Below are positions 1 to 64,000 of a stretch of DNA of 64,000 nt, in pieces; the first letter of the stretch is position 1; the number at the start of each line of letters is the position of its first letter. The stretch lies in the NCBI RefSeq assembly GCF_009914755.1, contig NC_060941.1, one strand, 5' to 3'. The stretch is from the human T2T-CHM13v2.0 reference genome, Homo sapiens. Both the position numbers and the translations under genes were made by a program. The notes under the pieces were generated by a model, which worked only from the letters and a program-made list of their open reading frames with translations, did no database searches and was not told where the DNA came from.

Positions 1-153
1 GAGGTCCCCTGTTAGGAGGTCCTAAAGTCAACTTTTGTAGGGATGAAAACCTTTAAAAAGGCAGTCAGAATAATGACACTCTCCAGAGAGGAGAGTGAGT
101 GGTCCACAGAGTGGCCACAGAGCAGGTGGCTGGTCCAAGAGAGTTTAAACAAA

Positions 154-207
154 CCCCGCCCCCACCCCACCGCCCCCCCACCCCCGACTCCCGCCCCGCT
201 GCCGCCC
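154..207. promoter_or_regulatory. C-rich GC-box cluster (Sp/KLF-like motifs, G-quadruplex potential on the minus strand)
   Basis: Sequence reads CCCCGCCCCCACCCCACCGCCCCCCCACCCCCGACTCCCGCCCCGCTGCCGCCC, with retained CpGs. A FOX-like GTTTAAACAAA lies at 143-153. Function is inferred only. Confidence 0.35.
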
Positions 208-1030
208 AAGATTCTAGGACTGGAGTCCTTACAGGCGATGTTTGCTGTTAGCACAAAGTCCAATGGTACCACAAGAGTACTGGCTGAGACAGCTGAAGGT
301 GCTCACAACTACTTTGTGAGATCCTTTAAAGATCTGCAAGATTATAATAGGGCAATGGAAAAACTTCTGCTCATTCTGGATGGCAGAGCAGGAGACAGTG
401 AATGGGAAGCTTGTTAGACACGCAAGTGGATGAGAAAGCAAGCAGGTAGTGCCAGCACAGTCTGCTTCCATCAGAAGAGGGGCGGCACTCGGGGCTGAAA
501 TGGAGTCAGCGAGTTCCACTCTTCAGCTCTGCAGCACACAAAAAAGAAAATTCTTACTGCATTAGTTTGGTGTTTCCGGAAGTGTGTTCCCTGAACTATT
601 CAATCAATCAATCGTTAATAAAATAATAGTTCCATCAGCAAATATATTTGTGAATTTCTAACACAAAAAAAGTTAAATACCTTTCTTTAACACAAGAATC
701 CTCCGAGTCTGTAATGTGCCAATTTGTATTTTCCCATGGAATTCTAACCACAGAGTTTTTAAAACTCAGAACATTTTAACATCCCCCAGGACACTCATGG
801 AACACAGTTTGGGGAACCTGCTTTAGCATAATGCAGCAATTCCAAATTTTAGCATTAACGTGCCCTAAAAATATATTTCAGTCAGAAAAAGAAAAATTTT
901 TGCCCATATCTAGCTTATTTCAGACATTCTCTAAAGCAATATAGAAATAACTGACTTATCTGTGTATTCAGTATAGAAAACTCCATTGTGATTTGATGAC
1001 AGTTTCCCTATTAAGTATCTTGTCTAGAAA

Positions 1031-1060
1031 TGTGTGTGTGTGTGTGTGGGTGTGTGTGTG
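1031..1060. repeat. (TG)n microsatellite
   Basis: TG run with one interruption. Confidence 0.9.
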
Positions 1061-1118
1061 CATGAAGGTGATTCATGGAAAAGTAAAGAAAAAAAGAGTA
1101 AGAGAGGTGAAAGAGGTA

Positions 1119-1438
1119 TAGTTGTCCTTTGGTATCCTTGGGGAACTGGTTCCAGGACCCCATAAATATCAAATTCTCAGATGCTCAAATCCCTTATATA
1201 AAAATAACATAGTATTTGCACATAACCCACATATATCCTCCCATATAGTTTAAATCACCTCTAAATTACTTATAATACCTAATACAATGTAAATGCCATG
1301 TAAATAGTTGTTATACTTTATTTTTTTATTTGTATTATGTTTTATTGTTGGATTGTTGTCTTTATTTTTTAAAAATATTTTCTATCCACAGTTGGTGAAT
1401 CCAAGGATGTGGAATCTATAGATATGGAGGGCTGATGG
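1119..1438 (+). mobile_element. MER2 (TcMar-Tigger MITE)
   Basis: Starts (C)AGTTGTCCTTTGGTATCC…GGTTCCAGGACCCC, has internal GATGCTCAAATCCCTTATATAAAA, and ends GATATGGAGGGCTGATGG. Flanked by TA. Confidence 0.85.
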
Positions 1439-1641
1439 TATATGGGGATGTGAGTGAGGAGTGGAAGGGGAGGGCTGATGGTATATGGGGATGTGAGTGA
1501 GGAGTGGAGGGGAGGGCTGATGGTATATGGGGGTGTGAGTGAGGAGTGGAAGGGGAGGGCTGATGGTATGTGGGGGTGTGAGTGAGGAGTGGAAGGGGAG
1601 GGCTGATGGTATGTGGGGGTGTGAGTGAGGAGTGGAAGGGG
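1426..1641. repeat. 43-bp minisatellite, 5 copies (GGAGGGCTGATGGTATATGGGGATGTGAGTGAGGAGTGGAAGG)
   Basis: Units start at 1426, 1469, 1511, 1554 and 1597 (one unit is 42 bp). Confidence 0.95.
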
Positions 1642-2569
1642 AATGTTAGGAAGTGGAAAAAGAAAACGCTGCCTTTATAGCCAAACTGTCTCTAACCTGC
1701 TGATTTCTTCTAAAACCTTTTAAGTCCATACTTACATTTATAGCTATGTAAACAGAGAAATTGGTAATATTTGCATTGTAGGAGAGGTAACAGAAATGTC
1801 TTCCATCTCAATTTTATAGTAATATAGTTTCTAGACGTGTTTTTTCACTGTTGTTGCAAATCACTTAGAAAAAAGTGGTATTTTACTCAAATTTTCATCA
1901 TCAATATCAATGGTATTATTTTCCTTGATTTCTGCACTGGGAATCTGTACTTTTAGAAACAGCAATGTCAATCTATGAACTGGATGTGGGATCTGAATGG
2001 ACTTAACGGGTAGAATATGACATTAATATTTACATAAAAGGGCTTCATGGAAGATTGGTTAGGAACCTCAGCTGGGTGTGTAATGCATTCATTGAGAATT
2101 TTTATCACTTACAACGGCAAGGTGATACCAGTTGTCACGGCTGTGTTTTGCTTATGTTACTAAGCTATTAAAAGGGGTGTGTATCACTGTCAGCTTTTTC
2201 AATTGAATAGACTTTTTCAGAGCATGAAATTGCAGGGCACGCCTTGCTGGGAATGCTTCCAGAGAGCCAAGATGTGTAAACTCAGCCAGGATTATTCTTA
2301 TCTGAATATCTATCCCGTGTTTAGTAGATGGAAGAGCTATGATTCAAGAGGTTAAGTGATATGCCCAAGGTCACAGTCACATTTTTGCTCATGATCAGTC
2401 TCCTGACCAAGTAGAAAGTGGTGGGTTTCCACAGTGCTCTCTTTAGCTTCTCTGAGAGCCATTATGTTATTGTTGTATGTTTTCACAGATTGCCACTCCT
2501 GTTAGACTATGAGTCCCATGAGAATAAGGACAGTGTTTTTCCAGCCTTCATCACAGGAACCATTTTTGA

Positions 2570-2765
2570 AGCACCTGCTCTGTGCAAGCCTCATATACCT
2601 CATTTATATCTCTCAGACTAACCCCATGAGATTTATAACAGTACTTCTCTTTTACAGAGACTTAGAGGTTAGGTAACTTGACCAAGGCCACATTAGCTAG
2701 AAGGTGATACAGCTGGAATTCAACCTAGGATGTCTGACCCCAAAGCCTGTGATCTTTCCCCTACC
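2570..2765 (-). mobile_element. MIR SINE
   Basis: MIR core in reverse: TTTTACAGAG…GAGGTTAGGTAACTTGACCAAGGCCACA…GGAATTCAACCTAGG…TCTGACCCCAAAGCC. Confidence 0.75.
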
Positions 2766-3991
2766 TCAAATGGCTGTACATTTTTCCTGTGCATTCTCCT
2801 TGTTAGTCCTTAGCACTGACTGACCATCGGGCTAGGCCTGTGGTGCACTTCTGCTATGTGTTTATTGAATGAATGCATGGATGGATGAGAATCATAACTT
2901 GGGAAACAATGACCAGCTTTCCTCCTGGAACTTACTGGTGGTGTGGTATTGGGCAAACCCCCAGATCAACTGGATCTCTCCATAAGAAGAAAACAATAAT
3001 GCCTCACTAGTCCGAAGGGAAGATAATGAATCAGATGCTCTATCGAAGTCTTTTCCAGAAAACAGACTGAAGCTGGGATGCTCGCTTGTAAATGGTTCTT
3101 GGAGAGCCCATCAGGCATGGAACCTATTTCTATAGGAACTGTCTGCTCCTCTTTTTGTCCTGGGAGAAATGTAACTCAAGGGAAAAGAAATCAAGGTTGG
3201 AGTTATCAGGTGAGATGCATTGTGAGTAATCAACAACCTCCCCAGCAGCCAAGATGGCTAGACAATCAATCAGTCTTCGTGCCTGAAGACTTTCTTGTAT
3301 CATCTGGGACTACCCTGAACTTTAACCTTAAAGTTTCACTTATAAGGTCCTGGTATTATTCACCGACAGTCCTATGTCATAAATTAATCATCATCAACAA
3401 CAAAAATGACTCATATTAAGCATTATAGGGAGATCCTTATAACCTAAAGAAGCAGATAGAAACACAGATGGGATACTTAGAGTGGGGAAAAATGCTTGGT
3501 TTAATGTTGTTAAGAGTCATTAAATGGTAACCATTGGATTATGGATAGTGTTGTGTTATAGATTGTATTTTGTACTATGTATTTAAAAAACGGGGAACTA
3601 TACCAAGGCTACCTAAAAAGATCTGACATTTTAAGATCTGAGGGCATTTATAATATGCTCTCTATGATTCTGTAGAAACCGAGTATTATAAAGAAACATT
3701 GACTACTACTAACAGAAGGACACAAACTGGTCTAAGGAGGCTGATATCTTATCAGAGGTACATGGTGTTTCATCCAGATAAGCCAATAGGACCTTTATTA
3801 GTTTAGAACAATTACCTTTTGAGCTCAGCTACTACCACTAGTAAGAAGTTAGAATCTTCTTAAGAGGAAGACAGAGCATGTCAAACAGAATCAGAGAGTC
3901 AACATCTCTAATTTACCATCAGTCATGCAATCACTGAACAATTTGTAACTCTCAGTAGCATGCAAGACAATGAATTATGAAATGTGAGTGA

Positions 3992-4873
3992 CAGTGGTGT
4001 ACTGGAACTGGGTCATACTGGCTTGCAAGACTATTGTTAAATTTTCAAGAATTTTGCAAGCTCATTAAGCACAGCCTTTATTAAAAACTACATTATATAA
4101 ATTTACTGTTTAGTAAATTATATTAAAACAATGGCAACAGATACCCAAAATTTATCACCTTCTAATTATTTCACAATATTTTATTGTTTTATGTCTTGAA
4201 GTTTATTTTCATCTATTGTATCTTTATAATGGAAACACTTTATCGTGATGTACTACTGAGCATCTCTTCCCAACTCTGACATCAGCAACATTGGTAGCTT
4301 GAAAATGACTACAGTGGGAGTATTTACATTATGGAAATGATCAATAGCCACAAAGCAAGGCTTGATTTATAGTTTTGTTGATTGTCTAAACTCAAGAAAG
4401 TGATGGAAAGTATAATGCACATTAAAGTATCTCCTGTTTGTAGCCATGAAATTGTGACAGGCACACACACACACACACACACAAATTGAAGCTACATTCT
4501 CCCACTATTTGAAAATAATTATCTGATTCAGCAAAGAAGTCATTCGTGTCATTAAAGTTTCCATATACATCTTCATTTTTGTCTTGTTAATGTGAACGGA
4601 GCTGTCAACCAACATTCATGTTGGACTCCTCTTATTCATTAATTGCAACTACAGGTTGGTTAGAAATACAAGAGTTTGGCAAAAATCAACAAAATAATTC
4701 TGTAAAAACCAACTGGCTATATGGAATTTATAATACAGAGTATTTGTATATTTTATTACTATTTATAAATTATATGCTAAGAATTGTTTAATATCATTAA
4801 AATATAATAAACATTATGTACAGATACATACATTTTTCCCCAGAGATTCAGCTGTTAAATGTTTGTATCACTG
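3992..4873. mobile_element. MER63-family hAT-Blackjack DNA transposon (MER63C-like length)
   Basis: Termini CAGTGGTGTACTGG…CACTG; internal GCATCTCTTCCCAACTC and TTGGTAGCTTGAAA match recalled MER63 consensus. Contains (CA)n at about 4462-4482. Confidence 0.75.
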
Positions 4874-5507
4874 TGAATGGGCCCCTGTTTCTGTCCTTAA
4901 GAGGTTAACATTTGGTGGGACGTGGGCAAAAATCCTACAGTGCAGGCTCTGGTGTGGTCAAAGCCATCAGAAAGAAACCCAGTCTCTTCGGAGCTCAGAA
5001 GAGGAAAAAGCACTGCCAGCCAGGAAAAACTGAAAGTTTTCATTTACGGGCTACAGAGAAAATTGTGTAGATCTTTAAACTGACAAGAGTTTGTGGAAAC
5101 AAAAGCAGAGTTGGATATAGATAGATGTGCTGTATTTTTATAAAATATTTGAAATGTCATTTCTCAGTGATTTAATAAGAAAGTTAATTTATTTTTGTTG
5201 ACATTGTTGGAAATAGTTTATCTTTTGTTTATAAACCAGAAACAGCCAGAGTCTGGCGTGTGTTAACTTGAGTCTGATTTGTGCTGGTCTTTGTCTAATT
5301 TACGTTCGCTTCAGTCAGCCAGTTATGAGGTTGCCAGGCTGTGGAGATGAAGGTGGCAGATAGCGGGCTGAGTCTTCCACAACCTTAGCGCAAGCTTCCA
5401 ACACAGCTTGTCAGGCTATATAGGGAAGAATCTATTCAGCTTAGGGTGTGCGTGCTGACTGTGGGCCCCTGGGGAAGGAAGCCTCTCTAGCTATCTCTTT
5501 ACGAAGC

Positions 5508-5989
5508 TATAGCAGACGCTGTCCACACTTCAACCCATGTCTCCTCGGACCCTTTGATCATTTTCCTGAGCACAGACTCCCCGTATGCTTATTCTTACAT
5601 CTCCTTGAAGATGAACTGTCCTCAGGCTGCCAGAATCTACTTTGCTTAGGCAAGAAAGCCTGGAAGTGCTTGGGAATTTGTGCCTCAGGCCAATCCATAA
5701 CCAAAGACTAATGAGTTCTGGGGTATAAATACCCCAGATGCTCTTCTCCTGAGGCGTGACCCTCTGAGGCATGACCTACCCTGTTTCCAGAGCTCCTCCT
5801 GTGGGAATGAACCAAAGTTACCCTCCTGGGACTTTGCTGGATACCACATTCCTGCATCTCCCAACTTCCCTTCTATAATAGATCCTACTTCCCCATTTCT
5901 TTCCCAGTTTTTCCCAGTAGAACATTTCTTGATAAATCACTTTCACACTAATCCTTGGAGTCTTCTTCTGGTGAACCTGACCTAAGACA
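5508..5989 (+). mobile_element. LTR16-family (ERVL) solo LTR
   Basis: Starts T(A)TAGCAGACGCTGTC, has TATA context GGTATAAATACCCCAG at about 5722, and ends GAACCTGACCTAAGACA. Confidence 0.75.
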
Positions 5990-7269
5990 GTGGCCATGTT
6001 TTATGTGGTGTGTTCCCCACCCCCATTTATTGGCCATGAATGTTTGGACCACAGGTAAACACCCAGCTCAAAGGTGGCCCCTCTGTGGACTGGCCAGTGG
6101 ATTGAGGTGGCATAGCTCAAGTGCCAACCTAGGCAGATCCTCTCTCTCATGGGGTTTGATATTGAGTCATATAGAGAGTGACTGAGTCATCATATTTGAT
6201 ATTGCAAAACTCTGGCTGAGATTCACGACTCGATCTGCCAAGAAGCAATGAGATAACTCTCACTGGAGCCTTCTTACATTCTGAAGGACTTTGTCGTTTG
6301 CAAACATGCTCCCATTTCCATGGCATTTCTTAATTCTATGTGATTCCTTCCTATAATCCTCATTACTCAAGGTAATGGGATGTCTCTGGTCCTCAAAAAG
6401 CCTAAAATACAAGCTAGGAATCACCTCATTGAGGGACCTAATTTTCTGGCCATTTATTGCTGAATTATTTAGGGAAAGGGCCCTGAAAATTATCAAAGAG
6501 GCCATAATGATTTGAGTAGAAGCAACATGGAGCCAAATTAGCATTCATATAAGTTGGATAATGAAGATGAGGGAATCTATTTGAGATATTAAAAAGCTGA
6601 AAGGAAGCAGACTAGTGTTCTTACCTGAGGTAGAAAAAGCAGCTGAACCTCCTTTTGTCTTCCATATCTTCTGTCTTCCTCTCATTTGCAGCAGCCAAGA
6701 TGGGGCTATCAAGTTGGGGAGCAGATAGTAGAAACAATGAGGGAAGAGTCTATATACTAGGAGTGTTGGAGCCCTTGAGTTTACAGTTGCCTTTTAAGTC
6801 TTTCAATGTCTTTTACTCAAGAAAGCACTTTAGTTCTAGTGATGAAAGAATCAGGCTAGACCAGAAACTGAGGCATGCTGTTTAGGGCTTGTTCTCTATC
6901 TAGATTAAAAAGGAGCTTTTGACCCAGCCCAGATCACTAGGGGCAAAAAAGAGACAGGAATTCAGGGCAGATATTTTGTTCAGAAATGCAGGTCGAACAA
7001 TCTTTGGGGTATCAGGCCAGGTAGGGTATGGAGATGAGAGGTACCAACTCTACAATTCTCCATATTGAAAATGGAAGGTCAATATTTTATAGCCACAAGC
7101 AAATGCAAACAAATACAATTCATGTTTGCCTGGAATCAACATCACCTCCCCCTCTCCCACTCTGCACTTCTCTGAAATACTCATAAAAATCCTAAGTGCT
7201 CCTCAAAAGCCAATAATTAGCTCATCAGAGTCACACTACACAGACATATCTCCTCTGCTAGTACATTCC

Positions 7270-7430
7270 CTAGTGCAGGACAAGACACATCAAAATTGCC
7301 CAGAGAGCTTTTAAAATGTAGATTTCAGGGTCTCATCCCAAGAGGAACTGATTCAGTAAGCCAAGGATGAGGTCTGCGAACCCATACAAACTTTATTACA
7401 AATGAGCAGTTTACTTGGATTTGAGCAATG
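7270..7430. mobile_element. MER5-like hAT-Charlie fragment
   Basis: CATCAAAATTGCCCAGAGAGCTTTTAAAATGTAGATTTCAGGGTCTCATCCC…TGATTCAGTAAG resembles MER5A/B. Confidence 0.55.
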
Positions 7431-9199
7431 ATACTAGATCTTAAATTTTATACAGATGATCTTACTGTATGTTAATCTTAAGGCTTTTTAAAGGCAAAGA
7501 AACTATCTTCTTTATTGATTTCCTTTGTTTGAGGTGCATATTTTTATGCGTTCATAAGCTATATTATAAACAGCTGCCAATTTTTGGCTAGTGAGATTTT
7601 AAAAGTAGTTATTTATAGGTCTAATTTAACTTTAAATGTTTTAAAGTCTCTAAGAGGAACCTTCAAATCTCTCCTGTTCCTCCCTCATCTGCTCTATGAA
7701 GCACACATTTTCTTTGAGAAGAGGTTTCAGATAATGGAATTGAAGTTAGTCAAATCACAGAAAGTGAAACCTAGAGGGATTTTAATAGCTCCCCAGTTCA
7801 GCCCCCTCATTAGATGAGAAAATTGAGGCCAAAAAGTTTAATTGATTTGCCCAAAGTCAGCCAAGTGCTTGAGACAAGTATCTCCAACATCGTTTGGTCT
7901 CTCCCTTATACCCGGGAGGCCTGGTGCGAATATTCTCATTGGAATTTTATTTCTGGTGCCATTCTGCAAACAGCACTTTCTGGCCAAATTGAGCAGATAT
8001 GAGTGCGCTATCCCTGAAATCACCCCATCTAGGCAGCTCCATCTCCCATCTGCTACAAAGGATCTATCCGCCACTGCCTATAGACTTCCTTAAGGAAGAA
8101 ACTTCAAAATTCTAAGTTAAAAAAAAAAAAGCAAATTTCATCATGCCTCAAAATACCGTAATGTTTCTCACTTACCTAAATCTCTGGGGCCTGCTTACAC
8201 ATATCTGCTGAGCATATCTACCTAGACATTCTCTTTATATATACATACATAAAAGGTATTTATATAAATACTGTAGGTATTGATATATACATATATACGC
8301 ATATACACACACTTACATACCTACATATCTACATGTATATCTCTACTTCCCTGTAAATTATTTGTCTGAGTCCAAAGTAAGAGTCATAAACTCCACACTG
8401 TATTGGTTCTTCTTATCTCATCCAGCACAACCACCTTTGGATTGTCATTCAACTGAAAAATAAACAGAAAACACAGTGGGCACTGTGATGCTCTGTAGGC
8501 AATCGTGTGCACCTCTCCATGTCCAGGGCCAAGCAGATTACTCATAGCTGCCCACAAGCCAAGTGCCATTCCCCTTGCTTCTACCCAACCCTTCAAAGTC
8601 ACCGATGCTCTGAGGACACTAGGTGTGTCATTGATGTGAATTCCAAAAGGGATCATCTACTGCTTAGCCCCTGTAGAAATCTGGTACTGCAGAGGCCCAG
8701 ACATGACAGTGTCTGCCCCCGTGAGACAGTGTCTGAGGTTCATGTGCACTCTGCCCTCTGCCATGTGTCAGAGCCCCAGCTTCCATGCTTTGGGCAGGTG
8801 ACAAGTGGGTTGACTTATGGATGCCCCAGTTGTTCAGTAGCCAGGTCATGGTCAACCCTTTGCTCCCAGTTTTGAACGCTTCTTCTTTTCTGTATAACCC
8901 ACCCTGCCAACTAAATGTTTCCTTTTCTCCATGTGCCATGGTGTGGAAAGGGCTGGGAAGTGCTGCCCAGGATGTGCATCTACTAAGCATTCCTGAGGGC
9001 CACAGTTACCTGCTGTAGCAGCTCCCCAATCCCCCATCTGGGGTCCCCACTGCAGCGAGGGAGCTGTGTGCTCCAGCAGGACGAGAGTGGCAGGAGACGT
9101 TTTTCTATCTAAGGTGGCTCCCATGGCACAGAGGAAAGAACACAGGCTCAGGAATGAGACAGACCTGCTGCATTGGTAGCCTTGGTTTTGCCCCCTACT

Positions 9200-9238
9200 C
9201 ATGCAAGACATTGAACAAACCATTTTAACCTCTCTGAG
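9200..9238 (+). mobile_element. MIR, left part (split by the L1PA insertion)
   Basis: TTGAACAAACCATTTTAACCTCTCTGAG continues after the L1 as ACCTCTGAGACTCAGTTTCCTTATCCATAAAAT. Confidence 0.65.
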
Positions 9239-9719
9239 GCGGTTCCAAGATGGCCGAATAGGAGCAGCTCCAGTCTACAGCTCCCAGCATGAGAGACGCA
9301 GAAAACGGGTGATTTCTGCATTTCCAGCTGAGCTTTGAAGAGAGTAATGGTTCTCCCAGCACGGAGTTTGAGATCTGAGAACGGACAGACTGCTTCCTCA
9401 ATTGGGTCCCTGACCCCCGAGTAGCCTAACTGGGAGGCACTCCCCAGTGGGGGCAGACTGACACCTCACACGGCTGGGTACCCCTCTGAGACAAAACTTC
9501 CAGAGGAACGATCAGACAGCAACATTTGCTGTTCTGCAGCCTCCACTGCTGATACCCAGGCAAACAGGGTCTGGAGTGGGTCTCCAGCAAACTCCAACAG
9601 ACCTGCAGCTGAGGGTCCTGACTGTTAGAAGGAAAACTAACAAACAGAAGGGACATCCACACCAAAACCCCATGTGTACATCACCATCATGAAAGACCAA
9701 AGGTAGATAAAACCACAAA

Positions 9720-10735
9720 ATGGGGAAAAAACAGAGCAGAAAAACTGAAAATTCTAAAAATCAGAGTGCCTCTCCTCCTCCAAAGGAACACAGCTCCTCA
9801 CCAGCAACAGAACAAGGCTGGACAGAGAATGACTTTGACGAGTTGAGAGAAGAAGGCTTCAGATGGACAAACTTCTCCGAGCTAAAGGAGGAAGTTCGAG
9901 CCATCGCAAAGAAGTTAAAAACCTTGAAAAAAGATTAGACGAATGGCTAACTAGAATTACCAATGTAGAGAAGGCCTTAAATGACCTGATGGAGCTGAAA
10001 ACCATGGCAGGAGAACTATGTGACGAATGCACAAGCTTCAGTAGCCAATTTGGTCAGCTGGAAGAAAGGGTATCAGTGATTGAAGATCAAATGAATGAAA
10101 TGAAGTGAGAAGAGAAGTTTAGAGAAAAAAGAATAAAAAGAAATGAACAAAGCCTCCAAGAAATATGGGACTATGTGAAAAGACCAAATCTACATCTGAT
10201 TGGTGTACCTGAAAGTGACGAGGAGAATGGAACTAAGTTGGAAAACACTCTGCAGGATATTATCCAGGAGAACTTCCCCAACCTAGCAAGGCAGGCCAAC
10301 ATTCAAATTCAGGAAATACAGAGAATGCCACAAAGATACTCCTCGAGAAGAGCAACTCCAAGACACATAATTGTCAGATTCACCAAAGTTGAAATGAAGG
10401 AAAAAATGTTAAGGGCAGCCAGAGAAAAAGGTTGGGTTACCCACAAAGGGAAGCCAATCAGACTAACAGCTGATCTCTCAGCAGAAATTCTACAAGCCAG
10501 AAGAGAGTGGGGGCCAATATTCAACATTCTTAAAGAAAAGAATTTTCAATCCAGAATTTCATATCCAGCCAAACTAAGCTTCATAAGTGAAGGAGAAATC
10601 AAATCCTTTACAGACAAGCAAATGCTGAGAGATTTTGTCACCACCAGGCCTGCCCTACAAGAGCTCCTGAAGGAAGCACTAAACATGGAAAGGAACAACC
10701 GGTACCAGCCACTGCAAAAACATGCCAAATTGTAA
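9720..10735 (+). pseudogene. L1 ORF1p (RNA-binding), disrupted
   Basis: MGKKQSRKTENSKNQS… through …YQPLQKHAKL*. Frameshift near 9900 and in-frame TGA at 10106-10108. Confidence 0.95.
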
Positions 10736-10798
10736 AGACCATTGATGCTAGGAAGAAACTGCATCAACTAACAAGCAAAATAACCAGCTAACATCAAA

Positions 10799-14631
<3,833 letters not shown>

Positions 14632-14829
14632 ACAATGAGAACACTTGGACACAGGAAGTGGAACATCACACACCGGGGCCTGTTGTGGGGTGGGGGGAGG
14701 GGGGAGTGATAGCATTAGGAGATATACCTAAAGTAAATTTTGAGTTAATGGGTGCAGCACACCAACATGGCACATGTATAGATATGTAACAAACCTGCAT
14801 GTTGTGCACATGTACCCTAGGACTTAAAG

Positions 14830-14834
<5 letters not shown>

Positions 14835-14886
<52 letters not shown>
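14835..14886. repeat. (TA)26 perfect microsatellite at the position of the L1 poly(A) tail
   Basis: 52 bp of uninterrupted TA, followed by CATA-type units to about 14900. Confidence 0.95.
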
Positions 14887-14890
<4 letters not shown>

Positions 14891-14900
14891 CATATACATA

Positions 14901-15080
14901 AAAAGAAAAAATCTATAAAGAAGGCAGAAAAATAGAATGTTTAGAAGAAAAAGTTAAATAATGAGCAATATTCTTATCAATAAAAATAGTTGGCAGAAAA
15001 CCACTGAAGTGCTGTTAACATAAAAGTTTATACCTAAATTATCACTCAAAATAAAGGCAAAAATAAATACAAAAAAAAAA
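14901..15080 (+). other. L1 3' transduction (non-L1 segment, AATAAA, A-tail)
   Basis: Unique sequence between the L1 3' end and the right TSD. AATAAA at 14979, 15050 and 15062; A-run at 15071-15081 directly before the TSD. Confidence 0.8.
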
Positions 15081-15160
15081 ACCTCTGAGACTCAGTTTCC
15101 TTATCCATAAAATTGTGATACTGATACCAACATCACAAGTTGCTATGCAAATGAAATAAG
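15081..15160 (+). mobile_element. MIR, right part
   Basis: CCTCTGAGACTCAGTTTCCTTATCCATAAAATTGTGATACTGATACC…TTGCTATGCAAATGAAATAAG. Confidence 0.7.
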
Positions 15161-16889
15161 AAGACAGGCGAAATAATCTCTCTCTTCCTCTAGGTAAAGC
15201 ATATTGTTGTTCCCATGGAAAAAAAGAATAACTGGGGTGGGGAGGGGGATGTTTGTGAACCTACACAGCCACATACAGCAACTATTTTCTACTGGTCTCC
15301 TCCTCCCACGGCAGTGTGGCGGGAAGGAGAGGCTGTGTCATCTCGCTGCTGAACCATGGCAAGACAGAACTTAATTATACGTGGCTGCAGTGTAGCCGCA
15401 ACATTGGATGAGCTCATCGGTTCTTACAGAAAATGACCCAGGGATTCTTGAAAGGTGACAACTATTTTTAAATACCTAGACTTTTAAAAATAAAACACTT
15501 TCCTCTCTCTTCTCTCGGCTTAAGGCAGATTGGCCCAAGGTCTAATTTACATCTGGGTCTATTGTGAGTCACATAGCTGATCTTTCTTCCCCCAGTTCTA
15601 TATTCTTAAAGTTTGTATGCACTTCCAAGCATACAGCTTATAAATAGTAATAGAAACATACCACTTGATTCCTGACATATATACCCAGGAGGTTTCATTT
15701 ATCCACTACTATACCCTTTATCCAGAGTCCCCAAGAAAAGACTGCAAAGGTCAGAGGCACGATGAGCCTGCCTTGACTTTGAGGGTGGTTGTTAGAAACT
15801 GCAGGGCAGTGAGAAGAAAGGGGAGCAGTCTCAGCTAGGTCTGGGACATCATCTGAGACACAGTGCAGGTCCCTTCTCCAGCCCAGTGGAGACTACTAAG
15901 CTATAGGACAAGGCCATTGGAGGTACTGGAACACCTTCCAAGGGACCTATGGGCACTGGGAAGGTTCGGGAGCAACAGTTTTGCTTCAGTACATATCCAT
16001 TCCTACATCTAATCTGCCTCAGGAGAAGCAGAGTCAGGAGTCTCCCTGGTTCTCTGTCCCTGTCACAAAAGCTCTACTTCCCACTTATGGTCACAAGTTG
16101 CCCTCAGGTGTAAAACATTCCTGGGTGACAAACAAAGGGACAATTCAAAAACTTAGTGATGGGTTCAGAAAGTATATCACTCTCATGACTAGTTACGAAT
16201 TCTTTTGCCAGTGAAGTGGTTTCTACTTTGTTTTCTACAAAATAGAAGGAAGACCTAGACAGTTGTCCTTTCATGAAATAATTTTTGACAATAGATGATC
16301 TTGTTATTTGGGGCATAAAACTCAGAAGGAGTTATATTTTAAATTGAGTAGCATTGACATAATAATACTGCTTTCTGTCTACTGATCTGTTTGAATGCAG
16401 TTTCAAAGCACCAACATCTACAAAAGTAAGGCATTGGGGTGGAATTGATACTGAAACACAGCTCAGTTTAGCAACAGTAGTTTAGAGATATATGTTACAA
16501 CACTTTGATAAGTAAATTCATGAATGTCTCATCCATCTTATTGAGAGGCATGTAAATAATACAATTTTGCCTTCGGAATTTATTAATAAAATAAATTTAT
16601 GTTTTTTAGATCAGAATATACTGAACATGAAAAATATTAAATTGTTGCACTTAGACCCTTACTTAAAGTCCTATTAAAGACTCCTGTTTAAAATTCTTTT
16701 TTTAGAATTAAATGTTTTTGAATTTTTTTATATACATATTTTTGTAGCAGAGAATTATGATAGGTTGTTCAATGGCAGATTTTCAAGCCTAAATATATAT
16801 TTCATTAAGATGAAATTCTGTGGTGGAAGTAGAATAAGAAAGTAAATTCAAAGAATGATGTAAAACTTTGACTACTAAGAAAAGCTGGG

Positions 16890-17174
16890 TTATTTATTTA
16901 TTTATTTATTTATTTTGAGACGGAGTCTCGCTGTCGCCCAGGCTGGAGTGCAGTGGCGCCATCTCGGTTCACTGCAAGCTCCGCCCCCCTGGTTCACGCC
17001 ATTCTCCTGCCTCAGCCTCCTGAGTAGCTGGGACTACAGGCGCCCGCCACCATGCCCGGCTAATTTTGTGTATTTTTAGTAGAGATGGGGTTTCACCGTG
17101 TTAGCCAGGATGGTCTCAATCTATTGACCTCGTGAGCAGCCCGCCTTGGCCTCCCAAAGTGCTGGGATTACAGG
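16890..17174 (-). mobile_element. AluY (first ~20 nt missing; TTTA tail)
   Basis: Y-type diagnostics TGCAAGCTCCGCC, TTCACGCCATTCTCC and GTGTTAGCCAGGATGG. Confidence 0.9.
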
Positions 17175-17354
17175 AGGTCCTTTATTTTTAATTGGATGGT
17201 GGTAGGTATCATTCACTATGCTATGTAGCTGAATACATTGAAAAGAATAATGTAACAGCTTTACTTTTAAATACCAATATTTCCAGAACATAGAAAATGA
17301 TTCCTCTGTAACGACTTAAACTTACAAAAAAATGTTTACATGTCAACTCTAAGA

Positions 17355-17600
17355 ACTGAAAGCATAGTTAGGAAGAATGAATAAGACCTAGTATTTGATG
17401 GCACAGTAGGGGGACTACAATCAATAATAATTTAATTATATATTTAAAACTAACTAAAAGAGAGTAATTGGATTGTTTGTAACACAAAGGATAAATGCTT
17501 AAGGAGATCTGTACCAAAATATCTCATGTGCCCCATAAATGTATGCACTTACTATGTATCCACAGAAATTTAAACAATGTAAACAAATTTTTAAAAGTAA
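17355..17600 (+). mobile_element. L1MA-type 3' UTR fragment
   Basis: AGAATGAATAAGACCTAGTATTTGAT…GGATTGTTTGTAACACAAAGGATAAATGCTT…CCCCATAAAT…TACTATGTATCCACA. Confidence 0.75.
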
Positions 17601-18026
17601 AAGAGAATGTGAAGCTTTGCAAAATTCTTAAGTTGACAAGAGCCCAAAACTTTGAAGACTGCAGTTCTCACGTACCCAGATAATGGTGACCTGGCTCTTC
17701 CTGTCCCTGCTGCTCCTGTTCCTGCCTCCCAAGGAACTTGGGTTCACATCCTAGCTTTCTACCTTGAGGCAACTGATTACCATTCTGTGACTTGATGGCA
17801 GCCCAGGAATATCCTATTCATGAAGAAGACACATTTTCACATTATACTAATTGGTCAATATCTTTCCACAAAAGGTAGAAATAATATGTGTGGTTGCGAG
17901 GCTGCTTTTCAAGGCATAACTTTGAGATAAGATAGGTGACAAAAATGTCGTGCAGGTCTTAGATAAAACAAGGGTAGTTCCTAGGAAACATGAGCTCCAT
18001 CTGGGGTAGCAGAAAAGATTACTCAG

Positions 18027-18326
<300 letters not shown>

Positions 18327-19176
18327 TTACTCAGGGGCAGGGAGAAGGTAGGTGGCACCCACCTGTGCTTGGGTGGGAACTAGAGCAGAGAGAGAAGAGA
18401 CAGAGGTGTTCACAACGCCTATGTGTCCCTCCTCCACCCACACTCAGGGGCTCCAGCACCTGCAGAGAAGCCTGCCCTCTCCCCAGTGTCACCATGGGTC
18501 AGGACTCCCTTTTGACCTGTAAGGACAACTGCATGTCCATCACCATAAGATCCTTGTCCAACTTGAAGGGAAACAAACATGGGTCCAGGACAAAACTTCA
18601 TGCCTGAAACTGGGCAGGAGTATGCCACAAAGTTGTAAACCCCTGCCAAAAAGTGGATATTAGAGCGAATGCAACCGGCTGGCAGCAGACCCATCCCAAT
18701 GTTGAGAAAGGAGCTGGAAGTATCAGGCAGGAGTCCCTGAGCCTCGTGAGGTCAGGGAGGGGCCTTCATTTACCAAAATAGGCCACCAAAAGCAGAAGCT
18801 GGAGATGCTGGAGGAAAACTTTGTCAGCTGGATTGCTGAGGCCTGGCCCTCTGTGTTCTCAACTGGGTTGAAGAAAGTAGAAATTGTACAGACTGGTGGC
18901 TTAGGTCATGCACTGAGTCACAAGTATACTATATTATGAAATATTTGCTCTTCTTACACAGCACATGGGCATACATACCTGTTCATAGTCCACACATGGA
19001 TTCTGAAGAATTTCACTTTCATGTAGCTGCCTTCATGATTAGAAAACTTTGTTCACAAGTAACTTAGTAATCAAAGCATCAGAAAATTTAGAAATAATGA
19101 TATTAATACAAATAATAGTACAGATATTCCCTGACTGTGGTAGATACCCCTTGGGATACCTGCGTAGGCCCTGATT

Positions 19177-19502
19177 ATTTTTATTTATTTATTTATTTTT
19201 TTTTTGAGACAGAGTCTCACACTGTCTCCCAGGCTGGAGTGCAGTGGCACAATCTCGGCTCACTGCAACCTCCGCCTTCCAGGTTCAAGCAATTCTTCCG
19301 CCTCAACCTCCTGAGAACAGGCACCCACCACCACGCCCAGCTAATTGTTTTTCTTTTTTTTCTTTTTTTTTTTTTTGTATTTTTAGTAGAGACAGAGTTT
19401 CACTATGTTGGCCAGGCTCATCTCGAATGCCTGACCTTGTGATCCACCAGCCTCGGCCTCCCAAAGTGCTGGGATGACAGGCATGAGCCACTGCGCCCAG
19501 CC
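19177..19502 (-). mobile_element. AluS (Sg-like)
   Basis: Dimer with expanded middle A-rich linker; TSD TAGG(C/T)CCTGATT. Confidence 0.9.
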
Positions 19503-19577
19503 TAGGTCCTGATTTTTAAAGCAACTCCCCTGTTCTGCCTTCAATAATGGAACCATGCCCAGCCCCATGGCCACATT

Positions 19578-20036
<459 letters not shown>

Positions 20037-20392
20037 TGACAACATGGCATCACTGTTCTAGATTTAGCTCATTAGATTCAGGGTGAGCGGGACTTGAAGA
20101 AAATTGTGCCAACCACAGTCTTCATTGAGAATCTTAACTAAGAAACAATAACGGCAAGGGAAATGAGATCACATTCGTGGCACACCTCCAGAGGGAAGGT
20201 TTGAAAAGTTCTGCTAGGCCCTCAGTTGCCATACTTGCTGGGATGTCTTACAATAATATGCTTATTTGGACAAACATTCTGTTTCAAATGACAGAATGTT
20301 TGGAGCAGCTTGGATTTTTGGTAAATCATAAATGTGTTAGAGTATCTGTGTGCACAAACACATATAACACGTAAAATCTGTGTGTGTGTGTC

Positions 20393-21557
<1,165 letters not shown>

Positions 21558-21682
21558 TGACCTAGGAAATATCAGAGGCTCAGAGTTTGCATATATTGAG
21601 GCAGAGGGCACTTTGCCTGCTTTTCTGCTCAAGTGTGTTTGCTTGGCTACAAATAATATTTAAGAACATGTTTTTGAATTAA

Positions 21683-21995
<313 letters not shown>

Positions 21996-22419
21996 AATAT
22001 TAGCTAATATTAATGAGTAATATATTTAGTACAGTTGCCTCAGTGTCGGCTAGCTTCATTGGCGGGGGGGCTCTGGATGCCACAGAATAGTCATTTCAGG
22101 ACTTCAAGGAAGATGATAATGAGAACATTTTGATAATTAGAACATTTTTTCTCAACTTAGTTCTATCTCACAATAGCAGCACACATAGGCAACCCTCTAT
22201 TTAGTGTCAATGATTATTCACACAATAGAAAGAATAATAGACTTTTAGATCTGGAAAGGAGGCCAAGTGGCTTTATTTTTATTAATGTTTTATCCTGGCA
22301 TGACTATTTTGTTCCCCAGGAAGTGAAAAGTATACATGCTTGCACTTTTATTTTCTGGGAAAGATTAATCTCTGACCTCTTCCTCTTGTTCCACAAAGCA
22401 AAGAATATTAGAAATCAAA

Positions 22420-22570
22420 GGAAACTAAAAATCATCCAGTTCAATCCCATTTCTTTCCAAATGAGGAAACCCAAGTAAAGCTTAGAGACGTTCAACAAGT
22501 TGCTTAAAACCACACAATTGGAAGAATCTAGACCCGAACCCAGGTACTCTGACTCCAGGGTGGAACATTC
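22420..22570 (-). mobile_element. MIR SINE
   Basis: AAATGAGGAAAC…AAGTTGCTTAAAACCACACA…GAACCCAGGTACTCTGACTCCAG. Confidence 0.65.
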
Positions 22571-23152
22571 CCAGCCCAATCTAATGTGGCTTTCGTGGAG
22601 CACGCGTGAGCTTCACTTGTTGGTATCAAGACTGTGTGGGAGTTCATCATCTTCACACCTGGGGATGGACATCTAGGCTTTGCTCTGAACTTTCAGATTT
22701 ATCAATGTGTGGACAAGCTTCTTGAAGAAATCCTCCACAAAAAGAGGTCCCAATGCAAACTAGATGCAGATCTAGCTGGAAATGACAGGAGGATGAAGTG
22801 TCGGCTCACTTTGAAATAAACTTCAGGGTAATAAGGAAATACCAGGTGACCTCAGACTTGAACCACACAAAACACAACACTGAGTAGAGTAAACTGTGTT
22901 TAAAGAGCACTTAGAGGGTGCCTTGTCTTGAATAACCTGGCTATGTGACTTTTTAATTCTTTTTAAATTTAAACTTAGCACATGTCTGTATCCTCCTTGT
23001 AGCAAGTCAAGTGACACATCAGCTCGTGGAAGAAAATCTAACAACTTTCTCATTACTCCCCCTCCTTTCTCACCCCCTTCCTCAAAGGTGAGCACCATTA
23101 ACAGTCTGTTTTCTCTTTCTGTCATTCTAATGGACTTTTAAAATGATATTCT

Positions 23153-23411
23153 GGCCAGGCACGGTCAGAGGCCGAGGCAGGTGGATCACGAGGTCAGGAG
23201 ATCGAGACCATCCTGGCTAATGCAGTGAAGCCCCGTCTCTACTAAAAATACAAAAAATTAGCTGGGCGTGGTGGCAGGTGCCTGTAGTCCCAGCTACTCT
23301 GGAGGCTGAGACACGAGAATGGTGTGAACTCAGGAAGTGGAGCTTGCAGTGAGCCGAGATCGTGCCACTGCACTCCAGCCTGGGCGACAGAGCAAGACTC
23401 TACCTCAAAAA
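23153..23411 (+). mobile_element. AluY with an internal deletion in the left monomer
   Basis: GGCCAGGCACGGT joins (CA)GAGGCCGAGG; the GCTCACGCCTGTAATCCCAGCACTTTG segment is absent. Confidence 0.85.
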
Positions 23412-23419
23412 GAAATGTG

Positions 23420-24165
23420 CATAGTACAAAATCCAAAATGTAGCTGTCTCCCTGCCCACTATCCACCCAGTTTGAATGGAGAAGGCAATTTTTTTTATCA
23501 GTTCTTTTAAGTCTTTCCAGAGATAGCCTGATAAGTATTTATTTATTTACATATTTCACACAATTATTAGTGTTCTCTACATACTACTCCGAATCTTTCT
23601 TTATTCTCACACAGACTGATAGTCTTTTCCCATTGAAGTGTATAAAGCAGCCTCATTCTTTTTATTGGTGTCATAATTTATTTAACCTGCCATGTTGAAA
23701 GATATTTAGATTGTTTTCAAACTTTAAAATTACGTTACAAATCTACGTAAACATTTGTAGAGTAAGTTTCTGGAAGTAGAATTTCTGTATCACGGGAGTG
23801 TGCATTCATAATGTTGATATCTATTCTGTTTCCCCCCTAAAGACACTGTTTCAGTTTGATTTCCCTCTAGGATTTCCTGGTCCTGCCTGCACCTGCCGCT
23901 CCCTCCAAATTTGTTAACAATATAATTGGGATTGAAATAAATGTATGTTTCCCCACCCGTGACCAACATTATGTGTCATTCAACTTTTGGAATTTTGGCA
24001 ATATGATAGGTAGTTGCATTTATTATTCTCTTATAATTAATGAGCTTGAGTATATTAAAGCCTATTTCTATTTTCTTTTATCAATTGTCTGTTCATATCC
24101 TTTGTCTGCTTTTCTGCTGAGTTGCTGGTCTTTTGTTGTTGTTTGTTTGTTTGTCATTCTTTATA
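23420..24165 (-). mobile_element. Highly diverged L1M (L1ME-like) fragments
   Basis: T-rich tracts such as CCTCATTCTTTT, GATATTTAGATTGTTTTCAA and TGTCTGTTCATATCCTTTG are typical of antisense old L1 3' regions. Boundaries approximate. Confidence 0.55.
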
Positions 24166-24372
24166 CCAGCGTTTCCCACCCAGTGAGCCACAGAGTTGCA
24201 AATGGGTACTGACCTCTGGCCCCAGGGTGACCAGTGGGACTGAGCCAGCCTGAGAAGCCCATATTCTGTGTGTGCCACAATCTGGAAACATTTAGCCCCA
24301 AGTCTGTGCACTGAACCAATATGCATGCATCCTCTTAGGTGTGAGGGTGGATTTAATATATTTTATCATCTG

Positions 24373-24696
24373 CAGTGGTCCTCAACCTTTTTGGCATGAG
24401 GGACCAGTTTCCTGGAAGACAATTTTTCCACGAATGGGGAGTGGGGGGGATGTGATGCTTTGGGAATGGAAGTGTTCCAACTCAGATCATCAGCATTATA
24501 TTCTCATCAGGAGCATGCAACCCAGATCCCTTGCATGCAAGGTTCCCAATAGGGTTCGCCCTCCTTTGGGAATCTAATGGCGCTGCTGATCTCAGGTGGT
24601 AATGCTCGCTCGCCCACCACTCACCTCCTGCTCTGAGGCCTGGTTCCTAACAGGCTGCAGACCGGTACCCCCACAACCAGGGGTTGGGGTCCCCCG
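24373..24696 (+). mobile_element. MER1B (hAT-Charlie)
   Basis: CAGTGGTCCTCAACCTTTTTGGCA…GGAAGACAATTTTTCCAC…CTCAGATCATCAG…GGGGTTGGGGTCCCC. Confidence 0.85.
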
Positions 24697-24821
24697 ATAG
24701 AGTAAGTATTCACCAATTCCCATTTTCCTAAGAGTTTTCAGCAAGATTACATATTGAATATTTCAAATGTCTTTTTAGCATACACATTTGATTTTTAACT
24801 TTTATTTGGTTAATAAGGTGA

Positions 24822-25210
<389 letters not shown>

Positions 25211-26338
25211 TAATAATGAAAAGCAGTTCCTTTACCCATCTCTTTTCACCTCCCAGTTCTACCTGTTAATTAATGGGCCAATTTTGTGTGATTTGTTGAT
25301 GTCCTGCAATAGTAACTGATGATATTTGCATCTTACATCTTCAGGACCACTCTCCCATCCATGAATTCTTACTGTAGAATTTTATTACCAAGAAATTTAT
25401 TATACATTAATCGATGTTTACATGATTTCAATTAAGCAAATATTGTTCACTGCAAAGCCAAGTAGTAGTTTTAATATATTAAAATATTTAAACTTGCATA
25501 TTTTTACTTGCTTATTTTTTCTTCACATAATTTCCTTATATGACTCTGTTCCATTTTGTTCACATCTGCTGCACGCCTGCGAGCCATGTGTTCCATATGC
25601 TCAATGTATCGGATCATCTGTGAATTCCATTTTTGTCCCCCCAAGTTCTCAAGACTGGCTGCTCATTAGGACTCTACACAGATTACATCCAGGGATTTCC
25701 ATTTGCCTTTTTTTTTTTCTCTCTATTAAATACCCTGTTTCTTGGCTCCCTTGCCTTCTTAATGTTTGTTGTTTTTCTCCCATTTTAGTGGAATAAATCC
25801 TTATAGCAGCCTATGCAAAGGTTTGTGGTCAGTAAAATTTGCGATTTCCTGTAGAATCATCCATTGCTTAACGACAGGGATAGGTTCTGAGAAATGTGTC
25901 GCTGGGTGATTTCGTCCTTGTGAGAACATCTCAGAGTGACATACACAAACCTAGATGGTACAGCCTGCTACACCCCTGGGCTATATGGTCTAGTCTATTG
26001 CTCCCAGGCCACAAACCTGTATAGCAGGTGATCATACTGAATACTGCAGGCAATTGTCACACAATGGTAAGCATTTTTGTATCTAAACATATCTAAAAAC
26101 AGAAACTGTACGGTAAAAATTGGTATAAAAGATTTCAAATGGTATACCTGTACAGGGCACTTACTATGAATGGAGCCTACAGGACTGGAAATTGCTCTGG
26201 GTAAGTTGATGAGTGAGTGGTGGGTCAACGTGAAGCCCTAGAACATTGGTGTACATGACTGCAGACTTTATAAACACTCTACACTTCGGCTACACTAAAT
26301 TCATTCAAACAATTTTTTTCTTCAATAATAAATTAACC

Positions 26339-26732
<394 letters not shown>

Positions 26733-26775
26733 CTAAAAACACAAACACATTGTACAGCTATATAAAAATATTCTT

Positions 26776-27072
<297 letters not shown>

Positions 27073-27975
27073 TTCTCTATCTTTATATCCTTATTTTATA
27101 AGCTATTTTCCATTTTTAATTTTTTACTTTTTAAACTTGTTTGTAAAAACTAAGATACAAACACACACATTAGCCTAGGCCTACACAGGGTCAGGATCAT
27201 CAATATCATTGTTCTCCATATCCATGTCTTATCCCACTAGAAGGTCCTCAGGGGCACTAACACACAGGGAGCTGTCATCTCCTATGATAACAATGTCTTC
27301 TTCTGGAACACTTCCTGCAGGACCTGCCTGAAGCTCTTTTGGAGGAAGTGTCACTCTTTTCATAAATATGTTCATAGTGATTTGCCTGGTTTACTTTTTT
27401 ATCATAGGTTTGCATGAGTAATGTGTTGTGCTATGACATTACAAAGACTATGATGCCATTAGGTAATACGAACTTTTCACCTCGATTATAATCCTATGGG
27501 ACCTCTGTTATATGCAGGTTCATTGTTGACTGGAATGTGTTTATGTGGCAAATAATTGTATATCTAAAAATGTCATTATTCTTCACTTATACACTTGATT
27601 AGCTATTTGTCTCATTATTAAATTCTAGTTTGAAAATATTTTTCCTTCTGCCTTCCAAGGTTGTGTGAAACCACACTGATTCCTAATTCTTTCTTTATGA
27701 GACCCGGTTTCCCTCTTTCATCTTTCAGTGTCTTTTCTTAATTCCTATTGTTCTGAAATTTCATAAAAGATAGACTTGTCATGAGCTTGTTGTTGTTGTT
27801 TTTATTTGTTCATTTTGTTTGTTTTACTTGTAATAGTTTTTGATCCTTGCTTATCTCTTATTACCTGGACTGTCATGTCCTTCAGTTCTAGAAAGTCTTC
27901 TTGTACCATGTCTCAGATAATTTCCTCCTCTTCATTTCCTCTGGATCTCCTATTAGATGAATTTTGTTTTTTTTA

Positions 27976-28286
<311 letters not shown>

Positions 28287-29779
28287 GAAAACATATATAT
28301 ACACACACACACACACACACATACATATACATATATAAATGTTCTTATTGTTTCTCTACGATTTTCCATATCTTTGCATGACATCTTTACATTTTGGAAG
28401 ATTTTCTCAATTGTATTTCCCAGTCTTCCTCTAATGTTTATTCTGCTGTGCTACTTCAAATTTCCAAGAGCTTTTATTGTTGTCTGATTTTTTTTTTCTG
28501 AGAATGAGGTTCTTATTGTATGAATGCAATGTCACCTCTCACCTCTTTGGAGACATCAGTGCTACAGTATTTTTGAAGGTTTCTCGTCTGCCCTGCATAA
28601 TTTCTTACCTGGTTTCTTATGTTTGTTTTGGACCCTTCCCCCAAATGTCTGATGAAAGTTGACTGCCCATGTATGTTTCAGAGTCTTAGGGGCACTAAGA
28701 AGATGACTGCAGGCTCAAAGTACACAGCCAAGACTTGTCAAGCAGCAGCTGCCACACTTGGGCACCTCCAGGTTTCAATGAATGGAGCTATTTTCTCTGG
28801 GTCAGAATTTTCCAAATCACGTCCTTGTGTGTGGCTGGGGGCATACTGTGAGCAGAGCCAGGGAAGAGAGCAGAAGGATGCAGAGCTTCATTTCATACCC
28901 ATTTTCATCCCTGTACCACACCACCTCATTGTGCCTAAAATGTTCAAGACCAGAACTCCTTCTATCTAATCTGTCTGTAATATAAACCTGCAACTTTATA
29001 CATGGAGCAGAGGTCAGGCTAGATCAATCTGGAGACCCCCAACTCTGGATGAAGTCTGTGCTCCTGTAGCCTTTTTGCAGCCCCCAGCTTGCCTCCCACT
29101 TTCTGTGGGACCTGATGCTTTCAAGACCAGACTCTCCAAAGAGTTTTATGGACTCTATGAATGAAGTCACCTGTTTTCTTCCAGTATCCCCTACTCAACT
29201 AATTTTAGAATGCAGTTTTTGCCTCTTTGCTAAGTCAGTTCTTCTCTCCCACCTGTTTTCCATATTCCAGAAATTGGTTTAAATCTCTCACACACTGGTG
29301 GCTCCTGTCTTGTCTTCTGAGCCCTCCTGGGAGGACTCAGAACCTTTTGTGTTTCTATAACGTTACGTTAGAGTGGTCTTGGGTGGAGAGTGGGGAAAAG
29401 AAAAAATGATACACATAGATATTTGATCTGCCATGTTTTAACAGGTGTTTTCTTTTCCTTCTGCTCTTGTCCAGTTTCAAAGTTATGCCTGTGGTATGAA
29501 TTGAGAACGTTTGCATTTTTTCTATGCTCTGGGAGAGTTAATATCACATAGTCTCTGGTAGAATGTGTCCAGAAAAGGATCCAGGCCTTCTATCTTTTTA
29601 AGGGTTAGATTTTTGACTGCCTTTTCAATTTTTCTGTGGTTATTGTTTTATTTAAGTTTTCTACCTCTCCCCAGACCATCTCAAATTTTGGTATTTGGAG
29701 CTCCTGAATCTATACATATCTTACTTTTTATTTTATTCTTTCAATGGTTTGTTCTATAGCATAAAAATCAGGGAATGGC

Positions 29780-30250
29780 ATCAATAGTCACAAGGTAGAA
29801 ACAACCCAAGTATCCACTGACAGACGAATGGATAAACAAGGTGTGGTATTTCAGACAAGGCAATATTATTCAGCCTTAGAAAGAAAGGAAATTCTGACAC
29901 ATGCTACAATATGGCTGAACCTTGAGAGCATAATGCAGAGTGAAATAAGCCAGCCACAAAAGGACAAATGCTGAATGATTCCACTTACATAAGAGACCTA
30001 GAATAGTTAAATTCATAGAGATAGAAAGTAGAATGGTGGTTGCCAGAGGCTGGGTTGAGTTGCGGTGGGAGGTTTTTTAACGGGTACAGAGTCTGGGATT
30101 TGCAAGATAGGAAGAGTTCTCTGGATGGATGGTGGTGATGGTCACACAACAATATGAATGTACTTAATGCCCCTGAACTGTACACTTAAAAATAATTAAG
30201 ATGGTAATGTATTTTACAACAAATTAAACTTGTTTAATTTTAAATTTAAG
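29780..30250 (+). mobile_element. L1MB-type 3' end
   Basis: AAGGAAATTCTGACACATGCTACAA…GATGGATGGTGGTGATGGTCACACAACAATATGAATGTACTTAATGCC. Confidence 0.85.
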
Positions 30251-30523
30251 AAAAAATTAGGAAGACTTTCTTGGCTTGGACGTTTAGCCCACTGATTTAG
30301 TTTTCACATTTGGTTATTTGCTCACTATGCTGAAGTTTTTTAAAAGTCACTTATTTTAAATTTGTAAAGTTTCTACTTGATTCTTGTTTTATACCAACTA
30401 TTCTTATTTTGTGGCGATTCCCCCCAAGTAACCTATCATAAGATGTTAATAATCTTTAAAGTATTTGGTCATTTTCACTATTTCCTTAGAAGATAATTTC
30501 CTTCTCTGCCTTATTAAGCTTAG

Positions 30524-30841
<318 letters not shown>

Positions 30842-33428
30842 AGCTTAGTGGTTTTGTTTCATGTGTTTGTTTTTCTGGAGTGTCTGATGATTTTTGCTCT
30901 TCTCTTTGTATTGAGAATTTCCTCCTTGCCTGTCTGTGGACACAGTTTATCGTCTGTGTCTCTTGTTCTTGGTGAATGTGCGGAGGCGTTTAATGTGTGT
31001 GGACAGGTCTCTATCCCTCTTTAGCTGCAGTAGTAGGCTCCAGGGTACCTCCTTCTTTCTGAGCCCCAGTTGCCCACCACACTATCTGCAGTCATGGCTT
31101 CTTGCTGCATAGCAGAAGTTGAGATTGAGGGAAGGGGCTGCCTTGCCTGCCTGGCCTTCCAACTAATTGCCCTGAAGAAAGCCCCAGGACCCCGCCTGTG
31201 CCCTTGTTTCTACCTAGACTCTGGGTCTGGGGCTTCCTTGCCCCACCACATCTGCATAGCAGCCTTTTTCTGGGATGCCCTCTGGTTTACATCTTCTGCT
31301 CTTCTGGTTTGCCCCCACCTTGGAGAACTGACTAATATGGTACTCATCTTATTTCTTGGTGCTGTCACGAACTTAATATTTCAAGTCATTTTTATCTGGG
31401 TGTTCAGTCCACCCCCTTGTGGTGCCCTTCGTTAGTCTTCATAATGACTTCTTGAAAGCTCTCTGAGTCAGGCCAGGTTGCTTCTGAGCTCCACAGCAAG
31501 CTGGTAGAACTCATACTTATGAATAGTGCTGAATAGTTCTCCACACTTGAGTCATTCACAACTACAAGGGCCCAAACAGACAAAAAGGATCCTTATAACG
31601 CGTGGAAGGTGCTTTTCTCCATGAGCTGCTGGATAAATGAAGCCTGTCATTTCTTGCATACTGCAGCTTCTCAAGCACTTTCCTGGGACTCCAAGGAGAC
31701 CAACGTGTTCTGGCGCCGTGAGAGGAAACACTGGCAGTTTTGATACCAGTGCCATAAAGAATCAATGCACAGCCATGGAGTACAGAGAGACATAAGGCAT
31801 CCTTTTGTTCAGCTGCAAATACTGCATTCCAGGAGAGCCAGTTCTGAGCAGGGGGCAGAGGGAGTAGCCACAAAATGGCCTTTGTCCGAACTCCCATAAA
31901 AAAATTCCAGCCAGTGGGAGTGAACACAGACACAGTCCAGACAGTCGATTGTAGATGTCCTGGATTTTGGCTTTTACAGTGAAACTATTCCAGGAATTCA
32001 TGGACCGTGGTCTATTGAAGGAGGAGGAAAGCAAATACCTCCTCAAAAAAAGGTGCCACTTGCAAAAAAAGTTGATTTTTATGGTTGAGGATTTATTGCT
32101 TACTAAGAACTTGGTATCTAGAAAATTGGGTGAGTTTTTATTAGTGGTGTATAGATACAGCCAAAGAAAAGCACTTCCCCCCTTTATCTCACCCTCACGC
32201 CTATCCTTAGTTCTCTCATACACACACAGACATGTGAATTCAGCTAAATAATCTTAAAACTGTGTTACATCTTTGGAATTACAGATACACTTGTAAAACT
32301 TGTTCACTAGGTAGGTATTATTATTCCTATTTTAGAACTGGGAAAAATGAAAGATCCAAGAGTTTAAGTACCTGGATGAAGGTCAGCTGGCAGAGCTGCA
32401 ATTCTAACCCGGATCTGTCTACCTGCACTACCTGCATTCCAGATCTACCACACAGGAGCCTCATTGCTAAAAGGAAATACTAGCTTAGTGGTGGGACTGC
32501 CCAGGTCCGAATCTTGCCGCATTTGCCCAAAAGCTATGAGATAAGTACATCTCTGTACTTTGCCTTTCCCAGCTTTATGATAGACATGATGGTCATGCCT
32601 CCATCATCATTGGAGCATAGAACTCTGGAAGCATTTAATGATGTAAGATGTGGCGTAGAACAAACAGTACCTAGTACTTGCTGAACAGCAAATGGACCTA
32701 CTTCAATTGTGTCAAGGGCCACAGAGGAAAAGCCTACCCAGGATCAGTAGGATGAGCTTTGAAAGACTTTTCCGGCTTGGAAGCATTTGCAGTGATGCAT
32801 TCATTTTGAGTCACTTTAGATTAGTTACATACAATCAGAAGGTGGCTGGTCAGATGAATGCTACTCAGGCATTAACTGAGCTCAGATACCATCTTAAGTG
32901 CTGACCACCGCTAGGCAGAGTGGCGAATATGGACAGAGAACACCCTGGTCTTGCTTTCCTTTCTTCTAAGAAGATAAGATTTGTTTCATAGACTCTAGGG
33001 AGAGAGTGTGCTAGGAAGCACCGTGAGCAAAAGTCGTAGGATCTAGGCCTGAGGCCATCTCAGTCACTAAATGGGGGTCTTAATTTCTTCATTTGTATAG
33101 ATGGGGAAGGGAAATGAATTCACATTGGAATTTTCTTACAAATCTAGAAATACGTAATTCTGCAGTTCAGTTTCTTTGCAAAAAAATGAACCTCATTTGT
33201 CTCAAGGCCAGTCTCCAACCAACCACCATACAACTTAGAAAATTCAATCTTTGAATGATGAATGGCATCTCAAATTGAATTGAAAAAACTTTAAGATGTC
33301 AGACCAGAAACAGCAAGAACAAACTTTTGCAAAATAATAACAGATTACAGTAAGACACAGCTGAGTTCTTAGGTGGTGAATTCACTTTCTTGCCTAGTAC
33401 AGAATTTTTTTTTAAGAATTTCACCTTT

Positions 33429-33740
<312 letters not shown>

Positions 33741-33993
33741 TCACCTTTAATGATTCATTTCCAGTGACTTGGGCACATCATTTAATTTTTATGAAGCATG
33801 AACTTTTTGTTAGTAGAAGGGTAGGAGCAGGGCGTGGGTTTAATGCTTACATTAGGAATCACCTCTCTGTTCCATCCCAATCCACCTGAATTACTCAGAA
33901 TGTTGTCGTTGTCACCATCATAGTAGACGTCATCTGTTGGTCACTGTGTCTCAGGTGCCTAAAATATCCTTATGTAATTCTGCAAAGGAGAAG

Positions 33994-33994
33994 T

Positions 33995-34025
<31 letters not shown>

Positions 34026-34311
34026 GAGACACAGTTTCACTCTTGTTGCCCAGGCTGGAGTGCAATGGCGCAACCTCGGCTCACTGCAAACTCCACCTCC
34101 TGGATTCAAGCAATTCTCCTGCCTCAGCCTGCTGAGTAGCTGGGATTACAGGCACGCATCACCACACCCAGCTAATTTTTTGTATTTTTGTAGTAGAGAC
34201 TGGGTTTCATCATGTTGGCCAGGCTGGTCTCAAACTCCTGACCCCAGGTGATCCACCCGCCTTGGCCTCCCAAAGTGCTGGGATTACAGGTGTGAGCCAC
34301 CACGCTGGGCC
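33994..34311 (-). mobile_element. AluSq/Sx-like
   Basis: Dimer; TSD AGGAGAAG. Confidence 0.9.
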
Positions 34312-34479
34312 AGGAGAAGGTTTAAAGGTAGTTCCAACTGAGGAGTAACTCTCCCATTCTGTTTTAGAGTTTTCATCGTAATGAAACATTTTGATACTGT
34401 TGAAGTTCAGTTATTTTTATAAATATTAATATATTGATAATCAATAATAAATACAGTTAGTTCTTGTCATCTTGACATT

Positions 34480-35309
<830 letters not shown>

Positions 35310-35359
35310 TAGTTTGAAAGCTATGGTCTTGAATAAGGAAACAGAATAATACACACGTT

Positions 35360-35580
35360 GAGAGCAAGAGTTTTAGAGGGAGACTACCTGTGCTCGAATC
35401 CTGGCTTGACCACATACTAAGTGGCCAAATTCTTCTTCATGTATTGGCTTTATTTCCTATGAAACTGGACAATAAAAGTACTCACTACATAGGATTGGCA
35501 TGAGGACTAAAAGAGTTAAAATATATAAAGTTCTCAGAACTGTGCCTAGCATGGAATAAATGCCCATAAATATCAGCTGG
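35360..35580 (+). mobile_element. MIR SINE
   Basis: CTCGAATCCTGGC…GAGGACTAAAAGAGTTAAAATATATAAAGTTCTCAGAACTGTGCCTAGCA. Confidence 0.7.
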
Positions 35581-36929
35581 TTTTCTTCACCTCCCTCCCC
35601 TGCCCTGCCTTTCTTGAGGGAGATAGAGAAAGAAAACCCCAAACTGAGAAGACCCCATTCTGCGTTTCCATACTTGAAAAAGCAGAAGCAATTCCCCCAT
35701 TTTCCATCTAACAAAGAAAAAAATCAAATAAAGCATTAGAATATTCAGTTGGATAATAAATATGCGTACTTGTGAGTTTCTAGAAGTTTCTGAGACTATT
35801 TCCCCATTCACTTCTGTAATAACTTATTTCCACTGAACTTCCATATATCATTTGCTTTTTATGAAGCTTGATACTCTGCTCACTGGAAGAGTAGGAAATG
35901 GGAACGAGGCTGATGTTTACACAATGTGTGGCCATACCTTTTTGGCCCAGAGCTCAAAGATATGATTCACTGTGTCATACATAGCTGTTTAATCCCCAGA
36001 GAAGTCTTCAAGAATGCACCTGCCTTATAGTCTGGACCATGTAGCAGAAGAACCACCATCAGATGACACCTCATCCACATCACAATTCCATTTTCTTAGA
36101 GAATAAATAAACTCCTTTTCATAAGATTGAATTTGCAAACTGATGTGTATGGCTAGAGAGTAGCTGAGAATCAAGAGATAAGAAAACGTACAAATAACAT
36201 CATTAACAGTAATTTCAAGGATTTATTACTAAGAATTAATAATATTCACTTTAAGTTTACTTTCATCTAGTAAACAAGATTCTTGAAGGTATCAAAAGAA
36301 AGAAGATTTCTGCTTAGAGTTGGTGTTTGGAAAAATAATAATAATAATGAACTTTATTTTTCCCACCATCCCTTATTAACATTAGAGCTGGCCCTGTCCC
36401 TCTTTCCAAGGATGATTGAGGTGACCAAAGAAGGACGAGAGCAAGACAGTTTGCAGGAGATGGCACAAGGCTTATAAGGGAAGTTGCTTTCAGCCCAGGA
36501 ATGGGAAAAGATAGCCACATACATTCACAGCTTGCATCTTCATTTGAAATTACAGCATCAGATCACCTAGGAAATAGTAGCACAGGGATAGCAAATACAT
36601 CAGTTCACCATATCAGCTCGCGTTCATTGGTGGTGATCTCTGGAGCCCTGTTGGGAAGGGTTCTGCAACCGAGATCTGTGGGACACAGTGCCAAAACATA
36701 AATTGGTAAATTATGACTCCACCTGGGTGCTGTGGTGCTTTTTATGCTGTGATGCTCCACCTGATGCTTTTTATGCGTCCGCTCATTGCTTCCTCACAAT
36801 GGGCATGATTAAGATTGCCATTTTATTGAAGAAACATGCACAAGATCACATTGATTAACAAAGCTAATTGCTAATACATGTCCTTGGATATTGTCAAGGT
36901 GTTTTTTGGTCAGAACCCCCTGGCTGGGA

Positions 36930-37150
36930 GCCAATACATTTGAATATAGTAGCTCCTGGTTATACCACTTGATAGCCATGGGACCTTGGGCACTTTTCTT
37001 TAACCCTTCTATACCTCCACTTCACTTAATAGAGGTGATAAATAGTTCCCTATTGCAGGGTTGCTGTGACTACGATAGTGTTGTGGAAAGTCTTAGCATA
37101 GTGCATGGCAGACAGTAAGTGCCCAATAAAAATGTCAGTTTTTATTATTG
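36930..37150 (+). mobile_element. MIR SINE
   Basis: GACCTTGGGCAC…TTAACC…CTTAGCATAGTGCATGGCAGACAGTAAGTGCCCAATAAA. Confidence 0.7.
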
Positions 37151-38969
37151 CCATTATTAGCTTTCCAGGGTGCACTGAGAGTCACTAATGCTGCATTTCT
37201 GGCCCCACCCAAGCAGTTAGCATCCAAAGTCCCTTGATGGGAACATATTGCAGACTCAGCCAAAAGGGATGTAGCTCACTCTTGGTGGATAAACTTTTAT
37301 CAGACTAAGTTAAACTGCACCTCAGGCCCAGATCATATGTCTTTATGGAAAAATCATCAAACTATACCAAACGGTGCAAAACTCCTTTACCGATTTCCTT
37401 AGGAATTATATCAGGTATATAATTGGAATATATGTTATTTCATTTTATGTATTCCATCTTTTCCCGTGAATTGATCACTCCTGCCATCTTGGGGCTCCAG
37501 CAGCCTGCCCGCAGCTCTCTCAAGCACTTGTCAGATTTTCCTGACCCAGTGAGGTTGGCATCATTACAACCACTTTAAAAATGGGAAAATTAATGTTTTG
37601 AGAGAGTAAGTAAATTTGCCAAAGTCCACAGAGCTAGCAAGCAGCAGACCCAGGCTTCATCCCAGGCACCAAAGCCTGTTCCCTAAACCAAATGGTAGAC
37701 TTCTAGCATAACCTTTGCAGTGGCTACATCTTGTATCCATTGTATCCACTGTGACTGAACCAGTATTTATTTGGCCAATACCCCATTATTGCGCATTTAT
37801 AATGTTGCCAGTTTTTCCACTATTATACCTGTGACATCAGATACCCTTATATACTCTTTGGTTATTTTCTTAAAACAGTGTCCCTAGAAGGGGAATTGCT
37901 GGATTAAAAGGCTTGCTGAGTTTTTTAAGTTATTGATAAATAATGACAGATTGGCCTCCAAAAATAATCTATCATTTAAAACTCCCACTAATGATAAATG
38001 AGTGTTAATTTCCCTTTTCTTTATTATGTGTTCCTTTAATCAACAAGAAACTTAAGCACCTATAAATGAACCATAGTTCATTTATATGTGCTGATTTTTT
38101 TATTATTGTAATAGGTGAAAAATTATACATTTGTTTAGTGGTCCTCCAATAATCCAAGAGAAAGGCAGCTAAGAAAATTCTACGGAAGAGGAAACAGATA
38201 TGCTGTGAGTTTCAGTAGCACATCCAAGGTCGCGCAGCTGGTGAGGACAGAGCTGGGATTAAAGCCATCCAGCTCCAAAAGCAGTGCTCTCGCCCTTCTG
38301 CCTCCCTGCCAACCCCCTGGAACCAAGAGTATCCAAGGGTTTTTGTGCAATTTCCTGTCCCTTCCCCCACAAGCTGCATATTTTGAGCAAAGTCAGTAAG
38401 GGGAAACAAGGGGAAGAGCTGACGGAAGAGAAAGTCGAAATGGGGTGATACTTTACAAGCTTCCAGGCTAACTTGAATGTCATGGATATCCTGATTCTGT
38501 CTGCCTGAGGAATCCCAGCAGCTGATAGATGCCAAGGCGATGGCTCTACAGTCCCGTGGCAAATGATATCGAAACTGAATCAGACTCTAGAAATCATCTG
38601 CACAAAACCCTTCATTTTTAAAATGTCAGTACAGAAGCCCAGAGGGAATGGCTGCCTGGCACCCTGTCAGGTGCTGAGTGACAGCAGCAGAGTGATTAGA
38701 ATCTGGGGCTTCTTAAGCTTCAGATCTGTTCTCCTTCCTTATATTCTTTTCTGAACAAGCTCAGATGGCTCTTGACCCTTTCCACTAATAACCAGCCCTC
38801 TTCTCATCTTGGCAGTCCCAGTACGAGAAGGAAAGGCGAGGTCCCTGTCAGGTATCTGGGATTTTTATCTCTATCTCTCACCCTTCACAATCCTTCTCAT
38901 ACAATTCAAAACTCCTCTGTTGAAAAAAAAAAAAGAAAAAGAAAAAGAAAAAGAAAAAAACAACAATAT

Positions 38970-39075
38970 TCCCAGCCCTCTGGGAGGTCAAGGCAGGAGG
39001 ATCACTTGTGCCCAGGGGGTTGAGACCAGCCTGCTCAACATAGGGAGGTCTCATCTCTACAAAATAATAATAATA
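38970..39075 (+). mobile_element. FLAM/Alu left-monomer fragment
   Basis: TCCCAGCCCTCTGGGAGGTCAAGGCAGGAGGATCACTTG…TCATCTCTACAAAATAATAA. Confidence 0.75.
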
Positions 39076-39603
39076 CTATAAAAATTTTAAAAGAAAAAAC
39101 CACCAACAAAACCACAAACTGGAAAAATGTTTGCAATTCGTATTCAGATATATATGCCGATATTAATTCATAAGGAGGTCATACATAAATTTTTGAAAGA
39201 TAATTCTATGAAAAATGGCAAATGGAGATAAGCAGCCATTTCAGAAAAAAAGAAACACAAATGGCCTTACAAGAAGCAGAGTCTCACTCATAATTAAATT
39301 CAAATAAGAATAATAGCAATTACTAAATGATGAAAGAGCAAAAAAAATGATAACTCATTTTAAATAAAATTAGCAAACGTTTAGAAAATACCTGTCAATC
39401 TTTGGCTTCTCTTGCTTCTTTGTCGTGTTGTTCCAGTAACAGAAGGAAATGCTTGCCAGTATTTGCTTTACTGGTTAAACAATTTAATCTCTCTTGTCTT
39501 AATTCCAGTCAAATGAATAGAATAGTTTGTTTTTCTCCCAATAAATAAAATAAAACCCAGTTCTCATAAGGAAAAGATGTTTACTTAAAGCATAGCTTGC
39601 CTT

Positions 39604-42029
<2,426 letters not shown>

Positions 42030-43035
42030 AGCACAGCTTGCCTTAAAGTTTTCCATTTCACCAACATACCCGGCACTATTCAATTCTTTCCAGTATCTCT
42101 TGCCCCAGCTCTTGAGGATTAGGTTCCTTACAGCGGTGTGTGCTTCTTGACTTGCGGAACTGTTACTGCATGGATTTCCTTCATGTTTCTATATCTTCCT
42201 ATCAGATCCTCTTAGGAGTTTGTATCAAAAGAACTGGAAATAATAATAATATCATCCCAACAGACTCAAGGCAAGGAGAACAGAAGCTACTGTCATCTGT
42301 CATGGAGAAGGAAACTCGAGCTCAGAGCAATTGAATGATCCAGGTAAGATACAAGTCCAGGGCTGAAGCATCCTGGTCCAGTGCCCTTTCTAGCACACCT
42401 CATGGAACAGGGGAGAATCCTTTTCCTTCTTTCCCCTTACTTGAGCCAGGAAGGTCAGGGAATTATTGAAACCTTCGTGAGATGATTCCCAAGAGAGGAG
42501 GGGCTGATCATCTAATTGATCTGTCTGAGTCTGAGAAATTCATCGGGTGAAATTTGACAAGAGGATGGGTAGTCACTGAACGAAATGTGAAGGATATCCA
42601 CACATGGGCTCTCTTTCCAGTCCTCTGCCTCCAAGCCTGGGTGATTATGTCCAGTCCCATCTACTCTGGACAGACCATCCTAGATCCGAGGAGCAGGAAT
42701 CAATGAGGTCTCCTGGATCAAAGCTACATTCAACTGTTCAGTTTTACTGGGGAGCTCTGCCTTGGGAGTGAGGAGGATTTGGTAGGTTCTTATGTGTTTC
42801 TCACTCTGTCTTGGCAGGGAGAAGGGGTGTGTATCAGAATTCAAGCATTAAAAGCCAGTTTGCAAATCCCTAGCTGCAAATCTCCATGGCTCTGCCATGC
42901 CCCACCTCCCGCAAAAGCCCAAGCCTTGCCTGCAGCTCGGGCGCTACTTCCCTTTTGGGAGAGAGACGCAGAATCTTAAGTAAGGTTAATTTTATGATCC
43001 AAGTGGACTCCTCAGAGCTTCTCAAATGGGGTTAG

Positions 43036-43531
43036 TGTGGCAAAAGCTGCTAGTTGACTACATTAACCCTTCCCTCCTTGGTAACAGAACTCCAAATGTG
43101 TACATTGTTAACTTTAAAAAAATAGACTACTTCCAGTCTTCCCTGCAGTTAAGTATGGCCTATGGCCATGAGACCAAGTTCTGGCCACTGAGACATGAGT
43201 GGGAGTGCTGTGTTGGGCTTACAGAAGGAAGGCTGCTTAAAAGAGCTGCCCGATATGAGAGGGGCTTGTCTTTCCTCCTTTCTGTCACCTGGAATGTGGA
43301 GGTCTTGGCTGAAGTTCTGTTAGCCATCTAGGACTAAATAATGAGGGAGCCACGTGCTGAAGATGGTGCAGCAGAAGATAAGAGCTTGGCATCCTGATGC
43401 CCATGAGCCCTCCAGCCTGAATCACCCACTTCTGGACAATGTGTGTGCGAGAGAAATAAACTTCTATCTTGTGTAAGTCACTGTTATTTCTTGGGTTTCT
43501 GTTGCATACATCTAATCCTAATCTTAAATTA
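43036..43531 (+). mobile_element. MLT1J-like MaLR solo LTR
   Basis: TGTGGCAAAAGCTGCTAGTTG…GTAACAGAAC…AAGTTCTGGCCA…GAGAAATAAACTTCTATCTTG. Confidence 0.75.
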
Positions 43532-44239
43532 GTGAGCCTTCTCTCTTTCTTCCCATAGCACTTTGATGGCTCATTGGGTTCTGCTGGATTATCTCTTTAC
43601 ACATATTTACATTTCTCTACTAGTCTATGGCTTTGGTAACAGAGGGGACCATATATTAGTCATCCGCAGGTGCCTGGTACCTTCCTGCCTTGCACACAGC
43701 AGGTACCTTTTGAATATGTTTGAATATTTGAAGGAGAGAAGGTCCAAGATAAAATTCAAAAGCTGTCTGGAGTTGGAATGTCCTATAACCTTCACCCCTG
43801 GGGTAACTCTTGCTCCTCTATAGACGATTCATGAAGACCGGCCCCAGGGTTTTCCTTGCTGGCAAACTCAACTAGCGGGGCCCAGAAAGAAGGGTGTAAA
43901 AAAGCCATTGTTGGCTCCCCTCCCACCCATCCAGGACCTTCCCCCTCACTCACAGATGACAAAGCCAAGGCTTTGTTTAGGCAAAGTGCAGCATTACATT
44001 TCTGACCTCTTGGTCCCCAACCAAAACTCTAGAAATGGAGAGAAAAAAAAGTCTCCATTCCCCCATTATTCCTTGCATATCCAAGTCAACATTTATTTAA
44101 AATATCCAAACACTATTTTGGTATAGTTTTCTCCCTCTCAGATTTCTACCCTGGTATTGAACCTTCTATCTCCTCTTCTATCAGCTGCACATTCAACATT
44201 TCCACCTCTTTATTTACTACTCTCCTTTTTTCTGTAAAT

Positions 44240-44960
44240 GAATTCATTAAATAAAATTATGTTGGAGGCACCCAATTAATGCTTCACATTGTACAAGGTG
44301 CTTGGAATATGAAGACAAAAAATATCATTCCAAGTTGGGTTTCTCCACTAGATGCAAACAAACAAAACACAACTTGGACGGTAGCTATCCTGGCGCTCAG
44401 TGCCACACACAGTGGTGGCCTTGAGGAAGGACCCCCTAAGCTTTTCCCAGACAGTTGGGAGAGGCTTTGTGGAGACAATGGAAATCGGGCAGACTCTTAG
44501 AGGACAAACAGGATTTCACCAGGATAAAAGGGGAAGGACAACGATTTTGTGCAAATGTGAGTCGAACGAGAAATACCCTATACGGTCTGAGCTCATGCTG
44601 AATGAGGCAGATTGTGGCAAGAAGAGGGATGGTCAGAGGTGCAGCTGGATTGATGGACAAAGGCCAGGCCAAGCAGGGTCCAGGGAGCATTATGTCCCAG
44701 TTTGCACTTGCACCTGTAGGCAGTAGAGAGACATGGAAAGGATTTGTGCAGTGGAGAACTGAAGTCCTCACCATTATGTCCCACTTTAGAGCAATCTTTC
44801 TGGCAAGAACATAGAGGATACACAGAAGTGAGGCCAGTAGCAGGTAGCACCCATGACGCTCTCGGTGAGAGGTGGTGGACGGGTCAGCATTGGAGAAGGA
44901 TGGATCTAAGAGATATTGAGGCCTTGGAAACAACAGGACTCAGTGCCCACTGAATGTGGG
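44240..44960 (-). mobile_element. L2 LINE fragment
   Basis: Purine-rich antisense L2 pattern ending …GGATGGATCTAAGAGATATTGAGG…CAACAGGACTCAGTG…TGAATGTGGGG. Boundaries approximate. Confidence 0.55.
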
Positions 44961-45689
44961 GGCTAGTTTGACTGTGTGAGAGGGTGCCTTATTGATAAAT
45001 GCAAGATAGAAAACACCCCATTTTTTCTCTTTTGTTTTCATATTATCCTACCTGAAAGAAGAAGAGGTTACAGATAGAGGGAGACATCTACGTGGCACAG
45101 GCAGCTCTCAGCAGAGGCTGAGCAAGGGGAGATGCCAGCCCTTCATTGTATGCTGCCCAGCCCTCCCCCTCCCTCTCCTGACTTCAGGCTAACCCATACC
45201 TATCTCCGCCTTCCTAAGACCTGACTTTTGCCCAGATAATCCTAATCTCTAATTTTGAGAGCCTTTCATTTCCAGATGATAACACATGGTGGACGATGTG
45301 CTGTCTCCATGATGTGAGCACCCAAGAAACAGGGGAGTTGGCACTTGCTTCTTTACTGACAGATGGTCAAACGCACAGTGGTCAGCACCTGTGAATCCCA
45401 GGGGAGGCCCCAGCTGGCCTGAACTCCAGTGCATGACAAGAGGGATGAGAAACATATCACTCTACAGGGCTCTGGCAGCATCCGGAACTGGCATACCATT
45501 GTCGAACAGAGTCCAGGGGTGTGTTGGGCACAAAGACGTGCCACACAGATGACCACGGGCCTTGGGGCTTGGACAACTAAGAGAGTTGCCTGGGCCAGAC
45601 CCATGCTCCAGCCAGCACAGTTCCATCCTGGCAGTGAGAAGGACTTCCTATTTGTACTACCTGGGGAAGAAGAGAATTTGTGGGTAAGT

Positions 45690-46106
45690 TGACATGGTTT
45701 GGATGTTTGTCCCTTCCAGATCTCATGTTGAAATATGATTTTCATGTTGCAGGTGGGGCCTGGTGAAAGGTGATTGGATCATTGCAGCAGATCCCTCATG
45801 AATGGCTTGGCACCATCCCCTTAGTTATAAGTGAGTTCTCATCCAGTCGGTTCATGCAAAATCTGGTTGTTTAAAAGAGGGTGGGACACACACCCCCTTG
45901 CTCCCACTCTTGTCATGTGATATATCAGCTCCCTCATGCCTTCCGCTATGATCATAAGCTTCCTGAGGCCCCACCAGAAGCTGATCAGATGTTGGCACTG
46001 CACTTCCTCTACAGCTTAAAGAACTGAGAGCCAATTAAACTTTTTTTCTTTATAAATTACCCAGCCTCGGACATTTATTATAGTAACACGGTAACAGTTT
46101 AACACA
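45690..46106 (+). mobile_element. MSTB-like MaLR solo LTR
   Basis: TGACATGGTTTGGATGTTTGTCCC…CTTTATAAATTACCCAGCCTC…TAACACA; 5-bp TSD TAAGT/CAAGT. Confidence 0.88.
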
Positions 46107-47977
46107 CAAGTTGAATCCCTCTTAGGCAGAAAATAAGAAGAATACATTTTCATATGAAAGCAAGTAAGTTAGGCATTCACACCTTGCTTGATGGAGATAC
46201 AGCAAGGGGTCCAGGTATGAAAAGTCTTAGACTCCTTCTGCCTCTTCTATTCATTCATTTATGGGAAGTTCCAGTTGAAGTCTAACCATGAAGGACCCTG
46301 ACCAGGAACCACGGACCCCTCTGGATTTGGCAAACTGGACAGATTATCCAGAGCCAAGCTGAATACGGTGTTCTGGCTGCTGCAGCTAAAACACTGTTGT
46401 CAATCCCAGAAAACTGTCGAGGCAACTGCCAAGGACATCTCCCAGCTGCTGTGTCCTCAAGCTCCAGTGAGAAGGCGTGGGTTAACTCTTTAAGTCTGGC
46501 TCCTGACTCAGTCCTTTAGGCTTGCCCGTGGGCACTCCCTTGGATTCAAGACTGGGCGTGATGCTTTTTGCCCTGTGACCACAAGGTAGTAAGATGTGTT
46601 CATAACATCCTAGAGGGTTAGGGCTGGAGTTGACTTCATCGTGATGTGGCTGAGGCCTTTATTTTATAGAGGAGGAAGCTACAGCAGAGAAGAGATGTGA
46701 CTCATTCTATGAGCTAAGAACTGTGCCCTGGCCAAGTAATGCTGGTGTAGCCAAAGATGTGTGGTCCAAACATCATCTAGAAAGTGTGTTTGTGTTTATT
46801 CAGCTCTCCATTGTGGAAGGAGACAGGGAGGGGATGCATCTGACAACTTCAACCAAACCCAACACTGGTGTGGCCCATAGTGGAGTAATATGTCTCCCAG
46901 TGAATGCAAGACAACCTCTAAGCCTAATTTTTTCATTGCTCTGAGTATTTGTTCACAAAACACTCTTGACTACTAGATCCCAAGGTGTCTTGATCGTAGA
47001 ACACAAGTTCCTTGGAAAGTGATATGAAGCCATAGAGATAGATATCCTACTATAGCCTCATATTCATTGGCATATCAGGCCCTTACGAGTTTGCTAAATG
47101 TGAATTACTTTTCCCAGAGTGAGATGATCCTTGTATCCATCCTTCTGCAAGGGTGACCCCACAGGCTCTGCCTGGAGGAGCCAATGAGATCTTCTCACTC
47201 TACTACCTCTCAATGACAACAAGCAGCAGATAGCTTCTCTCATCTAGTGGATGTTAGGTGATTTTGGTTAGTGTTGTCTCAGAAAAGTAGTGAGTGAGTA
47301 TGCCTCATGCACCACCAACCATGAACACTGACCATATATAAGGAGGCAGATCATAGAATCCCATTCTTTATCCAGTAGCTGATTAATCTTCAGATGCCCC
47401 CAATGCCCCATTCTCTACCCCTCATTCTTCTGAGTGATCCCTCTTTTCTCTTCTTTCTGTGCTCCAGTCTCCAATACGTTTTCTTATTCTTCCTTTCCTA
47501 ATAAAATGTCTCTCAGAAGAATTATCTGAAAAATGCCTTGGGGGCAATATCTGAGGCTCTTTTCTCTCCTCTCCATTCCCTCTGCCCCTGGCTTTATTCA
47601 TTCCCGCCCCTTTCCACACCCAGATATTAAAACAGCCCTGCAACCGGTTTCACTGCCTTCGTTGCTATCCGACTCAGCTCTGTTCTCATCAGGACACTTC
47701 CTTACCTAGATACAGTCAGTGGCTCCTCACTGCATATGGAATAGATTCTAGACTCCTTCATTCATTGTGCAGAGTCTTGCACAACCTGAACTCAGTGGTT
47801 CTTTTTAGTTTCATCTCCTTCTCTTTCGCCTTCATTGGCCTTCCCTCCGGCCAGCACATCCCTCTGTGTTTTTCCAGTTCTTACTTACACAGCCTTCCAT
47901 TTCCTGGCTTCATGCTCAATCTGCTTGGAATATTTTTTCCCCAACCCTCACTTCCGTTTATCTAAGTCTTACCCATG

Positions 47978-48690
<713 letters not shown>

Positions 48691-49820
48691 AGAGAACAGC
48701 TCTTCATGTCTGCTGCACCCTTGTTCAGCGCTACCTATCCTGCCCAATTTTGTTTCTGCACCACCTCCTCCACAAGCCTTCTTTCCATCTCCTGAACTCC
48801 TAGAGTAGTCTCTCTCATCTTTCCTCCTAGCACATGACACTTCTTACCCTCTTATGACCACCTATGTTCTTTTATTATGTCCCCTGCTGACCTATGGTCA
48901 ACTGCAGGGCAGGATTCTGTGCTGATTCATTTGAATGCCTCCTGTCCTCACCACCAGTGGCTAGAGAGGGGACAATATTTACCACGGTGGTCCACAGTTC
49001 CCTAGCTGTTGGCAAACCTTCTCATTCTGATCCACTGTAGATGAGCATCCTTAAGAGCATGGATCCATTTTACTTTCAGATCCTCTGTTTTTCTTGAATC
49101 CAGATACATGTTCACATGTTGCACAGTGGATGAATTTGAGTGACACCCACACAGACTTACCCCTCCCTTCCAAAAATTGGAAAAAGCTTTAGCACACCTG
49201 GGTCCTCATGCCTTAGGATGGGCTCCCTCCCAGGATCCACTTCAGGCTCTCATGAAAATACTCTTGTCAAGGTTCACCCCATTCCTCTTTCATGGACATG
49301 TCTGGATTCCATCTTGGGCTTGTAAGTGGTTACATAATCATAAGCTGTAGCATAAATAATCATAGACTGTTATATAAACAGTACCCAAAGCCTCTGGTGC
49401 TGTGCATACAGGGTGTGATAAACATTTGATGGATGGATAATTATTGTCTCCAATTTGCCAGTTCTCCGGACCATTTAGTCAGGCTTAATGCGGACCAGTT
49501 TTTGAAATGCGGGTAGATAACCGTGGAATCTCAGTTGAATGTACAGATGATGACAGTGAGGGGATGTATTATAGGTAAGTCAACAGAAACCTTGTCATAC
49601 AAGTGGAAGGTAAGGATAACCGATGGTGTGCAGGCAGAGAAACCTGTTCTGTCTTCAAAAATGGTTTCCAGAGTCTTGTTTCATGAGAGATGTTAGTTGC
49701 TTCTTGGACGTTACATCTTAGCCCCACAACAACTTGAGGCTATGAGCTCCATTTTACAGATGAGAAAACTGACACACAGAGAACAGAACAACCGGTTTGA
49801 CCTCTGCTACCTAAATCTAG

Positions 49821-50037
<217 letters not shown>

Positions 50038-50560
50038 ATAAATCTATATTTTAATTTAAGCTTGGATCTGTCTTATCTGAGCTCAAATTATCATTATCCA
50101 AGCAGATCCAGTGGGGTTTTTGCTACTGCATGGCCGTTTGGATACTTGACGAGCCTTTTGGAACATGCTGGGGTGGATGGGCAATGACCATCGACCCATA
50201 CAGCAAGGCCATGCAGAGCAACCCATACAGAGAGGCCGCTAGGGTTCAGCAGCATGAGAGTGGCCCAGGAGGGAAATGATCCCTTCACTGAGGGCTGAAC
50301 ATCAAGGGCGGGTTTGAGCAGAAGCCTCCTGACCAGATGTCAGGAGGCCATGGAGAGGGTTGCATTTCACAAGGTTGGTGTCTATCTCCCTACTGACTCC
50401 AGGACCGTAACCAAAGCAAAGGTTCTTCAGCCAAGAGGAGAGCAGGTTGCTCATGAAGAATGTGGATGAGAACACGGACTTAAAAAGTCAATGGAAAATG
50501 GAATGACAATGTGAAGGTACTTAGAGCCTTTTGAAATGTACCCTTAAAAATGACTGGGTA

Positions 50561-50981
<421 letters not shown>

Positions 50982-51265
50982 TCAAACTGGCCCAGTGTGA
51001 TTTCCAATGTTATAAGCGGGAAGGCTATCTGGTTTCATCCTTTAGACTCTAGGCAAAAAGAAGCAACTTTGGTACAAGACTGGACACCATGTCCTGGAAC
51101 TGGAATAAAGAAGGATGAAAAAAATTGGTCAATAGCATTCTCTGCCCACCTACTGAGCTCACGCAATTAGCTCTGTGATGCAGGCCACTCTGAGTCCAGC
51201 TTCCCTGGTAAGTCAAAGGTTGTTCCATCACGGATTTTGCCATGATAATGAAAAACAACAACTGG

Positions 51266-51618
<353 letters not shown>

Positions 51619-53830
51619 TTATGCACTTAATACCTGCCAAAAGGTGCTCTGGTAAGCCTTGTGCTGACTCGGGCTGAGGGACTCAGGGTCAGCGTTAGAG
51701 AGGAGACAGTCGGGCCTGAAGGAAGGGTGGGAGAGGATAGGGCAGAGAGGATCTAGGGGAGGCTGCAGACCTAATAACTGGGGTGGGGGAAGGGTGACGC
51801 CCTGCCTTTCTGGACAGGCTCTGCCCCTCTGAATGTGAGGGAACAGCACATTCAGTTCTCTGTGGTTGGTTGAAGACTGATAACAGATCAAGAAGTCTCT
51901 TAAGACCGTATGTATTTTCTGTTTAAATTCAAGTTCATTTTTTGGCAAGGATTCCTTCAATAATTCAAAGAACTGAGATTTTGCTTTCATAAATCTAGTG
52001 TTCTGACCTGCCAAAAATATTTGCATTTATGAAGAGCAGCAGTGTCCTTGGAGAGCAAATGAGCAGAGTCACGGGAATGGGCAAGCACTTGCCATGGCCA
52101 GGCGAAGGGTTTGCCAGTGTGCTTGCTCTCACCACCACCCCACCCCTGTCCTAGCCCTTCGTTGCCATATCCCTTGGTTATAGTCAAAGGCTTTTTCCTG
52201 GGGTCCCTGCTACCAGCTTCTCCAGACCCCAATCTACACATTCAGGTGCAGAAACGTCTTCATCAAAGGCTGCTTCGGTCTTTTGCTTTCTTGCTTCGGA
52301 ACCCAGCAGAGATCTTCAATCCCCCGTCTGAGCCTCATCACTGTCCTCAGATCCCAGTTCACCTTCATCTCTCATTCCTGTCACCTCTCACTGTCTCCAT
52401 TAGCACCAGCCAAGCCCATCTCATTAACAACCACCGCAGACAACTGGTCTTTTCTGGCATCTGTGCTTTGTCATGAGTCACTTCCCCCATTATAAAACCT
52501 CCTCCCTCTTCATCAATTCAGGGCCACCATCTCCTGCAGGACTCAGCTCACCGCCACTGGGAAATGTTCCAAAACAGCCATTTGAGAATTGGTTCATTGT
52601 GCCCGGTGTCGCTCAGCCCAGAGACCTTCAGTTTCACCATCTCCAGAAGGAAAAATAATGTCTGGTTTCCTATCAGCACGGGGTACAGGCAGTGTCCTGG
52701 CTGTGCAGATGGAGGAGGAAATGGTGGGGGGGGGGTCTCTAACATTTTCTTAAACAGTTTTTCAAGGCATGTTCCCTTTTTTTGACCTCTGCTTCTAAGG
52801 GCACATGGTGCTGCCATTCCTGGGCCATTAGAGGGTTCTGTGGTCTAAATTGGACCTGCTTTTTGTCTTTCTTCACTCATGGTTAGCAAGGAGCTTTCTA
52901 CATCTGCTAAATCAGTTGCTATTTGTCCATGTGCTTTATACCTTCCAAAAAGCTGCTGCAACTGACTCCACCCTCCTTTTCTGTATCCTCGCAGCTTTCT
53001 GCCTTTTTGTTCCTTAACCCCTCTCTGTAATGTTGATAGAGTTCCACAAACATGTGGCCAAGCTGCCTCTTTAACTGGGAATCCCAAGTGACCGTCTGCT
53101 CTTTGCTGCCATGTTCTCTCTCCCCTGAATGTACCTCCCCTCCCCGGCTGTATAATAGACTCCTGGTCACTGTGCCTGCCACTACAGAGTGCAGCTCTCT
53201 AGACACACACAGAGATGGCTTTTAACGGATGTCTCAGCAGCCTCTGTTGACTGTGAGCCATTCCAGGGCCACGTGAGTCACTGAGCTTCCTCCAGTGTCT
53301 TGTTCTGTCTGCCAGGGCTGGCCAAAGCCCTGGGGAGAGAAACTGGTGTCCCTTCACTCTTTCCCACTTGGCAAGTTATGAAGTACATTCATTGAGCTAC
53401 GTCCTCTGTCGTGTCACACGTTTCCCATTGGGTCTGTGTTGGGATATGGAGGTACGGTGTCAATCAGACAAACGCAGCCCTCAGCCTGATGTTCTTATTT
53501 CCCCCAGAGAAAACAGAAGATGCTTGGGGTTAAGACACTCAGTAAGAAGAGCTTCATACCCCTGGGCCTACACTGACTGATGACACCCTGGTATCGGATC
53601 TATTTCTGAACATTAGGGAGAACTGCCGAGGTCCAGCTCTGTTCTGAGCTCCTGCCCTTCCCCATGCACACATCCGGTATACACTGTGCTCTAATCCGCC
53701 AGGTGCCCCAGAGACAGGCAAGGAAGAACTGACCCAGGTTGGCGGGTTATTCCTTCCTTCTACCTATATTGTTGGAGTTATGGGCCTTGATTGGTGGAGA
53801 GTTTGGGCCTTGATTCAAATAACCAGAACT

Positions 53831-54135
53831 GGCCAGACTTCCTGGCTCATGCCTGTAATCCCAGCACTTTGGGAGGCTGAGACGGGTGGATCAGTTGAGC
53901 CCAGGAGTTCGACACCAGCCTGGGCAACATGGTAGAACCTCATCTCTACTAAGACACAAAAATTAGCCAAGCGTAGCGGTATGCACCTGTAATCCCAGCT
54001 ACTCAGGAGGCTGAGGCATGAGAATTGCTTGAACCCGGGAGGTGAAGGTTGCAGTGAGCCAAGATCCTGCCACTGCACTCACTCTAGCCTGGGCAACAGA
54101 GTGAGACTTGTTCTCAATACTACTACTACTACTAA

Positions 54136-54172
<37 letters not shown>
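53831..54172 (+). mobile_element. AluJ-like with (TAC)n(TAAA)n tail
   Basis: TTGAGCCCAGGAGTTCG…CTGGGCAACATGG J-type left monomer; TSD AAATAACC(A/T)GAACT. Confidence 0.85.
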
Positions 54173-54178
<6 letters not shown>

Positions 54179-54642
54179 CCTGAACTGAGACCCCAGATTT
54201 AATCAGATCCATTAGAGGGAGGGCAGCATCCCAAAATTCGGACCCAAGAAAGCAGGAACAGGGTGACTGTGGTCTCACATTGGAGTGCATGATCAATTTG
54301 CTCATTTCTTAAGTATGCATTGAGTCCCTTCTCTATGCAAACTCTGTGGTTAGATGCTGGGGGTTCAAGAAAAGCAAGTAGCCTTGGCCCTGTACTACAG
54401 GAGATTAGAAGCTATAGAAGATGCAACCAGGTAAATGGGTATCCTCTGTGTGGCAAGTGTTATGCCAGGGTGCTAGAGACAAGTACCAGGAGACTTCAAA
54501 CTGTTCGTGGAAAAAATGGAATTAAAACATAAATGTTAAAAATGTAATCTTTATTTCTCAACATAACCTCCATCAAGTTCAACACACTTTTGTAAGCAAT
54601 GATACCAGCCATTTAGTCCATCCTTAAAGAAATGAGGGTCTT

Positions 54643-55370
<728 letters not shown>

Positions 55371-56459
55371 TGAAAAAACAAAGACAGAAGGAGCCAAATC
55401 AGGACTGTAAGGTAGATGCCTAATGATTTCCCATCGAAACCCTCACGAAATTTCCCTGTTTGGTGAGAGGAATGAGCAGGAGCATTGTCATGGTAGAAAG
55501 GACTCTCTGGTGAAGCTTTCCCAGGCGTATTTCTGCTAAAGCTTTGGCTTTCTCAAAACACTCTCATAGTTAGCAGATGTTATTGTTCTTTGGCCCTCCA
55601 GAAAGTCAACAAGCAAAATGCCTTCAGCATCCAAAAAATATTGTTACCATGACCTTTGCCTTTGACTGGTCCGCTTTTGCTTTGACTGGCCCCCTTCCAC
55701 CTCTTGGTAGCCACTGCTCTGATTATAATTTGTCTTCAGGATCATTCTAGTAAAGCTGTGTTTTATCTGCTGTTATAAGTATTTGAAGAAATGCTTCAGG
55801 ATCTTGATCCCACCTGTTTAAAATTTCCATTGAAAGCTCTGCCCTTGTTTTCAGCTGATCTGGGCACAACAATTTTGGCACCCATCAAATGGAAATTTGC
55901 TCAACTTTAATTTTTGAGTCATAATTGTATAAGCTGAACCTTTGAGATATCTATGGTGTTGGCTTTGGCTATCGTCTCTGCTGTTATTCATCAGTCCTCT
56001 TCAATTAGGACGCAAACGGTATTAATTTTTCCTTTGAAAACTGATGTGGATTGTCTGCTACCGTGGGCTTCTTCTTCAACATCATCTCATCCCTTCTTAG
56101 AACAATTTATCCATTTGTAAACTGGTGATTGCTTTGGGGCATTGTTCCCATAAACTCTTCATTAAAAAAATCAATGATTTAATCATTTTTCCACCCAAAC
56201 ATTACCATACATTTAATGGGGTTCTTTTTGTCTGTTTTTTTGTTTTTTTGTTTCAATTTTAATAGAATTCATGTTGCTCTGGTGGAGGCTCCTTTCAAAC
56301 TGATGTCTTACTCTTCTTACTGCCTCAAACTAGATCGTGTTCACGCACATCATAACAAGTTAGTGCAAGTTTCTTTTGATGCCAAAAAATTTTGAATTCG
56401 TACATAGTTTTTTCACCATACCCACTTTCCATGAACTTTTTGAAGGCCCCTCTCATGTG

Positions 56460-57030
56460 ATCCCAGTCTAGGGATCAAGGCTGACTCCAAAGAAAGGTGG
56501 CATCTGTTGTGAATGATGAGTGAGACTTAGGCAAGCAGAGGAGGCAGCAAGAGGCCGGAGCTGAACCTAGAATTCCAGCATTGTTCCATGTGGCCCACTG
56601 GAGGGTTGTGGTGGAATGATGGGAGATGAGGGAGCTGCAGCTCGCACAGGCTTAAGGGTCAACAAAGAGTGTGAACCTAGCCCAGAGAACAACGGAGAGC
56701 CACCAGGCAGTCCTATATAGGGACATAATTTAAATTTTGGAAAATGTCTCTGATAGCTGAGTGCAAAATGAATTGCAGGGAGAGGGGTCCAGGTCGTGGC
56801 AGGAAGACGAGACCTCAGCAGTGGTCCCAGGGAGAGAAGACGGTGGCCTGCACATGGGAATACAGTGGAGCTGGACTCTCAGATCTTCAGAGGGGGAGAA
56901 TCAGTGGGATTTGGTGATGGATTCACTAAGGGGGATGAGGTTTAGGGAGGCGGCTGGATGGTGGTCCTGTTTCTGGTTTGGGCATCTGTGTGGTGACATT
57001 TACCAAGACAGGGAACCCCAGGAGCAATTC
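56460..57030 (-). mobile_element. L2 LINE fragment
   Basis: GTGGTCCCAGGGAGAGAAGACGGTGGCCTG…GGATTTGGTGATGGATT…TTTCTGGTTTGGGCA. Boundaries approximate. Confidence 0.55.
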
Positions 57031-57830
57031 TGCAGGACTCGCTCTATCTTCTTTACTTAAAAAAAGGCGACCGTGAGAACTGAAGATGCCTCTTCCAGGA
57101 AACTGCACTCCACAAACTTGAGGAAGGGGCCGGCAGCACCTTGAATTCACCAGTCCTTTCTCAGCACTGCTCACTGCCAGTGCACTGCCCTGCTCCTCAA
57201 ACTGTCTCTATAATTGGACTTTGTGTACAATAACTAGTCAAGAAAACCCAGCGCCTTTGGCTGACTCCCATAGCATCTCAAACCTAGCCACAGCTATACT
57301 TGATGATTTCAGGTGTTACTCTCTGGCCCCTCACTGCCCTGTACCAACACACACACATATCTCAGGCACCGTAGCAGCCTACAAACCCACCAGGGCCTCT
57401 CTTCACTCCTGAGTCATGGGTGCACACCTCTGCCTGGAGCTCAGCCCCCAGCCACCCTCTCCCTATTCTCAGGCCTATGCTCAAAGCCTACCAGATCCCC
57501 AGGCCTCCTGAAATGTCTCTTCTAGCTGAAAGCCGAGCAGCGAATGCTGTGTCAGCCTGAACCTCCTCTCCTGCATTCCTATGTTCAATCACACAGAGAC
57601 AGGTAAGCAAAAAGACACAACCCATCCTCCCACCATACAAATATAACCACCTGGTTATCTTGGCCCATAAGGTCCAGACTCTCAGAAAAGGGGGTGTCCC
57701 CTTAATAGTGCTGAGCTGAACTTAACCCAGGGAAGAACACAGGGCTGACTCAGATGCAGTCTCTATCAGCCAGAAGGGGAACAGGCACTCACCCAACTCA
57801 CTGCAGTTTAAAGTTAACTGTCATTGGTAC

Positions 57831-58233
57831 TGTTATGGGCTGAAGTGTGTCACCTACTCCAAATTCTCATGTTGAAGCTCTAACTTCCAATACCTCAGAA
57901 TGTGACTGTATTTGAAGACAGGGTCTTTAAATGGCAATTAAGTTAAGATGAGATCTTATGGGTGGGCCCCGATCCAATATGACTGGTGTCCCTATAGGAA
58001 GAGGAGATTAGGACACAGACACACACAGAGGGCAGAGCATGTAAGGACACGGGGAGAAGATGCCATCTACAAGCCAAGGAGAGAGGCTTCCAGAAAATGG
58101 TTCAAAAACCTGCTGACACCTCACTCTTGGACTTCTAGTGTCCAGCACTGTGAGAAAATAAATTTCTGTTTTATAAAATACTCTAGCCGCCCATCTATGG
58201 TATTTTGGATGGCAGCTCTGGCAAACTAACACA
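57831..58233 (+). mobile_element. MLT1B-like MaLR solo LTR
   Basis: TGTTATGGGCTGAA…TACCTCAGAATGTGACTGTATTTG…ATCCAATATGACTGGTGTCC…GCAAACTAACACA. Confidence 0.88.
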
Positions 58234-59379
58234 AGCGCTACAACAGAGACACAGAAAATGCTGCAGGAACGCAAAGAAAGAGACAGAAATCCCCAGGAGA
58301 AGCGAGTCAGCACAGGGGTTACTTGTGTGGGCTCCAGAGTGGACTGGCTGGGTTCCAACCTCCCTGATCTGCTATTTCCCTCGTGAGAGTCCCCACCTGG
58401 CATGGTGGTTGGAAGGATTAATAAAATGAAGCAGGGACAGCAAGGATCAGAGAGTGAGGCACCGTAAGGCCAGCTATTTACAGAGGAAACCTGTGTCACC
58501 TAAACTGGGAACCCGGAGACAGAGGAGACTGCAGGGCTGCTGGTGGAAGAAAGGTCCTGTCCAGCAGAGGGGACCCCATGAGCCAGGGCTCGTGGTTGGG
58601 CTGGGCAAGGTCCAGGAAAAGCAAGTCACCTGGGGGAGCTGGGGCCAGGGGAGGGAGGCCTGGGCAGGAAAATGGGGGTGAGATGGCAGAGGGGAAACTG
58701 GAACACCAGACTAGATTCTGTTCCCAGGGAAAGAGAAACCATCAGATGTTTGTAAAGCAAGGAAGTGGCAAGATGGGAAGGGAATCCCGACAAAGCCGCC
58801 AGAAACGAGATTGGGATTGAGGAAGGAGAAACAGTTGCAGGCTTCTGTGATGCAGAGGAGAGGCCAGTGAGTGATTTGCGTTCTTCTATTTGCTCATCTG
58901 AAATATTAATTTCAATGTTTGCATGCATAAGCAATGCGAGAGCCCAGACGCAGCCGCTCCTCTCCAGCTCTTAAAAGACTTTCTGTGAAGTGTTCCTGGA
59001 AGAGACAGTTAATGCCTTGCCCCGCTTGCCCCGAAATTGATTTCTGAGAAACAGGGCCCTGCATTTACGAGCTGGCCGCGGGGACGGAGGATTTCTCAGC
59101 CCAGCCCCTCGGCCCATCACACCTCCTGGGCATGGGTATGTAAGGAGACTCAGGAGCCCAGGTTGCCAAAGAGAGAGTAGTCTTTAGGGAATTCAGTGGG
59201 CAGTGGCTAATGAATAAATCAAAGACTGCCCTCTGTGCTCCTCCGTTTAGCAGTGCCATGCTGTTTAACCTTTGATCAGACAGTGTGAGCACGTGCCCTG
59301 TCTTTCTGCAGGAATGGAGACTGGCTGTGCCAACTGTCATTTCTTTCTAACTTACCCATTATCTGGGTAGCAGAAAAGT

Positions 59380-59540
59380 CGAAAGTTGCCGATAGGTTGG
59401 ATATTATCTAGTTCAACTCTCCTGTTCTGCAGATGAGGAAACGGAGGCCCAGAGAAGAGATTTACTCAAAGTTTTCCAGGTTTGTTAGTGCGACAGATGA
59501 CACTGGAACTCGGATGCAGTGACTCCCAGCCCAGTGTATC
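59380..59540 (-). mobile_element. MIR SINE
   Basis: CAGATGAGGAAACGGAGGCCCAGAGA…TGACTCCCAGCCCAGTG. Confidence 0.7.
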
Positions 59541-59564
59541 ATAACATTTCACGTCCACTGGAAA

Positions 59565-59873
59565 AGTGTTGCCTAACACAAATACAACACAAGCCATGTG
59601 TGCAGTTTTAAGCCTTCAAGGAGCCACATTAAAAAGATAAAAAGAAACAGATGAAATTGGCCTTAATTTACAGACACACCAGGGACATGTTCTAAAAAAT
59701 ACGTCATTAGATGATTTCATTGTTGTGCAAACACCGTAGAGTGTACGCACACAAACTTAGATGGTATAGATCCCTTATCATCTTACCGGACCACCGTTGT
59801 TATGTGGTCCATCATTAATGAAAATGTCACGATGCATGACTGTATTCTGTTGAATGCAGTATATGCAAAATAT
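59565..59873. mobile_element. MER33-like hAT fragment split by a mini-Tigger3
   Basis: AGCCACATTAAAAAGATAAAAAGAAACAGATGAAATT resumes after the insert as TATTCTGTTGAATGCAGTATATGCAAAATAT. Confidence 0.65.
59671..59842 (+). mobile_element. Internally deleted Tigger3 MITE (172 bp)
   Basis: TA-CAG…GATTTCATTGTTGTGCAAACACC…ACAAACTTAGATGGTATAG joined to GGACCACCGTTG…GCATGACTG-TA. Confidence 0.75.
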
Positions 59874-60789
59874 ACAGATTCTGTCTGTGTACACCTTCCC
59901 ATTCACTAGGTCGGATCACTTTCTGTACCTGCTCAGGCCTAGCCAGGCTGAGGGTGGAAAGGTAGGAGTCAGACTCCAAATAGAAGCATGAAGGCCTCTC
60001 CAAGGAAAGCCATCAATTGCAAGCCCATGAAGCCACACATTTAGCAGAAAATGTGCACTTCTCTCAGGAGCATTAAGCATATAGGGAAATATTCCCATAA
60101 TCAAAGTGTAGGCTGTGGTAGACGCTGTCCCAGCCAACAACAGACAGAGGACCTTTTATCCAGCCACCCATTTCCAGGGTGCTTTTTGCTGACAAGGGAC
60201 GCCTGTGGGCTGCTGGTATTCTATCTATCTCTTGAGGTGGCTGGACGTGGGTGGCCATGCCAACTCCTGGGCAGAATACTTGAACAGAAGTGCCTGGGGG
60301 GACAGAAGACTGCCCCTCACCCTGGGGCACTTATGAGGTCAGCCCAGATGACTCATATGGAATTCCCAAGCCCCCTGGATCCAGGAAACTACTCCAACCT
60401 CCGGAGTTCATTCTGGAACTATGCCAAGTGCCAGAAATCCACTTCTATCCAAAAGTTCAGAATTCTATTTTAATTCTCCTACAAGCTGCTGCCTGCTGAC
60501 TTGGCGTCCGCCCTCCTCAAAGGTGTCAACACGCTTTGAGGGCCAAGTGCTTCTTCTCTGACCCTCCAAACAAGTTCCCATGTTGGCGCCACAAAGCAGG
60601 TGGACCACCTAGAGCTGCTGATAAGCAGCGGGTTCCCACAATAACAAACCCCTAAAAGCAAAGTTGGCCTTTTCCCCACCACCAGCTGGTCCATGGCGCG
60701 GCTTACCTGAGTGCTGATCAAGGCAGATGCTGCCATCAGAGGAGTTAAGAAGTTCCTGGGACAACAGGTGGTCCCAGTTTGATTGTGCA

Positions 60790-61114
60790 GAGCTTGAATC
60801 TGCAACTATGCTGACCAACCCATGTGGGCTATTGAGTCCCTGAAGTGTGTGACTCGACCAAACGGAGACATGGTTGGTGTAAGTGCAAAATATGCACCAG
60901 ATATCAGACATAGTATGGAGGGGGAAAAAGGATATAAAAATTTAAAATTCCTCACTGAAAATATTTCTGTTGATTATAGGTCGAAATGATATTTTTTATG
61001 TATTGGATTAAACACAACGGATTATTAAAATTACTTTTACCTATTTTTAATTTTAAGGAAACTATTTTAAAATTACCTATGTGGTTCACGTTTTATTCTC
61101 ATCAGACCGCACTG
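60790..61114. mobile_element. MER33-like hAT MITE (opposite orientation to the copy at 59565)
   Basis: CATGTGGGCTATTGAG…GTGTAAGTGCAAAATATGCACCAGAT…AAATTACCTATGTGGTTCAC…GCACTG. Confidence 0.7.
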
Positions 61115-61806
61115 TTCTAGTGGAAGCATTTCATTTTGGGGTGCAATTCTGATGGCATTGGCTGAGATTTGGCTAGCAGTGTGGGGACGGATGGCATGAG
61201 CCTGGTGGTCACTATCCAGGACATGGGATGTGAAGTGGGAGGACTGGCTGGGGATGCTGTTGGACATGAGAGGCCACACCCCCATCCCCTGCTCCATTCA
61301 CTGCCCTGAATGTGCAGCTGAATTCATTGCCCCAGTTTAAACCATGGAACGAGAAGCCATCAGCCTAGGCCCAGGTCTCTCCACTGCTACCACTGTGGTA
61401 TGCCCCAGAAAACCTAGAACACGATGCTCCAAAGGAGGGGCTGAGCTGTTTATTGCTTCTCGCCCTTTAGAAATGGAAGCTAAAATTTAGGGCTGAATTT
61501 GGGGGCCTTGTCAACACAAAGGATCCTTGCTCTGTATCTTGATTTTGGTGATGGCCATATGACCCTACACAAGTATAAAATTGCACAGAACTAAATACAT
61601 GTACACACACACACTCCCCTATATTATTTCCTATAACTGCATGTGAATCTACAATGATCTCATAGTTTAGGTCCATATTTGAACACCCATATTCATACCA
61701 CCATTATTCGCAATAGCCAAAAGGTGGAATACCCTAAGTGTTCATCAACAATGAGTGGATAAACAAAATGTGGCATATTCATGCAATGGAATCTTATTCA
61801 GCCTTA

Positions 61807-62112
<306 letters not shown>

Positions 62113-62409
62113 AAAAAGGAAGGAAATTCTGACATCCACTACAACCTGGATGAACCTTGAGGACACTATGTTAAGTGAAATAACCCAGACCCAAAAGGAC
62201 AAATGCTATATGATCCCACTCATATGACACATACTGAGTAGCCAAACTCGTAGAGAAAGTAGGATGGTGGTTGCCAGGGCCTGGGGGAGAGGGGAGTGGA
62301 GAATTGTTTAGGAGCTGTGGTGTTTCAGTTTGGGAGGATAAAAAGAGTTCTATGGCTGGGTGGCAGTGACGGTTGCACAACAATATGAATGTACTTAATA
62401 ATTAAGATG

Positions 62410-62714
62410 GCCAGGTAAGGTGGCACACACCTAGCTGTGGTCCCAGCTATTCAGGAGGCTGAGGTGGGAGGATCGCTTGAGCCCAGGATATCTAGGCTAT
62501 AGTTCTGGGCTATGCCAATTGGGTGTCCGCACTAAATTCCACATCAATATGGTGACCTCTTGGGAGCAGGGGACTACCAGGTTGCCTAAGGAGGGGTGAA
62601 CCCGCCCAAGTCGGAAACGGAGCAGGTCAAGTCTCCCATGCTGATCAGTACTGGGGATGCATCTGTAAATACCACTGCATTCCACCCAGGGCAACATAGC
62701 AAGACCTCATCTCT
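62410..62714 (+). pseudogene. Full-length 7SL (SRP RNA) processed pseudogene (RN7SL-P type)
   Basis: Alu domain plus the S domain that Alus lack: GGGTGTCCGCACTAA…CATCAATATGGTGACCTC…CCAGGTTGCCTAAGGAGGGGTGAACC…GTCGGAAACGGAGCAGGTCAA. A-rich tail at 62715-62727. Confidence 0.93.
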
Positions 62715-63679
62715 AAAAAAATAAAAATGTTTAAAATGGTAAATTTTATGTCATGTGTATTTTACCACAATTTTTTAAATCTAAAAATTAAAAAAAAGTC
62801 AGAGCCTTTTGACCTAAAGATCGGTGCCTCTCTTTTACAGTTCACCCTGTTCAAGGAGGTGAACCAAAAAGCTATGGAGCCCATTAGAAGGAACCAGACT
62901 TCCAGCACCTGGGTAAATAACCTGTAAGGGAAGCAGGAGCAGAGAGTGGTCCTTGGTGAGGTGCTGGGTGCCGGGGAAGGTGGGGGCCAGGTTGGTGCCT
63001 GGTGCCTGTGCTGCACCCCAGTCATCCCCAGCACACTGAGTACCCAGGTGGAGCTCTTGTGCCACCCAAAGGTGAAATTAACCTGTGATTACAAAGTTAG
63101 CTTTGATCAAAATTGTTGGTAAATGTAGGGGTTAGGGAAGTGAAAGCGCTAGAAGGAGGCATGAATGCCTAGGGCTGAAAGGGGATGGAGAAGGCAAGGA
63201 CAGATCCCAGGGTCAGCAAATCGAATCTACTTAGGGTGCGAGATGCGGTGGGCTTTTGGGGACATATTCTTCTATACCGTATCACCAGAGATACAAAGGT
63301 TTTTTTTGTTTGTTTGTTTGTTTGTTTTGGCAAACGAAAGGGGTTTTTATAGACCAACCCTGTTGTACCATTGAAATAGCCCCAGTTTTCCTAATTCATG
63401 GGAAGGGCATGAAGAACCCCCTGCGTAGGGCAGGGCAGGGAACCTATCTGCACTCCAAGCAGTTGGCCACCGAAAGGAGATAACTTCATGATGCTTCCAT
63501 TGAGAATCTCTGAGACAGTAGTTAGGAGAAGGGAACTGCCAGGCTGAGATTTTTCCGTCATCCGATCATGACTGAGTTCAAGATAACAAGAGTCCGTTTT
63601 TGGTAATGGAGGCATTTCAAAAGAGAATGATTTTGTTTCCCTTAAGTTCACATAGGTTGGCCGGAAGCCCCCAGACTGC

Positions 63680-63870
63680 CTGGAATACGCATTAAAAACG
63701 CCAGCTATCTCAGCAATAATTTCCAGCCCCAGGCCATTTACTAAGACACACAGCACCTCTACCACCCTGCTCTGATGCACCGCCACGGCCATCCCGCAGA
63801 CCTGTGCCAGACGGCAGCGCCGGTGCCTCTGCACCCGACCGCAGCTGAGAACGTGTGGCTGCCCGTATGA
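63680..63870. promoter_or_regulatory. Repeat-free CpG-enriched patch (candidate regulatory element or exon)
   Basis: About 10 CpG in 63781-63865, against CpG-depleted surroundings. Confidence 0.3.
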
Positions 63871-64000
63871 TTCTGCTCAGTTCATGGTGTCTCCTCAGCC
63901 ACTGTGTCCTGAGCCAAGAGATTTGAGTGTTTATGAAAACCAGCATTGTTTTCCCTCTTGGTCATGTAAGTCATGGGAAATTTTTGTGTGGTGATGCATA

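What the first reader, a model, noticed from the sequence alone, without database searches (positions are those of the whole stretch)
9239..9719. L1 integrated from a spliced RNA: exact SpIRE 97/622 junction in the 5'UTR
Seen: the 5'UTR is only about 480 nt and reads …TTTCTGCATTTCCAGCTGAG|CTTTGAAGAGAG… with the join at 9332/9333. Established: in intact primate L1 the sequence …CTGAG is followed by the donor GTACCGGG (about nt 98 in L1.3 numbering), and CTTTGAAGAGAG follows the acceptor …GTCTGACAG (about nt 621). Precise loss of this GT…AG interval defines a spliced integrated retrotransposed element. Inference: this copy lost most of the CpG island, the antisense promoter and ORF0 at birth but kept the YY1 site (9246-9255), so it was probably promoter-crippled on arrival. 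The class is known; whether this copy is catalogued I cannot tell.
Basis: partly seen in the sequence, partly recalled or inferred. Interest (0 to 1): 0.75.

Follow-up and report, generated by a model that had tools for sequence, protein, structure and literature searches.

The report
Catalogued spliced L1 with orphan tail
This is an ordinary, already published dead copy of the human L1 jumping gene that lacks the middle of its promoter, likely because its RNA was spliced before it was pasted into the genome; it also carries a short tag from chromosome 6, where the likely parent element is not found.

Summary
The 5'UTR joins ...CTGAG to CTTTGAAG... at 9332/9333. In 14 of 14 unspliced paralogues with both anchors, the missing 490-540 nt start with GT and end with AG. 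Larson et al. 2018 list this locus as SpIRE(97/622)-110, L1PA5; flanks and 5' sequence match the window. The junction occurs at 183 places in this genome. Spliced copies do not form one clade, so the same junction arose repeatedly, as splicing predicts. ORF1 and ORF2 are broken. It is a likely 3' transduction, already flagged as 'perhaps' by Larson. I found no L1PA-like sequence in about 17.9 kb upstream of that chr6 site, so the donor was probably never fixed, or was lost. Side result: the published list probably undercounts older copies. No primate orthologue could be tested. Verdict: already known, low interest.

The parts
9227..9238 (+). 5' copy of the target-site duplication (7 nt exact at 9227-9233; or 10 nt with one extra CT)
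   Evidence: Longest shared string AACCTCT at 9227 and 15080; Larson lists TSD 7 and EN site GGTT/A; the 10-nt reading is mine,
9239..9332 (+). 5'UTR exon 1, ending at the splice-donor position (L1.3 nt 97)
   Evidence: Followed by GT in 14 of 14 anchored unspliced paralogues
9246..9255 (+). YY1-type motif CAAGATGGCC, retained
   Evidence: Sequence; the identity of the motif is recalled; YY1's role in L1 initiation from PMC8535693 passages
9333..9719 (+). 5'UTR exon 2, starting after the acceptor AG (L1.3 nt 622)
   Evidence: Preceded by AG in 16 of 16 split-match paralogues
9480..9590 (+). 111-nt block absent from two young (PA1/PA2) SpIREs; likely the 129-bp ZNF93-bound segment less a 17-nt piece
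   Evidence: Alignment to L045 and L046; the 129-bp segment is described; ZNF93 binding here was not tested
9720..10735 (+). L1 ORF1, broken (1016 nt, not a multiple of 3; frameshift near 9903, stop at 10106-10108)
   Evidence: Pfam PF02994, PF17490, PF17489 on 10109-10732
10799..14631 (+). L1 ORF2, broken into pieces (longest ATG-started piece 204 aa)
   Evidence: Pfam RVT_1 on 12635-13036; end placed from the recalled ORF2 C-terminus
14632..14835 (+). L1 3'UTR
   Evidence: blastn to unspliced paralogues runs to 14834-14855
14830..14900 (+). (TA)n microsatellite, likely the decayed poly(A) tail of the L1 itself
   Evidence: Tandem Repeats Finder; origin inferred; Larson notes the TA repeat
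14902..15073 (+). 172-nt segment copied from G000:C6:8406925-8406754 (minus strand); likely 3' transduction; AATAAA at 15050-15055 and 15062-15067
   Evidence: 164/172 identical, no gaps; only 2 genome matches, self included
15071..15081 (+). Terminal A-run (11 A, the last two belonging to the TSD), longer than the 5 A at the chr6 site
15080..15089 (+). 3' copy of the target-site duplication
   Evidence: matches Larson's reconstructed empty site

Best explanation
This is a broken, near full-length L1 copy that lacks exactly the GT...AG interval of its 5'UTR, likely because the RNA it was copied from had been spliced; it is the published SpIRE(97/622)-110. Inferred steps: an unspliced L1PA5-age donor, likely then sitting at the chr6 site, was transcribed from its own promoter. 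The RNA ran through the L1 poly(A) into 172 nt of flank and ended at an A-rich, AATAAA-containing stretch. It was spliced from donor G98/U99 to acceptor A620/G621. Its own ORF2p would then have nicked chr17 at GGTT/A and reverse-transcribed it in place, leaving a 7-10 nt duplication. The new copy kept the YY1 motif but lost ORF0, the antisense start sites and the RUNX3 core, so it was likely a weak promoter from the start, and later mutations broke both ORFs. The donor likely never fixed, or was lost, in the human lineage.
For: Shown here: GT...AG edges in 14 of 14 anchored paralogues. Same junction at 183 places, control 0. Spliced and unspliced copies interleave on a tree of 30 loci: 9 changes against a shuffled mean of 10.1; one clade of the 14 spliced rows is rejected at p-AU 2e-12 (long-branch L027 left out). 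TSD, tail and transduced segment lie in the order expected for target-primed reverse transcription. No L1PA-like match in about 17.9 kb upstream at chr6, and no TSD there (longest shared string 5 nt). From print: catalogue entry; promoter and retrotransposition assays; RUNX3 core at the donor; primate transductions with no donor L1 at the source locus are reported (PMC4862182 passages).
Against: The 2-nt AG microhomology means a DNA-level deletion could give the same join in any single copy. No primate orthologue was available. Larson did not detect 97/622 splicing by RT-PCR in HeLa cells from an intact L1.3 5'UTR, so this splice is inferred from genomic copies. The donor cannot be seen, so its unspliced state is assumed. 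The upstream AATAAA of the window reads AACAAA at chr6. My idea that the chr6 site is an uninterrupted old ORF1 remnant, which would show a clean empty site, was not supported (tblastn E 1.3; no L1 Pfam hit).
Confidence: 0.93

Rival explanations
1. The element inserted unspliced and later lost the interval by a DNA-level deletion at the shared AG.
For: Both ends share 2 nt. A 17-nt piece in exon 2, bounded by a short direct repeat, is absent in scattered L1 copies, so small microhomology losses look recurrent in this 5'UTR.
Against: The identical junction recurs at 183 places in copies that are not one clade, always at the known donor; a 2-nt homology gives no such precision over about 500 nt.
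Confidence: 0.02
2. The parent was itself a SpIRE (at chr6 or an intermediate site), so this copy inherited the junction in a second round of retrotransposition.
For: SpIRE 5'UTRs keep about 7% activity, and one intronic SpIRE is reported to have had offspring through a host promoter (bioRxiv 2025.02.02.635956 passages). My estimate from that 7% is that about 6-7% of SpIREs could be second-generation.
Against: No sibling carries the chr6 tag (2 matches only). No host exon precedes the L1 start; the TSD abuts it. The nearest tree neighbour is unspliced, weakly supported (88/65). The window lacks the 17-nt piece that 13 of 13 other junction loci carry, though that trait looks recurrent and the unspliced set was selected by similarity to the window.
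Confidence: 0.05
3. For the tail only: the chr6 segment came from a separate RNA, joined by template switching or RNA ligation, so no donor L1 ever sat at chr6.
For: It explains the missing donor without any loss. Chimeras of L1 with other RNAs are known.
Against: The chimeras in the passages I saw carry the foreign RNA 5' of L1. Here the order is L1, decayed tail, unique segment, A-run, TSD, which is the standard order for a 3' transduction. Transductions without a donor at the source locus are reported.
Confidence: 0.12

Closest known systems
SpIRE(97/622)-110, L1PA5 (Larson et al. 2018, PMC5860796, S1 Table and S1 Data)
   Same: The same locus: empty-site flanks and the visible first ~400 nt of the filled site match the window; TSD 7, EN site GGTT/A, TA repeat in the tail, possible chr6 transduction (94.2% over 172 bp there, 95.3% here).
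   Different: Nothing in identity. Added here: no L1PA-like sequence upstream of the chr6 match; a possible 10-nt TSD with a CT slip instead of a 7-nt TSD plus untemplated bases; the transduced part measured as 172 nt (their 239 bp appears to include the TA repeat).
SpIRE97/790, 97/853 and 97/976 classes
   Same: Same donor G98/U99, same route of formation.
   Different: Other acceptors. This copy resumes at the 622 acceptor and keeps the segment holding the later acceptors.
RAP1GDS1-intronic L1PA2 SpIRE that regained mobility (bioRxiv 10.1101/2025.02.02.635956)
   Same: Same 5'UTR deletion class.
   Different: That one borrowed a host promoter and its offspring carry 5' host exons. This one has no annotated gene around it, no 5' exon, broken ORFs and no detected offspring.
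Partnered L1 3' transductions with no donor at the source locus (PMC4862182, class 1)
   Same: Unique tag behind the L1 tail, with no donor L1 near the source.
   Different: Those were polymorphic insertions in living primates; this one is old (tag 4.7% diverged) and spliced.

Membership tests
SpIRE97/622 | Loss of the 5'UTR interval starting at donor GT (G98U99) | tested here: met
   GT follows the upstream exon in 14 of 14 anchored paralogues; 2 of 16 lacked the anchor
SpIRE97/622 | Interval ends at acceptor AG (A620G621) | tested here: met
   AG precedes the downstream exon in 16 of 16 paralogues
SpIRE97/622 | Size of loss about 524 nt | tested here: met
   490-540 nt in paralogues, 5 of 14 within 520-530; 524 for L1.3. 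L1.3 itself was not available for alignment
SpIRE97/622 | Hallmarks of target-primed reverse transcription (TSD, 3' A tract, EN-like site) | tested here: met
   TSD 9227/15080, A-run 15071-15081; the site GGTT/A is a weak variant of TTTT/A
SpIRE97/622 | Subfamily within L1PA1-L1PA6 | tested here: inconclusive
   No subfamily consensus library at hand. About 93% identity to the best paralogues over 3.8-5.5 kb and the retained 111-nt block fit PA3 or older; the label PA5 is Larson's
SpIRE97/622 | Junction present from insertion (shared by primate orthologues) | not testable with these tools
SpIRE97/622 | Reduced promoter activity | not testable with these tools
   Shown in print for an L1.3-based construct only
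L1 3' transduction | Unique segment between the L1 tail and a second A tract, inside the TSD, matching one other locus | tested here: met
L1 3' transduction | Source L1 directly upstream of the segment at the source locus | tested here: not met
   No L1PA-like blastn hit in about 17.9 kb upstream (L033, L037). Absence of a donor is reported for validated transductions, so this lowers the call but does not exclude it

The most novel reading that the evidence does not exclude
The chr6 tag marks a vanished parent. If that parent was itself a spliced element, this copy would be a second-generation SpIRE made without a borrowed host exon, showing that the residual YY1-only promoter can seed germline insertions. 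A primate haplotype that still holds the chr6 donor would settle it.
Probability: 0.05. Interest if true: 0.4.

Novelty: already known. Interest (0 to 1): 0.13.

Why it matters
As a locus it matters little: both the class and this copy were published in 2018. Two small uses remain. The chr6 tag gives an address for the parent, so primate assemblies could supply a parent-offspring pair and show directly whether the splice happened in the RNA that made this copy. And the genome-wide count (183 junction matches against 116 listed) suggests that 97/622 splicing in older L1 subfamilies was commoner than the published table implies.

Tried and rejected
1) Post-insertion deletion: rejected on recurrence and non-monophyly; not tested on orthologues. 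2) A donor L1 at chr6: none in L033 or L037. 3) Siblings with the same tag: none. One search scored only 40 of 1923 candidates and was swamped by Alu, so it adds little. 4) The chr6 segment as an insertion derived from chr17: no TSD (5-nt best match) and only 5 A at its end. 5) The chr6 site as an uninterrupted ancient ORF1 remnant: a collinear hint only, E 1.3, no L1 Pfam family; not claimed. 6) The 17-nt loss in exon 2 as a private event: it is shared with many unspliced copies. 7) Multiple alignment across the long gap: MAFFT misplaced it; not used for the junction. 8) CpG content as proof of island loss: uninformative in old copies. 9) Literature: one search found no paper; two searches gave general transduction papers, and none of my searches was specific to this chr6 site.

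Full report
Observation. The window holds a near full-length L1 on the + strand, from 9239 to about 14835. A search of the window's own genome with 9239-9719 scored 40 of 4894 candidates and gave 29 loci besides the window. Thirteen match across the join and 16 split at query base 93/94. Among those 16, 14 had both 30-nt anchors, and all 14 show GT right after the upstream exon and AG right before the downstream exon, with 490-540 nt between. L013 and L016 lack the upstream anchor but keep the AG. Of the 13 joined loci, 12 have a zero gap; L002 was not resolved by the anchors. The exon end and the intron end share AG, so the join has three equivalent placements, one of which is GT...AG.

Identity. 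Larson et al. 2018 (PMC5860796) defined this class. I read the outline and abstract, Results parts 1-2 of 4, sections 14, 16 and 21, Discussion part 1 of 2, Supporting information part 1 of 2, all of S1 Table, and part 9 of 13 plus one search of S1 Data; S1 Fig is an image and was not seen. S1 Data lists 'Clone 110; PA5; SpIRE(97/622)-110, chr17:15355149-15361094' (hg38). Its empty-site flanks and the visible start of its filled site match the window by eye. The table row gives TSD 7, EN site GGTT/A, a TA repeat in the tail, and 'perhaps' a 239-bp 3' transduction with a chr6 match of 94.2% over 172 bp. So both the class and this copy are in print.

Splicing or deletion. A 27-nt junction pattern matches 183 places at up to 2 mismatches; the reversed control matches 0. 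On a tree of about 1750 nt downstream of the junction (30 loci), the 14 spliced rows need 9 label changes against 10.1 for shuffles (156 of 500 shuffles as low), so they are not clustered. Holding them as one clade is rejected, p-AU 2e-12 (29 rows, long-branch L027 left out). The same junction therefore arose repeatedly, at the known donor and acceptor, which splicing explains and a 2-nt microhomology does not. Against this: Larson saw no 97/622 product by RT-PCR from an intact L1.3 5'UTR in HeLa cells, and no primate orthologue was available here.

What was lost and kept. ORF0 (nt 236-452) and the antisense start sites (386-503) lie inside the lost interval (PMC4730256, passages). In paralogues L020 and L028 an antisense ATG sits at intron position 355, i.e. 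nt 452. The donor lies in a RUNX3 core. An L1.3-based SpIRE 5'UTR gives about 7-fold luciferase against 267-fold and about 7% retrotransposition without CMV; this copy itself was not assayed. The window keeps 111 nt (9480-9590) that two young SpIREs lack, likely the 129-bp ZNF93-bound block less a 17-nt piece. CpG content of the interval in old paralogues is low (7-20 CpG), so island loss cannot be measured. ORF1 and ORF2 are broken, with L1 ORF1 and RT Pfam domains in the pieces. Identity to the best unspliced paralogues is about 93%.

The tail. After the 3'UTR comes a (TA)n array at 14830-14900, then 172 nt (14902-15073), an A-run, and the second TSD copy at 15080. The 172 nt match one other place, G000:C6:8406925-8406754 on the minus strand, at 164/172 with no gaps. 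A 29-nt pattern at up to 3 mismatches finds only these 2 places. Divergence is 4.7% (95% interval 2.0-9.0%), in keeping with an old L1PA age; the rate needed to date it is recalled, so I give no date. Upstream at chr6 there is no L1PA-like match in about 17.9 kb; by eye there are Alus and A-rich sequence. The chr6 segment has no TSD and only 5 A at its end, so it is likely the native site. The simplest reading is a 3' transduction from a donor that never fixed or was lost. Source loci without a donor L1 are reported among validated primate transductions (PMC4862182, passages). A join of two RNAs is the rival; in the passages I saw of bioRxiv 2025.02.02.635956 such chimeras have the foreign RNA at the 5' side. 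That preprint's supplements were closed and may list this locus. My guess that the chr6 site is an unbroken ancient ORF1 remnant was not supported.

Mechanism. Shown: the edges of the loss, its recurrence, the order of parts, the chr6 match, the absence of a donor and of siblings in this assembly, and the broken ORFs. Inferred: read-through transcription of an unspliced donor, splicing from 98 to 621, target-primed insertion by its own proteins, a weak promoter at birth, and loss of the donor. A spliced parent is not excluded. From the 7% residual activity I put it near 5%; one SpIRE with offspring is reported, through a host promoter.

Side result. Of the 100 exact-match sites listed (83 more were not listed), 24 have no S1 Table row at an offset consistent with their neighbours. 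This was judged by eye, without a liftover. The unmatched share is 18 of 42 for sites with A at the variable position and 5 of 55 for sites with T (Fisher p 2e-4); 1 of 3 G sites is also unmatched. In S1 Data part 9 most PA5 copies carry A there, so the L1.3-based probe with its 95% cut-off probably missed older copies. Some of the excess may come from regions present only in the newer assembly, or from my looser criterion.

Other papers: PMC8535693 (passages) for YY1; bioRxiv 429613 (passages), not used beyond context. The rest were seen only as search listings. I make no claim that the missing donor or the undercount is unpublished; no search was specific enough.

Verdict. Observation confirmed, interpretation supported, already known at the level of the single copy. 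Interest 0.13.

Noticed in passing
G000 genome-wide: 183 places match the 97/622 junction against 116 in the 2018 catalogue; 24 of the 100 listed sites have no catalogue row at a consistent offset, mostly of the A type common among PA5 copies.
   Followed up: partly
L014 (G000:C24:26703897-26704389) and L015 (G000:C24:25083955-25084447): Two junction-bearing copies on contig C24, identical over the 1750 nt compared and with a long branch (0.096); Larson's table has no chrY row. Likely a duplicated region.
   Followed up: no
L047 (G000:C4:169611500-169612400): This SpIRE, which by offset matches the catalogue row labelled PA1 (SpIRE-38, length 5653), keeps the block that PA1/PA2 elements lack, so its subfamily label may be too young.
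   Followed up: partly
window about 9525-9530: A 17-nt piece bounded by a short direct repeat is absent here and in most of the unspliced paralogues fetched, but present in 13 of 13 other junction loci; the state is scattered on the tree, suggesting recurrent loss.
   Followed up: partly
window 20393-20954, 40025-40378, 61702-61810: Fragments of much older L1 copies, 66-73% identical to this element.
   Followed up: no
window 1426-1642: A 43-nt minisatellite of about 5 copies, 97% matches.
   Followed up: no
L038 (G000:C1:144669400-144676500): An unspliced L1 inserted into another L1's ORF2-like sequence, which flanks it on both sides with a short overlap.
   Followed up: no

What the first reader, a model, noticed from the sequence alone, without database searches (positions are those of the whole stretch)
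14835..15089. The same spliced L1 carries a ~170-bp 3' transduction that barcodes its source element
Seen: after the L1 3' end and the TA tract come about 170 bp of non-L1 sequence (14901-15070), AATAAA at 15050 (15 nt before the A-run) and at 15062, an A-run at 15071-15081, and only then the second TSD copy AACCTCTGAG. The left copy is AACCTCTCTGAG at 9227-9238, preceded by TTTT, an endonuclease-like TT/AA site. The MIR interrupted at 9238 resumes at 15081, so everything between arrived as one insertion. Inference: one transcript was both spliced in its 5'UTR and read through the L1 poly(A) site. This allows a SpIRE to be assigned to its unspliced parent locus and to siblings, and allows a test of whether particular donor loci favour splicing. 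This is the strongest lead in the window.
Basis: partly seen in the sequence, partly recalled or inferred. Interest (0 to 1): 0.8.

Follow-up and report, generated by a model that had tools for sequence, protein, structure and literature searches.

The report
Catalogued spliced L1 with 3' transduction
A spliced human L1 retrotransposon carries about 170 bases copied from chromosome 6, most likely picked up by read-through transcription, but this was already noted in print and the chromosome 6 site now holds no L1, so the tag names a place and not a parent element.

Summary
L1 homology ends at 14835. A TA tract follows (14830-14900), then 14902-15069, which occurs at only one other place in T2T-CHM13: chr6:8406754-8406925, minus strand, 7 mismatches in 168, no gaps. 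The chr6 copy continues past the window's A-run point without an A-run. The whole unit is flanked by AACCTCTCTGAG / AACCTCTGAG. The 5'UTR junction at 9335|9336 is an exact GT..AG splice.

A 3' transduction is the best reading (about 0.75). The barcode idea does not deliver here. The chr6 locus has no young L1 directly 5' of the stretch or anywhere in the 10 kb upstream. An old paralogue runs straight across the boundary, so chr6 looks like a clean empty site. No sibling copy exists in the genome. The parent therefore cannot be examined in this genome.

The finding is not new. Larson et al. 2018 (PLoS Biol, S1 Data and S1 Table) list this element as SpIRE(97/622)-110, PA5. They record "putative 3' 239 bp transduction", "Perhaps", and a chromosome 6 match of 94.2% over 172 bp.

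Interest is low.

The parts
9227..9238 (+). Left target-site duplication copy, AACCTCTCTGAG, preceded by TTTT. On the bottom strand this reads GGTT/AAAA, an L1-endonuclease-like TT/AA nick site.
   Evidence: Read directly. Larson S1 Table gives the same nick, GGTT/A.
9239..14835 (+). L1 body: full-length 5' end, spliced 5'UTR, both reading frames broken. Published as SpIRE(97/622)-110, subfamily PA5.
   Evidence: The 5' start GGCGGTTCCAAGATGG matches the native 5' ends of 8 of 8 other spliced copies examined. The 3' end is set by homology to another L1. The longest stop-free frame on the + strand is 218 aa. The name and subfamily come from Larson S1 Data and S1 Table.
9327..9345 (+). Splice junction CTGAG|CTTTGAAG at 9335|9336.
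   Evidence: In the unspliced copies L020 and L021 the two sides lie about 490 nt apart. L021 shows CTGAG|GTACC at the donor and GACAG|CTTTG at the acceptor. Of the 43 rows returned, 25 span the junction and 15 start at query position 93.
14830..14900 (+). TA dinucleotide tract plus ACATACATATACAT, at the position where the source element's poly(A) tail should sit. The L1's own terminal AATAAA is not present.
   Evidence: Tandem Repeats Finder, direct reading, and the hexamer scan, which finds none between 14835 and 14978.
14902..15069 (+). The stretch copied from chr6:8406758-8406925 (minus strand): the putative 3' transduction.
   Evidence: 161 of 168 identical, no gaps, the only other copy in the genome.
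15050..15055 (+). AATAAA 14-19 nt upstream of the poly(A) addition point; the likely signal used. The chr6 copy now reads AACAAA here.
   Evidence: mismatch at 15052, T against C. Which hexamer was used is inferred.
15062..15067 (+). Second AATAAA, conserved on chr6, but only 2-7 nt from the poly(A) addition point.
15071..15079 (+). Short poly(A) tail of the inserted transcript. The A-run extends to 15081 because it merges with the AA of the TSD.
   Evidence: At the same point chr6 reads AAAATTCACATG.
15080..15089 (+). Right target-site duplication copy, AACCTCTGAG.
   Evidence: Read directly.

Best explanation
An L1PA5-age source element once sat on chromosome 6, directly upstream of what is now CHM13 chr6:8406925 (minus-strand sense). 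One of its transcripts was spliced in the 5'UTR (donor at position 97, acceptor at 622). The same transcript ran past the L1's own weak or TA-disrupted poly(A) site. It was cleaved about 170 nt downstream, after an AATAAA in the flanking DNA. That RNA was inserted by target-primed reverse transcription at a TT/AA nick on chr17, producing a 10-12-nt target-site duplication. The source element was never fixed, or was lost, in the lineage leading to this genome, so only its empty site remains.

Shown: the structure of the insertion, the splice, the unique chr6 parent stretch, and the absence of an L1 there.
Inferred: that an L1 ever sat at chr6, that the first AATAAA was the signal used, and that the TA tract descends from the source's A-tail.
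For: 1. The copied stretch sits between the complete L1 3' end and the 3' TSD, in sense orientation. It is followed by an A-run that the parent locus lacks.
2. It has exactly one other copy in a 3.1-Gb telomere-to-telomere genome, with 161 of 168 positions identical and no gaps. The chr6 copy extends on both sides into unrelated unique sequence, so chr6 is the donor.
3. An AATAAA lies 14-19 nt before the poly(A) addition point.
4. The 5' edge of the copied stretch on chr6 falls at TTTC/AAAAAC, an A-rich site of the kind L1 endonuclease uses. This is weak evidence, because the region is A-rich throughout.
5. The 4.2% divergence (95% CI 1.7-8.4%) fits a roughly 20-Myr event under recalled neutral rates. 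It also fits the published PA5 assignment.
6. The junction is an exact GT..AG splice, so a single RNA carried both features.
7. The authors of the SpIRE catalogue read it the same way, with 'Perhaps'.
Against: 1. No young L1 lies next to the chr6 stretch. The window's L1 body gave 0 hits in L002 (3.2 kb around the match) and 0 in L003 (the 10 kb upstream).
2. A chr16 paralogue aligns straight across the boundary (41 of 47), so the site shows no scar.
3. No sibling insertion shares the tag. Nothing independent therefore shows that an L1 ever fired from chr6.
4. The first AATAAA reads AACAAA on chr6 today.
5. The poly(A) tail is only about 9 nt.
6. The search tool warns that it skips very common words and scores only the best candidates, so the copy counts are lower bounds.
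Confidence: 0.75

Rival explanations
1. Template-switch (or RNA-ligation) chimera. Reverse transcription started on a polyadenylated non-L1 RNA transcribed from the chr6 locus. After about 170 nt it jumped onto the poly(A) end of a spliced L1 RNA. The result is L1 + A-tract + chr6 piece + poly(A) inside one TSD, with no L1 ever resident on chr6.
For: The chr6 site is empty and unscarred. The layout, a complete 5' partner followed by a 5'-truncated polyadenylated 3' partner in the same orientation inside one TSD, is that of known L1 chimeras. I saw this described in passages of bioRxiv 10.1101/2025.02.02.635956. The junction is A-rich, which would favour a jump onto a poly(A) tail.
Against: This needs a germline polyadenylated transcript from the chr6 spot. 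The only gene lead I tested, exons of one transporter family, lies at least 109 kb away, and no gene table for the chr6 locus was on hand. In the passages I read, the known chimeras carry small RNAs, Alu or mRNA exons as the 5' partner and a truncated L1 as the 3' partner. A full-length L1 as the 5' partner of a non-genic RNA is not among them. From recall, read-through transduction is far more frequent.
Confidence: 0.1
2. Two separate events. The L1 inserted first with an ordinary A-tail. Later a short, 5'-truncated retrocopy of a chr6 transcript landed inside that A-tail, and its own TSD is hidden in the A-rich sequence.
For: A-tails are good endonuclease targets (established knowledge). A-rich sequence lies on both sides of the stretch (AAAAAG at the left edge, the A-run on the right), so an A-only TSD cannot be excluded from the sequence alone.
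Against: No distinct second TSD is visible. It needs the same unsupported chr6 transcript as the first rival, plus a second hit at exactly this spot. The divergence of the stretch (4.2%) gives no sign of a younger event, but the interval is wide.
Confidence: 0.08
3. The stretch is filler DNA captured at the DNA level during repair of the integration site, or the similarity reflects some other chr6-chr17 DNA exchange that does not involve RNA.
For: Only the empty parent site.
Against: The stretch ends exactly after an AATAAA and carries an A-run that the donor lacks. That is the signature of a cleaved and polyadenylated RNA. Its orientation is the sense of the L1.
Confidence: 0.03

Closest known systems
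SpIRE(97/622)-110 of Larson et al. 2018, PLoS Biol 16:e2003067 (PMC5860796), S1 Data and S1 Table
   Same: It is this very element. The hg38 filled site is chr17:15355149-15361094, with flanks identical to the window. [quoted passage not shown]
   Different: The table gives a 7-nt TSD plus 11 untemplated 5' nucleotides. The 5' ends of 8 of 8 other spliced copies show that GGTTCC belongs to the L1, so a 10/12-nt TSD differing by one CT unit fits better. The row I read does not say whether chr6 carries an L1. Here it does not.
L1 3' transduction (Moran et al. 1999; Goodier et al. 2000; Pickeral et al. 2000: recalled, and the last two seen only as references)
   Same: Flanking DNA sits downstream of a complete L1 3' end. 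It ends at a downstream poly(A) signal with a new A-tail, and the whole unit lies inside one TSD.
   Different: The parent locus holds no L1 in this genome, and there is no sibling family.
SpIRE(97/622)-13 (PA3) in the same S1 Table
   Same: A spliced L1 with a 3' transduction (705 bp) and a second copy elsewhere (chromosome 5, 96.1% identical), called 'bona fide' by the authors. The combination of splicing and read-through is therefore not unique to this element.
   Different: A different element, age and length. I did not examine its parent locus.
SpIRE lineage traced by transduced sequence: the L1PA2 SpIRE in RAP1GDS1 (bioRxiv 10.1101/2025.02.02.635956)
   Same: Extra sequence carried by L1 copies is used to tie insertions to a SpIRE source locus (passages seen).
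   Different: There the tag is a 5' transduction of gene exons and the source SpIRE is still present. Here the tag is 3' and the source is gone.

Membership tests
L1 3' transduction | Non-L1 sequence lies directly downstream of a complete L1 3' end, in the same orientation, inside the element's TSD. | tested here: met
   L1 homology ends at 14835. The stretch is 14902-15069. The TSD copies are at 9227-9238 and 15080-15089.
L1 3' transduction | The extra sequence ends at a poly(A) signal and is followed by an A-tail that the donor locus lacks. | tested here: met
   AATAAA at 15050 and 15062 and an A-run at 15071-15081. At that point chr6 reads AAAATTCACATG.
L1 3' transduction | The extra sequence matches a single-copy locus elsewhere, which extends beyond it on both sides. 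| tested here: met
   There are 2 places in the whole genome, the window itself and chr6. The chr6 flanks are unique apart from a 47-nt old paralogue.
L1 3' transduction | A source L1 lies directly 5' of the donor stretch. This is corroborating rather than defining, because source elements can be unfixed. | tested here: not met
   The window's L1 body gave 0 hits in L002 and 0 in the 10 kb upstream (L003). Only this one genome could be tested.
L1 3' transduction | The pre-insertion site in an outgroup lacks both the L1 and the extra sequence. | not testable with these tools
   No primate genome is held.
SpIRE 97/622 | A 5'UTR deletion whose ends coincide with the L1 splice donor (GU after position 97) and acceptor (AG before position 622). 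| tested here: met
   The window reads CTGAG|CTTTGAAG. Unspliced L021 has CTGAG|GTACC ... GACAG|CTTTGAAG with about 490 nt between. The position numbers are those of Larson et al..
SpIRE 97/622 | Hallmarks of retrotransposition: TSD, endonuclease-like nick site and a 3' A-tail. | tested here: met
Template-switch L1 chimera | Two RNAs in the same orientation inside one TSD, with the 3' partner 5'-truncated and polyadenylated. | tested here: inconclusive
   The layout fits but is equally what a transduction gives. I looked for no transcript from the chr6 stretch itself: the one gene family I located lies at least 109 kb away, and no gene table of that locus was on hand.

The most novel reading that the evidence does not exclude
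The 170 bp might not be read-through at all. Reverse transcription could have begun on an unrelated polyadenylated chr6 RNA and then jumped onto the poly(A) end of a spliced, full-length L1 RNA. The full-length L1 would then be the 5' partner of a chimera. That would explain why the chr6 site is a clean empty site with no sibling insertions.
Probability: 0.1. Interest if true: 0.4.

Novelty: already known. Interest (0 to 1): 0.15.

Why it matters
If the parent element were still present, a transduction tag on a SpIRE would let one ask two questions. Was the parent unspliced? Do particular loci yield spliced offspring more often than others? For this element the tag leads to an empty site with no siblings, so neither question can be answered from the human genome. 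The element and its putative transduction are already in a published catalogue. The small gains here are a whole-genome check in a complete assembly, the statement that the parent site is empty, and a corrected TSD. The general idea, using the handful of transduction-bearing SpIREs in Larson's S1 Table to trace parents, remains open. It is better tested on SpIRE(97/622)-13, which carries a 705-bp tag.

Tried and rejected
1. Ancient L1 ORF1 origin of the chr6 stretch. By eye its translation resembles the C-terminal half of ORF1p. tblastn with the window's own ORF1 part gave E 6.4 on chr6. A DNA local alignment scored 38, and 19 of 200 shuffles reached that score. This is not significant, so I make no claim.
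2. Pfam scan of the chr6 and window stretches.
3. MIR continuity. The left flank scored no better than shuffles against the one MIR-like copy at hand. Only the right flank matched.
4. The parent stretch as an extended 3'UTR of the nearby transporter gene. UAA-family exons lie at chr6:8.284-8.297 Mb, at least 109 kb away. That this gene is SLC35B3 is recalled.
5. Splicing of the read-through transcript from a distant upstream L1. I rejected this because the L1 3' end in the window is complete and no L1 lies in the 10 kb upstream on chr6.
7. Szak et al. 2003, on families defined by transduced sequences, is not held. One literature search gave nothing useful.
8. Not examined: chr6:8396758-8405257, which lies downstream of the stretch and does not bear on a source.

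Full report
**What is there**

The window is human chr17 (CHM13 15252001-15316000). At 9227-9238 the sequence reads AACCTCTCTGAG, preceded by TTTT. An L1 follows directly, beginning GGCGGTTCCAAGATGG at 9239.

Homology to another L1 3' end stops at window 14835 (...CTTAAAGTATAATA). This comes from a local blastn against an older L1 piece in L004, which ends the same way. After the L1 come:
- a TA tract at 14830-14900;
- an A-rich but complex stretch, with A 89, T 40, G 23, C 18 of 170;
- AATAAA at 14979, 15050 and 15062, and an A-run at 15071-15081;
- AACCTCTGAG at 15080-15089.

Every coordinate in the finding is therefore right. The two flank copies differ by one CT unit.

**The splice**

A whole-genome search with window 9239-9640 returned 43 rows; 40 of 5,449 candidates were scored.
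- 25 rows, the window itself and 24 others, span the query without a break.
- 15 rows begin at query position 93.
- 3 short rows cover positions 3-94 a few hundred bases upstream of three of those 15.

I fetched two such unspliced copies. In them the two sides of window 9335|9336 lie about 490 nt apart. L021 reads CTGAG|GTACC at the first break and GACAG|CTTTGAAG at the second. The window's CTGAG|CTTTGAAG is thus an exact GT..AG splice product. The 5' ends of 8 of 8 other spliced copies carry GGTTCCAAGATGG preceded by one to a few G-rich bases. The L1 in the window is therefore full-length at its 5' end and starts at about 9239.

**The extra 170 bp**

A whole-genome search with 14901-15070 found two places only: the window itself and chr6:8406758-8406925 on the minus strand (96%, E 7e-71). 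Local blastn gives 164 of 172 identical without gaps, for window 14902-15073. Over 14902-15069 there are 7 mismatches in 168 (4 transitions, 3 transversions). That is 4.2%, with a 95% interval of 1.7-8.4%.

On chr6 the sequence runs on past the window's A-run point as AAAATTCACATGAAG, with no A-run. Upstream it runs on as ...GTAGAATTTCAAAAAC. chr6 is therefore the donor, and the window copy is a cleaved, polyadenylated derivative.

The hexamer at 15050 lies 14-19 nt before the poly(A) addition point. On chr6 it now reads AACAAA. The hexamer at 15062 is conserved but lies only 2-7 nt from that point.

**The parent locus is empty**

The window's L1 body (9239-14900) gave no hit in the 3.2 kb around the chr6 match (L002). 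It gave none in the 10 kb upstream in the sense of the match (L003). It hit only an older L1 piece 10-20 kb downstream (L004).

A search with 381 nt of chr6 spanning the 5' edge of the copied stretch found three places: itself, the window, and a 47-nt paralogue on chr16. That paralogue aligns straight across the edge, 41 of 47. The chr6 site therefore looks like an unscarred empty site.

No third copy of the tag exists in the genome, so there are no siblings. The search tool warns that counts are lower bounds.

UAA-family transporter exons lie at chr6:8.284-8.297 Mb, at least 109 kb away. The stretch is therefore not an extended 3'UTR of that gene.

**Mechanism**

The most likely history is an ordinary L1 3' transduction:
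1. A source L1 of PA5 age sat directly 5' of the chr6 stretch.
2. One transcript was spliced 97/622 and also read through into the flank.
3. It was cleaved after the flank's AATAAA and inserted at a TT/AA nick on chr17.
4. The source was polymorphic and was lost.

The 4.2% divergence fits roughly 20 Myr under recalled neutral rates, with a very wide interval, and it fits the published PA5 label.

The L1's own terminal AATAAA is absent from this copy; TA repeats take its place. Whether the source already lacked it, which would have forced read-through, cannot be told.

Two rivals need no source L1:
- a template switch from a non-L1 chr6 RNA onto the poly(A) end of a spliced L1 RNA;
- a later nested retrocopy in the L1's A-tail.

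Both need a polyadenylated chr6 transcript for which I have no evidence. Sequence from one genome cannot exclude either.

**Prior art**

Larson et al. 2018 (PMC5860796) list this element in two supplements (passages seen).
- S1 Data: "Clone 110; PA5; SpIRE(97/622)-110", filled site hg38 chr17:15355149-15361094, with the same flanks as the window.
- S1 Table: nick GGTT/A, TSD 7, Transduction "Perhaps", "5' 11 untemplated, putative 3' 239 bp transduction", "TA dinucleotide repeat in 3' poly (A). [quoted passage not shown]

The same table calls the 705-bp transduction of SpIRE(97/622)-13 bona fide. The main text treats SpIREs as dead on arrival and does not use transductions to trace parents (passages). 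A 2025 preprint traces offspring of a SpIRE through a 5' transduction (passages).

- The tag is unique in a complete genome.
- The parent site is empty and unscarred.
- There are no siblings.
- The TSD is better read as 10/12 nt, because GGCGGTT is native L1 sequence and CTGAG recurs on the right.

**Weak points**
- MIR identity of the left flank was not shown (162 of 300 shuffles reached its score). Only the right flank matched a MIR-like copy.
- My impression that the chr6 stretch is an ancient L1 ORF1 remnant was not significant (E 6.4; 19 of 200 shuffles).

**Verdict**

The barcode reaches a locus but no element. The finding is already in print, and interest is low.

Noticed in passing
window 14830-14900: The L1's own terminal poly(A) hexamer is absent: the element runs from ...AAAGTATAATA straight into about 26 TA units. 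If the source copy already looked like this, read-through into the flank would have been obligatory and not occasional.
   Followed up: no
window 14979-14984: A third AATAAA lies inside the copied stretch and is conserved on chr6. It was bypassed by the transcript that became this insertion.
   Followed up: partly
L002 1400-1760 (chr6, minus strand) and window 14902-15069: Read in frame, the chr6 parent stretch resembles the C-terminal half of L1 ORF1p (KNKEKIYKEGRK......KLSLKTKAKINK...). The 'non-L1' tag may therefore be a very old L1 remnant lying in the same orientation. The statistics did not bear this out (E 6.4; 19 of 200 shuffles).
   Followed up: partly
window 9239-14835: Both L1 reading frames are broken into pieces. 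The longest stop-free frame on the + strand is 218 aa.
   Followed up: no
genome-wide: Among the 40 scored 5'UTR matches, 24 other loci carry the same contiguous 97/622 junction. The best is only 90% identical to this element over 402 nt. Unspliced copies reach 95% over the part downstream of the junction. No near-identical spliced relative was seen.
   Followed up: no
L007 (chr16:76949565-76952611): It holds the 47-nt paralogue of the chr6 boundary on the + strand. It also holds a separate ORF1-like remnant on the - strand (tblastn E 4e-05). These are probably two old L1 pieces in opposite orientation.
   Followed up: no
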